64,000 nt of DNA, taken from positions 384,001 to 448,000 of the forward strand of contig CBDAOI010000004.1 of NCBI GenBank assembly GCA_965198005.1. Reading direction: 5' to 3'. This DNA is from Spirochaetia bacterium (GTDB lineage Bacteria > Spirochaetota > Spirochaetia > SZUA-6 > Bin103). The position numbers and the translations under genes were made by a program. The notes beneath the pieces are model-generated. The model had not been told where the DNA came from. It saw only the letters and a list, made by a program, of their open reading frames with translations, and ran no database searches. This document shows, piece by piece, positions 1-64,000 of this stretch. The number at the start of each line of letters is the position of its first letter. The first letter of the stretch is position 1.

Positions 1-535
1 CATCGGCCTGGCAACGCCTAACTTCTGGCTGGCACTGATGGTCATGATATACCCGGCCATCTGGTGGGGCTGGTCGCCACCGATGGAGCTGGTTTCTTTC
101 ACCGAAGACCCGCTGGGGAATCTCGGGGTGCTCATCATTCCCAGCCTGATTCTGGGGACCTACCTTTCTGCATCCGCAATGCGGATGACGCGCACCATGA
201 TGCTGGAGGTGCTCAGGCAGGACTATATCAGGACGGCCTGGTCCAAGGGTGTCAAGGAGAGGATAGTAATTGTCAGACACGCCATCAAGAATGCCCTCAT
301 CCCGGTAGTTACCCTGGCAGGCCTGCAGTTGCCTATGCTGGTAGGTGGCTCCGTTATCATAGAGAACATATTTAATCTGCCGGGGCTAGGTCGTCTCTTT
401 CTGGTGGCACTCAATAACAGAGACTACCCGGTGGTCTCCGGAGTAAACCTGGTTTTCGCCACGGCGGTTGTGGGGTTCAATCTAATGATAGACCTGATTT
501 ATCCTCATTTGGACCCCAGGGTCCGTTATCAATAA
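1..535 (+). CDS. ABC peptide/nickel transporter permease (DppB/OppB-like), 5' part outside window
   Basis: EAA-like loop 'LEVLRQDYIRTAWSKG...RHAIKNALIP' and C-terminal 'LDPRVRY'; paralogous to four other copies in the window. Confidence 0.93.
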   Translation, partial: IGLATPNFWLALMVMIYPAIWWGWSPPMELVSFTEDPLGNLGVLIIPSLILGTYLSASAMRMTRTMMLEVLRQDYIRTAWSKGVKERIVIVRHAIKNALIPVVTLAGLQLPMLVGGSVIIENIFNLPGLGRLFLVALNNRDYPVVSGVNLVFATAVVGFNLMIDLIYPHLDPRVRYQ

Positions 536-553
536 AGGGGAGAAATCACGAGT

Positions 554-1525
554 ATGGGTGATGTCACAGGGATACCATCACCAGTAAGCGAGCCAAAGAG
601 ACGTGCCGGGCTGGCTGATTTCTTTATCAGGCTGTCGAGGGAGCAGCCACTGGGTACTGCCTGCGGGATTATAGTATTGATATTGATTCTGGTGGCTATC
701 TTTGCCGATGTTCTGGCTCCTTATGACTATCGTGAAATGCACCTGGCAGACAGGCTGACTGGCTCATCGGCCCGGTATCTGCTGGGCACCGACCAACTGG
801 GGCGGGACTTCATGAGCCGTCTTATCTACGGGGCTCGAATTTCGATATTTGTCGGTCTGGCGGCGACCACTCTCAATGTTGTGGTGGCTGTCCTGATAGG
901 CGGCACTTCAGGATTCCTTGGCGGTAAATTGGACCTGGCTGTGCAGAGATTTGTCGACGCCTGGATGTGTTTCCCGGGACTGCTCCTGTTGTTAACCATA
1001 ATGTCCATGGTGGGGCGGGGTATACCACAGATAATAGTGGTCCTGGGGATAACAGGAGGCATCGGTGGCTCACGAACAGTAAGAGGCGCCGTTATTGGTG
1101 TCAAAGAGAACGACTATTTTCAGGCGGCTAAGGCGATTGGCTCTTCAAAATGGAGAACATTTATCCGACATGTGCTTCGCAATATTGCGGCTCCCATAAT
1201 CATTATATTCAGCATCAGTATCGGGGGGGTGATTATGTCTGAGGCTTCTTTGAGTTTCCTCGGCTTTGGTCTGCCGGTTAAGATACCTAGCTGGGGAGGT
1301 CTGCTCAGCCGGGAAGGACGTCAGTACATGGAGGTGGCGCCACGGCTGGCGCTCTTGCCCGGTCTTTGTCTGACGATTGTCGTTTACTGTTTTAACATAT
1401 TCGGCGACGCCGTGAGGGACCTGCTTGATCCGAGGCTCAAGGGTGGCGTGCGTCGTATGGGTGGCTATGGCGCGAAGTCGGTTGAGAAAGCCAGGAAAAG
1501 ACTGGAGGCCAGGGCAAACAAGTAG
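554..1525 (+). CDS. ABC peptide/nickel transporter permease (DppC/OppC-like)
   Basis: 'LLGTDQLGRD', 'EASLSFLGFG..PSWG' and 'GDAVRDLLDPR' motifs. Confidence 0.95.
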   Translation: MGDVTGIPSPVSEPKRRAGLADFFIRLSREQPLGTACGIIVLILILVAIFADVLAPYDYREMHLADRLTGSSARYLLGTDQLGRDFMSRLIYGARISIFVGLAATTLNVVVAVLIGGTSGFLGGKLDLAVQRFVDAWMCFPGLLLLLTIMSMVGRGIPQIIVVLGITGGIGGSRTVRGAVIGVKENDYFQAAKAIGSSKWRTFIRHVLRNIAAPIIIIFSISIGGVIMSEASLSFLGFGLPVKIPSWGGLLSREGRQYMEVAPRLALLPGLCLTIVVYCFNIFGDAVRDLLDPRLKGGVRRMGGYGAKSVEKARKRLEARANK

Positions 1526-2177
1526 CGATGGGACTCGTCGAGAAAGCGGCTATTTCAGCCACACGAGGCGGCTTATCCGATCCCGCAGGCTCTGTCGGAG
1601 CCAACTTGCCCATCAGCGCCCAGATCGGATATAGTTCTTCCTATCACTAGACCGAGGACGGCGGGGGAGGTCGACACTGTCGTGTGTGAGACAACGATTG
1701 AAGAGATCCGCGAACGCCGTGGTCGCTTCATGGAACGCAACGCCGATGAGGATGTCCACGACATCGCCGCCAGCACCATGCGCATGACCAGCGCGTGGCA
1801 ACGACAGCCATGCCACGTGCAGCGAAGCGTCAGGTCGTCGGGCGCCGCGGGGACCGGTCCGGCCTGCTGCATCGCCTGGACCCGCTCGACATAGGCTTCG
1901 TACGTGTAGTTGCCGTGCGTGGGCGGCGGAAACGCCGGACACAGCCCGAACGGCGTACCATAGGGTCTCGCCAACCCGCCTCGCCACCTCGGCAGCATGC
2001 CCTCCGAGTGTCCGTGTGAGACATTCGTTCCACGCCCAGCCGATCGTCGCGTTGACGGCCTTGCGAAACGAAGGTCGATCCAATAGCGTCAACCGCCCGC
2101 TGTGGCAGTTGGCGCGCAGACCTACACCTCGGCGTTGACACCAAGATGCCGCGCGGATACGTTCGCCGGTGGGTCTC

Positions 2178-3200
2178 ATGGCCGACCAGCGAGCAGCAGA
2201 GCAACCGGATGGCGGCGCGTCCGAGACGGCAGTCAGCCAGCCGCACGACAAGTACTTCCAACGCGTGTTCTCGAACGAGCAGGACGCCGCCAGCCTGCTG
2301 CGCACCTGCGTGCCGCGCTCGCTCGCGGACACGCTGAAGTGGTCGACGCTCACCCTGCTGCGCGGTCGCTTCGTGGCTGACGACTGGAGGCGCAACGAGA
2401 CCGATCTGCTGTATTCGGTGGAGCGGGAGGGTACGCAGACGCCGGTGCTGGTGTACGTGCTGCTGGAGCATCAGTCGACGCCGGACCAGTGGCTGCGCCT
2501 GCGGCTGCTCGGCTATTGCGTACAGGTGTGGCAGCAGTGGCACCGGAACCATGAAGATGAAAAGCGGTTGCCGCTGCTGGTGCCGGTGGTATTCTTTCAG
2601 GGAGCGCGGCGGTGGGAGTACGAACGGGAGTTCGCGGAACTGGTAACGGACGCGGCGCCGGAGTGGCGGTGGGTGCCGAAGTTCGAGCACCTGCTGATCG
2701 ACCAGACGGAGCTGGGTGCGGAATCGGTGACCGGCGCGGTAGCGGCGCGGGTGTTGCAGATCGCGATGATGGCGACGTTTCGGGAAGCGCCGGAGGAGTT
2801 GCTGGAATGGGTGACGCGGTTGATTGGGGAGTTGTACCGCGCCAAGGGGTTCGGGGAAGTGGCGAAGCACGTGGAGTACGTGCTGGCGACGCAGCCGGAG
2901 GCACAGCGCAAGGCGTTTTCGGAGGCGCTGCGGAGGAACGTGCCGGGACGCGGAGGAGAGGTGATGAATTACGTGGAAGAAATGATCGAGCGAGGGCGCC
3001 GGGAAGGCCGCCAGGAAGGCCGCCAGGAGGGCCGCCAGGAGGGTGAGTTGAAGGGACAGGTGCGAACCATCGAGGGGTTCGTGGCACGAGATATACCGTG
3101 GTCCACCATCGAAGCGGCCACGGGCATCGACGAGGCCACGTTCCGGCGCCTCAGGCAGCGCATCGACGCGCAGGACAACGGGGCAGAGCCCACCGTCTAG
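2178..3200 (+). CDS. Rpn/YhgA-like PD-(D/E)XK nuclease (recombination-promoting nuclease/putative transposase family)
   Basis: N-terminal 'PHDKYF', 'DLLYSV', 'LLEHQS' motifs and C-terminal (EGRQ)n repeats. Confidence 0.9.
   Translation: MADQRAAEQPDGGASETAVSQPHDKYFQRVFSNEQDAASLLRTCVPRSLADTLKWSTLTLLRGRFVADDWRRNETDLLYSVEREGTQTPVLVYVLLEHQSTPDQWLRLRLLGYCVQVWQQWHRNHEDEKRLPLLVPVVFFQGARRWEYEREFAELVTDAAPEWRWVPKFEHLLIDQTELGAESVTGAVAARVLQIAMMATFREAPEELLEWVTRLIGELYRAKGFGEVAKHVEYVLATQPEAQRKAFSEALRRNVPGRGGEVMNYVEEMIERGRREGRQEGRQEGRQEGELKGQVRTIEGFVARDIPWSTIEAATGIDEATFRRLRQRIDAQDNGAEPTV
2964..3200 (+). CDS. Putative internally initiated small Rpn antitoxin (RpnS-like), 78 aa, in frame with Rpn
   Basis: Strong internal SD GGAGGAGAGG (2952-2961) directly before in-frame GTG/ATG (2961/2964), just upstream of the EGRQ repeats. 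Confidence 0.6.
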   Translation: MNYVEEMIERGRREGRQEGRQEGRQEGELKGQVRTIEGFVARDIPWSTIEAATGIDEATFRRLRQRIDAQDNGAEPTV

Positions 3201-3870
3201 GGCCGCCGTCGCAGCCTCGACCGCAGCCTGCGCGCTGCTGCCACACTGTGGGAATGCACCCGCGCGACACCGTCCCCTTGACGATGTAGCGCGGATGCTG
3301 CGCCTGGTGGCGGCCAGCGATGATGTGAACGGTGTCGCGGTACAGATAGAGCACTCCTGCCATACCCGCGGCCTCGGGCGGCATCGCGTAGCCGCGACCG
3401 TCGTAGCTCACCTCCGCGGTGACTTCCACCTGAATCGGTATGCGCAGCGCCAGCCGCTCCGGAGGCACGCCGAGCGGCCAGGCGGGGCAGCTCCTGCTGC
3501 CGGCGCTGCTCGGGGATCCACCGCCGCCCACCGCGACCACTTCAGCCGCGAGCCGAAGAACCGCACCACCTCGCTGGTACCATCCAGGTAGACAACGCGC
3601 ACCTCGCCGAAGTCGTGCTGGGAGAACTCGCCCGGCACCCCTTCGAAGCGCATCATCACCCGGGTGGCATGCGGGCGCAGCTCGGCAATCAGCTCATACA
3701 GCGCTGACTTGCCTCCCTCGTACCCTTCCAGCCGCGCCCGGTGCAGAATCTCCACCGACTTCAGCGGACGGCGCCTCTCCTCGTCCACCTCTTCCACCAA
3801 CTCCTGGACCAACGGACGGAATGCCTCGACGCTGCCCGCCTGGAGGGCATGCGTGCCTTCTCTCCACCCG
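3197..3870 (-). pseudogene. IS21-family transposase (IstA) remnant with internal deletion
   Basis: 'GYEGGKSALYELIAELRP...RFEGVPGEFSQHDFGE' fused at ~3520 to the C-terminal 'LRIPIQV..TAEVSYDGRGYAMP'; the catalytic middle is missing. Confidence 0.8.
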
Positions 3871-3874
3871 AGGT

Positions 3875-4034
3875 CATCCCCTGTGTGGTGCCCGGCCTTC
3901 TGCTGTACGAGTTGGCCAAGCTCGGCCAAGTATCGCGGCAAGAGGCCGAGCGGTTGCTGCAGCGTCTTCAGCAGTCCATCAGCAGCGAAGAGTATCAGAT
4001 CGTTCGCCACCTGATGAGAGGACTTGAGCAATGA
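3875..4034 (+). pseudogene. 3' remnant of PIN-like gene (copy of 24085-24549)
   Basis: Nearly identical to 24390-24549; 5' part replaced by IS21 sequence. Confidence 0.85.
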
Positions 4035-4333
4035 GTGTTCGCAGCATACGGATTACCGAGGAAATTGAGACAGCCGTCCGGTATGTCGCCGACCGGGAAC
4101 ACGCCGCGCAGGCACAGTCATTGCGCAAGCTGGCCCGAATGGGATTCGAAGCCTACGTCGCCGGCCAGTACCGGGTAGGGGAGGTCAGCCTACGGCAAGC
4201 TGCCGGTCTACTGGGAGTGACACTATGGGAAGCCCTCGACCGCCTTGCCGCGCTGGGTGCCACGGGCAACGCCAGCGGCGAGTCAGTACTGGCCGCGTTG
4301 GCTACGCTGGAAGCACCGCGGAAGCCGCTCTGA
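4031..4333 (+). CDS. UPF0175-like HTH protein, putative antitoxin
   Basis: 'YRVGEVSLRQAAGLLGVTLWE' HTH pattern; ATGA coupling to the PIN-like gene; protein identical to 24546-24848. Confidence 0.7.
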   Translation: MSVRSIRITEEIETAVRYVADREHAAQAQSLRKLARMGFEAYVAGQYRVGEVSLRQAAGLLGVTLWEALDRLAALGATGNASGESVLAALATLEAPRKPL

Positions 4334-4486
4334 GCTCAGGGCCCGTGCACTGACCGTGTCGGGGATACGCAAGCCCGAGCCCGGACGGACGGCCGCTCGG
4401 GGAACACCATCACCAGCGAGCTGCGCTTGACCAGCTGCAGGGCGCGCCGCGCACCTTGCCTCGCCTCGGGTTCGGCGGTCAGGGTC

Positions 4487-4888
4487 GGTCACCTCCGAGT
4501 GGTTGACCGGGTGGTCGCGTCCATAGCAAGCTTGCCTGGCTTGGTGCGACGGATGCCGATGAAGCGCCATGATGACAGGCAGCGCAGTGGCCGGTGGCCG
4601 GTGACGTTCGGTGACGTCCGAGTCGTTGACAGGCTGGTCGCGTCCATAGCAAGCTTGCCTGGCCTGGGGCGACGGATGCCGATGAAGCGCCATGATGACA
4701 GTCAGCGCAGTGACGGGTTGCCGGTGACCTTCGCTCACCCCGGTGACCCCCGTGACCCCCACGAGTCGTTGACGGCGCGCCGCGCCTATGCTAGCGTGCC
4801 TCACCTGGGGTTCGACGGATGGTCATGAAGCGTCACGATGACAGGCAGCGCAGTGACCGGTTCGCTGTGACGCGACCGGTGCATCATA
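4487..4888 (+). repeat. Degenerate ~125-bp tandem repeat array A (3 units)
   Basis: Recurrent GGTGACNTCCGAGTNGTTGACNGG...GCAAGCTTGCCT...ATGAAGCGCCATGATGACAG.CAGCGCAGTG.CCGG. Confidence 0.9.
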
Positions 4889-4900
4889 CCCCTCCTCCCC

Positions 4901-5414
4901 ACTTTTTCAAAACCGAGAAACAACTAACCGCTCGGGCTGATCGCCCCCTACGCGACCCCGCGCACACCGTCGCCTTCACCACCGCCGTAGCTATCGGTGG
5001 CGCCCGCTCGGTCCATCGCCGAACCGGCATGCTGGCCGCCCGCGTCCTTCCAGGCGACCGCAACCGTCCCGGATCCCCGCCCGCGACTAACTGCGCGCAA
5101 AACCCACCGCCTGCGTTGGCGGCCATTCAGACTCACTGCTGCTCAGACCACCGCCACGCGTGGCGTTGTAACGCAGATCCCGACGTAAATCTAGAGAAGA
5201 AGGAGCTTCGAATGATACTCAAAGAACCGCACGCGCGCGCGGCGTGAGCCGGGGTGAACTACGGGCCTGGTTCCCGCTCACCCGTTGAGTCACACGCCGC
5301 GCGCTTTTAGTGAATTTGACTCAGACTGGTCGCCCGCGTTGCGGGCCCGAGAGTAGCCAGGGAGCGGCAAGTCGCTCCGCAATACTCTCGAAAAATCCAC
5401 ATAGGGAGAAACCT
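4901..5414 (+). promoter_or_regulatory. Conserved ~500-bp SBP leader, copy 1 (candidate attenuator/structured RNA)
   Basis: Near-identical sequence precedes every SBP gene; contains SD + mini-ORF and inverted repeats. Confidence 0.75.
5212..5247 (+). CDS. Putative leader peptide MILKEPHARAA
   Basis: SD-like AAGGAG upstream of ATG; same peptide at 12160-12195, 27896-27931 and 36621-36656. Confidence 0.45.
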   Translation: MILKEPHARAA

Positions 5415-7238
5415 ATGAACATTGAAAAAATTAGAATGACCTTCGCGATTGCGTTGGTCCTGATTCTGACCGCACCCGGCCTCTGGGCTACTGGTGCGGA
5501 AGAGGAGCCGGCAGCCGCTGCCGACAAGAGGTATGTGACCGACCCCGTCACCGGCAAGGCGGTGTCCGCGCCCCAGTACGGCGGGAAATTAACCTATCCC
5601 AATGTATGGGACTTAAGCGCTCTTGGTTTTGACGCCTGGTTTAGCGCGAATGCACTTCTCGCCACCAGTGGCGTTGTAGAGAAACTGGGCATCGCGGACT
5701 GGGCAATAGATAGGGACACGTATCCCTTCATGGGCGGCACCTTACTGCCTCTAAACGCCATAAGGGGAGCGCTGGCGGAAAGCTGGGAGCAGCCCGACGA
5801 CACAACCTATATCTTCAACATCCGCCAGGGCGTTAAGTGGCATGATAAGCCACCGATGAACGGTCGGGAGCTAACTGCCTATGATGTAGAACATACCTTT
5901 CACCGTTTATTGGGGAATAAGTTGACAGGGACCGAGTTCAGTGCAGCCGAACCTAACGCATCGTGGGGTGACTTCGCAACTTTGCCTTGGGAATCGGTAA
6001 CGGCCACCGACAAATATACGGTTGTCTTTAAGCTAAAGGAGCCAGAGCGTAACGTCCTGGAGAGGATCTTGGACTGGTGGAACGGTGTTATACAGCCCCC
6101 CGAGGTAATCGAGCAATACGGGGACATGAAGGATTGGAGGAATGTGGTCGGCACCGGGCCCTATACGATAACTGACTTCGTCGCGGACAGCTCTATAACC
6201 TATACCAAGAATCCTAACTACTGGGGCTTCGACGAAAAATACCCGGAGAACCGTTTGCCCTATATTGACGAGGTAGAGGCCCTTACTATCAAGGAACCGG
6301 CAACAAGGCTGGCGGGACTGCGCACGGCTAAGCTCGATTTCGTAGGTTTCGCGGGCAACACTCAAATAATGGAGGTAGACCAGCTAGAGAGCCTCTTGCG
6401 GACCAACCCGGACCTCGTGGTGCATCCGTATTTATCCCGGTCCAATAATTGTGGTTTGATTAACGTGAGCAAGCCGCCCTTTGACGACGTCCGGGTGCGC
6501 CACGCACTGCAGATGGCAATTGACATGGAGACAATCAACCGTGCCTTATATAACGGTGATGGGGATGCGATACCTCAGGGGTTTATAGGCAGGGTTTTCA
6601 AGGAGCATGTCGTCCCGTTTGAAGAGTGGTCCGAAGAGCTCAAGGGATACTATACCTATGACGTGGCAGGGGCCGAGAAGCTGCTTGACGAGGCGGGATA
6701 TCCTCGCGGTGCCGACGGCATTAGATTCAAGATCACGCGCAGCCTCCGGGATCTATATGATTTGAGCTTTATAGAATTACAGGCTGAATACTGGCGTGAC
6801 ATTGGCGTTGATGTGGATATTTTAGCACAGATAACTGCGGAATGGATCGCTGGACAGAGATCTGGAGATTTTGAGATAACTTCAGAATCGTGCGCTTCCG
6901 CGTCGTCTACCTTTGGTAACCCAGCCCAGCTGTTGTCATGGTATTTGAGCGACAGTCCTAGGAACGCCTCCGTCCGCGACGCGCAATATGACGCCTGGTG
7001 GGAAGCCCTGCTAGCTGCTACCACCGTGGAGGAGGAGCGGAGGCTGGCGAAAGATATGGGCATGCGCGCGATAGAGCAGCACTGGATGCTCTGGGGGCTT
7101 TTGTCCCCGCAGTATCAGGTGCACCAGCCGTGGGTGATAGGTTATAACGGCGAAGCCGGCATGGGAGGAAGGCAACACTTTACTATTTTCCCACGGCTCT
7201 GGATTGATAGTGAGCTGAAGGAGGCAATGGGTTATTAG
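5415..7238 (+). CDS. ABC transporter substrate-binding protein, family 5 (DppA/OppA-like)
   Basis: Signal peptide; 'PQYGG', 'LAESWE', 'WHDKPPMNGRELTA', 'VGTGPY', 'DVRVRHALQMAID' motifs; SD GGGAG before ATG 5415. Confidence 0.93.
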   Translation: MNIEKIRMTFAIALVLILTAPGLWATGAEEEPAAAADKRYVTDPVTGKAVSAPQYGGKLTYPNVWDLSALGFDAWFSANALLATSGVVEKLGIADWAIDRDTYPFMGGTLLPLNAIRGALAESWEQPDDTTYIFNIRQGVKWHDKPPMNGRELTAYDVEHTFHRLLGNKLTGTEFSAAEPNASWGDFATLPWESVTATDKYTVVFKLKEPERNVLERILDWWNGVIQPPEVIEQYGDMKDWRNVVGTGPYTITDFVADSSITYTKNPNYWGFDEKYPENRLPYIDEVEALTIKEPATRLAGLRTAKLDFVGFAGNTQIMEVDQLESLLRTNPDLVVHPYLSRSNNCGLINVSKPPFDDVRVRHALQMAIDMETINRALYNGDGDAIPQGFIGRVFKEHVVPFEEWSEELKGYYTYDVAGAEKLLDEAGYPRGADGIRFKITRSLRDLYDLSFIELQAEYWRDIGVDVDILAQITAEWIAGQRSGDFEITSESCASASSTFGNPAQLLSWYLSDSPRNASVRDAQYDAWWEALLAATTVEEERRLAKDMGMRAIEQHWMLWGLLSPQYQVHQPWVIGYNGEAGMGGRQHFTIFPRLWIDSELKEAMGY

Positions 7239-7416
7239 GGGTTACATCCCCCTTCTGGCTTAGCTCAGGGAAAAAGGGGGCTGGGAGGTTCAGGCTTCCC
7301 AGCTCCCTAACGTGCGATTTATGCAACGAACTTCCGTGTCGGGACAATAGAATCAGGGCTCGCAATGACAAAAGAGGGTTGGCAATTACGGGGGAAATCG
7401 CAATGAGGTGTGTGCC

Positions 7417-8426
7417 ATGAGAGCCTATATCATCAGGCGGTTATTACTGATAATTCCTACCCTGTTTATCCTTACCATGCTGGTCTTTCTCTCGGTCCGC
7501 TTTATCCCCGGCGATATAGTAGACGAAATGGTGGGTATGTTGGAAGATTATTCCCTCGGGTCGGTCGAGATTGACCGTGAAGCTGTTGAGCGGATGCTGG
7601 GATTAGACGTGCCTGTGCACGTGCAGTACGGACGCTGGATAGGAGTGTTGCCGACCCCTGTCCGGTTTACCGGTGAGTACTACTACAACGGTCTCCTCCA
7701 GGGCACCTTTGGCGAATCACTGTTTGGCGGCGCTGTTTCGATAGAGGGGGAGATAATAGATAGACTACCAGTAACCTTTGAGCTTGGTGTCCTGGCAATC
7801 GTGATCGGTTTCGTCATAGCCCTGCCGGTGGGCATCTACTCGGCGATTCGCCAGGATACGGCCGCCGACTACGTGGGGCGCACCGCGGCCGTCATCGGCA
7901 TGGCAACGCCAAACTTCTGGCTGGCCCTGATGGTCATGATCTTCCCGGCAATCTGGTGGGGCTGGTCGCCACCGCTGAAGCTGATTCCCTTCACGGAAGA
8001 CCCGCGGGGAACCTGGGGATGTTCCTCATTCCCAGCCTGATTCTGGGGACAGCCATGTCTGCCGGCACCATGCGGATGACACGCACCATGATGCTGGAGG
8101 TGCTCAGGCAAGACTACGTCAGGACCGCCTGGTCCAAGGGTCTCAATGAGAGGGTGGTTATTATGAGGCACGCCGTCAAGAATGCTCTCATCCCGGTGGT
8201 TACGTTGATAGGCATGCAGTTGCCTATCCTGGTAGGCGGCTCCGTTATCATCGAGAATATATTCAACCTGCCGGGGGTAGGTAGGTTATTTCTGACTGCC
8301 CTCAATAGTAGAGACTATCCGAGGATCCAAGGACTAAACCTGTTTATATCTGCATTCGTTATGCTTAACTTTCTACTTGTCGACATGATTTATCCTTATT
8401 TAGACCCCAGGATCCGATATAAATAG
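7417..8426 (+). pseudogene. DppB-like permease with 1-nt frameshift
   Basis: GACCCGCGGGG at ~8000-8009 versus GACCCGCTGGGG in the near-identical paralog at 30353-31360; either a real lesion or a sequencing error. Confidence 0.85.
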
Positions 8427-8444
8427 AAGGGACAAATCGACACT

Positions 8445-9365
8445 ATGAGTGATGACACACCAGTAATCGAGCCAAATAGACGTTCCAGGCTGGCTGATTT
8501 ATCTATCAGGCTGGTCAGGGAGAAGCGGCTCGGTACTGCCAGCGGGATTATCATATTGATATTGATTCTTGTCAGTATCTTTGCCGATGCTGTGGCTCCT
8601 TATCCATATTATGAAGTGCACCTGATAGACAGACTGCAGGGCTCATCAGCCCAGTATCTGCTGGGTACCGACCATTTGGGGCGAGACTTCTTGAGCCGCA
8701 TCATCGTCGGGGCTCGTCTTTCGTTAGTCGTCGGTCTTTCAGCGACCACTGTTAATGTTGTGGTTGCCGCAATAATAGGCGTCCCTTCGGGATACTTTGG
8801 CGGTAAGTATGACATTATAGTGCAGAGGTTTGTTGATGCCTGGATAGCCTTCCCGGGGCTGCTCCTGTTGCTGACCATAATGTCCATAGTGGGGCAGGGT
8901 ATCCCGCAGATAATCGCGGTCCTGGGGATATCAGGAGGCATCGGCACCTCAAGAGTAGTCAGGGGCGCCGTGATCGACATTAAGGAGAATGACTATTTTC
9001 TGGCGGCCCCGGCAATCGGCAGCCGCGGCACCGCAACACTGATGCGGCATGTCCTGCCCAATATTATGCCTGTCATGATCATCATATTCAGCATCAGCGT
9101 CGGGGGGGTGATTATTGCTGAGGCCTCTCTGAGCTTCCTGGGATTCGGTCTGCCAGTCAACATTCCTAGCTGGGGAGGTCTCCTCAGCCGGGAAGGGCGT
9201 CAGTACATGGAGGCGGCCCCATGGCTGGCTATCTGGCCCGGTCTTGTCCTGACTATTACCGTTTACAGTTTCAACATGTTTGGCGACGCCCTCAGGGACC
9301 TGCTCGACCCGCGGCTGCGCGGTGGTGGAGGGCGTCTCGGTGCCGATGCCGCCAGGTCGGTCTAA
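8445..9365 (+). CDS. DppC/OppC-like permease
   Basis: Same motifs as 554-1525. Confidence 0.95.
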   Translation: MSDDTPVIEPNRRSRLADLSIRLVREKRLGTASGIIILILILVSIFADAVAPYPYYEVHLIDRLQGSSAQYLLGTDHLGRDFLSRIIVGARLSLVVGLSATTVNVVVAAIIGVPSGYFGGKYDIIVQRFVDAWIAFPGLLLLLTIMSIVGQGIPQIIAVLGISGGIGTSRVVRGAVIDIKENDYFLAAPAIGSRGTATLMRHVLPNIMPVMIIIFSISVGGVIIAEASLSFLGFGLPVNIPSWGGLLSREGRQYMEAAPWLAIWPGLVLTITVYSFNMFGDALRDLLDPRLRGGGGRLGADAARSV

Positions 9366-9620
9366 GAAGGCGCGCCTGCGGCGGCGCAGGTGGGCACGCG
9401 CCTGCGCCCGGGCGGCCGTCCAGCCCAGTCAGCAAGGCGAGGTGCGACGGATCGGCCCCAGATGTCTTCGCGCTCGATCACTCCGGCGCCTCCATCCTTC
9501 AGCTTCGGTACCGCCGCGCCGCCCCGTGCGTGCGCGGCCGACCGGCAACCCGCGGGTTCAGGCCGGATGCTCGGTGACCTTCACCCGTGGTGCCCTCCTT
9601 GGCCCCATGGGTGCCATGTA
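9366..9620 (+). repeat. ~250-bp dispersed trailer repeat downstream of dppC
   Basis: Shared blocks CACGCGCCTGCG, CTCGATCAC, CATCCTTCAGCTTC, GGTGACCT.CACCCGTGG also at 32300-32540, 35560-35655, 41202-41445 and 45006-45255. Confidence 0.75.
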
Positions 9621-9848
9621 GCTCCCGGCCCGCGACCGGGACGTCGTGGGCTGGGAGCCCGGCCAATCCGGAGGCGCGCAAGTTCAGCCGATCGCAGAGC
9701 CGGGCGTGGCAAGGTGCACGAGGCCAGAATCGCCGTTGACTTTTCTGAGTCGCCCGCGGAAGATGGTGATTCGGGTTGATCAGATGCGGATGGAGCGCCA
9801 TCATGACAGTCAGCGCAGTGGTCGGTTCGCGATAACGTTCGATGACGT

Positions 9849-11996
9849 CAGCAATTCTCGGTGAACGGAAATGAGAGGGTCGGCGTGGGGGGCAATGGCG
9901 GGTGGGACGGCACGTAAGTGGTCGTGTAGGTCATGACCAGGTAATAAGTTGCCTAGCGGCTGGACACTCGATCCCAGGGTTGTCATGCTCTCTCCTATGG
10001 CAAGAGGTCGCCGCAGAGGTCCATTATTACTTCGTTTTCGTGCGCTCCTGGTCTCCTTGAACCTGCACGCCGCCAAGGTCGTCGATACCCGCCAAGCCAG
10101 CAAGGTCCGGTACTCCCTGCAGGATTGCTACGTGTGTGGTTTCGCCTTGTTTGTCCTCCAAGACCCTTCCGTGCTGGAGTTCCAACGCCGCTTCCAGGAC
10201 GAACTGCGCACCAACAACCTCAACGCTACGTTTGGCGTCGCTCGGATCCCTGCCGACTCCCAGTTCCGCGATCTGCTCGACAGCCATGACTATGAACCGC
10301 TGCTCGGCTGCTTCGGCGACTGGATAGGGCGCATGCAGGACGCCAAATGGCTGCAGCACTATCAGTTCCTCGACGGTCGCTACCTCATCACCATGGACGG
10401 CTCCCAGTACTTCAGCTCGTACAAGGTGAACTGTGAGTGCTGTCTGACCGCCACCAAGAACGGCACCGTACGCTACCACCACGACATCCTGCAGACCGCC
10501 ATCGTCCACCCCGACAAGCGGCAGGTGCTGCCGTTGGCTCCCGTGTTCATTCACAACGCCGATGACTCTGGCGCCAAGAATGCCAAACGCCGCAAGCAAG
10601 ACTGTGAAATAAAAGCCGGCTACCGTGCCGTGCAGCGCATCCGTAACGACCATCCCCGGCTGGCTGCGGTGATCGTCGCCGATAGTCTGTACTCCAAGCA
10701 ACCGTTCATCGAACAGGTGCGCGCCGCCCGCTGCTCGTTTCTGCTGGTGGCCAAGCCGGAGGATCACACCAGCCTGTACCAGGATATCGACGGGCTGCGC
10801 CGCGGTCGGCTGCTGGACCACCGCTGCACCATCGACGCGACCGGGGACCGGCATGAATACGAGTGGGTTACCGGGGTGCCGCTGAACGGCAACCCCCGCA
10901 GTCCCAAGATCAACTTCGTGCACTACCGCATCGTACGTGCCGGCACGACCACCTATCAAAACGCCTGGGTGACCGACTTGGTGCCCACCGCTGGCAGCGT
11001 AGCGCGGATCGTGCGTGCGGGACGAGCACGCTGGAAGATCGAGAACGAGGGGTTCAATACGCTGAAGAACCAGGGCTACCACCTGGAGCACAACTTCGGC
11101 CACGGTGACAAGTACTTGTCGGAGGCGTTCTTCGTGCTCAATCTGCTGGCCTATTTCATGCACCGGATATTCGAGCTGGTGGACGGTCTGTATCAGCAGG
11201 TGCGGGCTGGGTTCGGGTCGCGCCGGGAGTTCTGGGGCGCGGTCCGCGCCACGTTTCGGCTATTCCTGTTCCCGTCGTGGGACCAGGTGCTGGTGCGGAT
11301 GAACTCGCCGCCGCAGCCGCTGTCCGGGTAGCGCTGAACGTTATCATCCCTGATTAGTGCCTGCGTCGGACCGGGTACCGCGCATACCGCGTCCGGGTAA
11401 CCGCGCCGGGAGACTTGGCCGGGGGGCTGGTGTGCTCCCTGCGCCGCCAGCAGGCGCTTGGTGCACGGCTCCACCCTGGGCTCCGGTGTGGGTCAGCCGG
11501 CGCGCCCTGCCAGCTGAGCACACGACGCTGCCTGTGCCGGGTCGCCCACCGCCACCTCCGACCCCTCGCAGGGCAATCGACTGAACTATTCTTGGGGATG
11601 AAGGGACGCGGGCAGTGTTCGGTATTTTATGACAGAGTAAGCAGATAGCTCTACGGAAGGGGGCGCGAGGGAAGCAGATGCCGAACGGGTCCCATCCACG
11701 TCACCGAATTTAGGTTGACAACCGCCGGAATAAGCCTTCCAATACTCATTGTGCTGTTAGTCTCGGTGAGTGGCTGGCCGCGGCGCGGAGCGAGGCATGA
11801 GGCGATCGTGTGGGAGAGTTCCCACCGGCTGGCGGGGGCACCTGAATGCCCGCTTGACTGTTTGCCGCGCGTGCGGCAGACTGCGTTCTCATGGGCACCG
11901 TGATGCGTGACGACACGTCCCAGCGCTCCCACCGGTTAGCGGTAACGCAGCCGGTGCATCCTACCACCACCACTACCCGTTCACCGAGAACTGCTG
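9849..11996 (+). mobile_element. Insertion sequence (DDE, ISNCY/IS4-like) with 20-bp terminal inverted repeats
   Basis: IRL CAGCAATTCTCGGTGAACGG (9849-9868) and IRR CCGTTCACCGAGAACTGCTG (11977-11996), 1 mismatch; flanking duplicate GATGACGT at 9841-9848 and 11998-12005. Confidence 0.85.
9997..11331 (+). CDS. DDE transposase
   Basis: 'MDGSQYF', 'ADSLY', 'RARWKIENEGFNTLK..GYHLEHNFGHG' DDE pattern; alternative start at 9985. Confidence 0.88.
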   Translation: MARGRRRGPLLLRFRALLVSLNLHAAKVVDTRQASKVRYSLQDCYVCGFALFVLQDPSVLEFQRRFQDELRTNNLNATFGVARIPADSQFRDLLDSHDYEPLLGCFGDWIGRMQDAKWLQHYQFLDGRYLITMDGSQYFSSYKVNCECCLTATKNGTVRYHHDILQTAIVHPDKRQVLPLAPVFIHNADDSGAKNAKRRKQDCEIKAGYRAVQRIRNDHPRLAAVIVADSLYSKQPFIEQVRAARCSFLLVAKPEDHTSLYQDIDGLRRGRLLDHRCTIDATGDRHEYEWVTGVPLNGNPRSPKINFVHYRIVRAGTTTYQNAWVTDLVPTAGSVARIVRAGRARWKIENEGFNTLKNQGYHLEHNFGHGDKYLSEAFFVLNLLAYFMHRIFELVDGLYQQVRAGFGSRREFWGAVRATFRLFLFPSWDQVLVRMNSPPQPLSG

Positions 11997-12096
11997 GGAT
12001 GACGTCCGAGTCGTTGACAGGGTGGCCGCGTCCAGAGCAAGCTTGCCTCGCCTGGGGTCCGATGGAACGGTGATGAAACGCCATGATGACAGTCAG

Positions 12097-12323
12097 CACC
12101 GCCACGCGTGGCCTCGTAACGCAGATCCCGACGTAGATCTAGAGAAGAAGGGGGTTCGCATGATACTCAAAGAACCGCACGCGCGCGCGGCGTGAGCCCG
12201 GGTGAACTACGGGCCTGGTTTCCGCTCACCCGTTGAGTCACACGCCGCGCGCGTTCAGTGTATTTGACTCAGACCGGCCGTCCGCGTTGCGGGCGCGAAA
12301 AGAGATCGACACAGGAGTTACGT
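12097..12323 (+). promoter_or_regulatory. SBP leader copy 2 (5' part deleted, lacks last hairpin)
   Basis: Aligns to 5150-5350. Confidence 0.7.
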
Positions 12324-14144
12324 ATGCAGATCGCAAAACTCACAGGGACCTTCGCGGTTGCGTTGGTCCTAGTTCTCAGCGCAACCGGCATCTGGGCCGC
12401 TGGCGCGGAAGAGGAGCCGGCAGCCGCTGCCGACAAGCAGTATGTGACCGACCCCACCACCGGCAAGGTGGTGGTGGCGCCCCAGTATGGCGGGACATTG
12501 ACCTTCGTCATGAAGGTGGAGCCTCCGAGTGCTGACCCCGCGTTCGGCGCTGGGTCGTCAAGGGGCGCCGATGGTGTTGCAGAGAAGCTAGGCATCATGA
12601 ACTGGGGAATAGATAGGGACGAATGGGACTTCACAAGTTTCTCCTTCCCTTTCTCTGTCTATAAAGGTCACCTGGCGGAAAGCTGGGAAATGCCCGACGA
12701 CACAACCATCATATTCCACATCCGCCAGGGCGTTCACTGGCATGATAAGGCACCGATGAACGGTCGGGAGCTAGATGCATACGACGTCGAATACAACTAT
12801 CACCGCTATTTGGGTCTGGGCAGCGGCTTCACCGAACCGCCTGAAGGCTACGCTGGCTCACTCAAAGGCATGACAATATTCGAATCGGTAGAAGCCACCG
12901 ACAAATGGACGGTTGTTGTTAAGCTGAAGCGGCCACAGGTCGCGGGGTCGGTGACTCAGACTACCATCGGCGACTGGCCTGTATTTATGATGCCCCCTGA
13001 GGTAATCAAGGAACACGGCGACGTTAAGGATTGGAGGAACCTGGTCGGCACCGGGCCCTATATGCTGACTGACTGGCTCGACGGCAGCTCTATGACCTGG
13101 GAAAAGAATCCTGACTACTGGGGCTTCGACGAAAAATATCCGGAGAACCGCCTACCCTATATTGACCAGTTAAGGGGCCTGATTATGACAGAAGCCGCAA
13201 CAATTCTGGCGACACTGCGCACGGGTAGGTCTGATTACGTAGGTCTCGCTGGCGCCGCTGAATCCGTCTATGTCAAGGACAGAGAGAGCCTCAGCCGGAC
13301 CAACCCCGAAATCGAATGGTACCCGTGGGCGTATAGGTCGGAAAGCTCTTTTGGTTTTAACATGGGCGGAGGCGAGGCGAGGCCGCCCTTTGACGACGTC
13401 AGGGTGCGCCAGGCAATGCAGATGGCACTGGACCTTGAGACGATTAACAATACCTTCTTTAGGGGTTTTGCCAAGTGGAAACCTCGGGGCATGATAGGGG
13501 ATGGCGTCAAAGGGTATAACAACCCATTTGAAGAGTGGCCCGAAGAGGTCAAGAAAACCTATATGTATGACCCGGAAGGGGCAGAAGCGTTGCTTGATGA
13601 GGCTGGATATCCGCGTGGCCCGGACGGCACGAGATTTAAGGTCGCCCTGGGACACTACGAGTTCTTCCTATTAGACTATACAGAATTAGCTGCCGCCTAC
13701 TGGGCTGACATTGGCGTTCATGTCGACACTACCGTAAGGGACCGAAGTGCTCATATTGCTGCTGAACGTGAACATACTTACGGAGATATGGTCACCGCGA
13801 TTGCTGGCAACGACCCTTATGGCCCTCTCCTCCCGCTTGAATGGTATTACTCAGGAGGCTACAGGAACCCCGCGAACCTCAACGATCCCGAATACGACCT
13901 CCTGTATGAAGCCGCCCGAGACGCTACCACCCTTGAGGAGAAGCAGAGGGCGGTTAAAGAGGCAGATATGTGGCTTATAGAGAACCACCTGTATGTATGG
14001 GGTCCTATAGATCCAAGGTTTATCGCCATCCAGCCGTGGCTCATAGGCTATAACGGTGAATTAATGTTAGGACAGGATGACCGTAAGGCCCTGTTCGCCC
14101 GCCTCTGGATTGATAGTGCGCTGAAGAGAGAAATGGGCTTCTGA
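12324..14144 (+). CDS. ABC substrate-binding protein, family 5
   Basis: Same motifs as 5415-7238; SD AGGAG before ATG 12324. Confidence 0.93.
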   Translation: MQIAKLTGTFAVALVLVLSATGIWAAGAEEEPAAAADKQYVTDPTTGKVVVAPQYGGTLTFVMKVEPPSADPAFGAGSSRGADGVAEKLGIMNWGIDRDEWDFTSFSFPFSVYKGHLAESWEMPDDTTIIFHIRQGVHWHDKAPMNGRELDAYDVEYNYHRYLGLGSGFTEPPEGYAGSLKGMTIFESVEATDKWTVVVKLKRPQVAGSVTQTTIGDWPVFMMPPEVIKEHGDVKDWRNLVGTGPYMLTDWLDGSSMTWEKNPDYWGFDEKYPENRLPYIDQLRGLIMTEAATILATLRTGRSDYVGLAGAAESVYVKDRESLSRTNPEIEWYPWAYRSESSFGFNMGGGEARPPFDDVRVRQAMQMALDLETINNTFFRGFAKWKPRGMIGDGVKGYNNPFEEWPEEVKKTYMYDPEGAEALLDEAGYPRGPDGTRFKVALGHYEFFLLDYTELAAAYWADIGVHVDTTVRDRSAHIAAEREHTYGDMVTAIAGNDPYGPLLPLEWYYSGGYRNPANLNDPEYDLLYEAARDATTLEEKQRAVKEADMWLIENHLYVWGPIDPRFIAIQPWLIGYNGELMLGQDDRKALFARLWIDSALKREMGF

Positions 14145-14166
14145 GCCAACGGCTTCGCCGTTGGCT
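14144..14166 (+). terminator. Intergenic stem-loop after SBP (terminator or mRNA stabiliser)
   Basis: Perfect inverted repeat AGCCAACGGC-TTC-GCCGTTGGCT; no long T tract. Confidence 0.5.
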
Positions 14167-14252
14167 TAAGGAGTCGCTGCGCGATTCCACCCTTGGGCGC
14201 CGGGAGCGCCGCTTCCGAGCACCGCTTCCCGGCGCCCGTTTACCACGAATAT

Positions 14253-15248
14253 ATGCGGGCCTACATCATCCGGCGGTTACTGCTGATCGTCCCGACCCTG
14301 TTCATCTTGAGTATCCTGGTCTTTCTCTCGGTGCGCTTCATCCCCGGCGATGTAATAGACACAATCGTGGCTAAGACCGAATTCTTTGGTGCGGTAGACC
14401 GTGAAGCTCTCGTCCGTATGCTGGGATTAGACGTGCCTGTCTACGTGCAGTATGGACGCTGGATAGGAGTGTTGCCGACCCCTGACCGGGTTAACGGTGA
14501 GTCCCACTTTAACGGTCTCCTCCAGGGTACCCTTGGCAACTCACTGCTTGCCGGCTGGACGGTAGAGGAGAAGATATTACGTAGATTGCCGGTAACCATT
14601 GAGCTTGGCATATTGTCGATCGTGATCGGGCTAGTGATAGCCCTGCCGGTCGGCATCTACTCGGCGATTCGCCAGGATACGGCCGCCGACTACGCGGGGC
14701 GCTCCATCGCCGTCATCGGCCTGGCAACGCCTAACTTCTGGCTGGCACTTATGGTGATGATATACCCGGCAATCTGGTGGGGCTGGGCACCGCCGGTGGA
14801 GCTGATTTCTTTCACGGCAGACCCGCTGGGGAATCTCGGGGTGTTCATCATTCCTAGCCTGATTCTGGGGACGGCCTCGTCTGCAGCTACCATGCGGATG
14901 ATGCGCACCATGATGCTGGAGGTGCTAAGGCAAGACTATATCAGGACGGCCTGGTCCAAGGGTCTCAAGGAGAGGGTAGTTGTTATGAGACACGCCATTA
15001 AAAATGCCCTCATCCCGGTCGTGTCCCTGATCGGCCTGCAGTTGCCTATCCTGATAGGCGGCTCTGTTATCATAGAGAACATATTCAACCTGCCGGGGCT
15101 AGGTCGTCTCATGGTGACTGCACTCGTTGACAGAGACTACCCGGTGGTCTCCGGAGTAAATCTGTTTTTCGCCACCGCGGTCGTGGGGATTAATCTAATG
15201 ATCGACATGATCTATCTTTATTTAGACCCCAGGGTCCGCTATACATAA
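14253..15248 (+). CDS. DppB/OppB-like permease
   Basis: 'MRAYIIRRLL' start, EAA loop, 'LDPRVRY'. Confidence 0.95.
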   Translation: MRAYIIRRLLLIVPTLFILSILVFLSVRFIPGDVIDTIVAKTEFFGAVDREALVRMLGLDVPVYVQYGRWIGVLPTPDRVNGESHFNGLLQGTLGNSLLAGWTVEEKILRRLPVTIELGILSIVIGLVIALPVGIYSAIRQDTAADYAGRSIAVIGLATPNFWLALMVMIYPAIWWGWAPPVELISFTADPLGNLGVFIIPSLILGTASSAATMRMMRTMMLEVLRQDYIRTAWSKGLKERVVVMRHAIKNALIPVVSLIGLQLPILIGGSVIIENIFNLPGLGRLMVTALVDRDYPVVSGVNLFFATAVVGINLMIDMIYLYLDPRVRYT

Positions 15249-15266
15249 GGGGGGAAAACCGGGAAC

Positions 15267-16199
15267 ATGAGCGACGCCATAGGGACTCCATCAGCAGTAA
15301 GTCAGCCAAAGAGACGTAGCCGGCTGGCTGATTTCTTTGTCAGGCTGGCCAGGGAGAAGCCACTCGGTACTATCAGCGGGATTATCGTATTGCTATTGAT
15401 TCTGGTGACGATCTTCGCCGATGTTCTGGCTCCTTACTCCTATGATGAAGTGCACCTGGCAGACATACTGAAACCTCCATCAGCCCAGTATCTGCTGGGT
15501 ACCGACGGGTTGGGGCGAGACCTCTTGAGCCGCCTTAGCTACGGGGCTCGAACTTCGTTAACCGTCGGTCTGGCGGCGAGCGCGCTCAATGTCGTGGTGG
15601 CTGTCCTGATAGGCGGCACTTCGGGGTTCCTGGGTGGTAAATTCGACCTGATTGTGCAGAGATTTGTCGATGCCTGGATGGCTTTCCCGGGACTGCTCCT
15701 GTTGTTGACCATCATGTCTATCGTGGGCCCGGGGCTCCTCCAGATCATCGTGGTGCTGGGGATCGCCGGAGGCGTTGGGGGCTCCAGAGTCACCCGCAGC
15801 GCCGTAATTGGGGTCAAAGAGAATGCGTATTTTCAGGCCGCGGAGGCGATTGGCAGTCTCAAGTGGGGAATACTGGTCCGCCATGTCCTTCCCAATATCA
15901 TCGCGCCGACCATCATCATCTTCAGCATCAACATCGGCGGCGTCATCATCGCCGAGGCGTCGTTGAGCTTTCTCGGATTCGGACTACCGCCGAACGTTCC
16001 TAGCTGGGGTGGTATGCTCAGCCGGGAAGGCCGCCACTACATGGAGCAGGCGCCTTGGCTGGCTCTCTGGCCCGGTCTCTGCCTGACGCTGACCGTCTAC
16101 AGTCTGAACATGTTCGGCGACGCGGTGAGGGACCTGCTCGACCCGCGGCTGCGCGGTGGTGGAGGGCGTCTCGGTGCCGATGCCGCCAGGTCGGTCTAA
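15267..16199 (+). CDS. DppC/OppC-like permease
   Basis: Conserved DppC motifs. Confidence 0.95.
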   Translation: MSDAIGTPSAVSQPKRRSRLADFFVRLAREKPLGTISGIIVLLLILVTIFADVLAPYSYDEVHLADILKPPSAQYLLGTDGLGRDLLSRLSYGARTSLTVGLAASALNVVVAVLIGGTSGFLGGKFDLIVQRFVDAWMAFPGLLLLLTIMSIVGPGLLQIIVVLGIAGGVGGSRVTRSAVIGVKENAYFQAAEAIGSLKWGILVRHVLPNIIAPTIIIFSINIGGVIIAEASLSFLGFGLPPNVPSWGGMLSREGRHYMEQAPWLALWPGLCLTLTVYSLNMFGDAVRDLLDPRLRGGGGRLGADAARSV

Positions 16200-16237
16200 G
16201 AAGGCGCGCCTGCGATGCCGCTGGCGGACGACTGGGT

Positions 16238-17065
16238 CTACGTAAGGTTCCTGATCCTCAGCGTCTTCAAGTCTTCGGCGAGGATGCGGTCCTTTTGAGC
16301 AAGCACCTCCTCCAGATTGTCGGTGACGTCGAACAACCTGCCGCGGAGCTCGTCCAGCCTCCCCGAGGCGATCTCCATGGCGAGAGCGCCAGCCATCGTC
16401 GGCGACACGTCCCGTCCATGATCGAAACTGTCGAGCATATCCGGGAACCATCGCTTCACGGCTCCGCCGGTGATGAGCGCTTCGTTCATCGCGGTTCGAA
16501 CGAGCCCTGGGCTCATGGAAAAGGCTCTCACGCCCGATTCTCCAAGCTCACGGTCCAAGGTCTCGGTAAGGCGCACCACGGCTGCCTTGGAGCTTCCGTA
16601 GGCCGAAAGGTATGCCCTCGGCGTATCTCTACCGGCCCCGGTCATGTTGATGATCCGACCCTCGCCTCTCGCCAGCATTCTCGGCAGCACCGTACGGCAA
16701 GTGTGAAAGGGACCCAGGAGGTTGATCGATACATCGCGCCACCATGCGATCGGATCGGCCTCGGCCAGGGGGCCAGGAACACTGTTGCTCCCGGCGTTGT
16801 TCACGAGGAGGGCCACCGGCCCGAGCTCTGACTCGACGCGCTCGACCATGGCCTCTACCGCCGCAAGGTCAGTGACATCGGCCCCGACGCCGATTGCCCA
16901 GCCACCGTCATCAACGATTCTGCGGACGGTCTCCGAGACCTGATCCTCGGTTCGCGCGACTACGGCGACCAGAGCACCCTCGGCTGCAAACGCTCCGCAG
17001 ATCTCACGACCAATGCCTCTGCCGCCGCCCGTCACTATTGCTACCTGGTCCTGAAGCCTTCCCAT
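16238..17065 (-). CDS. Short-chain dehydrogenase/reductase
   Basis: TGGGRGIG, NNAG and YGSSK (YxxxK) motifs; SD GAGGAG. Confidence 0.92.
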   Translation of the reverse strand: MGRLQDQVAIVTGGGRGIGREICGAFAAEGALVAVVARTEDQVSETVRRIVDDGGWAIGVGADVTDLAAVEAMVERVESELGPVALLVNNAGSNSVPGPLAEADPIAWWRDVSINLLGPFHTCRTVLPRMLARGEGRIINMTGAGRDTPRAYLSAYGSSKAAVVRLTETLDRELGESGVRAFSMSPGLVRTAMNEALITGGAVKRWFPDMLDSFDHGRDVSPTMAGALAMEIASGRLDELRGRLFDVTDNLEEVLAQKDRILAEDLKTLRIRNLT

Positions 17066-17134
17066 CGCACTCCTCACTGGCGCACCGATCGGTCAGTGTC
17101 ACCGTGAAAGATTGGCCGAACAGCGTCGCGACGG

Positions 17135-17388
17135 CAGCAATTCTCGGTGAACAAAAATTGAGAGGGTCGGCGTGGGGGGCAATGGCGGCTGGACACTCGA
17201 TCCCAGGGTTGTCATGCTGTCTCCTATGGCAAGAGGTCGCCGCAGAGGTCCATTTTTACTTCGTTTTCGTGCGCTCCTGGTCTCCTTGAACCTGCACGCC
17301 GCCAAGGTCGTCGATACCCGCCAAGCCAGCAAGGTCCGGTACTCCCTGCAGGATTGCTACGTGTGTGCTTTCGCCTTGTTCTACCTCA
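17135..17388 (+). mobile_element. Truncated left end of a second copy of the IS at 9849
   Basis: Same IRL and first ~55 transposase codons, then an abrupt break. Confidence 0.85.
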
Positions 17389-17472
17389 TATGTTGCGCGC
17401 AAGATCCTCAATCCTCAAAGGTAACATCGGACGCTGACGGGCACCGGGCGCCCGCCCCGCACCGCGGTCCGC

Positions 17473-17760
17473 CTACTCCTGGGTGCCTTCTGGGCGTCGC
17501 CACTGCTCTACCAAGTTTGCGATAGGCCGTCGCAGCATGTACAGAACCAGAAACGCAATGGGTCGCTTTAGCAGATACACACCAAGCACGCTACCGGCTA
17601 CGAATGCGATTCCCATTACTGCGCTAGTAAACATCGTTGGCAACATCTCTAACGATATATTCAGTAGCGTTTCATTCGACCAGATCATTACCGCAACTAA
17701 TGCCGCCACGGCTATCAAGATCGCCCGTATTACCGCGCGTTTCGTTACACGTATCATCAT
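17473..17760 (-). CDS. Hypothetical small membrane protein
   Basis: Two hydrophobic stretches; co-oriented with neighbouring small ORFs. Confidence 0.5.
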   Translation of the reverse strand: MMIRVTKRAVIRAILIAVAALVAVMIWSNETLLNISLEMLPTMFTSAVMGIAFVAGSVLGVYLLKRPIAFLVLYMLRRPIANLVEQWRRPEGTQE

Positions 17761-17776
17761 GCTGGCACACGCGCGC

Positions 17777-17989
17777 CTATCGCCGCACACCTTCACTGAT
17801 GAACCGACGAGCCTCACCGGCGCATAGGCGACACATCTTGTTCTTATGCTCATGAATGGCGTCTGTCATGTTTTCAGCCAGTTGATAATAGCGCCCGAGC
17901 GCGGCCCGGCAGAGCGGCCGGTTGGTTCCCTGCCCATCCCATATATGCACCTTGGCGTCTTGGTATGCTTTCAGGTGCGGTTTCGGCAT
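17777..17989 (-). CDS. Hypothetical small protein, possible Zn-binding (H...C...CxxC)
   Basis: 'VHIWDG...LC...MCRLC'. Confidence 0.45.
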   Translation of the reverse strand: MPKPHLKAYQDAKVHIWDGQGTNRPLCRAALGRYYQLAENMTDAIHEHKNKMCRLCAGEARRFISEGVRR

Positions 17990-18052
17990 TGGCACTATGA
18001 ATAGCGATAGTGAAGTGGCTGAGGCCGGCCCCGAGTCCCGTAGGGGCCGCAT

Positions 18053-18196
18053 CTATTCCCCCTTGGGCGGGCTGAGCACGGCCCGTAGCAATTCCTCTAC
18101 TGGCACGTTCAGCGGTTCCCAGATATCCGGTTCCTTGGGCGGCCGGCCCGGCCCCCGCTTGACACCACGATCCTTGTCCTTCTTACGCTTACCCAT
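18053..18196 (-). CDS. 47-aa basic micro-protein with AT-hook-like KRGPGRPPK motif
   Basis: Own translation MGKRKKDKDRGVKRGPGRPPKEPDIWEPLNVPVEELLRAVLSPPKGE; SD GGAGG upstream; below the ORF-track cutoff. Confidence 0.5.
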   Translation of the reverse strand: MGKRKKDKDRGVKRGPGRPPKEPDIWEPLNVPVEELLRAVLSPPKGE

Positions 18197-18309
18197 AGTC
18201 CCCCTCCAATCGTGGTGCAACGTAAAGCCCCGGTTCTTCGCTTATTCGGCGTAGGTGTCTTTCGATATTGTGATTGATCTTCACTTGGGTTATCAGCATA
18301 TCGGCGCAG

Positions 18310-18621
18310 TCACTCCTTCGGCGATTCGTCGCGACGTGACGTGACATATAGACCGGGATTGCCACGCTCTATCGCCGTCACCCGTTCATCAGTGCCTATT
18401 AGCCTTGCCGCTTGCTCGTTGGCTCGATCTTCAATGCGCTGTAGCCGGTTGGTATGGTCGCCCAGTATGCCCTCAATGTACTGGAACCGGTCCCGGTGGT
18501 TGCTCTCGATGCGACCCAACCGGGCACCGTGGTCAGTCTCGACACGCTGCAGTCCTTCCTCAAGGCGCGCCACGGCCGCCTGTAGGCCAAGTAGCAGCGT
18601 ATCCCGTTCATGGTCTGTCAT
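18310..18621 (-). CDS. Hypothetical coiled-coil protein
   Basis: Heptad-like repeats 'RLQRIE/RLGRIE'. Confidence 0.55.
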   Translation of the reverse strand: MTDHERDTLLLGLQAAVARLEEGLQRVETDHGARLGRIESNHRDRFQYIEGILGDHTNRLQRIEDRANEQAARLIGTDERVTAIERGNPGLYVTSRRDESPKE

Positions 18622-18767
18622 TGTGTTGTATACCCCGTCTAAGCCTAGTATAGGACGTCAGCCCATAGACAGTAAAGCGGGTTCTAAGGAAGTAGGGGGG
18701 TGGGCAAAGAGCTACCGCCGTCGCTTACGTGGCGACGGCGGTACCGGCGGTCTTGGTCTTGCGGCCT

Positions 18768-19456
18768 GTAAACATTCGGTCTACGGGTTGGGGTGAGGGT
18801 TGAGCGGGGCGCAGAGTCGGCGGCGGAAGTCTCGTTGGAGCGGATAGAGCCAGATGTCCTTTTTGGGCAGAGCGCGTTGGTTGTGAACGTCGAGTTTGCC
18901 GCGGCCTTGGGTTTCACCGACGTGGGTCCAGTTGGCGGCACGGTAGCAGGTGCCGGCGAAGCGATCCGACTGGACAAAGGTCTCCAGGAGCAGAGGGCGG
19001 TAACCGTAGCGCGCCAGCCAGTCGCCCGGCAGCCGGCGGCAGCTGCGTGCGAGCAGGCAGGAAGCGAGGTTTTTGACCTGCACCCAGGGCAGGATCAAGA
19101 AGCGGGCGTTATTGACGACGAGGTGTAAGCGGGCCTCGCGTTGAGCCGGGTTCCAGCCGATGAACTGATCGCGGGGAGCGACCTTTGCGGTGCAGCGCCC
19201 GGTAGTACCCCGCCTGCTGCTTGAGCTCCAGGTTCTCCCGCCGCAGTTTCGCTAACGCACCGGTACACCCACCCGCGCAGCGCTCCCCGCGCTGATCCCT
19301 GTCAGTGTGCCGAGCAGTCCCCTCCATCCAGCTCTCGCCCTCACCAGGAATCTAATACCCGATTTCGAGTGTGTCCAGCTGAATTTGAGCGTCAGTCCTT
19401 ACCGTTCAGCGCGCTTACTCACTACCGCCGGAAACACCTGTGAACCGAATGTTTAC
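18768..19456 (-). mobile_element. Internally deleted IS66-like element carrying a DUF4338-like 3' fragment
   Basis: Perfect 13-bp IR GTAAACATTCGGT (18768-18780 / 19444-19456); 'LRRENLELKQQAGYY' N-terminus joined to 'NNARFLILPWV.VKNLAS...LLETFV...GTCYRAANW'. Confidence 0.7.
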
Positions 19457-19533
19457 GTCCGGGTGCGGCTATCTCCTTGCAGGAGAGTTGGTTACCGCAT
19501 CCGAACCTGAATGTTCGGGTGTGTTCAGCTCGT

Positions 19534-20144
19534 TCAGGTCGCCGCGCCCGCAGCGGCAGGTTGGGCCTTGATCCTGGCAGTCAGATCCTCGGGGCTCAGG
19601 ATCGTGGTGAGGAAATCGAGGTCGCTGTAGTGTGCCGACAGCCGGTACTGATTGGCAAGACCACTGCGCGCCTTGATGAGCTGGATGTACTCGTAGTCGG
19701 CGAGGGTGCGGAAGTTGTTGCGGACCTGGGCGAACGACCACGAGGTATAGGCTCGGATCTGGCTGCGCTGAAAGACCACCTGCTCGGCAACGACGCCCTC
19801 CGCATCGGCTTTGTCGGTGACGTACTTCTTGATGAGCTCCAGCAACTCTCTGGCCGGCCGTGGCAGGTCATCGAGGGTGTTGTCCAGCACGCCGTCGGAG
19901 AGCAGCTCGTGAGCGAGCCGGTAGTCGGCGACGGTGCACTCGATGTATTCGAGGGTCTCGCCGCCGTCCAACGTCAGCTGCTTGCGCCTGCGCTGGTACT
20001 GATACAGGAAGCAGATGGCGTTGATGAGCCGCAGGAACTTCTCATGGTCGCGCCGGGTCTTCAGTGTGGAGGCCGGGAAGGTCAACACCTCCGCATAGGG
20101 GTTGAAGACCAACACCGGCTCGAGCAACCGCTGCGCGAAGTGGT
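19534..20144 (-). pseudogene. C-terminal fragment of a primase/ATPase-like protein of integrative elements
   Basis: 'AQRLL...NPYA..LTFP....RRDHEKFL.LI.AI.FLYQYQR' pattern recalled from such proteins; cut exactly at the transposon end at 20145. Confidence 0.55.
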
Positions 20145-20377
20145 TGTTGCCCGCCAGGTGAGATTTCCGGGATGTGGACAAATCCGCCAGTGGGGGTAGG
20201 ATAGGTTCGCCCGGGAAGCGTTCCGGAGATCACGAAAAAAGATAGGGGCCACCGCCAGTACTTACTCCGGGTACAACGGTGACCCCCACCTAAAAGCTGG
20301 ATCATCCTAAACTAGACGGCTTCGACTTTCAAGCCTACCGCCAATCCCTGATCAGAGAAGGCGGCAAGCGTCCCTGC

Positions 20378-20968
20378 GTGCTGTGCGGGGAGAGCCATGC
20401 GGTGGTGATTCATTGCTACTGCAAACGCCTGGTGCGGTGCACCGACGGCATTAATCACCAACACCTGATCGTGGTGATCATCTGTGAGCGGGCGCGGGAA
20501 GCGGGCACCCAGTACACCAAACGCATGCTGCCGTGGTTTGTGATTCCCGAGTGCAACATCAGGCTCGACCTGGTGCTCGAGCTGCGGAAGAAGCACCCCA
20601 CGGCCGGCAGCGCGCGTGCCCACGCCTACGCGGTGATCGGCAGCGCCTGTGAGCGCACCATAGCGCGTCATCTGCTGTGGGTGGACGACACCATCGCAGC
20701 GATGCTGCTGGAGGTGAACGAGTGGGTGGCCGAGCTGGCGCCGTTCACCGCCTTGCCACCGGTGCGCGTGGGCGAAGGTGCGCTGGCGCAGTTGCGGCGC
20801 TCAGTGGCCGCGCTGGAGAAGGCCAGACAGGCCGCGCTCGGTATCACCGTAGCGTTCACCGTTGTCGGCTGCGTTCACCTCGCCTACGTGGCGGAGCGCG
20901 CCCGGAGCCCCCCGCCGCTTCCATTGAGTCGTGTATTTCGAGGCGGTTGTTGGTTTGATACCACTTAA
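20378..20968 (+). CDS. Zn-finger protein, DUF6431-like (true start probably ~20300)
   Basis: 'PCVLCG...IHCYCKR...IIC...MLPWFVIP'; reading frame is open back to 20294. Confidence 0.5.
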   Translation: MLCGESHAVVIHCYCKRLVRCTDGINHQHLIVVIICERAREAGTQYTKRMLPWFVIPECNIRLDLVLELRKKHPTAGSARAHAYAVIGSACERTIARHLLWVDDTIAAMLLEVNEWVAELAPFTALPPVRVGEGALAQLRRSVAALEKARQAALGITVAFTVVGCVHLAYVAERARSPPPLPLSRVFRGGCWFDTT

Positions 20969-20993
20969 GCATCCACCCACAGGAGGCATCAAA

Positions 20994-21587
20994 GTGGATC
21001 AACTACTGGTTTCCCCCGACCGTTTGGCGCAGCTGGAAGAGCTGCTGCTGCTCTTTCATCGGATCTTGACCGAACCGACGCCACCGCCACGCCGCCACGA
21101 CTGGTTGCTGGAGCATTGCCGGCGCACCGGCGCCGATGAGCGCGATCTGTGGCGTGCCCTGGCTGGCTACCGCAGCAGCGATGCGACGGCGTTGCTGCAC
21201 GCCGACCACACTCGGGGGTCGATCTTCAGCCGCCAGGCGGCGCTGGTGCGGGAGAACATTCTGAGCCAGCTCATCGATGCTCCCCAGTGCGTGCTGGGCG
21301 GGTTCGATGAACTCTCCCAGCTGCTGCAGCTGATCGGCGACCGGTTGCAGTTTCTCTGTGACTGGGTGCTGGAGTTGTTCCTCACTCCCGAGCCGTGGCA
21401 GCCGCTCGATTCACACCACCTGGAGGTAGCCGGCGAGGTGCTGCTGCAGAAGCTCGCCGAGGAGGTCGAGCGCCTGCGTGAGCTGTACGCTGAGCAGCCC
21501 CGCCTGTCCCTCGACGAGCTCACCAGCGAGTACCGCGATTGGCTGTGCCGGCGGGCCGTCGTCGGCGAGCGCGAGGACCTCGAATGA
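20994..21587 (+). CDS. Hypothetical helical protein inside the transposon
   Basis: SD AGGAGG at 20981 before GTG 20994; ATGA-coupled to the transposase. Confidence 0.7.
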   Translation: MDQLLVSPDRLAQLEELLLLFHRILTEPTPPPRRHDWLLEHCRRTGADERDLWRALAGYRSSDATALLHADHTRGSIFSRQAALVRENILSQLIDAPQCVLGGFDELSQLLQLIGDRLQFLCDWVLELFLTPEPWQPLDSHHLEVAGEVLLQKLAEEVERLRELYAEQPRLSLDELTSEYRDWLCRRAVVGEREDLE

Positions 21588-22987
21588 GCGGCCCCGACTT
21601 CGCTTGGGAGCAGATCCCGGACGCGGCCATGGAGGCATTTGACGAACGCCTCCGCTTGGTCGAGATGCTGCTCGACCCGCACATCGGGAACGCCGACAAA
21701 CGCGCGGAACGCCGGCGCTACTGCGAGCAGCATCGGGTTGGGGAGCGCACCATCAGAGGCTACCTCCACCGCTATCGCAAGAAGGGCCCCCGGGGGCTGC
21801 TGTTCTACCGGCCGCGGCCCACCTCGCCTCGCGTCCACGATCCTGGGCTGCACGCCAAGCTCCTCGCGCTGGTCAACGAGCTGCCCACCAGGAGCGTCCC
21901 CCAACTGCGCAAGCTGCTCGCCACCGACGATCAGTTGGGCAGCAAGATCAAACGCATCTCAGATCGCACCATCTACCGCTTCCTGGCCGAGCAGGGCCTC
22001 ACCCAGGCGGTCCGCTACCGCATGCTCGCTGAAGACTCGCGCAGCTCCTACCGCTCGTTCGAGGCACCGCACTCCCTGGCCCTCCTGCAGGCCGACGCCC
22101 GCGACGGCATCTGGCTCGACACCCCCCAAGGCCGCAAGAAAACCTACCTGTTCCTCTGGATCGACGACTTCTCCCGCAAAATCCTGTTCGGCAAGTACTA
22201 CTTCGACGAGAAGCTGCCCGCCTTGATGGACAGCTTCCGCTATTGCGTCCTGCGTTACGGTGTGCCGGTTCGGTGTTATGTCGACAACGGAAAAGTTTAC
22301 ATCTCGCGCCACATGCTGGCCATCCTGGTCGAGTTACAGGTCAAACGAGTGCGCCACCCGCCCTATCAAAGCTATTGCAAGGGGAAAGTCGAGGCCGCCA
22401 ACAAGATCATCAAGAACCAGTTCCAACGCGAGGCCCAAGTCGCCGGGATGCGTACCCTCGATGAACTGAACTCCGCCTTCTGGGCCTGGATGGATCTGGA
22501 ATACAACGTCCGCGTCCACTCAGCCACCGGCCAGAGTCCCGATGCACGTTTCCGCGACGGGCTGCCCGCCGACCACCGCCGGATCACCGATCTGGAGACC
22601 TTCAACGCCCTGTTCCTGTGGCGCGAACGGCGCACCGTCACCAAGTATGGCAGGATCAAGCTGCACGGCAACCAATACCCCGTCACCAGCGTTCCTCATG
22701 GCAGCGTCGTCGAGGTCCGCTTCGACCCCTACGACCTCGCCCAGCTGGCCATCTACGACCCCGGCGGCGGCCTGCTGGAGACCACCAGCACTTCCAAACA
22801 GGTCACCACACAGGTGCCGGCGGTCCCCGAGGAGTCCCGCGCCAAGCCGCCTGAGGTGTCGGCCGCCGCGCGTGATTACTTCACCCGCCTGCGCGAGCAG
22901 CACCACGCCCGGCTTCGCGACCGTAACCAGACTTCGTTCAGCCAGTTCCGCACTACCCCCAAGGAGCACCACGATGCAGATGCATGA
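21584..22987 (+). CDS. DDE integrase/Mu-type transposase
   Basis: N-terminal HTH, 'LLQAD', 'IDDFSR', 'YVDNG', 'KGKVE', 'YNVRVHSATGQSP' and Mu C-terminal beta domain. Confidence 0.9.
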   Translation: MSGPDFAWEQIPDAAMEAFDERLRLVEMLLDPHIGNADKRAERRRYCEQHRVGERTIRGYLHRYRKKGPRGLLFYRPRPTSPRVHDPGLHAKLLALVNELPTRSVPQLRKLLATDDQLGSKIKRISDRTIYRFLAEQGLTQAVRYRMLAEDSRSSYRSFEAPHSLALLQADARDGIWLDTPQGRKKTYLFLWIDDFSRKILFGKYYFDEKLPALMDSFRYCVLRYGVPVRCYVDNGKVYISRHMLAILVELQVKRVRHPPYQSYCKGKVEAANKIIKNQFQREAQVAGMRTLDELNSAFWAWMDLEYNVRVHSATGQSPDARFRDGLPADHRRITDLETFNALFLWRERRTVTKYGRIKLHGNQYPVTSVPHGSVVEVRFDPYDLAQLAIYDPGGGLLETTSTSKQVTTQVPAVPEESRAKPPEVSAAARDYFTRLREQHHARLRDRNQTSFSQFRTTPKEHHDADA

Positions 22988-23772
22988 TCACGTCCTCTTC
23001 CTTCTTCGGCTTCTCCCGCCTGCCGTTCGGCAAGCACCTCCAGCCCGCCGACACGTTCCTCTCCGCCGCCCATCAGGAGGCGCTCTCCCGCCTCTCCTTC
23101 GGCGTCGCCGACGAGGATCTCCTGCTCCTCACCGGCCCCATCGGTTGCGGCAAGTCGGTCGCCCTCGCCGCTTTCGTTAGCGAACTCGACGGCAACCGCT
23201 ACCGCCCCCTCTATGTCCGCGGCGCCGGCCTCTCGGAAGCCCAGCTCTACAAGGCAATCCTCGATGAGTTGAAGATCGATCCGCCGTTCTTCGCCGGCCA
23301 GGCCAAGCAGCTGTTCTTCAAGACCATCCCCGAGCTGACCAAGAAACCACTAGTCATCCTCGACGATGCTCAGGACCTTGCGGCCACCGCCCTGACGGCC
23401 ATCAAGAACATGGTCAACTTCGCCTTCGACACCAAAAACTCCATCACCTTCGTCCTCGCCGGCCAACCCGAGCTGCGCGAGTTGCTCAGATATGTTTCCT
23501 TCGCTTCCTTGCGCCAGCGCATCCGTATCTCCTATCACATGCCGGCCATGGCTCTGGAGGAGACCTGTCGCTACATCGACCACCACACCGTCCGCTGTGG
23601 CCGCCCTGCCTCGATCTTCGCCGATGATGCCAAAGCTGACATTCACCGCCACGCCGGTGGTGTGCCGCGCTTGGTTAACGCCGTCTGCTATCGCTCCATC
23701 CTGCACGCCGTCGCCAACGACATCAGCATCATCGACTCCACCAACATCGTTGCCGATGAACTCCACGACTAA
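22984..23772 (+). CDS. ExeA/TniB-like AAA+ ATPase
   Basis: Walker A GPIGCGKS, Walker B 'VILDDAQ', 'LAGQPEL', 'GGVPRLVN'. Confidence 0.9.
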   Translation: MITSSSFFGFSRLPFGKHLQPADTFLSAAHQEALSRLSFGVADEDLLLLTGPIGCGKSVALAAFVSELDGNRYRPLYVRGAGLSEAQLYKAILDELKIDPPFFAGQAKQLFFKTIPELTKKPLVILDDAQDLAATALTAIKNMVNFAFDTKNSITFVLAGQPELRELLRYVSFASLRQRIRISYHMPAMALEETCRYIDHHTVRCGRPASIFADDAKADIHRHAGGVPRLVNAVCYRSILHAVANDISIIDSTNIVADELHD

Positions 23773-23898
23773 ACCGCGACAGCCGGCACCGCTGGCGTTC
23801 GCCGCTGGCGGATACCAGCATCACAGGCTGGCACGCGCTGGCAACCCTGCTTGGCACGGTTTGGAAACGGCGGCTGGCTGGAAACACGATGGGACTCG

Positions 23899-24030
23899 TC
23901 GCGACCGTCGTAGCTCACCTCCGCGGTGACTCCCACCTGGATCGGTATGCGCAGCGCCAGCCGCTCCGGAGGCACGCCGAGCGGCCGCAGGCGGGGCAGC
24001 TCCTGCTGCCGGCGCTGCTCGGGGATCCAC
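23899..24030 (-). pseudogene. Short IS21 istA fragment
   Basis: Near-identical to 3393-3520. Confidence 0.75.
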
Positions 24031-24048
24031 TAGGCGCTCAGGCTGGCC

Positions 24049-24077
24049 TTGCCTCGTTGTCCTTCCCGGACTACAAT
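24049..24077 (+). promoter_or_regulatory. Sigma70-like promoter, probably leaderless
   Basis: TTGCCT-N17-TACAAT, 7 nt before GTG 24085. Confidence 0.55.
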
Positions 24078-24084
24078 CCACTAC

Positions 24085-24549
24085 GTGCTTCACGTGCTGA
24101 TGGACGCAGATTGCCTGATCAAGATCACGCAGGCGGGATACAAGGAGCATGTCCTCGACGCCTTCAAGGTGGTCGTCCCGGAGCCCGTCGTGAAGGAGGC
24201 CGTGGTCCAAGGTTCTGGTCGCGCGGCGTCAGAACTGATTGCCACGAACATCGCGGCGCGACGAATAGAGGTTCAGGCGGTCGCGGGGGAATCCGGGGAC
24301 AGTGCTCTCACGACCGCCTTTCGGGAGGGAAGCTTCGACTGCATGGGAACGGACGACCGACGGCTGATCAGTCGTCTGACGACGCTGGGCATCCCCTGTG
24401 TGGTGCCCGGCCTTCTGCTGTACGAATTGGCCAAGCTCGGCCAAGTATCGCGGCAAGAGGCCGAGCGGTTGCTGCAGCGTCTTCAGCAGTCCATCAGCAG
24501 CGAAGAGTATCAGATCGTTCGCCACCTGATGAGAGGACTTGAGCAATGA
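24085..24549 (+). CDS. PIN-like (DUF3368-type) putative toxin
   Basis: 'VLMDADCLI', 'VVVPEPVVKE', 'TDDRR' acidic PIN pattern. Confidence 0.7.
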   Translation: MLHVLMDADCLIKITQAGYKEHVLDAFKVVVPEPVVKEAVVQGSGRAASELIATNIAARRIEVQAVAGESGDSALTTAFREGSFDCMGTDDRRLISRLTTLGIPCVVPGLLLYELAKLGQVSRQEAERLLQRLQQSISSEEYQIVRHLMRGLEQ

Positions 24550-24848
24550 GTGTTCGCAGCATACGGATTACCGAGGAAATTGAGACAGCCGTCCGGTATG
24601 TCGCCGACCGGGAACACGCCGCGCAGGCACAGTCATTGCGCAAGCTGGCCCGAATGGGATTTGAAGCCTACGTCGCCGGCCAGTACCGGGTAGGGGAGGT
24701 CAGCCTACGGCAAGCTGCCGGTCTACTGGGAGTGACACTATGGGAAGCCCTCGACCGCCTTGCCGCGCTGGGTGCCACGGGCAACGCCAGCGGCGAGTCA
24801 GTACTGGCCGCGTTGGCTACGCTGGAAGCACCGCGGAAGCCGCTCTGA
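24546..24848 (+). CDS. UPF0175-like HTH protein, putative antitoxin
   Basis: Duplicate of 4031-4333. Confidence 0.7.
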   Translation: MSVRSIRITEEIETAVRYVADREHAAQAQSLRKLARMGFEAYVAGQYRVGEVSLRQAAGLLGVTLWEALDRLAALGATGNASGESVLAALATLEAPRKPL

Positions 24849-25001
24849 GCTCGGGGCCCGTGCACTGACCGTGTCGGGGATACGCAAGCCCGAGCCCGGA
24901 CGGACGGCCGCTCGGGGAACACCACCACCAGCGAGCTGCGCTTGACCAGCTGCAGGGCGCGCCGCGCACCTTGCCTCGCCTCGGGTTCGGCGGTCAGGGT
25001 C

Positions 25002-25647
25002 GGTCACCTCCGAGTGGTTGACCGGGTGGTCGCGTCCATAGCAAGCTTGCCTGGCCTGGGTTCGACGGATCGATGATGAAGCGCCATGATGACAGTCAGC
25101 GCAGTGGCCGGTGGCCGGTGACGTTCGGAGACCTCCGAGTCGTTGACAGGGTGGTCGCGTCCATAGCACGTTTGCCTCGCCTGGGGTTCGACCGATCGAT
25201 GATGACGCGCCATGACGACAGTCAGCGCAGTGACCGGTTGGCGCTCACGTTTGGTGAGCTCCGAGTGGTTGACCGGGTGGTCGCGTCCAGAGCAAGCTTG
25301 CCTCGCTTGGGGTCGGACGGATCGGAGATGAAGCGCCATGACGACAGTCAGCGCAGTGGCCGGTGGCCGGTCATGTTCGGTGACCTCCGAGTGGTTGAAA
25401 GGGTGGTCGCGCCCACGCTATCATGCCTGGCCTGGGGCGACGGATGCCGATGAAGCGCCATGATGACAGTCAGCGCAGTGACGGGTTGCCGGTGACCTTC
25501 GCTCACCCCGGTGACCCCCACGAGTCGTTGACGGCGCGCCGCGCCTATGCTAGCGTGCCTCACCTGGGGTTCGACGGATGGTCATGAAGCGTCACGATGA
25601 CAGGCAGCGCAGTGACCGGTTCGCTGTGACGCGACCGGTGCATCATA
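25002..25647 (+). repeat. Degenerate ~125-bp tandem repeat array B (5 units)
   Basis: Five successive aligned units with no unique spacers. Confidence 0.92.
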
Positions 25648-25953
25648 CCCCCCCACTTTTTCAAACCGAGAAACAACTAACCGCTCGGGCTGATCGCCCC
25701 GTACGCGACCCCGCGCACACCGTCGCCTTCACCACCGCCGTAGCTATCGGTGGCGCCCGCTCGGTCCATCGCCGAACCGGCATGCTGGCCGCCCGCGTCC
25801 TTCCAGGCGACCGCAACCGTCCCGGATCCCCGCCCGCGACTAACTGCGCGCAATACCCACCGCCGGCGTTGGCGGCCATTCAGACTCACTGCTGCTCAGA
25901 CCACCGCCACGCGTGGCGTTGTAACGCAGATCCCGACGTAAATCTAGAGAAGA

Positions 25954-27884
25954 GTTGGAGTAGGAATGACCATCGCTGATCACCCCCTCCACAGATCCCG
26001 GCGAGCGGAACTACCGCACCGGGCTCCTGCCTCAGGTATGACGCCAAGGCGGTGCAGGGGATAGGGATGGCACACTCGGGGCGGCGGCAACCAGTGGTCG
26101 AGCAGGCGGCTCATGCGCTCCCAGGTAAGCCGGGTCTTCTGACTGCGCCGCCGCATCGACCGATTCCAGAGCCAACCAACCCGCAGGCGGAACAGGCTGA
26201 TTGCGCGGGAGTTCATGGGCACCCCGTAGTAACGCAGGTGCCCACCCACAACCGAGCGCAGCCAGCTTCCCACCTCCGGGACCGGATCGTGCAGGCGTCG
26301 CCGAAGCTCGGTCTTCACCTGCCCCAGCTTGGCCTGCAACCGCTTCCGCATCGTCTGCCTGAGCACCGTAAACCGTCCGTTGCTCCCCTTGGTCCCGCAA
26401 ATGTGCGTGAACCCGAGGAAGTCGAAGGTCTCCGGCTTCCCCTGACCTCGACGCCTGCGGTTCTCGGCCGCGAACGGCCCAAACTCGATCAAGCGCGTCT
26501 TGTCAGGGTGCAGCTCCAAGGCGAACTTGCTGAACCTCTCGGTCAGCGCCGCCCGGAACCGCTCGGCATCCGAGCGGTGTCGGAATCCGACGACGATGTC
26601 ATCCGCGTAGCGCACGACGATCACCTCGCCACGCGCCTGCGTCTGCCGCCAGCGCCGGACCCACAGGTCGAACACGTAGTGCAGGTAGATGTTGGCAAGA
26701 AGCGGCGAAGCGCTGCCTCCCTGCGGCGTCCCCTGTTCGCTGCGTGTCCGCGTTCCACCGTGGTCGATGGCATCGAAGAACCCACGGATGTCCACGTCGA
26801 GCACCCAGTTCACCTTCCGTGTCAGCAGGCCCACATAGAGCGCGTCCAACGCATTGTGCTGGCTGCGCCCCGGCCGGAACCCGTAACTGAACCCGAGAAA
26901 GTCGGTCTCGTAGATGGTGTTCAGCACCTCGACTGTCGCACGCTGGACGATCTTGTCTTCCAGCGCCGTCACGCCGAGCGGTCGTTGCCGCCCGTCGCTC
27001 TTGGGGATGAACACCCTCCGCACCGGCTTCGCCCGGTACGCTCCTCGCTGCAGCCGTCCACAGAGGTCCAGGAGGTTGTCCTCCAGGTCCCCTCCGTACT
27101 GCCGCCACGTCACCCGGTCCACCCCCGGCGCGGCTTCCCGCTTGAGGCTGAAGTACGCCTCCCGGAGGATCGCGGGGTTGTCGACGTGGTGCATGAGCGC
27201 GGTGAACCGCAGCGTCCTATCCCGTCGCGCTGCTTGACGTATCCGCTCCAGCGCACTGTGCACGCCATATTGCCGGCGCGGTGTCCGGGGCGCGTTTTGC
27301 TGGCGCGGATTCCCTTTGGCCAGGCCCCTTCCCTCCACCCGCTCCGCGGCCCGGGCGCTGCCGGCCGGCGTGGCCGTAGGTGCTCCCTTGGCTGTATCCG
27401 GCGTTTCCGCCTGCGTGCCCGTGTAGGGTTCACCATAGCCGCGCCGCCTGCGGCAGCCCCCGTCCTTGTTCGCGGGTTTCCCAGGTACTATGGGCCTGTC
27501 CGACTTCCCAGCTCCGTTCATCGTCGGCGTACGTCCTTGGACTTCCCGACACGGCCTGCGGCGCCATCCGCCACAGGCGAAGCTGGGATCTCCCGGCTCC
27601 CGCGCAAGGTGTTTCCGTACGTGCCCGGGGTCTATGACCGCGCAGGGTCCCGTGGCGCCTCGCGATATCGGCGCCCCGGGTGTGGCCTTCCGCATCCTCC
27701 TACGGCGTCGGCACCCCAAAGTAATTCCTTTCGCGGCTCGATACCCGGCCCGCACGTACCCCTGTCAACGCTTCACCCCCGCCCTCGCGGGCGACGGCGC
27801 ATGACTCGGGGCCGCCGTGGGTCGCTAGCCCTTCGACGTATGACTCTTCCATTCACAACACCCTGCCGGTTTTTGCCGGCGCAC
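25954..27884 (-). mobile_element. Group II intron (probably bacterial class E)
   Basis: 5' GTGCG; domain V GAGCCCGGTGCGGTAGTTCCGCTCGCCGGGATC; domain VI ending ...CCTACTCCAAC; RT ORF; no target duplication. Confidence 0.95.
25980..27263 (-). CDS. ltrA: Intron-encoded reverse transcriptase/maturase with an in-frame internal deletion; no endonuclease domain; start uncertain
   Basis: 'APGVD', 'IPKSDGRQRPLG', 'SYGFRPGRS', 'GTPQGG', 'YADD', 'FDFLGF'; 'DIRGFFDAIDH' lies only ~9 aa before 'GTPQG'. Confidence 0.85.
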   Translation of the reverse strand: MHSALERIRQAARRDRTLRFTALMHHVDNPAILREAYFSLKREAAPGVDRVTWRQYGGDLEDNLLDLCGRLQRGAYRAKPVRRVFIPKSDGRQRPLGVTALEDKIVQRATVEVLNTIYETDFLGFSYGFRPGRSQHNALDALYVGLLTRKVNWVLDVDIRGFFDAIDHGGTRTRSEQGTPQGGSASPLLANIYLHYVFDLWVRRWRQTQARGEVIVVRYADDIVVGFRHRSDAERFRAALTERFSKFALELHPDKTRLIEFGPFAAENRRRRGQGKPETFDFLGFTHICGTKGSNGRFTVLRQTMRKRLQAKLGQVKTELRRRLHDPVPEVGSWLRSVVGGHLRYYGVPMNSRAISLFRLRVGWLWNRSMRRRSQKTRLTWERMSRLLDHWLPPPRVCHPYPLHRLGVIPEAGARCGSSARRDLWRG

Positions 27885-28070
27885 AGGAGGTTCGAATGAT
27901 ACTGAAAGAACCGCACGCGCGCGCGGCGTGAGCCCGGCTAAACCCGGTGAGTCACACGCCGCGCGCTTCACAAATTGACTCAGACTGGCGGCAAGCGTTG
28001 CGCGCCTGAGAGTAGCCAGGGAGCGGCAATCCGCTCCGCAATACTCTCGAAATACCGTTCAAGGATAACG

Positions 28071-29909
28071 ATGATGAAAATCTTTTTTGCAAGGACCTTC
28101 GCGATTGCGTTGGTCCTAGTTTTGACCGCAACCGGCCTCTGGGCCGCTGGCGCAGAAGAGGAGCCGGCAGCCGCTGCCGACAAGAGGTATGTGACCGACC
28201 CCGTCACCGGCAAGGCGGTGTCCGCGCCCCAGTACGGCGGGAAATTAACCTATGCCAATGTTGGGCACTTCAACGCCGCTGCTGGTTTTGACGCCTGGTT
28301 TAGGGCGAATGCACTTGCCGCCACCAGTGGCGTTGTAGAGAAACTGGGCATCGGGGACTGGGCAATAGATAGGGACACGTATCCCTTCATTGGCGGCACC
28401 TTACTGCCTCTAAACGCCATAAGGGGAGCGCTGGCGGAAAGCTGGGAGCAGCCCGACGACACAACCTATATCTTCCACATCCGCAAGGGCGTTAACTGGC
28501 ATGATAAGGCACCGATGAACGGGCGGGAGCTAACTGCCTATGATGTAGAACATACCTTTCACCGTTTATTGGGGAATAAGTTGACAGGGACCGAGTTCAG
28601 TGCAGCCGAACCTACTGAAAGGGCCGGTGACTTCGCAACTTTGCCTTGGGAATCGGTAACGGCCACCGACAAATATACGGTTGTCTTTAAGCTGAAGGAG
28701 CCATGGCGTAACGTCCTGGAGAGGATCTTGGACTGGTGGAACGGTGTTATACAGCCCCCCGAGGTAATCGAGCAATACGGGGACATGAAGGATTGGAGGA
28801 ATGTGGTCGGCACCGGGCCCTATATGATAACTGACTTCGTCGCCGACAGCTCTATAACCTATACCAAGAATCCTAACTACTGGGGCTTCGACGAAAAATA
28901 CCCGGAGAACCGTTTACCCTATATTGACGAGGTAGAGGCCCTTACTATCACGGAACCGGCAACAAGGCTGGCGGGACTGCGCACGGCTAAGCTCGATTTC
29001 GTAGGTTTCGCGGGCAACACTCAAATAATGGAGGTAGACCAGCTAGAGAGCCTCTTGCGGACCAACCCGGACCTCGTGGTGCATCCGTATTTATCCCGGT
29101 CCAATAATTGTGGTTTGATTAACGTGAGCAAGCCGCCCCTTGACGACGTCCGGGTGCGCCACGCACTGCAGATGGCAATTGACATGGAGGCAATCAACCG
29201 TGCCTTATATAACGGTGATGGGGATGCGATACCTCAGGGGTTTATAGGCAGGGTTTTCAAGGAGTATGTCGTCCCATTTGAAGAGTGGTCCGAAGAGCTC
29301 AAGGGATACTATACTTATGACGTGGCAGGGGCCGAGAAGCTGCTTGACGAGGCGGGATATCCTCGCGGTGCCGACGGCATTAGATTCAAGATCACGCGCA
29401 CCGTCCGGGATCTGTATGATTTGAGCTTTATAGAATTACAGGCAGAATACTGGCGTGAGATTGGCGTTGATGTGGATATTTTAGTACAGATAAGTGCGGA
29501 ATGGTTCGCTGGACAGCTATCTGGAGATTATGAGATAACTTCAGAATCGTGCGCTTCCGCGTCGTCTACCTTTGGTAACCCAGCCCTGCTGTTGTCATGG
29601 TATAGGAGCGACTGGGGCACCGCTTCGAATAGGAACTTCTCCGTCCGCGACGCGCAATATGACGCCTGGTGGGAAGCCCTGCTAGCTGCTACCACCGTTG
29701 AGGAGGAGATTAGGCTGGCGAAAGATTTGGGCATGCGCGCGATAGAGCAGCACTGGACGATCTGGGGGCTTATCTCCCCGCAGTATCAGGTGCACCAGCC
29801 GTGGGTGATAGGTTATAACGGCGAAGCCGGCATGGGAGGAAGCAATTACCTTACTATTTTCCCACGGCTCTGGATTGATAGTGAGCTGAAGGAGGCAATG
29901 GGTTATTAG
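28071..29909 (+). CDS. ABC substrate-binding protein, family 5 (close paralog of 5415-7238)
   Basis: Long identical stretches shared with SBP1. Confidence 0.93.
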   Translation: MMKIFFARTFAIALVLVLTATGLWAAGAEEEPAAAADKRYVTDPVTGKAVSAPQYGGKLTYANVGHFNAAAGFDAWFRANALAATSGVVEKLGIGDWAIDRDTYPFIGGTLLPLNAIRGALAESWEQPDDTTYIFHIRKGVNWHDKAPMNGRELTAYDVEHTFHRLLGNKLTGTEFSAAEPTERAGDFATLPWESVTATDKYTVVFKLKEPWRNVLERILDWWNGVIQPPEVIEQYGDMKDWRNVVGTGPYMITDFVADSSITYTKNPNYWGFDEKYPENRLPYIDEVEALTITEPATRLAGLRTAKLDFVGFAGNTQIMEVDQLESLLRTNPDLVVHPYLSRSNNCGLINVSKPPLDDVRVRHALQMAIDMEAINRALYNGDGDAIPQGFIGRVFKEYVVPFEEWSEELKGYYTYDVAGAEKLLDEAGYPRGADGIRFKITRTVRDLYDLSFIELQAEYWREIGVDVDILVQISAEWFAGQLSGDYEITSESCASASSTFGNPALLLSWYRSDWGTASNRNFSVRDAQYDAWWEALLAATTVEEEIRLAKDLGMRAIEQHWTIWGLISPQYQVHQPWVIGYNGEAGMGGSNYLTIFPRLWIDSELKEAMGY

Positions 29910-30149
29910 GGGTTACATCCCTTCTGGCTTAGCTCAGGGAAAAAGGGGGCTGGGAGGTTGTCGCTTCCGAGCGCGCTTCCCAGCTCCCTAACGTTTTGGA
30001 TAATGAGAGGAGGCCTTTATTACTGTCATTAGGAGGCTTGTCCTGAACCGAAGCTTTAACCCAAGTGAAGAGGCAGGGAAGGAACTTGAGGAAGCCCCGA
30101 TAGTCTACTGTCTCAGAAGTGCGCTTAACAAACAAAAAGCCTTCGGCGG

Positions 30150-30214
30150 CCCTTCGACGGGCTCAGGGCGAACGGAGTGTTGGATTTTCCCGTTCGTGGT
30201 GAGCCTGTCGAACC
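30150..30214. repeat. REP-like palindromic element
   Basis: TTCGACGGGCTCAGGGCGAACGG...CCGTTCGTGGTGAGCCTGTCGAA imperfect inverted repeat. Confidence 0.7.
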
Positions 30215-30352
30215 ACAGGCCCCCTCCAGAACACGATGCGCTTTATGCAACGAACTTCCGTGTCGGGACAATAGAATCAGGGCTCGCAATGACAAAAGAG
30301 GGTTGGCAACGACGAAAGAAATGGCGGGGGAAATCGCAATGAGGTGTGTCAC

Positions 30353-31360
30353 ATGAGAACCTATCTCATCAGGCGGTTATTGCTGATAATTCCCACCCTG
30401 TTTATCCTTACCATGCTGGTCTTTCTCTCGGTCCGCTTTCTCCCCGGCGATATAGTAGACGAAATGGTGGCTAGAGCAACGCAGTACAGCGGGCTGGTCG
30501 AGATTGACCGTGAAGCTGTTGAGCGTATGCTGGGATTAGACGTGCCTGTGCACGTGCAGTACGGACGCTGGATAGGAGTGTTGCCGACGCCTGTCTGGGT
30601 TACCGGTGAGTCCCACTACAACGGTCTCCTCCAGGGCACCTTTGGCGAATCACTGTTTGGCGGCGCTGTTTCGATAGAGGGGGAGATAATAGATAGACTA
30701 CCAGTAACCTTTGAGCTTGGTGTCCTGGCAATCGTGATCGGTTTCGTCATAGCCCTGCCGGTGGGCATCTACTCGGCGATTCGCCAGGATACGGCCGCCG
30801 ACTACGTGGGGCGCACCGCGGCCGTCATCGGCATGGCAATGCCTAACTTCTGGCTGGCCCTGATGGTCATGATCTTCCCGGCAATCTGGTGGGGCTGGTC
30901 GCCACCGCTGAAGCTGATTCCCTTCACCGAAGACCCGCTGGGGAACCTGGGGATGTTCCTCATTCCCAGCCTGATTCTGGGGACAGCCATGTCTGCCGGC
31001 ACCATGCGGATGACACGCACCATGATGCTGGAGGTGCTCAGGCAAGACTACGTCAGGACCGCCTGGTCCAAGGGTCTCAATGAGAGGGTGGTTATTATGA
31101 GGCACGCCGTCAAGAATGCTCTCATCCCGGTGGTTACGTTGATAGGCATGCAGTTGCCTATCCTGGTAGGCGGCTCCGTTATCATCGAGAATATATTCAA
31201 CCTGCCGGGGGTAGGTAGGTTATTTCTGACTGCCCTCAATAGTAGAGACTATCCGAGGATCCAAGGACTAAACCTGTTTATATCTGCATTCGTTATGCTT
31301 AACTTTCTACTTGTCGACATGATTTATCCTTATTTGGACCCCAGGATCCGATATAAATAG
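30353..31360 (+). CDS. DppB/OppB-like permease
   Basis: Conserved motifs; intact paralog of 7417-8426. Confidence 0.95.
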   Translation: MRTYLIRRLLLIIPTLFILTMLVFLSVRFLPGDIVDEMVARATQYSGLVEIDREAVERMLGLDVPVHVQYGRWIGVLPTPVWVTGESHYNGLLQGTFGESLFGGAVSIEGEIIDRLPVTFELGVLAIVIGFVIALPVGIYSAIRQDTAADYVGRTAAVIGMAMPNFWLALMVMIFPAIWWGWSPPLKLIPFTEDPLGNLGMFLIPSLILGTAMSAGTMRMTRTMMLEVLRQDYVRTAWSKGLNERVVIMRHAVKNALIPVVTLIGMQLPILVGGSVIIENIFNLPGVGRLFLTALNSRDYPRIQGLNLFISAFVMLNFLLVDMIYPYLDPRIRYK

Positions 31361-31378
31361 AAGGGACAAATCGACACT

Positions 31379-32299
31379 ATGAGTGATGACACACCAGTAA
31401 TCGAGCCAAATAGACGTTCCAGGCTGGCTGATTTATCTATCAGGCTGGTCAGGGAGAAGCGGCTCGGTACTGCCAGCGGGATTATCATATTGATATTGAT
31501 TCTTGTCAGTATCTTTGCCGATGCTGTGGCTCCTTATCCATATTATGAAGTGCACACGATAGACAGGCTGCAGGCCTCATCAGCCCAGTATCTGCTGGGT
31601 ACCGACCATTTGGGGCGAGACTTATTGAGCCGCATCATCGTCGGGGCTCGTCTTTCGTTAGTCGTCGGTCTTTCAGCGACCACTGTTAATGTTGTGGTCG
31701 CCGCAATAATAGGCGTCCCTTCGGGATACTTGGGCGGTAAGTATGACATCATAGTGCAGAGGTTTGTTGATGCTTGGATATCCTTCCCGGGACTGATCCT
31801 GTTGCTGACCATAATGTCGATAGTGGGGCGGGGTATCCCGCAGATAATTGTGGTCCTGGGGATATCAGGAGGCATCGGCACCTCAAGAGTAGTCAGGGGC
31901 GCCGTGATCGGCATTAAGGAGAATGACTATTTTCTGGCGGCCCCGGCAATTGGCAGCCGCGGCACCGCAACACTGATGCGGCATGTCCTGCCCAATATTA
32001 TGCCTGTCATGATCATCATATTCAGCATCAGCGTCGGGGGGGTGATTATTGCTGAAGCCTCTCTGAGCTTCCTGGGATTCGGTCTGCCAGTCAACATTCC
32101 TAGCTGGGGAGGTCTCCTCAGCCGGGAAGGGCGCAAGTACATGGAGGCGGCCCCATGGCTGGCTATCTGGCCCGGTCTTGCCCTGACTATTACCGTTTAC
32201 AGTTTCAACATGTTTGGCGACGCCCTCAGGGACCTGCTCGACCCGCGGCTGCGGGGTGGCGGTGGTGGTCTCGGTGCCGGAGCCGCCGGGTCGGTTTAA
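31379..32299 (+). CDS. DppC/OppC-like permease
   Basis: Conserved motifs. Confidence 0.95.
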   Translation: MSDDTPVIEPNRRSRLADLSIRLVREKRLGTASGIIILILILVSIFADAVAPYPYYEVHTIDRLQASSAQYLLGTDHLGRDLLSRIIVGARLSLVVGLSATTVNVVVAAIIGVPSGYLGGKYDIIVQRFVDAWISFPGLILLLTIMSIVGRGIPQIIVVLGISGGIGTSRVVRGAVIGIKENDYFLAAPAIGSRGTATLMRHVLPNIMPVMIIIFSISVGGVIIAEASLSFLGFGLPVNIPSWGGLLSREGRKYMEAAPWLAIWPGLALTITVYSFNMFGDALRDLLDPRLRGGGGGLGAGAAGSV

Positions 32300-32647
32300 G
32301 AGAGCCCGCATAGGGGCCACGCGCCTGCGCGAGGGCGTCCGCCCACCCCCGACCGACCAACGTGCGACCCGGGGCGGCGCTAGATCTCTTCGCGCTCGAT
32401 CACACCGCCGCCGGCATCCTTCAGTTCCGCCACCCGCGCGCCGACCCGCGGGTGTGCGCGAACGAAGTTCGCGGCGCCGACCGGGAACTCCCGCGGTATC
32501 ACGCCGGAGGTCCGGTGACCTCCACCCGTGGCTCCATCCAGGCGATGGCCTCGATCGAGTCCAAGTCGTGAAGAGCTTCCGGCGCGAGATCACTATCGCC
32601 ACACGGTGGCTGTTGCCGAGTGGATGGTGTGGCCATAGACTGTGGCC

Positions 32648-32911
32648 ATGGATGTAAAAGACCACACTGTCGCCGCGGGTGAATTCAAGCAGCGGTGTCT
32701 GGCGCTGCTCGATGCGGTGGCCGAGAGCCATGAGCCGCTCACGATCACCAAGCACGGCAAACCGGTGGCGCGCCTCGTCCCCCTCGAGTCTGACGCGGAG
32801 ACCGAGCGCCGGATCCTGGAGCAGCTACGCGCCGGAGATGGGGCGGTGCTGGTCGACGAGGCGACGTTTCTGCAACCGACGGCGAGCCTTGCCGGCTGGA
32901 AGGCAGATTGA
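32648..32911 (+). CDS. Phd/YefM-family antitoxin
   Basis: 'AGEFKQRCLALLDAV....EPLTITKHGKPVARLVP'; upstream TTGCCG-N17-TAGACT with two TGGCCA palindromes. Confidence 0.9.
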   Translation: MDVKDHTVAAGEFKQRCLALLDAVAESHEPLTITKHGKPVARLVPLESDAETERRILEQLRAGDGAVLVDEATFLQPTASLAGWKAD

Positions 32912-33294
32912 TCACCCTCGACACGCACACGGCCGTCTGGTGGACCCAGGATCCGGATGCTCTGAGCGCCTCGGCAACGGCAGCCCTGGCTCGGGCGCAG
33001 CAGATTCTCATTCCCGCAATCGTGTTCTGGGAGGTGGCGCTCCTGGTCCGCAAGGGACGACTCCGCTTGAGTGGGAAACAACCCCCCGGTGCGTGGGCGC
33101 GCCAGCTTCTGGCGATCCCACGGGTTCGCGAGGTTCCACTCGATCATGCGCTCGCGATAGCCGCCGATGCCGCCGATATGCATTTGGACCCGGCGGACCG
33201 CTTCATTGCCACGACCTCCATCTCCCACGACGCGCCACTGGTAACCAAGGATAAGCTGATGCGCGATCTCGGATGGCTGAATACGGTTTGGTGA
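32908..33294 (+). CDS. vapC: VapC PIN-domain toxin
   Basis: 'LDTH..VWW', 'WEVALL', 'DPADRFI', 'LVTKD'. Confidence 0.9.
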   Translation: MITLDTHTAVWWTQDPDALSASATAALARAQQILIPAIVFWEVALLVRKGRLRLSGKQPPGAWARQLLAIPRVREVPLDHALAIAADAADMHLDPADRFIATTSISHDAPLVTKDKLMRDLGWLNTVW

Positions 33295-33392
33295 GTCAAA
33301 GGCACAGCCGCCCCCGGATGCCGATGGAGACGTGCTCTGCATCTTGACCCTCGCGTCTTGTGTCCTTGGGCCCGCGCCATGGCGCGCGTAGG

Positions 33393-34085
33393 TCACTCTA
33401 CCTCGACCGCCGCCCGGAGCGCCGCCGCCAACGAGCCGTGGTTGACGATGCCCGCGATACGCTCAGCCATCATATAGGTCGTCGCCTGCGTGTTTGCCCG
33501 CGGGCAATCCGGCATCAGGCTCGCGTCCACCACGCGCAGGCCCCTCGCCCCGAGCACTTTCCCGTCTTCGTCGCACACGGCCGTCGGGTCGGCGGGATCG
33601 CCCATTCGACACGAGCTGCTCTGGTGGTGCGACGTAATGACGTGCCTCTCGACCCAGTCGTCGAGGGCGGCGTCGGACGACTCGGCCGTCACCTCGTCCT
33701 CGGCCGGCACGATCGGACCTTCGAGGACAGTCGCCATCTCCGTGGAGGCGGCGAGCCGCAGCGCCAAGCGCAGGCCCTCGCGAAGGCGTACGCGATCGGC
33801 AGGATGCTCCAACCAGCCCATCTCGATCACGGGCATGGCCTCCATGTTTGGTGCGCCGTCTGCGAAGGGGGCCGGCATCTTCAGCGTGCCCGCGCTGAGC
33901 TCGAGCATGAGGGTCGGAATGATGACGAAAACGCGGTGGCCGGAAGAGTTGTGCCCGGCCAAGCGCTCGACCTCGCCCGCCTGGCTCTGCAGCGGTCCCA
34001 GGAAAAACAGCATGTCGTTCCTCATGGGCTCCATCCCGTCGAGCGCGTCTGCGGTGTACCGAAGGTACATCGGCATGGGGTGCGC
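33393..34085 (-). pseudogene. C-terminal fragment of a GMC oxidoreductase
   Basis: 'HQSSSCRMG...V.G..GLRVVDASLMP..PRANT..T.YMMAERIA'; FAD-binding N-terminus absent. Confidence 0.85.
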
Positions 34086-34094
34086 GGAGCCGTC

Positions 34095-34275
34095 GACGCT
34101 TGTACGCCCTGTGCGTTCGGCTGTTTCAGGAACACGGCATCGCGGTGGCAACCGACGGCGGCTTTCAAATCAGGGCGTTTGACGCCACCACCGTGAAGGA
34201 ACCGGGCAAGACCGGAGCGCTGTGGCGCATCCACTGGAGCGTATGCCTGCCGTCGCTGGCGTGCGACTTCTCTCG
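34095..34275 (+). pseudogene. IS4-family transposase fragment
   Basis: 'IRAFDATTVKEPGKTGALWRIHWS..LP.L.CDF'. Confidence 0.6.
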
Positions 34276-34539
34276 CCCTCAAGACTTTTCTGTAGAGGAT
34301 CTTGCAAAAGCTATGGAGCGGTGAGGAGGAAGTCGGGAACGTGAGCACAAGAGGACCGATTTTGTCGCATTTGCTTGGTTGGATACGCCGTCAGGGCGTC
34401 TGCGGCACCTCGAATTGGTCAGAATCCGCCAGAATCCGCAGTTCATGCGGCGTCCATGGCAGCGCGCGGACACAACTGTCCCGTGTCTCCTGCTGAGATC
34501 GGCTTGGTCCGGTAGTACGCGGGCGGAACGAAGTCGGGT

Positions 34540-34872
34540 TCAGTTCACGAAGCGCAGCAACTGATCCACGGTCAACGCCAGGATGCCGAACATCAGGTGG
34601 CACAGCACCTTGCTGTGCCCGCGCACGCGTACCTGACGGGCACCGAATTCGTCCTTCAGCCGACCGTTGACGCGCTCGACCGTCGACCGCTCCCGGTAGC
34701 GCACACCCTTGGCGTACATCTGGCCGAGCGTGCGCCGCGCCTTCGCCTCCTGCTGCAGGTCTCGCTTGAGTGCGGCACTGTTGCGGGGATTGACATCGAT
34801 GATCGGCACATGTCCGAGCGACTCGCTGTGGGCTCTGATCTCGGCGGCATCATAGGCCGCGTCCATCAGGTC
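34540..34872 (-). pseudogene. C-terminal DDE transposase fragment (IS5/IS1182-like)
   Basis: 'MDAAYD...YRERSTVERVNGRLKDEFG...VRVRG'. Confidence 0.75.
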
Positions 34873-34983
34873 GTCCATCGCCGAACCGGCATGCTGGCCG
34901 CCCACGTCCTTCCAGGCGACCGCAACCGTCCCGGATCCCCGCCCGCGACTAACTGCCCGCAAAACCCACCGCCTGCGTTGGCG

Positions 34984-35456
34984 GCGGGAGTTCATGGGCA
35001 CCCCGTAGTAGCGCAGGTGCCCACCCACAACCGAGCGCAGCCAGCTTCCCATCTCCGGGACCGGATCGTGCAGGCGCCGCCGAAGCTCGGTCTTCACCTG
35101 CCCCAGCTTGGCCTGCAACCGCTTCCGCATCGTCTGCCTGAGCACCGTACACCGTCCGTCGCTCCTCTTCGTCGCGCAGATGTGCGTGAACCCCAGGAAG
35201 TCGAAGGTCTCCGGCTTGCCCTGACCTCGACGCCTGCGGTTCTCAGCCGCGAACGGCCCGAACTCGATCAGGCGCGTTTTGTCAGGATGCAGCTCCAAGG
35301 CGAACTTGCTGAACCTCTCGGTCAGCTCCGCCCGACACCGCTCGGCATCCGAGCGGTGTCGGAATCCGACGACGATGTCATCCGCGTAGCGCACGACGAT
35401 CACCTCGCCACGCGCCTGCGTCTGCCGCCAGCGCCGGACCCACAGGTCGAACACGT
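34984..35456 (-). pseudogene. Internal fragment of a second, diverged group II intron RT
   Basis: Aligns to 26205-26677 including YADD, with several substitutions. Confidence 0.9.
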
Positions 35457-35559
35457 GTACTGTTTGAACATGTTCGGCGACGCGGTGCGGGATCTGCTTG
35501 ACCCGAGGCTCAGGGGTGGCGGTGGTGCTCTCGGTGCCGGAGCCGCCGGGTCGGTTTAA
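35457..35559 (+). pseudogene. 3' tip of a dppC-like gene
   Basis: 'YCLNMFGDAVRDLLDPRLRGGGGALGAGAAGSV*'. Confidence 0.85.
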
Positions 35560-35655
35560 GGAGAGCGCGCCTGCGGCGGCCTAGGAGCCACGCGCCTGCG
35601 CCCGGGCGGCCGTCCAGCCCAGTCAGCAAGGCGAGGTGCGACGGATCGGGCCCAG

Positions 35656-36287
35656 TAGCAAGCTTGCCTCGCCTGGGGTCGGACGGATCGGAGATGAAGC
35701 GCCATGACTACGCGCCAGGATGGCGGCAGCGCAGTGGCCGGTGGCCGGTCATGTTCGGTGACGTCCGAGTCGTTGACAGGGTGGTCGCGCCCACGCTATC
35801 ATGCTTGGCTTGGGGCGACGGATGCCGATGAAGCGCTATGAAGACCGTCAGCGCGGTGACCGGTTGGCGGTGACGTTCGGTGACCGCGGTGACCGCTGAG
35901 TCGTTGACAGGCGCGCCGCGCCTATGCTAGCGTGCCTCGCCTGGGGTTTCGACGGATGCAGATGGAGCGCCAGGATGGCGGCAGCGCAGTGGCCGGTTGG
36001 CCGTGATGACCTCCGATGGGTTGACAGGGTGGGCCGCGGCCATGCAAGCTTGCCTCGCTTGGGGTCGGACGGAACGGTGATGACGCGTCATGACGACAGT
36101 CAGCGCAGTGGCCGGTTAGCGGTCACGTTCGGTGACCTCCGGGTCATTGACAGGTTTCCGGCCGCATGCGACGGTTCACCGCTCCGGGTTGGATGGATGA
36201 GGCGCCAGGATGGCATGATGCGACATGACGCGCCAGGATGGCGTAAGCGCTGTAGCCGGTTGGCGGTGACGCGACCGGTGGATCATA
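35656..36287 (+). repeat. Degenerate ~125-bp tandem repeat array C (~5 units)
   Basis: Same unit as arrays A and B, more diverged. Confidence 0.85.
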
Positions 36288-36306
36288 CCCCCCCCCCCCC
36301 CCCCCC

Positions 36307-36800
36307 TCACATTACGAACCGAGAAACAACTCACCGCTCCGGCTGATCGCGTACGCGTACGCGACCCCGCGCACACCGTCGCCTTCACCACCGCCGTAGC
36401 TATCGGTGGCGCCCGCTCGGTCCATCGCCGAACCGGCATGCTGGCCGCCCGCGTCCTTCCAGGCGACCGCAACCGTCCCGGATCCCCGCCCGCGACTAAC
36501 TGCGCGCAAAACCCACCGCCTGCGTTGGCGGCCATTCAGACTCACTGCTGCTCAGACCACCGCCACGCGTGGCGTCGTAACGCAGATCCCGACGTAAATC
36601 TAGAGAAGAAGGAGGTTCGAATGATACTCAAAGAACCGCACGCGCGCGCGGCGTGAGCCGGGGTGAACCCGTTGAGTCACACGCCGCGCGCTTTTAGTGA
36701 ATTTGACTCAGACTGGTCGCCCGCGTTGCGGGCCCGAGAGTAGCCAGGGAGCGGCAATCCGCTACGCAATACTCTCGAAATAACATTCAAGGAAGAAACG
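36307..36800 (+). promoter_or_regulatory. SBP leader copy 4 (intact intron target site)
   Basis: Aligns to 4901-5414; preceded by a C19 tract. Confidence 0.75.
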
Positions 36801-38606
36801 ATGAAGATATTTTTTGCAAGGACCTTCGCGATTGCGTTGGTCCTGATTCTGAGCGCAACCGGCCTGTGGGCCGGTGGCGCGGAAGAGGAGCCGGCAGCCG
36901 CTGCCGACAAGAAGTATGTGACCGACCCCACCACCGGCGAGGTGGTGGTAGCACCAGAGTATGGCGGGACAATAACCTTCGCCACGCCAGAGAATCCGAT
37001 TGGTACTGACATCCTGGTCGGAGTTGCAGGCTCAATCGTACAAGCCCTAATCGATCCCGTCATCGAGAAGCTGGGCATGGCGGACTGGGCAGCGCCCAGG
37101 GACAAATTCGACTTCTTCAATGGCTTCCCCCCTCCAGAATACACGAGAGGGGCTCTGGCGGAAAGCTGGTCGCAGCCCGACCCACTCACTGTTATCGTCA
37201 ACGTCCGCCAAGGCGTTCGGTGGCATGATAAGCCGCCGATGAACGGTCGGGAGCTGACCGCCCAGGACGTAGAGTTCAACTTTCACCGGCAGCTTGGCAT
37301 GGGCAGCGGTTTCACCGAGCCTGCCGAAACTCTTACTTATGGTTTCATGTGGCCAGGTGTGAAAGTGGAATCGGTAACGGCAACCGACAAATCGACGGTC
37401 GTCTTCAAGCTGCAGGAGCCAGCGCTCACTATTCTGGATGCTATCCTCAACGAAATAGGCGGCTTTATATACCCCCCCGAAGTGATCAAGGAACACGGAG
37501 ACGCGAACGACTGGAGGAACCTGGTCGGCACCGGACCCATGATGCTGACCGACTGGGTCGAAGGCAGCTCTTGGACCTGGGACAAGAATCCTGACTACTG
37601 GGGCTACGACGAAAAATACCCGGAGAACCGCTTGCCCTATATTGACCAGTTAAGGGCACTAGTTATGACGGAACCGGCAACACGTCTGGCGGGGCTGCGC
37701 ACGGGTCAGCTTGATTTATCAGGGTTTGGGCAACTATCGACTCTCGAGCAGGTAGAAAGCCTACTGAAGACCAACCCCGGAATCCGGATATGGCCGAATG
37801 CCGGTGCGTCGACTCATAGTGTTGGCCTGAACGTTCAGGTGGAGCCGTTTGACGACATCAGGGTGCGCAAGGCACTGCAGATGGCAATCAACCTCGAGGA
37901 GATCAACAACGCCTACTATAAGGGTTATGCCGATATCATCCCTCAGGGGCAGCTGAGCCGGTTTGTTTCAGAGGCTGTCATCCAATTCGAAGATTGGCCC
38001 GAAGATGTCAAGAAGGTCTTTGACTACGACCCGGAAGCTGCCGAAGCGTTGCTTGATGAGGCTGGATACAAGCGGGGCGCCGACGGGATGAGATTTAGGA
38101 CTGACATTATGCACTACGCCCCGCGCGATTTGAACTACACGCAACTGCTCCTTTCATACTTGAAAAAGATTGGTGTCGACGTAGAGATTGATGTACAGGA
38201 AAGGGCGGGGTTTGGCCCTAGAAGAACTTCGAGAGACTTTAGAATGATGATGGCAGGGGAATCGGCCGGGAAAGTGTCCCCATTGGGTTGGGCTGGGGGC
38301 ATACGCTATTTGGCGGAAACTCAATGGAACTCCTCCAATGTCAACGACCCCTGGTATGAAGCCAAGTATAAGGAGAAGCAAGCCGCTACCACCATGGAGG
38401 AAGTTAACAGCGTAACGAAAGAGCTGAATCAGTATGCGATCGAGCAGTTCTGGACGCTATTTAGTCCTATCGCCCCGTCCTTTTCGGCGAGCCAGCCGTG
38501 GGTCATAGGTTATAACGGCGAGGCGTGGTTGGGAGAAAATCGACTTCAATCCATTTTCACCCGCCTCTGGATTGATAGTGCGCTGAAGGAAGCAATGGGT
38601 TATTAG
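36801..38606 (+). CDS. ABC substrate-binding protein, family 5
   Basis: Conserved SBP motifs. Confidence 0.93.
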   Translation: MKIFFARTFAIALVLILSATGLWAGGAEEEPAAAADKKYVTDPTTGEVVVAPEYGGTITFATPENPIGTDILVGVAGSIVQALIDPVIEKLGMADWAAPRDKFDFFNGFPPPEYTRGALAESWSQPDPLTVIVNVRQGVRWHDKPPMNGRELTAQDVEFNFHRQLGMGSGFTEPAETLTYGFMWPGVKVESVTATDKSTVVFKLQEPALTILDAILNEIGGFIYPPEVIKEHGDANDWRNLVGTGPMMLTDWVEGSSWTWDKNPDYWGYDEKYPENRLPYIDQLRALVMTEPATRLAGLRTGQLDLSGFGQLSTLEQVESLLKTNPGIRIWPNAGASTHSVGLNVQVEPFDDIRVRKALQMAINLEEINNAYYKGYADIIPQGQLSRFVSEAVIQFEDWPEDVKKVFDYDPEAAEALLDEAGYKRGADGMRFRTDIMHYAPRDLNYTQLLLSYLKKIGVDVEIDVQERAGFGPRRTSRDFRMMMAGESAGKVSPLGWAGGIRYLAETQWNSSNVNDPWYEAKYKEKQAATTMEEVNSVTKELNQYAIEQFWTLFSPIAPSFSASQPWVIGYNGEAWLGENRLQSIFTRLWIDSALKEAMGY

Positions 38607-38952
38607 GGGTTATGAGCAGCCGACAAGACTGCATTCCAGCCGGGGAAGGACCGGCCGTACCAATTACCCGGTTCGGGTACGTAGTGATGCCACAGTTCGT
38701 GTTGGGTAACCGCACGATAGCTGCGTGGTGTATAAGGCCCTGCCGCTTTGTCAGGCACGGGACTACAAGGTGGGGGCATCCAGAGGGTCGAGCGAGCACA
38801 GGAGCCTGAACATAAAGGAATGTCACGGCTTGCGCGCGCCGCGATTCTACCCGGCCACCCCTTGTGGCTTAGCTCAGGGAAAAAGGGAGCTGGGAGGTTC
38901 AAACCTCCTGGCTCCCATACACCATGTCATTTGCGAGGCGCGCTCCCTCACT

Positions 38953-39033
38953 GTCATTCCGGGCGGAAAACCCGGAATCCAGAAAACGCAACCATTTGAA
39001 ATTACTCTGGATTCCGCCTTTCGGCGGAATGAC
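38953..39033. repeat. REP-like palindromic element
   Basis: GTCATTCCG...GGAATCCAG...CTGGATTCC...CGGAATGAC nested inverted repeats. Confidence 0.75.
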
Positions 39034-39358
39034 GGGAAAGGGGGATACAGGGGGATGGGGCCTTCACCAACGATGGGCTACAGGTGTTCTGTCCAGTGAT
39101 CCTTGAACACTGGACAGGGGGAATCAAGGGGGACACCCCCTTGATTCCCCGTTTCAAAGGGGTTTCACCCCTCTGAACTCCCCAAAACGGTGAGAGGCGA
39201 GTTTCTTGGCAGGGGTCATTCGCACCTTAGAGAGTGCCGCGCCAGCCGGGCAAGGGGATGGTCTAAGTGGATTGCGGTTTTCACCGCAATGACGGGGGAA
39301 ATGGGAATGACGAGAGAGGGCTGGCAATGACGGGGGAAATCGTGATGAGGTGTATCAC

Positions 39359-40324
39359 ATGAGAGCCTATATCATCAGGCGGTTATTGCTCATAATCCCC
39401 ACCTTGTTCATATTGACGATTCTGGTGTTTCTCTCGGTCCGCTTCATCCCGGGCGATGTAATAGACGTAATGATCGACAGGCTTGGACTATCATCAGCAG
39501 TCGGTGCGTCGTTTGACCGTGAAGCCCTCGAGCATAAGCTGGGATTGGACGTGCCTGTCCACGTGCAGTATGCACGCTGGGTAGGAGATATTTTCCTGCA
39601 CGGTAGCCTTGGCGAATCACTGATGGGCCGTGGGGCGGTGGAGGAAAAGATAGTAGATAGACTGCCGGTAACCATTGAGCTTGGCCTCCTGGCGATCATC
39701 ATCGGGCTGGTGATCGCCCTGCCGGTCGGCATCTACTCGGCGATTCGCCAGGATAGCCCCGCCGACTACATAGGGCGCTCGGTCGCCATCATCGGCCTGG
39801 CCACGCCGAACTTCTGGCTCGGCATCATGGTCATGATCTACCCGGCCATCTGGTGGGGCTGGGCGCCGCCGCTGGAGCTGGTTGCTTTCACCGAAGACCC
39901 GCTGGGGAATCTGGCGATGATCATCATTCCCAGCCTGATTCTGGGGACGGCCGCTGCTGCAAGCACCATGCGGATGACGCGCACCATGATGCTGGAGGTG
40001 CTCCGGCAGGACTATATCCGCACCGCCTGGTCCAAGGGGCTCAGGGAGCGGGCCGTGGTGGTCCGACACGCCGTCAAGAACGCACTCATCCCGGTGGTGT
40101 CCCTGATCGGCCTGCAGTTGCCGATCCTGGTAGGTGGCTCCGTTATCATGGAGAACATATTTAACCTGCCGGGGTTGGGTCGTCTCTTGCTGCTCGCTCT
40201 CAATGAGAGAGATTACCCGGTGGTCTCCGGAGTAAACCTGTTTTTCGCCACTGGGGTGGTTGGGATCAATCTGCTCATCGACCTGATCTACGCGGTCTTG
40301 GACCCGAGGGTCCGCTATGACTGA
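39359..40324 (+). CDS. DppB/OppB-like permease
   Basis: Conserved motifs. Confidence 0.95.
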   Translation: MRAYIIRRLLLIIPTLFILTILVFLSVRFIPGDVIDVMIDRLGLSSAVGASFDREALEHKLGLDVPVHVQYARWVGDIFLHGSLGESLMGRGAVEEKIVDRLPVTIELGLLAIIIGLVIALPVGIYSAIRQDSPADYIGRSVAIIGLATPNFWLGIMVMIYPAIWWGWAPPLELVAFTEDPLGNLAMIIIPSLILGTAAAASTMRMTRTMMLEVLRQDYIRTAWSKGLRERAVVVRHAVKNALIPVVSLIGLQLPILVGGSVIMENIFNLPGLGRLLLLALNERDYPVVSGVNLFFATGVVGINLLIDLIYAVLDPRVRYD

Positions 40325-41201
40325 TTTCTTGCGCAGGCTGGTCAAGGAGAAGCCACTGAGCATCATCGCCGGGGTCGTGATCCTGCTGTTGATACTCGTG
40401 GCGATCTTTGCCGATATTCTGGCGCCCTTTCCGCATGATGAAGTCAACATCGTAGACCGGATGCAGGCCCCCTCCGACCGGTATCTGTTGGGGACCGACC
40501 AGTTGGGGCGCGACCTGCTGAGCCGCTTGGTCTTCGGGGCTCAGATCTCACTGACCGTCGGCCTGGCGGCGACCACGGTCAACGTAGTGGTGGCGGTGCT
40601 GATAGGCGGAACATCAGGATTCTTCGGCGGTAGACTGGACCTGGCGGTGCAGAGATTCGTCGACGCCTGGATGGCGTTCCCGGGGCTGCTGCTGTTGCTC
40701 ACCATCATGTCGTTGGTGGGGCGGGGCTTGCTGCAGATCATCGTGGTGCTGCGGGTAACGGGCGGCATCGGCGGCTCGCGCGTAATCCGCGGCGCGGTTA
40801 TTGGGGTAAATGAGAACGTCTATTTCCAGGCGGCCGAGGCGATCGGCAGCACCAGGTGGCGCACCCTCATCCGCCACGTCCTGCCCAATATCGGCGCTCC
40901 GATCATCATCGTGTTCACCGTGTTCACCATCAACGTCGGGGCGGTGATCATCAGCGAGGCAGCGCTGAGCTTCCTGGGGTTCGGTCTGCCGATTTCGGTG
41001 CCCAGCTGGGGCGGGATGCTGAGCCGGGAAGGGCGTGAGTTCATGGAGGTGGCGCCGCGGCTGGCGCTGTGGCCAGGGCTGTGCCTGACGATTGTCGTCT
41101 ACTGCCTGAACATGTTCGGCGACGCGGTGCGGGATCTGCTCGACCCGCGGCTGCGGGGTGGCGGTGGTGGTCTCGGTGCCGGAGCCGCCGGGTCGGTTTA
41201 A
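40317..41201 (+). CDS. DppC/OppC-like permease (9-bp in-frame duplication, VFTVFT)
   Basis: Conserved motifs; GTGTTCACC twice at 40911-40928. Confidence 0.93.
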   Translation: MTDFLRRLVKEKPLSIIAGVVILLLILVAIFADILAPFPHDEVNIVDRMQAPSDRYLLGTDQLGRDLLSRLVFGAQISLTVGLAATTVNVVVAVLIGGTSGFFGGRLDLAVQRFVDAWMAFPGLLLLLTIMSLVGRGLLQIIVVLRVTGGIGGSRVIRGAVIGVNENVYFQAAEAIGSTRWRTLIRHVLPNIGAPIIIVFTVFTINVGAVIISEAALSFLGFGLPISVPSWGGMLSREGREFMEVAPRLALWPGLCLTIVVYCLNMFGDAVRDLLDPRLRGGGGGLGAGAAGSV

Positions 41202-41519
41202 GAGAGCTCGCCTGGGGGCCACGCGCCTGCGTGCGGGGCCGTGCACCCCACCCAGCAAGGCAAGGTGCGACGGGGTCGGCCCCAGATGTCTTCCCACTCG
41301 ATCACTCCGGCGCTTCCATCCTTCAGCTTCGCCGCCGCCCCGCCGACCCGTGGGTGCGCCGCCGACCGGAGGCTCCGCCCTCGATCATGCCGGATGAACA
41401 GCGACCTCCACCCGTGGCGCCCTCCATGGCCCCACGGGTGGCATGCGGCTCCCCTATTTTCAAGAGTCTTGACAGCTCGGGACTAACATCCGCGTCCTAC
41501 TCTCACTACCTGGATACGG

Positions 41520-41768
41520 ATGAGCAGAGGAAACGGGAAAAGACGTGGCGCTGTGATCGCTGATACCGTGGGCCGCCAGGACGGTTGGGTCGTCCGTCGC
41601 CTTTCGCCCTTCGTGGAAGGGATGTCTTCCACCACCTCGATAGGAACGGTTCTCACGTCCGAGGACGCACTTATCTCAGATTGGGTGAAGTTGGGCGAGG
41701 ACATGCACACCAGTGCCTGGGTGATACTTGGAACCTCTGACAACGACGACCGCAGCCGATCGACTTGA
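41520..41768 (+). CDS. Hypothetical protein of a type often found upstream of DUF2335 genes
   Basis: 'ALISDWVKLGEDM' motif; DUF2335-like fragment adjacent. Confidence 0.4.
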   Translation: MSRGNGKRRGAVIADTVGRQDGWVVRRLSPFVEGMSSTTSIGTVLTSEDALISDWVKLGEDMHTSAWVILGTSDNDDRSRST

Positions 41769-41769
41769 G

Positions 41770-41965
41770 CGAGCCACCCACCGAGCCTGCTGCAACTACG
41801 CCCAGGAGCGCCATGTACTGGATGAACGCAAACCATGCCCCGCGGTTCTCCACCCTGCGGCGATGGCTTCCTTCGGCGAAGAACTGGTCGAGTATACGCC
41901 CGGCCGAGCCAGGGACCAGCTGTTCGTACTCCCGCATGATGGACGGCGGGAGCATGGGCACCGTT
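41770..41965 (-). pseudogene. DUF2335-like membrane protein fragment
   Basis: 'PMLPPSIMREYEQLVPGSAGRIL....E..HRR'. Confidence 0.6.
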
Positions 41966-41979
41966 ACCTGGACGCCCAA

Positions 41980-42235
41980 TCCGGCACGCGTGTTGGAGCT
42001 GGTTGAGCGCGGCGTCATAGCCCCTGCCTTTCGGATCGAAGAGCACGCCGCCCCCGTCTTGCGCCTGCTGAACAAGTATGCCGATCAACAGATGCAGTTC
42101 GCCGACGCTTGTCTGGTCCGCATGTCGGAGATCACCAGCGTCAGCCGCGTATTCACGATCGATCGCACTGATTTCAGTGTCTACCGACGCTTCGAGCGGC
42201 GCGTGATCCCCCTCATCGCACCACGCGAGGCCTAA
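41980..42235 (+). pseudogene. C-terminal fragment of a PIN-domain toxin
   Basis: 'KYADQQMQFADACLV......VFTID..DFSVYR'. Confidence 0.75.
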
Positions 42236-42377
42236 CGCGGCGCTGCGAAGCCGACTTGTCGCGGAGCTGTGAGAACCAAAGCTACGCGACCCCGCCCGTA
42301 GTCCCGGCTGCAACCGGCGTACAGCGGGCTGCGACGATGCCTTGCCCGATGCCACAGAATATGGTATACATGATGGC

Positions 42378-42650
42378 ATGAGAGCAACCATTGATCGTGC
42401 CGGCCGTATCGTTGTGCCCAAGGCGATTCGCGACGCAGCAAATCTGCGCGCCGGCACCGAGGTCCAGTTTCGCGTGCAGGGTGGCCATGTGGAGATCGAA
42501 CCTGTCCCGCTGACGGTCACCCTCCAGCGCCGTGGCTCGCTCGTGGTCGCGGTACCTCAGGCGAACCAGCCAGTCATGCGCACGGCAGACGTGGACAAGA
42601 CGATTGCGGAGCTCCGCAACGGACCGATGGCGCCGGAACCGACGGGGTGA
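42378..42650 (+). CDS. AbrB/MazE-family antitoxin
   Basis: 'MRATIDRAGRIVVPKAIRD...L.AG'. Confidence 0.9.
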   Translation: MRATIDRAGRIVVPKAIRDAANLRAGTEVQFRVQGGHVEIEPVPLTVTLQRRGSLVVAVPQANQPVMRTADVDKTIAELRNGPMAPEPTG

Positions 42651-43078
42651 CTCGCTATCTTTGTGATACCAGCGCCCTGATCGCGGCGGTGAGCTCATGG
42701 CATGAACATCACGATCGCACACGTGTCGAGCTTGAGCGCCGAAAGCGCAGCAACGAGGAGTTAGTCGTCGCCGCCCACTCCTTGGCCGAGACCTATGCAG
42801 TTCTTACGCGATTGCCGGCGCCGCATCGGCTCCGGGCTGCTGATGCCATCGCCCTTATCGAGAGGAACTGGAAGGACACGCCAATCATACACCTGACCGG
42901 ACTCGAGATGTGGAATGCACTGCGTGAAGCGCAGCAGCGCACGCTGATCGGCGGGCAGATGTATGACGTGCTCATCGCGGTAGCCGCACTGAAGGCCGAA
43001 GCATCGACGATCATTACCTGGAACGTGCGCCACTACGAAGCCTTCGTACTGAGTATCGCCGTGGAGGCACCACCATAG
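42647..43078 (+). CDS. vapC: VapC PIN-domain toxin
   Basis: 'DTSALIA', 'SLAETYAVLTR', 'YDVLI', 'TWNVRHY'. Confidence 0.9.
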   Translation: MTRYLCDTSALIAAVSSWHEHHDRTRVELERRKRSNEELVVAAHSLAETYAVLTRLPAPHRLRAADAIALIERNWKDTPIIHLTGLEMWNALREAQQRTLIGGQMYDVLIAVAALKAEASTIITWNVRHYEAFVLSIAVEAPP

Positions 43079-43112
43079 GCATCGTGGTAAACGAACGCAC
43101 ACCTACAGATCG

Positions 43113-43141
43113 TTGACACTACGAAGCCAAACGAATACTAT
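43113..43141 (+). promoter_or_regulatory. Sigma70-like promoter of the RelBE-like operon
   Basis: TTGACA-N17-TACTAT. Confidence 0.65.
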
Positions 43142-43161
43142 TGAATACAGAGAGGTTCGAG

Positions 43162-43404
43162 ATGCCAAAGACCGTCACCGTCCGCCTCGACGAAGATACC
43201 TATCAGATGATTCGCAGCGCTGCCGAAGGCCAAATGCGCAGCATCTCAAACTTCATCGAGTACGCTACTCTGTCCTATCTTGCCGAGGAAGCGTTCGTGT
43301 CTGACGACGAGATGTCCGACATTCTTGCCGATACCGACTTACTGGCTACTTTGAAGAGGGCTCGATCCGACCTAGCCGGCAAACAGTACAAGATTGTCGA
43401 GTAA
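43162..43404 (+). CDS. Ribbon-helix-helix (CopG-like) antitoxin
   Basis: 'MPKTVTVRLDEDTY..I..AA....RSISNFI'. Confidence 0.8.
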   Translation: MPKTVTVRLDEDTYQMIRSAAEGQMRSISNFIEYATLSYLAEEAFVSDDEMSDILADTDLLATLKRARSDLAGKQYKIVE

Positions 43405-43635
43405 GTATTCGATCGCGGAAACAGAGACGTTTCGGAGATCCCTACGCAAGAACAAGAACTACGCCTCGCTGTCGAAGCGGATTCGAGAAGTAGTATACCC
43501 GGTTCTCCGGCGAGAGCCACACTTTGGACCCAACATCAAACGGCTGAAGGGTGAGTTCAGCGACTTCTATCGCTATCGCGTCGGTGATCACCGGCTGTTC
43601 TACACGATTGACGAAACACAGATCGTCGTACTCAT
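43394..43635 (+). pseudogene. RelE/ParE-family toxin, 3' end truncated by the inverted SBP fragment
   Basis: 'GPNIKRLKG...YRYRVGDHRLFYTID'. Confidence 0.8.
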
Positions 43636-44419
43636 TGTAGTCGGGATTCTTGGCAAAGGTGATTGAGCTGCTCTCGACCCAATCGGTCATCATGAACGGT
43701 CCGGTGCCGACCAGGTTCCTCCAGTCGGTAACGTCGCCGTGTTGCTTGATGACCTCGGGGGCGTTCATGAAGGCATAGATGTCGTCGAGCAGTACCACCA
43801 GCGCATCAAGGGGTGGCTTCCTCAACTTGAAGACGACCGTATATTCGTCGGTGGCCGTTATCGATTCGAATTGCATCCCGGCGAGTCGGGCCGCTTGGGC
43901 GGGAGGTTCGGTGAAGCCGCTGCCGGTACCGCTATAGCGGTGGAAGTTGAACACGATATCCTCGGCAACCAGCTCGCGCCCGTTCATAGGGGGTTTGTCG
44001 TGCCAGCGAACGCCCTCGCGGATGTGGAAGATGACGGTGCTGGGATCAGGCTGTTCCCAGCTTTCCGCCAGGGCCCCGGCATAGTGTTCTTCGAGCAGAA
44101 ATTCATTTGCAAGGTCATTCACGCTTCTATCTATTGCCCAGTTCCCGTGGCCTAGTTTCTCTATGACGCCACTGACCGCTTTTGATGCCCCGTACCCCGC
44201 GATCGACATGTCAGCATTCGGAGGCTCGTACTGGTAGACGAAGGTCAATGTCCCGCCGTACTGTGGCGCCACTACCACCTTGCCGTTGGTGGGGTCGGTG
44301 ACATACTTCTTGTCGGCGGCGGACGCCGACTCCTCTTCTGCGCCAGCGGCCCAGAGGCCGGTCGCGGTCAGGACGAGGACCACCGCAACCGCGAAGGTCC
44401 GTGAAATGAGCATCTTCAT
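43630..44419 (-). pseudogene. N-terminal half of a family 5 SBP, inverted
   Basis: Same signal peptide and motifs up to 'KNPDY', then runs into antisense relE. Confidence 0.9.
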
Positions 44420-44431
44420 TGTTTTCTCCAT

Positions 44432-44913
44432 CCAAAGTGATTATTGAGAGTATTGCGGAGCGAATTGCCGCTCCCTGGCTACTCTGACGCCCGCAACCGC
44501 GGGCGCGCCCGCTAACGCAGACGGCCAGTGTGAGTCAATGCTTTGAAGCGCGCGGCGTGTGACTCACCGGGTGAGCGGGAACCAGGCCCGTAGTTCGCCC
44601 GGGCTCACGCCGCGCGCGCCTACGGTTCTTTCAGTGTCATGCGAACCTCCTGCTGTTCTAGATCTACGTCGGGAGCTGCGTTGCAACGCGACGCGGGGCG
44701 GTGGTCGGCCGAGCAACGCATGTGGATGACCGGCGACGAGGGCGGTCGGTTCTGTGACGGTGAGTTGGGGGGCGGGGATCCAGGACCGATGCGGTCGTAG
44801 CCGGCGGCTGCCCCCTTGCTCCCGGCGAGGGTGCCCGCCGCGGCGTGTATAGGGCGATCAGCCGGAGCGGTTAGTTGTTTGTCGGTTCGAAAAGCTGGGG
44901 GGGGGGGGGGGGG
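44432..44913 (-). promoter_or_regulatory. SBP leader copy 5 (inverted, diverged) with C17 tract
   Basis: Reverse complement aligns to the leader; mini-ORF shortened to MTLKEP*. Confidence 0.7.
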
Positions 44914-46100
44914 ACCACGCACTCGAAGCTGCCGATCTTTCGGCGCCCGCCCCGCACTGTGGGCACGACCTCCTCGCACTCGTCATCCAGCGCTCCCCGT
45001 CGGGATGCGCGCCTGCGGCGGCGTAGGTGACCACGCGCGGGCACGCGGATCGCCGTCCACCCCAGCCACCAATGTTCGAACGGGTCGGCATCCCAGCTTC
45101 CCTAGCGCTCGATCACGTCGGCGCCGGCATCCTTCCGCTTCGCCACGGCCGCGCCGCCCCCGTGCGTGCGCGGCCGACTGAGAGCCCCCGGGCTTGACGC
45201 CGGATGCTCGGTGACCTCCTCCCGTGATGCCCTCCCTGGCCCCACGGGTGTGCATGCGCCGTCGGCTATTCCGGAGGCGCGCCCGGAACGCGCCCGACCA
45301 GGTCGACCAGCGCCGGGCCGTGTACGGGCGTGAGCTCACCGGTCAGCTCGAAGTAGCGCCTGGCATCGCAGCGTCTGCGCATCATCGGGCGCCGCAGACC
45401 GAGCCGGCGAAGTGTACCGAGTAGGTGGCCCCGTAGAGCTGGCCCCGAGAAGCGCGCCAGGTACTCGCCGGAGCGACCGGCGACCGCACCGATCTCGACG
45501 CTGATCTCTCGTCTCTCATCGGCGCACTCTCAATACTCATCGTCACAGCGAAGCCGGGCACCAGGTAACTCATCACACGACTGACGCGTCGTCCGTTCGT
45601 GGGCCCCGTCTGACGCGGTCCTCCGCGCGCACAGACACAGGCTTTCCCGTGCCATGGAGGCTGCGGGCGGTTGGGCGCGTCCGGAGTCCGCGACGATTCA
45701 GCCCAGCGGCGCCGGGCCCTCGGAGAATTGCCATCGCTCCTGAAACCGTGCCCATCCCTCTCATCGGCGGCTAGTCACGAAACTACGTGTAGCTATCACC
45801 CTTCGACGGGGTGCGGCCGGATGTGGCGACGGCGCGGTTGAGACGCCAGCCGCGTGGTGACGATTGCCGGTTGCCGGTGAGGTGAGGCTACCGGACCTGC
45901 GACAGGTCGACGGCAACGTCCGCGGGCGTCGCCATTGCCAACCGATCGGTGTGAGCGCCACGCCCCACGTGGTTACCCCGTTCCACGTGATAGGCCAAGA
46001 CCTGCTGTGCGTCGGGATCGGCTCGGCGAGATTCGCCCGACATGCTCGGTCAAGAACCGTCTGTCGAGTATGATCGGAACCTCAATTTGCGAGCACGTTG

Positions 46101-46394
46101 ATGATCACGTTTGAATGGGACGATAGGAAGGCAATCTCAAATGAGCGTAAGCACGGAGTGAACTTCTTTGAGGCAACCAGCGTGTTCGATGACCCTCTTG
46201 CCCTCACCGTTCCTGATGCACAGCACTCCACGCCTGAGGAAGAGCGATGGATCACCAGTGGACGGGCATCATCAAATCGGCTACTCGTCGTGGTCTACAC
46301 CCACGCGTACAAGAAAGAGAACGACGAGTTGATTCGGATCATCTCCTCTCGGCTGGCGACCGCCGCGGAACGAAAGGAGTATACTGAGGGGTAG
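46101..46394 (+). CDS. BrnT-family (DUF497) toxin
   Basis: 'FEWDDRKA.SN.RKHGV.F.EA..VF.DP', 'EERW', 'IRIISSR.AT..ER'. Confidence 0.92.
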   Translation: MITFEWDDRKAISNERKHGVNFFEATSVFDDPLALTVPDAQHSTPEEERWITSGRASSNRLLVVVYTHAYKKENDELIRIISSRLATAAERKEYTEG

Positions 46395-46395
46395 T

Positions 46396-46674
46396 ATGGG
46401 GATGCGCGACGAATACGACTTCACAGGTGGCAAACGAGGTGTCTTCTATCGCCCCGGACAACCCAAGCGGTTTGTGATCGCTTTGGATCACGTGCCACAC
46501 CCGGCGAGCTTTGAAATCTCACAGAATGAGAACGACGAGTACACCTTTTCTCTCAAGCTCGAGACTGGGGAAGTCGTTTTTTCGCGTGGCCCATTCCGGT
46601 CTCGCGAAGAGGCCCTGCAGTGTATCGAACACCTGAGGGAGAGCGTGATCGCTGCCGAGACAATCGGGGTCTGA
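46396..46674 (+). CDS. Putative antitoxin: BrnA-like N-terminus fused to a DUF1508/YegP-like domain
   Basis: 'MRDEYDFTGGKRG.FY' followed by 'FEI.QNENDEYTFSLKLETGEVV...GPF.S.EEAL..IE.LR'. Confidence 0.6.
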   Translation: MGMRDEYDFTGGKRGVFYRPGQPKRFVIALDHVPHPASFEISQNENDEYTFSLKLETGEVVFSRGPFRSREEALQCIEHLRESVIAAETIGV

Positions 46675-46679
46675 CCATT

Positions 46680-46965
46680 CGAGCTGCTGCGACAGCGGGT
46701 GCCTTCGTCGTCGGCCCAGTCGAGCAACAAGTCGAGGAGCATGGCATCGTCGTAGATGCCGTAATGGTTCGGGTGCGGCCAGTTGCTCGCCCACAGCCTG
46801 CGCTCCGGCGCGGCTCGCACGAGCTCCCGGGCCGTGGCGCGTAGATCGGCAACAGCGGTTGCCCGGCCGCAGTCGACTCGAATGGCGCCCACAGCTTGAC
46901 CCAGCACCTGCCGCCACCGACGAGGCCCAGCAACGACCGAAAGGTGCCGTGATCGACGCCGACCG
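46680..46965 (-). pseudogene. Amidohydrolase_2-family C-terminal fragment, frameshifted
   Basis: 'GRCWVKL.AP' and 'APERRLWASNWPHP' in different frames. Confidence 0.65.
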
Positions 46966-47314
46966 GCGGCATAGCGATCAGGCGCTCCTTCTCGGCCGCG
47001 TGCGTCATCACGCTGCGCAGGTACGCCTTGATGATGGTGCGGTACTCGCCGGGCAGCGCGTCGGCCTGGAGGAACAGCTCGGCGAGCCTGAGGTCGTGAT
47101 AGCGGAAGTCGGCCTTCTGACCGACCAGCAGATACTCGAGGGGCACGTTGAAGAACTGACACAGCTTCACTGCGTTCTCGAACGAGGGCATGACGCGGTC
47201 GGCCTCGTAGGAGGCGAGGTTGTTGTGGGAGATGCCGACCGCATCGGCGAGCCGGCGGTAGGAGAGCCCTGACTGCTTTCGGAGGCCCTTGAGGTGGATG
47301 CCGAGCGAAGCCAT
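46966..47314 (-). CDS. XRE-family HTH regulator (stop lost by fusion to the amidohydrolase fragment)
   Basis: 'LKGLRKQSGLSYRRLADAVGIS...YE....PS......L...F.V..EYL'. Confidence 0.8.
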
Positions 47315-47546
47315 AGCTGCAGCATACGCACAATCGTGCGAAAAATTGTACCGGAAGGGTTGCCACGCACTCCTATATAGGGTACTAATACGTCCTGTAT
47401 TGTTGCGCCGACCAGGTCGCCGAGCATCTGGCGCGCGACGAGGAGCTACGCGAGAAGCGAGAGATTTCGCTGCAGCTATGACCAAGGATGGAGAGGAAGG
47501 CTCCGTGGCGGTACCACGGAGCCGATCGAAGGGGAGTGCGACCTCG

Positions 47547-48479
47547 CTACGCGACGAGCACCAGGACTACGCCCGCCACCGCCAGCAGGGTGCCGGCCAC
47601 GGTCAGCGCGCCCGGCGGCTCGCGCAGCAGCAGGGCACTCAGAGGAGCCGCGTACAAGGGTGCCGTGGCGCCGATGATGGCGGTGAACGTGACCCCCACC
47701 AACTTGATCGATTCCACGTACAGCGTGCCGACCACCACCCAGCCAAGCAGACCGCTCAGGACGAGATACCACAGCGTGCGGCGGTTGCGGAGCACTCGTT
47801 CGGCAGCGTCGAGTGCGCCCGGACGCCGCAACGCCACGCCCAGCGAGAGCAGCGCGGCCACGGGCACGCGCACGGCGTTCACGGCCAGGGTGGTCATGCC
47901 CTCGACGGCAATGGCGGTGAGGATAACCTCCAGACCCCAGGCGGCCGCGGTGGCAGCGGCCAGCAGCAGTCCCGTCGTAAGCTGTCTCCGGGCCACGTCG
48001 GGGACATCCTTCGCCGCGGTCGGTAGCGGCTTGCGCGCCATCCCCGGCGCGCGCTCCGGCAGCGACAGCAGCGTAGCACCCCCCACCACCAGGAACGCGC
48101 CGACGATCGCCGGCGGACGCGGCGCGTCACCCCAGAGCAGAAACGCGAACAGCATGGTGAAGATGGGGAAGCTGCAGGTCACGGGGACGGTGCGCGCTAC
48201 GCCCACCAGGCGCAACGCCGTCACGCTGCAGGTGTCTCCCACCAGCCCGCCTACCACGATGGCGGCTACGATTATCAGGACTCGCGTGGGCGTGAAGGCG
48301 GCGGCTCCGGGAGTGCCGGCCACCAGGAACCAGGCCACTACCACCATCGCTCCCAGCAACGCGCGCAGCCCGTTGAGCACGAACGCGTCCAGCCGCAGCG
48401 ACAGGTGGCGCAACAGAACACTCGTGACCCCCCAGCTCACGGCGTGGGCGAAGGCGACGAAGATGCCCCATCCGGTCAT
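47547..48479 (-). CDS. EamA/DMT-family transporter
   Basis: About ten hydrophobic segments in two repeats; 'PLYAAPLSALLLREP'. Confidence 0.85.
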   Translation of the reverse strand: MTGWGIFVAFAHAVSWGVTSVLLRHLSLRLDAFVLNGLRALLGAMVVVAWFLVAGTPGAAAFTPTRVLIIVAAIVVGGLVGDTCSVTALRLVGVARTVPVTCSFPIFTMLFAFLLWGDAPRPPAIVGAFLVVGGATLLSLPERAPGMARKPLPTAAKDVPDVARRQLTTGLLLAAATAAAWGLEVILTAIAVEGMTTLAVNAVRVPVAALLSLGVALRRPGALDAAERVLRNRRTLWYLVLSGLLGWVVVGTLYVESIKLVGVTFTAIIGATAPLYAAPLSALLLREPPGALTVAGTLLAVAGVVLVLVA

Positions 48480-48616
48480 CGGGACGGACCTCGGGACACG
48501 TCCTACCCGCGGGTGCCCCGGCGCGCGGCGCGGGTGCTCCAGGGCAGGATGAGGCGGCTCACAGGTCGCCCCAGCGCCGTTCGGCCGCGGCCTGCAGCAC
48601 GGCGTCGCACACCACA

Positions 48617-49210
48617 ATGGGCCAGCAGGTCGCCGGTCACACCGCTGCCGGCCACGCTCTTGTCCAGCCGCCACAGGGTGTTGCCGCCCTGCGGCACGTC
48701 CGGGCTGATGGTCCAGTCCTGCAGGTAGCGCGACCGGTAGTGGAACACGCGCCCGATGCGGCCCTCGTCGACGATCTGCTTGGCCAGGGCGATGGCCGGC
48801 ACCCGGCGGTAGTTGAACCACACCATGTTGGGCCGGCCGGCGGCGGCCACCGCTGCCACCAGTTGCCGGCCCTGCGCGGCGTCCATCGCCAGCGGTTTCT
48901 CGCAGGCGATCATCTTGCCCGCGGCGGCCGCGGCGCGGCCCATTTCCAGGTGCACGTGGTTGGGGGCGCAGATGTCGACCAGGTCGACGTCGGGCCGCTC
49001 CACCACCCGGCGCCAGTCGGTGTCGGTTTCCTGCCAGCCCCAGTTGGCGGCGAACGCCTCGAGCTGGTCCTGCCGGCGCGCGCTGGCTACCTTCATCACC
49101 GGCTCGTACTCCAGGTCGAAGAAGTTGCCCACCGTGCGGTAGGCGTTGGAATGGGCGCGGCCCATGAAGCCGTAGCCGATGATGGCGACGTTCAGTTTTT
49201 TCTTGGCCAT
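48617..49210 (-). pseudogene. Gfo/Idh/MocA oxidoreductase, C-terminal part missing
   Basis: '[11 protein letters not shown]', 'CEKPLA', breaks after 'GDLLAH'. Confidence 0.85.
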
Positions 49211-49254
49211 GGCGTCCTCGGTTACAACGAATATAATGAACGCGCCAAGTCGCG

Positions 49255-49921
49255 CAGAAACGGCACCGCCGGGCAGTGTTTCGGGAGCGCCGGTGTGGCG
49301 GGAGCCGACCACCGCGCCCATGTAGGCGTGGCTGGTGTCGAACAGCAGCTTGAAGTTGGGGTGCCCCACCGCGTCGTGCAGGCGCACCACCTCGCTCGGC
49401 TTGTTGAGCCAGAAGCCGGGCTCGAACTCCCACATCAGGGTGACGCCGTGGTCGGCCGCGGCCGCGGCCAGCGCCTGCAGGCAGCGCACGGCGTTGGCGA
49501 ACCGCGCCTCGTAGGTGGCCGCAGCCAATGGCTCCGGCGGGCTGGCCGTATCCAGGCGCAGGGCGCCGATGCCGGCGTCGCTGCAGAACCGGAGGTAGGG
49601 CCGCAGGGTGGCGACGAACTGCCGTGGGCCGGCCAGCGCGGGCGGCGCCGCCTCCAGGTCCGGCAGGTGACCGTTCACGGCGTAGCCGGACACGCCCAGC
49701 CCCCGGTCGCCGAGGCGCGTCATCAGCTCGCGGCGCTTGGCGGCGGTGTCGTACAGGTCCGGGTGGGGATGGGGCGGCACCGCGTTGATCTCGACGCCGT
49801 CGTAGCCGTGCTCGGCGGTGTAGTCGACGAACCGCTCCCAGGACCAGGGATCGGCCTCGAACGGCCCGAACGAGAAGGCCCAGCTCCCCAGGGAGATCTT
49901 GGGAATGGTGTGGAGTCGCAT
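49255..49921 (-). pseudogene. Sugar phosphate isomerase/epimerase (xylose isomerase-like TIM barrel), 3' truncated
   Basis: 'GYDGVEI', 'WEFEPGF', 'LLFDTSHA'; final metal-ligand segment absent. Confidence 0.8.
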
Positions 49922-50021
49922 GACGGCAATGTGCCCCGTGGACGGCTGACTCGGCAACGGCAGGCGCGGCAGGCGCGGCGCGCTGGCGACGGACGGAATG
50001 GCGTGATAGTCTGAGCGAAGT

Positions 50022-50810
50022 ATGGATCTGGAGTTGACGGGCAAGGTCGCCATCGTAACCGGCGGCAGCTTCGGGCTCGGCCGGGCGATCGCCGCGCGCC
50101 TGGCGGCGGAAGGGGCGCGGGTGGCGATTGTGGCGCGCGGCCGCGAGGACCTGGAACGGGCCGCCACCGAGATCGCCGCGGCGAGCACCGGCGAGGTGAT
50201 TGCCGTTACGGCCGACGTGCGCGACCAGGCGCAGGTCGACGCCATGGTGCGGCAGGTGATCGATACCTGGGGCGGGATCGACATCCTGGTCAACAACGCC
50301 GGCACCTCGTCCGCCGGACCGTTCGCGACGATCGATGACGCCGTGCTGCAGGAGGACCTGGACCTGAAGCTGTTCGGCGCCGTGCACTGCACGCGTGCGG
50401 CCCTGTCCGCCCTGCTGCAGCGGCGCGGCGCGGTGGTCAACATCACCACTCCTCAGGGCAAGGCGCCGCCGGCCGGCACGATTCCGACCAGCGTCAGCCG
50501 CGCTGCCGGGATCGCCCTGACCAAGGCGCTCGCGAACGAGTACGCGGCCGCCGGTCTGCGCGTCAATACGGTCTGCGTGAACGGCTTCAAGAGCCGCCAG
50601 ATACACCGGCGCTGGGAGGCAGCCCACGCGCGCGACCCCGGGTACTCGCTGGACCAGTTCTACGCGGACGCGGGCCGCGCGATCGCGCTCGGGCGCTTCG
50701 GGGAGGCGGAAGAGGTCGCCGACGTGGTGGTGTTCCTCGCCTCGGCGCGGGCGTCGTTCGTCACCGGAACTGCAATCAACGCCGATGGCGGTTCCTCGCC
50801 GGTGGTGTAG
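50022..50810 (+). CDS. Short-chain dehydrogenase/reductase
   Basis: [12 protein letters not shown], 'SFVTG..INADGG'; atypical active site (TSVSR). Confidence 0.9.
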
Positions 50811-52494
50811 CCGGCGCACCGGCCGGGCGACCGGCCGCCACGGTGCCGGCCGGTCGTGGCCACGCCGCCGACAGGGGCAGGCGTAGGGTGAAGGTCGTGC
50901 CGGGACCGTCGGTGTTGTTGGCCACGCTGATGGTGCCGCCGCTGGCGAGCACGGCCGCCTGCGCGATTGCCAGCCCCAGGCCGCTGCCGTCGTCGGCGTT
51001 GCCGCGGCGCTTGCCGCGGTAGAAGCGGTCGAAGATGTGCGGCAGATCCGCGGGCGCGATTCCCGGACCGCGGTCGCATACCTGCACCAGCGCCTCGGCG
51101 CCCGCGCAGTCGGCGCTGATCAGCACGTCGCCGCGGTTCCCGCTGCTGTAGCGGATCGCGTTGCGCATGACGTTGTCCAGCGCGATGTCGATCCCGGCCG
51201 GATCCACCTCCAGCTCCGGCTCGGCGGGACAGGACACGACCGCCACGCTCACGCCGGCCGCGGCCGCTTCGCGGGCGTGCCGCCGTTCGACCGCGCGCAC
51301 CAGGTCGTTGAGGCTGACCCGCACCGTCTGCGCCGTGGTCACCCCCGCTTGCAGCCGCGACAGATTCAGCAGGTTGGCCACGATCCATTCCATGCGTTCG
51401 ATCTGACGCCGGCAGTCGTGCAGGAACTCGATTCGGGTCGGGGCGTCAATCCGGCCCCGGGCGCCCTGCAGCAGCAACTCGTTGAAGGTCTTGAGGGCCG
51501 TGACCGGCGTGCGCAGCTCGTGCGACGCGTCGCCGATGAACCGGCGCAGGATGTCGCGTTCCTGCCGCAGGTCGTGCACGGTCGACTCCAGCTTCTCGGC
51601 CATGGCGTTGAACTGGCGGCTCAGCTCGCCGATCTCGTCGGCTTCGCCCGCCGGTGCGCGCGCTCCCAGGTCGCCGGCGCCCATTTTGAGGGCGGAGCGC
51701 GTGAGCCCTTCGATCGGGGCGGTGAGGCGGCGGCCAAACGCCAACCCCAGGATTGCGGCCAGACCGGCCGCGAGCAGGGCCGCGATCGCGAACGGACTCA
51801 AGAGGGTCTCGAGCGCTTCGGCCGGCAGGTCGGGGCTGCGCGCAATCTCGACGTATCCGACCGGGTTGTCCGGATCTCCGACCGGCTCGACGTGAATGTG
51901 GCGTACCCGGTTGCCGGCCTGCGTCGCAAACATAGCGGTCCCCGCCGCCCCGGTTTCCTCGTGCGGGAATTCGATCAGGCTGCCCCAGAGGCCGCTGCGC
52001 CGCCGCACCAGCATGGTGTAGGCGTCGGCCAGATCGAGCGTGCGCCGCGTCCGCCCGAGAATCGCGTTCAGTGCCGGGTCGGCCGAGACCGAGATCAGGG
52101 TCGCCCCTTGCAGGATGGAGTTGTCCCGGCCGCGGCCCATCGCCAACCGGATCCACACCTGATCCGGGCCGCCGGCGGACTCGGAGTCGGCGAGCACGCG
52201 ATGCTCGGGATCCAGGACGCGGATGCGCGAGTCGCTCATGAAGGCGGAGGTGCGCACCAGATGATCGAGGGTGGCCGGCTGCACGACCGGGACCAGCAGC
52301 GGCCGTACCTCGCGCGCCACCGCGGCGGCGTTCGACTGCAGGTAGGCGGTCTCGCGCCGCGCCACGAAGTGTCCGAACAGCAGCACCGACACCACGCCCA
52401 CGACGCCAATGGCCACCACCACGATGAGAATGAAGCTGCCCACCAAGCGCCAGCGGATCGATCGTAACGCGCGAATTCTGCGCCGTGCAGCCAT
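50776..52494 (-). CDS. Membrane sensor histidine kinase (HAMP-HisKA-HATPase)
   Basis: 'DASHELRTP', 'NAIRY', 'DRGPGI', 'FDRFYR', 'GSGLGLAI'. Confidence 0.95.
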   Translation of the reverse strand: MAARRRIRALRSIRWRLVGSFILIVVVAIGVVGVVSVLLFGHFVARRETAYLQSNAAAVAREVRPLLVPVVQPATLDHLVRTSAFMSDSRIRVLDPEHRVLADSESAGGPDQVWIRLAMGRGRDNSILQGATLISVSADPALNAILGRTRRTLDLADAYTMLVRRRSGLWGSLIEFPHEETGAAGTAMFATQAGNRVRHIHVEPVGDPDNPVGYVEIARSPDLPAEALETLLSPFAIAALLAAGLAAILGLAFGRRLTAPIEGLTRSALKMGAGDLGARAPAGEADEIGELSRQFNAMAEKLESTVHDLRQERDILRRFIGDASHELRTPVTALKTFNELLLQGARGRIDAPTRIEFLHDCRRQIERMEWIVANLLNLSRLQAGVTTAQTVRVSLNDLVRAVERRHAREAAAAGVSVAVVSCPAEPELEVDPAGIDIALDNVMRNAIRYSSGNRGDVLISADCAGAEALVQVCDRGPGIAPADLPHIFDRFYRGKRRGNADDGSGLGLAIAQAAVLASGGTISVANNTDGPGTTFTLRLPLSAAWPRPAGTVAAGRPAGAPATPPARNRHRR

Positions 52495-52506
52495 TTCCTC
52501 TATACC

Positions 52507-52547
52507 ATTAAGGTACCGTCTTCCAAGATTAAGGTACCGTCTTCCAA
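52507..52547. repeat. Perfect 20-bp direct repeat (21-bp period)
   Basis: ATTAAGGTACCGTCTTCCAA at 52507-52526 and 52528-52547. Confidence 0.9.
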
Positions 52548-52589
52548 CCCACCGTTTTCAGCCTACCGTGAAGTGCCGCGGCGGGTGCC

Positions 52590-53318
52590 TCAGGTGACGC
52601 CGCGGTCGGCGAACTTGTAGCCGTGGCCGCGCACGGTAACCAGCCGCCGCGGGTGGGTGGGATCGGCTTCCAGCTTCTCCCGCAGGTGGCGCATGTGGAC
52701 GTCCACCGTGCGGTCATAGCCGACGTCGGCCTGGTACCCCCACACCGCTTCCAGGATCTGGTCGCGGGTCACCGGGCGGTCCGGGTTGGAGATCAGGTAG
52801 CGCAACAGCCGGAATTCGGTGGGCGTCAGGTAGACGTTGCGCCCGCCCCGGAACACCTGCAACAGCTCCAGGTCGATGGTGACGTCGTCGAACGTCACTT
52901 TTTCGTTGCTGCTGCGCCGGGACAACTCCCCGTAGGCGCGGCGCAACAGGGCCCGGATGCGCGACAACAGCTCGCGCAGGTGATACGGCTTGACCACGTA
53001 GTCGTCGGCGCCCAGCTCGAAACCGAGTACCTTGTCGACCTCCTCGTCGCGTGCCGTCAGCATCAGGATCGGCTGGCGATACCCCTCGCTCCGGAGCCGC
53101 CGGCACAGGTCGAAGCCCGAGGTGTCCGGCAGCCGGATGTCGAGCACGATCAGATGCGGCGAGGATCCGGCCACCAGCTTGTGGCCGGCCGCGCCGGTCG
53201 GCGCCCAGCTCACCGCGTAGCCTTCCTGCTGCAGCGCGAACTTGAGCCCCTTCGCGACCGCGGGGTCGTCCTCGATCAGGACGATCCGCTGGTCCAGAAG
53301 GATTCGTTCTTCGGTCAT
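52590..53318 (-). CDS. OmpR/PhoB-family response regulator
   Basis: 'IEDD', 'LDIRLP', 'GADDYVVKP', 'LTPTEF.LL', 'TVRGHGY'. Confidence 0.95.
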   Translation of the reverse strand: MTEERILLDQRIVLIEDDPAVAKGLKFALQQEGYAVSWAPTGAAGHKLVAGSSPHLIVLDIRLPDTSGFDLCRRLRSEGYRQPILMLTARDEEVDKVLGFELGADDYVVKPYHLRELLSRIRALLRRAYGELSRRSSNEKVTFDDVTIDLELLQVFRGGRNVYLTPTEFRLLRYLISNPDRPVTRDQILEAVWGYQADVGYDRTVDVHMRHLREKLEADPTHPRRLVTVRGHGYKFADRGVT

Positions 53319-54628
53319 GCGGTTCCCAGGGCGCCCGCCCGCCGCAGCGTGGCAGCCAACTGGCGCGGCACCGTGGCGCGGATGCGATAGCCGTGTACGC
53401 CCGGCTCCTGCCGTTCGATGTGCCCGGCGGCGCGCACCGCGCCGAGCAGCTCCGCGGCGGCATACGGCACCTCCAGCTCGACCTGGACGTGGGCCGCCGC
53501 GAGGCGCCGGCGGATCTCGGCGCGTAGCGTATCGGTGCCCTCGCCGGTAACCGCGCTGACCGGGAGTTCCCCATTGAGATACAGCCGCAACGGCGAGTCG
53601 GCCGCCACCAAGTCGATCTTGTTGAGCACCGTGACGCGCGGCACGGCCGCGGCGCCGATCCGCTCCAGCACCTCGGCCACGGTCCCCTGCTGCAGCAGGC
53701 GCCGCGGATCGCCGGCATCCACCACCACCAGCAGCAGGCAGGCCGCGGCCACCTCTTCCAGCGTTGCCCGGAACGCGGCTACCAGTTGCGGCGGCAGCTT
53801 CTGAATGAACCCGACCGTGTCGGTGAGCAGCACCCGGCGGCCGGCGCCCAGCTCCCACCGGCGGGTGGTGGGATCGAGCGTCGCGAACAGATGATCGGCG
53901 GCCCGCACGCCGGCTCCCGTGAGGTGGTTCATCAGCGTGCTCTTGCCGGCGTTGGTATAGCCCACCAGCGCCAGCACCTCGCTCCCCGGCCCGCTCCGGC
54001 GCGCGCGGCCGTGGCGGCGCTGCTCGCGCAGCCGGTCGATGCGGGCGCGCAGCACGCCGAGCCGCCGCCGGATCTGGCGCCGGTCGGCCTCGATCTGGGC
54101 CTCGCCCGGACCGCGCAGTCCCACCCCTGCGCCGGCGCCGGCACGCCCACCCGCCTGCCGCGCCAGGTGGGTCCACATGCGGGTCAGGCGCGGCAGGCGG
54201 TACTCGAGCTGCGCCAGCTCGACCTGGAGCTGCCCTTCGCGGCTGCGCGCGTGGCGCGCGAACACGTCGAGAATCAGTGCGGTCCGGTCCAGCACCAGCA
54301 GCTCGCCGCCCGCCGCCTCGACGTTGCGGAGCTGCGCCGGGGTGAGCTCATCGTCGAACACCAGGACGCCGGCGCCGGCCGCGTGCGCCTGGTGCGCTGC
54401 GTCGGCCAGTCTGCCGGCGCCGAGGTAGGTGCGCGGATCGGGGCCCGCGCGCCGCTGCCAGGTCTGTCCCGCGACCGTCAGCCCCGCGGTCTCCGCCAGG
54501 CGCGCCAGTTCGTCCAGCGACTGTTCGATGCCCCACGCGGCGACCCCGGCGCGGTCGGCCGCGGTCGTATCCAGACCGACGAGGAACGCGGTCCGGCCGC
54601 GGGGCGCGGCGGCATCCCGGGCCGTCAT
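53315..54628 (-). CDS. hflX: GTPase HflX
   Basis: 'LDRTALILDVF', 'GPGE', 'GYTNAGKS', 'LFATLDPT', 'DTVGFI', 'NKID'. Confidence 0.96.
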   Translation of the reverse strand: MTARDAAAPRGRTAFLVGLDTTAADRAGVAAWGIEQSLDELARLAETAGLTVAGQTWQRRAGPDPRTYLGAGRLADAAHQAHAAGAGVLVFDDELTPAQLRNVEAAGGELLVLDRTALILDVFARHARSREGQLQVELAQLEYRLPRLTRMWTHLARQAGGRAGAGAGVGLRGPGEAQIEADRRQIRRRLGVLRARIDRLREQRRHGRARRSGPGSEVLALVGYTNAGKSTLMNHLTGAGVRAADHLFATLDPTTRRWELGAGRRVLLTDTVGFIQKLPPQLVAAFRATLEEVAAACLLLVVVDAGDPRRLLQQGTVAEVLERIGAAAVPRVTVLNKIDLVAADSPLRLYLNGELPVSAVTGEGTDTLRAEIRRRLAAAHVQVELEVPYAAAELLGAVRAAGHIERQEPGVHGYRIRATVPRQLAATLRRAGALGTA

Positions 54629-56106
54629 GCGGTGACGGCGCTCCCGCACCCGGCCGCCCCGGCCGGGCGGTACGTCCGTGCCGGCCGCCCGAGCAGATCG
54701 GCCAGCGCCGCGGCGCCGCGCGCGGCCGCCTGCTCCACCCGCCGCCGCTCGGCCGCCACCCGCCGCCGGCAGGCGTCAAGCTCCAGCCGGCCCGCGGTCC
54801 CCAGCGCGGTGCGCCGGTCCAGCGCCGCCGCCGCCTGTTGCTCCAGCGAGCCGCTGCCGGCCGCGGCGGCCTCTACGACGGCTGGCCCGGCCGTGCTCCC
54901 GCTCACGGGTGCGGCGGCGGCGCCGGCCGCGGTCGCCCGATACGCCGCGCGAAACGCCATCCCGCGCCGGACCAGGTCGAACGCCGCGTCGGTGGCGAAC
55001 AGCTCCGGCGTGAGCGCCCGCGCCAGCGCCTGCTCGTGCACCTGCAGCCGCTCGACCGTGAGCGCCAGCACCAGGAGCTGGCTGCGCACTATCTCCAGCG
55101 CCTGCAGATAGGGACGCTTGGTCTCCTGCAGGTCACGGTGGTAGCCGCTCGGCAGGTTGCGCACGATTCCCTTCACCGCGGCCGCATGGCCGGAGACGGT
55201 GGCCGCCTTGGCGCGCACCAGCTCCAACCCGTCGGGGTTGCGCTTGTGCGGCATGATGCTGCTGCCGGTGCACAGTTCGACCGGCAGCGACACGTAGCCC
55301 AGTTCCGGCAGCGAGAACAGGATCAGGTCCTGCGCCAGCCGGCTCAGGGTCAGCGCCACCTGATCCAGGGCGTCCAGGGTAATCGCCTCCAGCTTGCCGC
55401 GGCTGTTGCCGGCCGCCAGCACGTTGTGGATCGGGCCGTCGAACCCGAGCAGCGCCGCCACCCGCTCGCGGTCGAGCGGCAGCGGCACGCCGTAGCCGGC
55501 GGCGGACCCCAGCGGCGAGCGGTTGGTCAGCCGGTAGCAGGTGGCGACCAGCGCCAGATCGTCCAGCAGCTCCTCGGCGAACGCCGCCGCCCACAGTCCG
55601 AGCGAGGAGGGCATCGCCACCTGCGTGTGGGTGCGGCCCGGCATGGTGACCAGTTCATGGCGGCCGGCGAACGCCAGCAGCGCCCCGGCCAGGTCCAGCA
55701 GGCAGCGCTGCAGCTCGGTCAGCGCCTCGCGGCCGTACAGGCGCAGGGCCGCCATCACCTGGTCGTTGCGCGACCGCCCGGTGTGGATCCGCGCCCCGGC
55801 CGCGGTGCGCGCGGTCAGGAACCGTTCCAGCGCCGTGTGGCCGTCCTCGTCGCCCGGCTCGATCGCGAACGCGCCCCGCTCCGCCTGCTCCAGCGCCGCC
55901 AGCAGCCCCGCCCGCAGCGCGTCCAGCTCGTCCGCCGTGAGCACCCCGATCTCCGCCAGCATCACGGCGTGGGCGAGCGAGGCGGCGCAATCGGCCGCCA
56001 CCAGGGCGCGATCCAGCCGATAGTCGTCGCCGACCGTGAACTGCTCGATCAACCGGTCGAGGGGCTCACTCTTGTCCCACAGCCTGGTCCCCGAGCGGTC
56101 AGCCAT
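54625..56106 (-). CDS. argH: Argininosuccinate lyase
   Basis: 'HTGRSRNDQV', 'MPGRTHTQ.A', 'GSSIMPHKRNPD'. Confidence 0.95.
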   Translation of the reverse strand: MADRSGTRLWDKSEPLDRLIEQFTVGDDYRLDRALVAADCAASLAHAVMLAEIGVLTADELDALRAGLLAALEQAERGAFAIEPGDEDGHTALERFLTARTAAGARIHTGRSRNDQVMAALRLYGREALTELQRCLLDLAGALLAFAGRHELVTMPGRTHTQVAMPSSLGLWAAAFAEELLDDLALVATCYRLTNRSPLGSAAGYGVPLPLDRERVAALLGFDGPIHNVLAAGNSRGKLEAITLDALDQVALTLSRLAQDLILFSLPELGYVSLPVELCTGSSIMPHKRNPDGLELVRAKAATVSGHAAAVKGIVRNLPSGYHRDLQETKRPYLQALEIVRSQLLVLALTVERLQVHEQALARALTPELFATDAAFDLVRRGMAFRAAYRATAAGAAAAPVSGSTAGPAVVEAAAAGSGSLEQQAAAALDRRTALGTAGRLELDACRRRVAAERRRVEQAAARGAAALADLLGRPARTYRPAGAAGCGSAVTA

Positions 56107-57670
56107 ACACGCGCGCCACCGTCCCGGCGGCCACGAGGTTGAGCATCTTCTCCGTGGCCTGCGCGGCCGCCAGCACCTGATCGCTGTGCACCCCCTTGGT
56201 GGTGAACACCGCGTCCGGCTGCTCGGGATGCAGCCAGGTGATGGAGCATTGCACCAGGGCGTCGGACTTGCCGCCGGGCGGAATCGACACGTTGTAGTCG
56301 GCCAGCCGCGGCAGGCTGAGGTCGAGCCGGCGCGCGATGCTGCGCACGCTGTTCATGAACGCATCGTAGCCGCCGTCGCCCTGGGCGCTGGCCTCGTACT
56401 CGACGAACTCGCCGCCCGGCGTCGCGCGGTGGGCGAGCTTGACCGTCGCCATCGGCTTGAGTCCCATGCTCGACACCACCACGCAACTGCTCAGCACGAA
56501 GCTGCGGTCGTGGGGCGTTTCGAGCACGTCCGAGATGATGAACGGCAGGTCATCCTGGGTGATCGTCTGCTTGCGGTCGGCCAGCTCCTTGATCCGTTCC
56601 AGCACCAGCAGCGCCTGCTCCTCATCCAGCTCGATGCCGAGGTCGGTGAGATTGAATTCCAGGTTGCGCTTGCCGCTGAGCTTGCCCAGCGCGTAGCGGC
56701 GGCGGCGGGCGAACCGCTCCGGGGACAGCCGGCTGCTGTACAGGTCGCCCTTGTGGTCGCCATCGGCGTGGATCCCGGCCGTCTGAGTGAACACGTTTGG
56801 CCCGACGATCGGCTTGTTGAATGCCACCCGCCGCCCCGAGAACACCTCGATGCGCTCGCTGGCCACGATCAGCCTGGTTTCGTCCACGTTGGTGCGCAGG
56901 CCGAGAAAGTCGTGGATGCCCACCACCACCTCGTCCAGCGGCGTGTTGCCGGCGCGCTCGCCCATCCCATTGATCGTGCAGTGCACGCAGGAGGCGCCCG
57001 CCGCCACCGCCGCCAGCGTATTCGCCGTGGCCACGCCGTAGTCGTCGTGACCGTGGAAGTCGAACCGCAGCGTCGGATAGCGCCGGATCAGGCCGCCGAC
57101 GAATTCGGTTACCCGCGGCGGCGAGAGCAGCCCCAGGGTATCCGGCAGCATCACCCGCCACAGCTCGATCTCGGCCAGCTCGTCGAGCATCGCCCGCACG
57201 TAGCCGGGGGAATCGAGCATGCCGCCCGACCAGTCTTCCAGGTAGATGTTGCAGCGCACCCCGTGTGCGGTGGCATACGCCACCGTGTCGGCGATATCGC
57301 CGAAGTGCTCGGCCGGCTGCTTGCCGAGCTGGGTGGTGACGTGACGCAACGAGCCCTTGGCCAGGATGTTCATCACCGTGCCGCCGTGGGCGGTAATCCA
57401 GTCCACCGAGCGGTTGCCGTCGGTGAACCCGAGGATCTCGATCGCGTCGGTGCGGCCATGCTCGGCGGCCCAGGTCATCACCTCGCGCACCGCGTCGCGC
57501 TCGCCGGCGCTGACCAGGGCGCTGGTCAACTCCACGTGGTCGACCCGCACCTCGTCCAGCAGGACCTTGACGATCGCGAGCTTCTCGCCGGGCGTGTAGC
57601 TCACGTCCTGCATCTGCTCGCCGTCGCGCAGGGTGGTATCGACGATCTCGATCAGTCGGCTGGCGGCCAT
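56099..57670 (-). CDS. cimA: (R)-citramalate synthase, Leptospira-type (LeuA family)
   Basis: 'DTTLRDGEQ', 'YLEDWSGG', 'LPDTLG', 'HGHDDYG', 'GERAGN', 'TQTAGIHADGD' and C-terminal allosteric domain. Confidence 0.82.
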   Translation of the reverse strand: MAASRLIEIVDTTLRDGEQMQDVSYTPGEKLAIVKVLLDEVRVDHVELTSALVSAGERDAVREVMTWAAEHGRTDAIEILGFTDGNRSVDWITAHGGTVMNILAKGSLRHVTTQLGKQPAEHFGDIADTVAYATAHGVRCNIYLEDWSGGMLDSPGYVRAMLDELAEIELWRVMLPDTLGLLSPPRVTEFVGGLIRRYPTLRFDFHGHDDYGVATANTLAAVAAGASCVHCTINGMGERAGNTPLDEVVVGIHDFLGLRTNVDETRLIVASERIEVFSGRRVAFNKPIVGPNVFTQTAGIHADGDHKGDLYSSRLSPERFARRRRYALGKLSGKRNLEFNLTDLGIELDEEQALLVLERIKELADRKQTITQDDLPFIISDVLETPHDRSFVLSSCVVVSSMGLKPMATVKLAHRATPGGEFVEYEASAQGDGGYDAFMNSVRSIARRLDLSLPRLADYNVSIPPGGKSDALVQCSITWLHPEQPDAVFTTKGVHSDQVLAAAQATEKMLNLVAAGTVARVYG

Positions 57671-57797
57671 GCCGCGCATCATAACACTTTGCCGTCATCG
57701 CACGGAAGGCGCCGCGGAGATGACCTGCTGGCCGTGGTGCCGCACTCAATTGCCTCCCGCTCCTTGGAACGATAGAGTCAGTGCTCAGGCTACGGTA

Positions 57798-59548
57798 GTG
57801 AGCACGCCCCCCGTCCACCCGCGCATTCCCTACGGCGAGGCCGACTTCAGGCGTATCCGCCTGAACCGCTGGCTGTACGTCGACAAGACCCGATTCCTGC
57901 GGGGTCTCGAGGACGAGCGCTACGCCTTCCTGATCCGTCCGCGCCGCTTCGGCAAGTCGCTGTGGGTGTCCCTGCTGGAGAACTACTACGACCGCTTCTG
58001 GGCCGGCGACTTCGAGGCCACCTTCGCCGGCACCGACATCGGCCAGGACCCGACCGGGGAACAAAGCCGCTACGTCACCCTGCGCTTCAACTTCTCGATG
58101 GTCAACGACAAGCTCGAGACCCTGGAGCGGGAATTCGAGACCTACTGCCTCCTAGAGCTGCGGGGCGAGGCTGCGGCGCCATCCCGACCTGTTTCCCGAA
58201 GCGGCGGTGCGGCGACATCCTGGCGCCGCCCTCCATCGCCACCAAGCTATCCGAGCTGTTCCTGTACGCGGGCGACCATGACATCCCGCTGTACGTGCTG
58301 ATCGACGAGTACGACAACTTCGCCAACACCGTGCTGGCGTACCACGGCGCGGAGGCGTGCCACTCCTTCACCCACGGCGGCGGCTTCTACCGCAACTTCT
58401 TCGCCACGCTCAAGGGCGGCGCGGACCGCAGCGGCGGCGGTCTGGAGCGGCTGTTCATCACCGGCGTGTCGCCGATCACCATGGACGACGTGACCAGCGG
58501 CTTCAACATCGGCACCAACATCAGCCTGGAGCCGGACTTCAACGAGATGGTCGGCTTCACCGAGGCGGAGGTGCGGCGCCTGGTCGAGACCTACCGGGAG
58601 CTGGGCGTGTTCAACCAGGAGGTCGCGACCGCGATGGGCATCATGGGCCAGTGGTACAACGGCTACCGCTTCGCCAAGGCAGCCGAGACCGATCTGTACA
58701 ACACCGACATGGTGCTCTACTACCTGAAGCATTCGATGCCGAACCGAGAGGTGCCGGACGAACTGATCGACACCAACGTGCGCATCGACTACGGCAAGCT
58801 GCGTCACCTGCTGGTGACCGGGCGGCAGCTCAACGGCAACTTCGACCTGCTGCGGGACGTGATCGGCGAGGAGCAGGTGGACACCCGCATCCACTCGGGC
58901 TTTCCGTTGGAGGACCTCACCAAGCCGGAGAACTTCCTCTCGCTACTGCACTACTTCGGGCTGTTGAGCATCCGCGACGTGGTGGAGCGGGTGCCGCGGC
59001 TGGCGATCCCGAACCAGACCGTGAAGCGGTTGATGTACGGCTTCCTGCGCGATGGCTACCGTGACGTGGGGGTGTTTTCAGTTAATCTGTTCCGGTTCGA
59101 GCAACTGATGATGCGGATGGCCACCGAGGGCGAGTGGCGGCCGGCGTTCGAGTTCCTGAGCGAGGCGATTGCGCGGCAGACGGGGATTCGCGACTACATC
59201 GGCGGGGAGAAGGTGATTCAGGGGTTTCTGGCCGCCTATCTGAGCGTGGCCGATCATTTCGTGTTCCGCAATAACATCTGCCTGGAGCCGCTGGTGGCGC
59301 GCTACCCGCACCTGCGGCGGGGCTATCTGATCGAGCTCAAGTATCTGAAGCGCTCTGAGCGCTTGCAGCGCAACGAGTCGGTGGACGAGGCCGGGGTGGC
59401 GGCGGCGGTCGGGGAGGCGACGGCGCAGCTTGAGCGGTATCTGGCGGAGGAGCGGCTGGCGCGGCAGTTCCCGGGGGTGCGTTTCATCGGCCTGATCGTG
59501 GTGTTCCACGGCTGGGAGCTGGTATACTGCGATGCCGTGCGCCGGTGA
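57798..59548 (+). pseudogene. AAA-ATPase + PD-(D/E)XK (DUF1703-type) protein, frameshifted near 58165-58210
   Basis: 'YVDKT', 'RPRRFGKS' in one frame; 'IDEYD', 'ITGVSP', 'IELK' in another; nuclease motif region also looks shortened. Confidence 0.85.
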
Positions 59549-59858
59549 CCCGGACCCATGGTACGATCGCCGTCGCCCGAGCACTTCCTCGGCATCGGTC
59601 TAACTCTAAGTGGTCGGCGGCCGCTTGACAGTGCCCTCGTCAGCCTGGTATGGTAGTTCTGAACAGGGGCCTCCACGGCTATTTGACTGTATGCCGTACG
59701 CTCGTTCAGCCCGGACGAAGGTCGTTGGCACCGGGTACTATTTCAATTTCCGTGTTTCGGATGACGGAAAGGCAAAGCCGAGGGACCTATTCAAATGCGC
59801 AAAGCGCTGAGTGCAGACTGAAACGTGAATGTCCTGGCGAGCGAAAACGATCACGCTG

Positions 59859-62801
59859 TCAACGTCGCCTGCGCCGTTCCAATTCCGCGCCGTCCGGCTC
59901 CGTCCCGCGCCCTTTCTTCGACTTCCGCAGGTTTCGTGTGTAGTCGCAAGCTGGGAAGTTCGAGCAGCCGAGGAAGCGCCCGTACCTGCCCATTTTGGCG
60001 TTCAGCCAGCCGTCGCAGACCGGACAGGCCGCGATGGCCCCGCCGCAATCGCGGCAACGGAAAGCTTCGCCGGACCTGACGGGAAGGCCGTTCCCGCAGC
60101 GGGGGCAGGCACGCGCCGTGTGCTCGCACAGCGGAAAGTTCGAGCAACCGTAGAAGACGCCTCGGCTTCGGGCGTTTTCCCGGCGCTCCAGCCGTCCGCC
60201 GGTGCATCGCGGACAGGATACGTCGCCTGCCGGCGGACGGCCGAATACCTCTACATCGTATCCGCCGTCGATCAACTCCGTCACGAATTCGGACGTCGGA
60301 CCCCCGTCGGCAAGCAGGAAGACCTGCCGTCTCGCCCGGGTGATCGCGACATAGAGCAGGCGACGCTCCTCGGCGTTCGGATGGGCCTCGGGCGCTGCCA
60401 GCACCAGATCAAGCAGCGGATCGTCGGCGATTTCGGCGGGAAACCCGTGCTTTCCCGCACTGAGGCCGAGGATCACCGCATAGTCGGCCTCGAGACCCTT
60501 TGAGCGGTGCACGGTCATCCAGGTAAAGTGAAGGCCTGGATACTGCTTCGGCAGCGCGTCCAGATTGCGGGGCCGCAGATGCCGGTAGCGGCCCAGCAGT
60601 AGCACTTCCGACGTGCCGTCGTGGCGGCGGGCATCCTCTGCGATCCGGTCGAGAGTCTCCTTCAGAAGCGAGAGTTCCGGCTCGCCGGGAAGCCCGACGT
60701 ATACCGCTGGCCGGTCCGCCTCGCGCGTCGTGCGTACGGTCTTGCGGATCTGCGCCGGGTTGCGCAACACAAAATCGGTTGCGACCACGGCAATCCGGTC
60801 GGCGCAGCGGAATGTGGTAGCGAGATCGATGCGCTCGAACGCACCGAAATGGTCCTCGAACTCTCGCATGACCGCGAAGTCCGAGCCGCCGAACCGGTAA
60901 ATCGCCTGCCAGTCGTCGCCGACCGCGAAGAGTTGCGCCCCCGGCGAGCTGTCGAGCAACGCCTTCAGCAGCCGTGCGCGAGACGGCGAGATGTCCTGGA
61001 ACTCGTCGACCAGGATGTATCCGAACGGGCTGCGGTAACGTCCTTCCTCCACGAGATCAGTCGCCCGGTTGATCATGTCGTGGAAATCGATTTCCCCTGA
61101 GGCGGCGAGCGCTTCCTGATAGCGCTCGAAGATCGGCCGGAACACCGAGAGAAACATCTCCGCCCGCTTCGGGTCACAGTGGGCGGCGACGCGTTCGGCG
61201 ATGTCGTCAAGGGACAGCCGGCTGCCCTTGAAGTGCTGCAGAAAGGTCGCCACCAGCCGCGTGAACGGATCGATCCGCCCCTGTTGTTCCAGAGAGGCGA
61301 ACATGCCCTCGCGCGAGATCGGCAAGAGAGTCACCCCGTGGGCCGAGAGTTTCTCCGTCAGATTCCGGAGCAATCTGCCGTCGGTCTGTTCGTGACTGAA
61401 GGTTTCGATCAGGACTGTGCCGTGGTCGGCATGGACGCCGCGCTTCCACTCCATGTCCCGCCAATATTGCTCCCGGTCGACGAATGGCGCCGTGTTCCCA
61501 TCGGCGTCGATCCCCAAGTGTTCGATATAGATTCCGTGCTCGCGAAGACGAAAGTCGGGCTTGTACTGACGCCTTTCCGAAGTCGCCAGATCGTGTTCAT
61601 AGGGGGCTTCGTACTCGTAGGCGACGCCGTGGGAGTAGAGAAAGTTCGCGATCTCGCATTCCTCGAAGCTGCGGACGGTTTCGCCCTTCACCGAGCGGAT
61701 GTCGAACTTGCGGATGTAGTCATAGTACTCGCCCCAGTTTCTGAACTCGTGCTCGCTCCTGTATGGCGCGAACCCCTCCTGGAACCATTGATCCAGCGTG
61801 GCCGAAAGGCCGCGGTCGGCGAGCAGACCGGCCACGATTCCCTTGAGCAGGTCGAACAGGGTCCGGTCGTTCTCCGCCGTCGCGGCGAGTGCCGGGCGCT
61901 TACCTTCGGCTTCGCCGACGATCGCCATGCCGAGGCTGTGGAAGGTGCGGACCGTCACATCGCGCGCGATTGCGGTGCCGAGACGCTTATCGATCCGCTC
62001 TTCCATCTCCCTGCGGGCATCGCGCGCGAAGGCGAGCAGCAGCAGTTCGGAGGGCTTGCGATACCCCTTTCGGACGAGCCAGCCGGTCTTGGCCACGATG
62101 ACCGAGGTCTTCCCGCTACCGGCCGCGGCGACAACGAGGTTGCGGTGCTCGTCGATCACGACCGCCCTGCGCTGCTCCTCCGTGAGCGGGCGGGCCTCGA
62201 TCCGGTCGAAGAGTTCGCGCGAGCGCACCAGCTCGTTGACGACGAACGCGTCGTTGGCCTTCGCCTTGGCATCGCCCCGCGCTTCCAGAAAGTCGAGCAC
62301 GTCCCTAAGCATCCGGATCTCCGGGGCATCCGACAACGCTTCCGGCCACCGCGGCGCCAACCCGCCGGCAACCGTTTGCACCTCAGCCTCAAGGTCGCGA
62401 AGTGCGGCGGCGGTGAGGTATCTGGGCGGATCGGCCAATGCCGTCAGCCGGTCATGCACGGAGCGAAGCGTTTCCAGTTGCGGTGCAAGCGTACGGCGCC
62501 ACCAGTTGCATCTCGCAGTTTCAAGGGCATCGGCAAGAGCGTTTGCAGCCGTTCGGGACAAGCCCGAAACATGCACGTTCCCTGCGGTATGGCGGACCCG
62601 CACGCTGCAATAAGGCCGCCCGTCCGCCACATCGACCACTTCCACGTCGCCCAACGATATGTCGGCGGGACGTGAACCGAACAGCAGCCGGACCGCTTCA
62701 GCGTTCACCGATGCCGCCCTAGCATGGCGCCGATGCAGGATCGCGAACAGGATCGTGGCGAGGCCAGTCCGCTTGGCCTCAAACAGGGTGTCCGTAGCCA
62801 A
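59859..62801 (-). CDS. UvrD-family helicase IV (HelD)-like protein with nuclease-like insert and C-terminal topoisomerase-type Zn ribbons
   Basis: 'AAAGSGKT', 'LVDEFQD', 'VGDDWQAIY', 'HRSKGLE', 'YVAITRAR'; 'FYGCSNFP.C' and 'FLGCSNFP.C'. Confidence 0.88.
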   Translation of the reverse strand: MATDTLFEAKRTGLATILFAILHRRHARAASVNAEAVRLLFGSRPADISLGDVEVVDVADGRPYCSVRVRHTAGNVHVSGLSRTAANALADALETARCNWWRRTLAPQLETLRSVHDRLTALADPPRYLTAAALRDLEAEVQTVAGGLAPRWPEALSDAPEIRMLRDVLDFLEARGDAKAKANDAFVVNELVRSRELFDRIEARPLTEEQRRAVVIDEHRNLVVAAAGSGKTSVIVAKTGWLVRKGYRKPSELLLLAFARDARREMEERIDKRLGTAIARDVTVRTFHSLGMAIVGEAEGKRPALAATAENDRTLFDLLKGIVAGLLADRGLSATLDQWFQEGFAPYRSEHEFRNWGEYYDYIRKFDIRSVKGETVRSFEECEIANFLYSHGVAYEYEAPYEHDLATSERRQYKPDFRLREHGIYIEHLGIDADGNTAPFVDREQYWRDMEWKRGVHADHGTVLIETFSHEQTDGRLLRNLTEKLSAHGVTLLPISREGMFASLEQQGRIDPFTRLVATFLQHFKGSRLSLDDIAERVAAHCDPKRAEMFLSVFRPIFERYQEALAASGEIDFHDMINRATDLVEEGRYRSPFGYILVDEFQDISPSRARLLKALLDSSPGAQLFAVGDDWQAIYRFGGSDFAVMREFEDHFGAFERIDLATTFRCADRIAVVATDFVLRNPAQIRKTVRTTREADRPAVYVGLPGEPELSLLKETLDRIAEDARRHDGTSEVLLLGRYRHLRPRNLDALPKQYPGLHFTWMTVHRSKGLEADYAVILGLSAGKHGFPAEIADDPLLDLVLAAPEAHPNAEERRLLYVAITRARRQVFLLADGGPTSEFVTELIDGGYDVEVFGRPPAGDVSCPRCTGGRLERRENARSRGVFYGCSNFPLCEHTARACPRCGNGLPVRSGEAFRCRDCGGAIAACPVCDGWLNAKMGRYGRFLGCSNFPACDYTRNLRKSKKGRGTEPDGAELERRRRR

Positions 62802-62971
62802 ACTCGGTCGATGCTTGGACCCTGCATCGGCGGCGACACGCTTGTCACGACCGACGGGATGATCCGCCCGCTACATGGAGCGGGTCCCGGCGCTGGGGCT
62901 GTGGCCAAGGCTGTCTCGTAGCATACACTGACCTGCGGGATGGACTGGAGCCGTCGACGCCGAGCCGGATA

Positions 62972-63682
62972 GTGAGTAAACTCACTACTACTATGCGTGC
63001 AGCCGAAATGCAGGCGGTGCTTGAGGCGGCCGCCCGCCTGCAAACGCTGGTGCCTGATGCGGTCCTCGTCGGTGGCACTGCGGCCGCGCACCACGCGCAC
63101 CACCGCGTATCGCTCGACGACGACCACGTCCTCGAAGACCTGCGTGAGCGCTTCGACGAGATCCTGGCCGATCTCGAGGCGACCGACGGTTGGGTAACGG
63201 CGCGGATCCGCAGGCCGGTGCTGATCCTCGGCCGCCTGGACGGCGTGGAGACCGGCATCCGGAATCTTGTGCGTCGGCGACCGCTGGAAGTCGAACAGGT
63301 TCGCGTGGGCGAACGCACCCTGCGGGTACCCACGTTGGTGGAGATCGCACGGATCAAGGCGTGGCTGTGCCTGATCCGCAACGCCACGCGCGACTATCTG
63401 GACTTTGCCGCGCTTGCCGATCGCCTCGGCGCAGCCGAATCATCCTCGGTGGTCATCACCATCGATGACTACTATGCGGATCAGCTCGGGCCCGGTGGTC
63501 GCCGCGTCGCCACCCAGGTCGCCAAGCAGCTGGCCGAGCCGCGCCCCGATGACCTTTCCAGCGTCGACCTTGCCACCTACCGCCAGCTTGACCGTCGCTG
63601 GCAGAACTGGCAAACCGTCGCCGACGCCTGCCGCAAAGTCGCCGTGCGGGTGCTGGATCAACTGGTAGAGGATTCGCCGTGA
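62972..63682 (+). CDS. AbiEii-like nucleotidyltransferase, putative type IV/VII toxin
   Basis: 'LVGGTAAA...HRVSLDDD' and 'K......RN..RDYLD' motifs. Confidence 0.75.
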   Translation: MSKLTTTMRAAEMQAVLEAAARLQTLVPDAVLVGGTAAAHHAHHRVSLDDDHVLEDLRERFDEILADLEATDGWVTARIRRPVLILGRLDGVETGIRNLVRRRPLEVEQVRVGERTLRVPTLVEIARIKAWLCLIRNATRDYLDFAALADRLGAAESSSVVITIDDYYADQLGPGGRRVATQVAKQLAEPRPDDLSSVDLATYRQLDRRWQNWQTVADACRKVAVRVLDQLVEDSP

Positions 63683-64000
63683 TTCACCGCCACTCCGAGA
63701 TTCCACCAGACACCCCGGCGCGTGATCTGCCGCGTGTGGCACTCGTCGACCTACTGGAGCGCGGCGATCTGCAGGCGTGGCTGCCACTGGCCCGCGCCAT
63801 CCAGGGTGACCCGATGGGCGAACTCGCCATCACCGTCATGCGGCTGATCGACGCCTATCCCATGTATGGCACGTCTGCGTTGTGGCGCGCGTGGATCGAT
63901 CTGTGCCAGGCGCGCGCGCAGGTGGGCACGCGGCCAGCGAGCTTGGCATCGCTGCGCCGCCAGCGGGGGCTCACCCAGGCGCAGGTCGCGGTGCGGCTGG
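63679..64000 (+). CDS. Partner protein with C-terminal XRE HTH (runs off the window)
   Basis: GTGA-coupled; own translation ends '...LASLRRQRGLTQAQVAVRL'. Confidence 0.7.
   Translation, partial: MIHRHSEIPPDTPARDLPRVALVDLLERGDLQAWLPLARAIQGDPMGELAITVMRLIDAYPMYGTSALWRAWIDLCQARAQVGTRPASLASLRRQRGLTQAQVAVRL

Follow-up and report, generated by a model that had tools for sequence, protein, structure and literature searches.

A group II intron lineage whose Shine-Dalgarno-type EBS1 probably directs it to the antisense strand of ribosome-binding sites

Spliceosomal introns descend from group II introns, which also form the basis of targetron tools. Which insertion sites group II introns choose determines both how widely they spread and the cost to their host. 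In the window analyzed here, a 64,000-nt stretch of a contig from a Spirochaetia bacterium, one such intron lies antisense to its neighboring gene, 12-14 nt from a start codon and directly before a ribosome-binding site (RBS). This raises the question why an intron should sit backwards at precisely this position. The answer that we propose is that its EBS1 loop contains the Shine-Dalgarno (SD) sequence itself. From comparative sequence analysis, we put at roughly 80% the probability that an SD-type EBS1 directs this intron lineage to the antisense strand at RBSs, with the genus studied here confined to one leader and the window copy deleted in its reverse transcriptase (RT).

Boundaries, ribozyme and encoded protein

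The intron was delimited by comparing its occupied site with an unoccupied homing site in a paralogous leader of the same window (36602-36615, plus strand). On the plus strand, the occupied site reads ...ctagagaaga/GTTGGAGTAGG...CCGGCGCAC/aggaggttcgaatg and the empty site ...ctagagaaga/aggaggttcgaatg (slashes mark the junctions), the latter consisting of AGAGAAGA at 36602-36609 followed by AGGAGG at 36610-36615. Because the flanks are identical base for base, without a target-site duplication, the intron can be placed at 25954-27884 on the minus strand, where it is complete at 1931 nt. An earlier, sequence-only reading saw it inserted exactly between AGAGAAGA and AGGAGG without any duplication, and gave 36600-36623 for the empty site. 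Both points stand, while its end at 27890 has to be moved to 27884, as 27885-27890 are the exon bases AGGAGG. The intron DNA runs on the minus strand from GTGCG to CTACTCCAAC (in RNA, GUGCG to ...CUACUCCAAC), and its termini, GUGCG and AC, thus agree with the GUGYG and AY of mobile group II introns. The 5' exon on the intron strand terminates in ...CATTCGAACCTCCT. Its last 6 bases, CCUCCU (27885-27890, minus strand), form IBS1 and correspond to the SD sequence AGGAGG, on the plus strand, of a leader mini-ORF (MILKEPHARAA plus stop; 27896-27931, plus strand), whose RBS is the target. The first base of the 3' exon (25953) is a T on the intron strand and is probably IBS3, given the recurrence of this base among relatives (see below). 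Further downstream lies an SBP_bac_5 solute-binding protein gene with an intact ORF (28071-29909, plus strand; PF00496, 231.8 bits). Two leader copies reported earlier to carry AGGAGC and AGGGGG in place of the hexamer were indeed present, at about 5200 and 12150 of the window.

The ribozyme of the window copy appears complete. The domain I core (27628-27847, minus strand) matches model positions 1-225 of Rfam family RF02005 (group-II-D1D4-6) with 184.3 bits (E = 6e-54; cut-off 49 bits), the match beginning at intron nucleotide 38 and including the domain I secondary structure. The region assigned to domains V and VI (25954-26028, minus strand) scores below the cut-off of RF00029 (37.1 against 40 bits) and aligns column for column with D5/D6 of 46 relatives. 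Bacterial introns of classes E and F are described in PMC3753933 as having among their features a 5-nt domain V loop and an alpha' in the terminal loop of a DId3 stem-loop. By eye, the window intron has such a domain V loop (GCGG-UAGUU-CCGC). The hairpin following EBS1 has the loop GAUAUCGCGAG, which is a candidate alpha', being complementary at 6 of 7 positions to the Ib loop CUAGCGA (judged by eye only). As in these classes, no D/En domain was detected with Pfam in the encoded protein. The intron thus fits an endonuclease-less, IIB-like type with the RNA features of class E/F. Its earlier assignment to class E agrees with these features and goes further than they do, since they fit class E or class F.

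The intron-encoded RT/maturase ORF (25980-27521, minus strand; 513 aa) matched only RVT_1 in Pfam (111.6 bits) and scored 284.7 against TIGR04416, below the cut-off of 300. It is related to solved group II reverse transcriptases, and its alignment to a solved RT jumps from target residue 156 to 190 while the query advances only from 259 to 263. In other words, the window copy carries an in-frame deletion of 90 nt (30 aa) between RT motifs 3 and 4, with its junction at 26755-26762 (minus strand), and its RT/maturase is not intact. The intron copy in a sister species (genome G003) has an additional WLVKFAEHRIGDRRVVRLIQKWLNAGVLED at this very position. Within the own-genome assembly, which is 90% complete, the missing 90 nt were found in no family-1 copy, and the same deletion is common to three copies. 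Considering this loss of 30 aa from the RT, the window copy is probably non-autonomous. Most likely it relied on an intact protein of the kind that the sister species retains, and it may also simply be dead.

Pairing between the EBS1 loop and the exon

Domain I displays AGGAGG in an Id3-type hairpin (GCCGACGCCGUAGGAGGAUGCGGAAGGC; 27685-27712, minus strand, from the structure line of the covariance model), with RF02005 placing it in the 9-nt hairpin loop. We identified this 5'-AGGAGG-3' (27696-27701, read from 27701 to 27696 on the minus strand) as EBS1, based on its pairing with the exon bases CCUCCU at 6 of 6 positions and on covariation. For the latter, the window intron and 49 related introns were aligned, and the 6 loop columns were compared with exon positions -6 to -1, giving 300 cells. 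Of these cells, 98.3% are paired, and double changes occur in all 6 pairs across the 50 introns. None of 500 shuffles reached the observed pairing, and slid controls gave 35-55%. The stem pairs of the hairpin are kept in 100% of the 50 sequences, with double changes in one pair. Loops other than AGGAGG (ATGCAT, TAGGGT, CGGAGT, TGAGGC and CAGGAG) each match their own exon, and a second intron family of the same genome has, by eye, GUACUC at the same loop position opposite the exon sequence GGGUAC. All that speaks for a coincidental AGGAGG, with EBS1 elsewhere, is the prior probability that 6 nt match by chance. The covariation over 50 sequences, including non-SD loops that match their own exons, makes such a coincidence scarcely credible. 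We consider the EBS1-IBS1 pairing and its covariation established, as are the boundaries and the RNA family. Both the position of the loop and its designation as EBS1 had been anticipated by the sequence-only reading. Its further suggestion of a GAAT/ATTC EBS2/IBS2 pair found no support: the match spans just 4 bp, and the exon partner bases vary among occupied leaders. When we compared the internal loop before the EBS1 hairpin with exon positions -7 to -30 in the window intron and 49 relatives, only short matches in differing registers appeared.

These observations suggest how the intron came to lie where it does. Because its EBS1 is identical to the SD sequence, it would pair with CCUCCU (CCTCCT in DNA) on the non-coding strand of a gene, and reverse splicing would then place the intron antisense and, in the sense of the gene, immediately upstream of the SD. 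Insertion there would spare SD, start codon and ORF, and an antisense intron could not leave the host mRNA by splicing. Retrohoming would presumably proceed via replication-fork priming, copies may be mobilized in trans, and the host gene would have to tolerate the insertion. As a further possibility, an SD-identical EBS1 could pair with the 3' end of 16S rRNA.

Insertion sites across phyla and within the genus

We assembled 80 related loci, of which 54 had a recognizable junction and hairpin and 49 of these at least 40 nt of exon. The 26 loci without a recognized junction were dropped; among them is a sister group of 14 rows with GACAC(A/G) as EBS1, which does not resemble an SD. The lineage occurs in Acidobacteriota, Planctomycetota, Gemmatimonadota, Alphaproteobacteria and other groups. 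In the 49 loci, EBS1 and IBS1 pair at 6 of 6 positions in 46 cases and at 5 of 6 in 3. A start codon 9-17 nt away that opens an ORF of at least 60 aa, or one open to the contig end, was found at 40 of the 49, against 14% of random junctions (1128/8000) and 15% of other occurrences of the same hexamers (129/856). Pooling and de-duplication yielded 59 distinct sites, 56 of them with an SD-type EBS1. Of these 56, 53 have an opposite-strand start codon 9-17 nt away, which for 45 of the 53 opens an ORF of at least 60 aa or one open to the contig end (control sites, 15%). All 10 ORFs tested encode ordinary Pfam proteins of different families. In the tree of the encoded proteins (midpoint-rooted, from a quick search without bootstraps and with one label, L091, mis-extracted), a 55-row group contains 46 members with an SD-type EBS1, in which a few with non-SD EBS1 (ATGCAT, TAGGGT) are nested. 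Taken together, these comparisons support the view that antisense insertion at RBSs is a habit of the whole lineage, in line with an earlier expectation that other insertions adjoin SD sequences or start codons.

What the lineage recognizes would be small, consisting of the 6 nt of EBS1 and a +1 T within AT-rich regions of translation initiation. Conserved target information is confined to positions -6 to -1 and +1, the latter being T in 35 of 44 relatives with a readable 3' junction, and the GC content at -20 to -7 is 41% at insertion sites against 57.5% at control hexamer sites (P = 2e-13). Such a short signature is also what one would expect if the ribonucleoprotein (RNP) entered any 7-nt target match and only intergenic, RBS-proximal insertions survived, given that antisense insertions within ORFs would destroy genes. 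However, six different RBSs of genome G031 are each occupied by one of six young copies, which show 100% identity to one another over 300 nt. A sense insertion inside an ORF, which splicing would make tolerable, was recognized at no site, an argument that rests on the 53 of 56 opposite-strand start codons. The far greater AT-richness of the sites compared with control hexamers is compatible with a physical preference. We consider it unlikely that selection is the whole explanation, even though the RBS association is inseparable from selection after insertion and from a preference for AT-rich DNA. With a confidence somewhat short of even, we consider active targeting to be a specificity of the entire lineage. 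Here the RNP would also sense the initiation region, through the AT-rich, easily melted spacer or the complement of the start codon, with the genus having narrowed to one leader and its RT-deleted copies being maintained in trans.

Within the own genome the picture is much narrower. The leader occurs in about 78 copies upstream of SBP_bac_5 paralogues, 18 of which are occupied; in other words, about a quarter of the leaders contain either the intron or what remains of its 5' end. Among 91 loose motif matches, 18 are true intron 5' termini, and all 18 lie inside leaders. The 10 own-genome copies with a 5' end that were compared share the identical leader position and the same SD junction, the window copy being the only one that retains both ends. 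Four further species of the genus (G001, G003, G005 and G006) have the same exon-intron junction. The G003 copy, which is 2018 nt long and has an intact encoded protein, shows a T at +1 and occupies a leader whose upstream context differs. Within this sponge-associated genus, we found the lineage only at the mini-ORF RBS of the repeated leader. Insertions were absent from all 59 non-leader AAGGAGG-N4-9-ATG sites of the own genome. The earlier claim that the intron targets RBSs in general therefore holds for its relatives, while in its own genome and genus it applies to a single repeated leader, and something beyond EBS1 must restrict this sublineage.

One candidate for this restriction is that the intron of this genus recognizes the leader itself, using the SD complement together with unrecognized RNA-DNA pairings or protein contacts to the conserved ...UUCUUUSAGUAUCAU... 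segment or its GC hairpin. Under this view the homing site would be long, as in the classical cases of RmInt1 and Ll.LtrB, and the SD match would contribute only a part of it. In its favor, all 18 termini lie in leaders although leaders make up only 56 of the 364 AGGAGG-N4-9-ATG sites and 29 of the 88 AAGGAGG-N4-9-ATG sites of the genome. The junction is also the same in the four further species, and occupied sites show conservation of the distal 5' exon. On the other hand, no convincing EBS2/IBS2 emerged, and occupied leaders vary at exon positions -7 to -12 (TTCGAA, CTTCA, TTTGCA, TTCGGG, TTTGAA). Close relatives enter many unrelated genes that share only the hexamer and the +1 T, and 78 redundant paralogues may merely be sites that tolerate insertion. 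We regard leader-specific homing as a real, if tentative, possibility.

The large paralogous family of leaders also invites the idea that leader-plus-intron units were duplicated or gene-converted to give the own-genome copies, without retrohoming. A 4.9-kb duplication with 99.5% identity does account for one pair of occupied loci, and three copies share the 90-nt deletion. However, equal divergence of introns and flanks was tested and is not the case. Over 10 pairs from 5 copies, the first 430 nt of the introns are 95-98.6% identical. Identity is lower in the leader next to the intron (69-88%) and in the SBP gene (68-79%), and the junction stays precise where the upstream contexts of the leaders differ. 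The insertions are independent, and duplication as the general origin of the copies is very improbable.

Based on local GC skew, which is noisy, occupied leaders comprise 15 co-directional and 3 head-on cases and empty leaders 38 and 22, a difference that is not significant. Scans for promoters and terminators yielded no sigma-70-like sites, and terminator-like matches stayed within chance. Intron sequence occurs in four runs, three of them metatranscriptomes and the fourth of unrecorded kind. All four contain a joint of 25953 to 27885, with only 18-34 nt on its shorter side. As the joint also matches the empty paralogous leaders, it says nothing on splicing or expression.

Known introns and the meaning of the target

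A class C (IIC) intron of the terminator type was considered and rejected. Introns of that kind insert directly after a hairpin and have an EBS1 of 3-4 nt, whereas here EBS1 has 6 nt, the best Rfam family is RF02005, and the 5' exon has a single hairpin, which stops about 29 nt short of the insertion site. Like class C, the window intron is an endonuclease-less bacterial intron that reads a generic, abundant intergenic signal through a short RNA-DNA pairing. Unlike class C, it has a full 6-nt EBS1 and an IIB-like RNA, and its signal is the SD complement at a start codon, antisense to the neighboring gene, rather than a DNA hairpin. The endonuclease-less homing introns, such as RmInt1 of class D, likewise combine an RT/maturase lacking the D/En domain with many copies inside a repeated element. 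RmInt1 reads a long, specific IS-element site via EBS1, EBS2 and EBS3, whereas the window lineage conserves only EBS1 and +1 with its target. The review PMC4424553 lists insertion of class C introns at terminators and attC among "three target specificities known", and expects the mobility of endonuclease-less introns to rely on replication-fork primers.

The IIB1 introns at start and stop codons, according to PMC12584367 (which cites work from 2007), lie in sense orientation and are spliced from the mRNA. Their domain I contains at its base a 5' subterminal insertion of 300-700 nt, and their proteins are of the IIB1 type with an En domain. They resemble the window lineage in being monophyletic and specialized for the translation signals of protein-coding genes. 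Membership of the IIB1 lineage was rejected, considering that the window intron is antisense, lies upstream of the SD with 12-14 nt separating it from the start codon, and has a domain I of compact form. Finally, the proliferating introns of Thermosynechococcus elongatus (Mohr et al. 2010, PMC2882425) are, as summarized in their abstract, present in many copies per genome, some of them ORF-defective. They are similar in that defective derivatives are presumably served by protein made elsewhere, and different in class and targets, the abstract containing no mention of RBSs. In the literature searched, we found no report of antisense SD/RBS targeting by group II introns; coverage was incomplete, and supplementary tables (e.g., those of PMC7306698 and PMC3552965) may list such sites.

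The lineage raises the questions whether an endonuclease-less RNP senses more than 7 paired bases, how a 2-kb antisense intron in a 5' UTR affects expression, and whether RT-deleted copies are mobilized in trans. If the proposed explanation is true, the intron would use a target, the SD complement, that precedes most genes in most bacteria, which would explain its spread across phyla. By inserting beside genes, it would break neither ORF nor SD nor start codon. The price would be that splicing never removes it from the host mRNA. Should active targeting be true as well, it would constitute a fourth mode of site choice besides long homing sites, terminators and attC, and would give the intron access, in nearly any bacterium, to thousands of conserved targets at which ORFs are spared.

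Intron boundaries and EBS1

Comparison of the occupied site (plus strand 25946-27898, ...CTAGAGAAGA|GTTGGAGTAGG...GCCGGCGCAC|AGGAGGTTCGAATG...) with the empty site (plus strand 36600-36623, ...CTAGAGAAGA|AGGAGGTTCGAATG...) delimits an inserted block of 1931 nt at 25954-27884 on the minus strand, which starts with GTGCG, ends with CTACTCCAAC and shows no target-site duplication. The group II intron that the sequence-only reading had placed at 25954-27890 is thus real, and the insertion and what else was described of it are present there, except that the end coordinate 27890 takes in six exon bases, AGGAGG. Domain I (27847-27628, minus strand) matches all 225 model positions of RF02005 (group-II-D1D4-6) with 184.3 bits, and no other Rfam family reaches its gathering score within the 64-kb window. 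Domains V/VI (25954-26028, minus strand) score 37.1 bits against RF00029, just below the cut-off of 40; aligned with 46 relatives, they correspond to the 3' ends column by column. Domain IV contains a group II reverse transcriptase (RT)/maturase ORF of 513 aa (the intron-encoded protein, IEP; 27521-25980, minus strand), in which Pfam detects RVT_1 only and no endonuclease domain, and which scores 284.7 against TIGR04416 (cut-off 300). Read by eye, the domain V loop has 5 nt and the terminal loop of the hairpin following EBS1 is a candidate alpha'; both would fit features of class E or F in Nagy et al. (2013, PMC3753933). A further domain V trait, seen by eye throughout the lineage (window 25954-26028 and the related loci L031-L101), is an A facing the AGC-triad G (GAGCC...GGAUC), where U is usual.

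In the covariance model, the loop of a hairpin at 27712-27685 contains GUAGGAGGAU. We aligned the window copy with 49 related introns (last 12 exon bases and ~205 intron bases) and counted pairs between exon positions -6 to -1 and the six loop columns. Standard pairs occupy 98.3% of the 300 cells, two-sided changes are seen for all six pairs, none of 500 shuffles matches the observed covariation, and pairing falls to 35-55% when the partner is slid by 1-3 columns. The loops AAGGAG, AGGAGA, AGGAGC, CAGGAG, CGGAGU, AUGCAU, UAGGGU and UGAGGC each have their own complement opposite. In a second intron family of the same genome the corresponding loop reads GUACUC, with exons ending in GGGUAC or GGGUAU (by eye). 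Judged by the modelled loop and the covariation across 50 introns, the AGGAGG loop is EBS1, as had been proposed; the suggested EBS2/IBS2 match (GAAT/ATTC) was not supported.

A single leader family as the target in the own genome

Searching the own genome with BLAST (the window being G000:C4:384001-448000) returned 10 intron copies or fragments with a preserved 5' end, each adjoined by ...GAGTATCAT(N5-6)ACCTCCT, the antisense of a repeated leader. This leader comprises, in order, a Shine-Dalgarno sequence (SD), a mini-ORF (MILKEPHARAA-stop), a 12-bp GC hairpin with UUUU after it, then two further hairpins (fold z = -3.56); it has no Rfam match and resembles a uORF/terminator attenuator. With a fuzzy pattern on the mini-ORF, 78 leaders of ~170 nt were detected in the genome, nearly all upstream of SBP_bac_5 paralogues of ~600 aa. 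Those in the window lie at 27885-28070, 36610-36800, ~5200, ~12150 and ~44640 (minus strand), and at least four different contexts occur upstream of the leader. A 126-nt tandem unit (24991-25501; 4.1 copies, 83% matches) lies upstream of the occupied leader, and an isolated fragment of the window intron (34984-35456, minus strand; intron positions 1208-1680, 96% identical), which adjoins no SD, precedes the empty leader at 36610 by ~1.1 kb.

The intron 5' end is found at exactly the same position in 18 of the 78 leaders, and the other 60 are empty. When the 5' terminus was searched for loosely, 91 matches resulted, of which only the 18 within leaders run on as intron. The targets in this genome are therefore one leader family, and not ribosome-binding sites (RBSs) in general as the sequence-only reading had it. 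The hexamer does not account for this restriction, since leaders make up only 56 of 364 AGGAGG-N4-9-ATG sites and 29 of 88 AAGGAGG-N4-9-ATG sites. AGGAGG is present in 18/18 occupied leaders, and the empty ones carry AGGAGG (42), AGGGGG (8), TGGAGG (5) or others (5). Hexamer substitutions had been pointed out earlier in leader copies; their distribution is compatible with the EBS1 requirement and does not demonstrate escape. An ORF of at least 547 aa is still found downstream of 16/18 occupied leaders.

Among five copies (10 pairs), identity is 95-98.6% over intron nt 1-430, 69-88% over the adjoining 190 nt of leader and 68-79% over the next 800 nt of SBP gene; because the intron exceeds both in identity, the insertions are much younger than the gene family. 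The 3' end survives in the window copy alone, the remaining copies being truncated or internally deleted, and several leaders hold 5' remnants of just 20-180 nt. Five leaders (ATG at G000:C1:4939, C4:1735494, C4:1379976, C2:457712 and C3:502598) carry an element at the intron site, of which only the first ~35 nt (GTGCGCCGGGAATACCGG...) are intron-like; the unrelated remainder is common to the five over 176-950 nt, and C1:4939 and C4:1735494 form a 4.9-kb duplication (99.5% identity). The second intron family is ~69% identical, starts with GAGCG in place of GUGCG, and gives ~22 RF02005 matches at ~169 bits (e.g., G000:C4:168056-170500 and ~20 other places). It sits in two other kinds of repeated sequence, beside an intron relic at a leader in at least one.

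Deletion derivatives and distribution in the genus

The window copy is RT-deleted. Aligned with solved group II RTs, its IEP advances from residue 259 to 263 over a stretch in which the target runs from 156 to 190; the IEP of G003, another species of the genus, has 30 additional residues at this gap, and the DNA differs by a clean 90-nt deletion. All three own-genome copies that span the region share it, and the missing segment is found in no copy of the window intron's family in the own assembly (90% complete), where only the second family (69% identical) has it. The deleted form has therefore spread. We infer that it did so by trans-mobilisation, which we favour over spread with a protein that still functions.

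The leader is present in 7/10 other genomes of the genus and in 0/20 genomes searched from other genera of the family and order. With 50 nt of exon and 400 nt of intron as query, junction-spanning copies (90-98% identity), many with deletions, were found in four other species (G001, G003, G005, G006). One G003 copy of 2018 nt is complete at both ends, with the 5' exon ...ATCATTTCGCACCTCCT; the 3' exon of this copy, TCTTGGGGCACAGGG, shows an upstream context that differs from the window's TCTTCTCTAGA. The deletion derivatives (L111-L130) have recurrent breakpoints at intron nt ~1127/1128, the place of the window's 90-nt deletion, and ~1562.

Antisense ribosome-binding sites across the lineage

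An IEP scan of species-representative genomes gave 543 relatives, of which we used the best 80 (60-79% identity). The 5' junction and EBS1 hairpin were recognised by pattern in 54, of which the 49 with at least 40 nt of exon entered the site counts; among the 26 loci set aside are contig ends and a group of 14 rows whose 5' end differs. EBS1 and IBS1 pair at 6/6 positions in 46 loci and 5/6 in 3. An SD core lies at the junction on the opposite strand in 45/49, and in 40/49 a start codon follows 9-17 nt from the junction (mode 12-14) with an ORF of at least 60 aa or running to the contig end, a combination seen at 1128/8000 random junctions (14%) and 129/856 of the same hexamers elsewhere in the flanks (15%). 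All 10 ORFs tested encode ordinary proteins, with matches to different Pfam families that begin near the N-terminus. Extra copies in five of the relatives' genomes added 15 new sites; with duplicates and orthologous sites merged, there are 59 distinct sites. EBS1 is SD-type at 56 of these; a start codon lies 9-17 nt away at 53 of the 56 and opens the ORF at 45. The sole conserved 3' exon position is +1 (T in 35/44).

In a midpoint-rooted, quick-search tree of 71 IEP rows, a group of 55 (SH-aLRT 91) comprises 46 SD-type EBS1s, 5 others and 4 unread, and its 14-row sister (L071, L095-L109) has EBS1 GACAC(A/G), exons ending in (A)CGTGTC and what appears to be G(A/T)AGCG at the 5' end; the dissimilarity of these motifs to an SD suggests a retargeted branch. 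At L073 the 3' exon corresponds to the 5' end of a further intron copy without the first G, and the L073 intron (EBS1 CAGGAG) appears to have inserted into a resident copy's exon-intron junction (CTCCT|G), giving a tandem pair. The RBS of one ~130-aa gene (Pfam Glyoxalase match at L074) is occupied at five loci (L074, L079, L145, L149, L162) in at least three different genomes, either by inheritance or as a preferred home site.

Insertions at real RBSs exceed the expectation from the hexamer about fivefold. The sites are also AT-rich: GC content is 41% (-20..-7) and 47% (+1..+15), compared with 57-58% for control hexamers (P = 2e-13 and 3e-7); this fits both easier melting for an RNP without D/En (DNA-binding/endonuclease) domains and the mere composition of RBS regions. 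In one genome, G031, six copies identical over 300 nt occupy six different RBSs; slow purifying selection could also produce an RBS bias, and identical young copies speak against it as the sole cause. Introns without an endonuclease are expected to prime from replication forks (review PMC4424553), and a replication-strand test of the own-genome insertions was not significant.

A 2015 review (PMC4424553) names three target specificities, namely homing sites, terminator motifs and attC. Full-text literature searches and the passages covered of PMC3753933, PMC3552965, PMC7306698, PMC8919778, PMC4028801 and PMC3073962 contain no mention of antisense SD/RBS targeting; on this scope, priority is uncertain. 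The antisense-RBS interpretation of the sequence-only reading is essentially right, and extends beyond the single copy to a phylum-spanning lineage: an RNA-DNA code reads the SD complement via EBS1, and probably via EBS3 with the +1 T, and the intron ends up antisense with SD, start codon and ORF undamaged.
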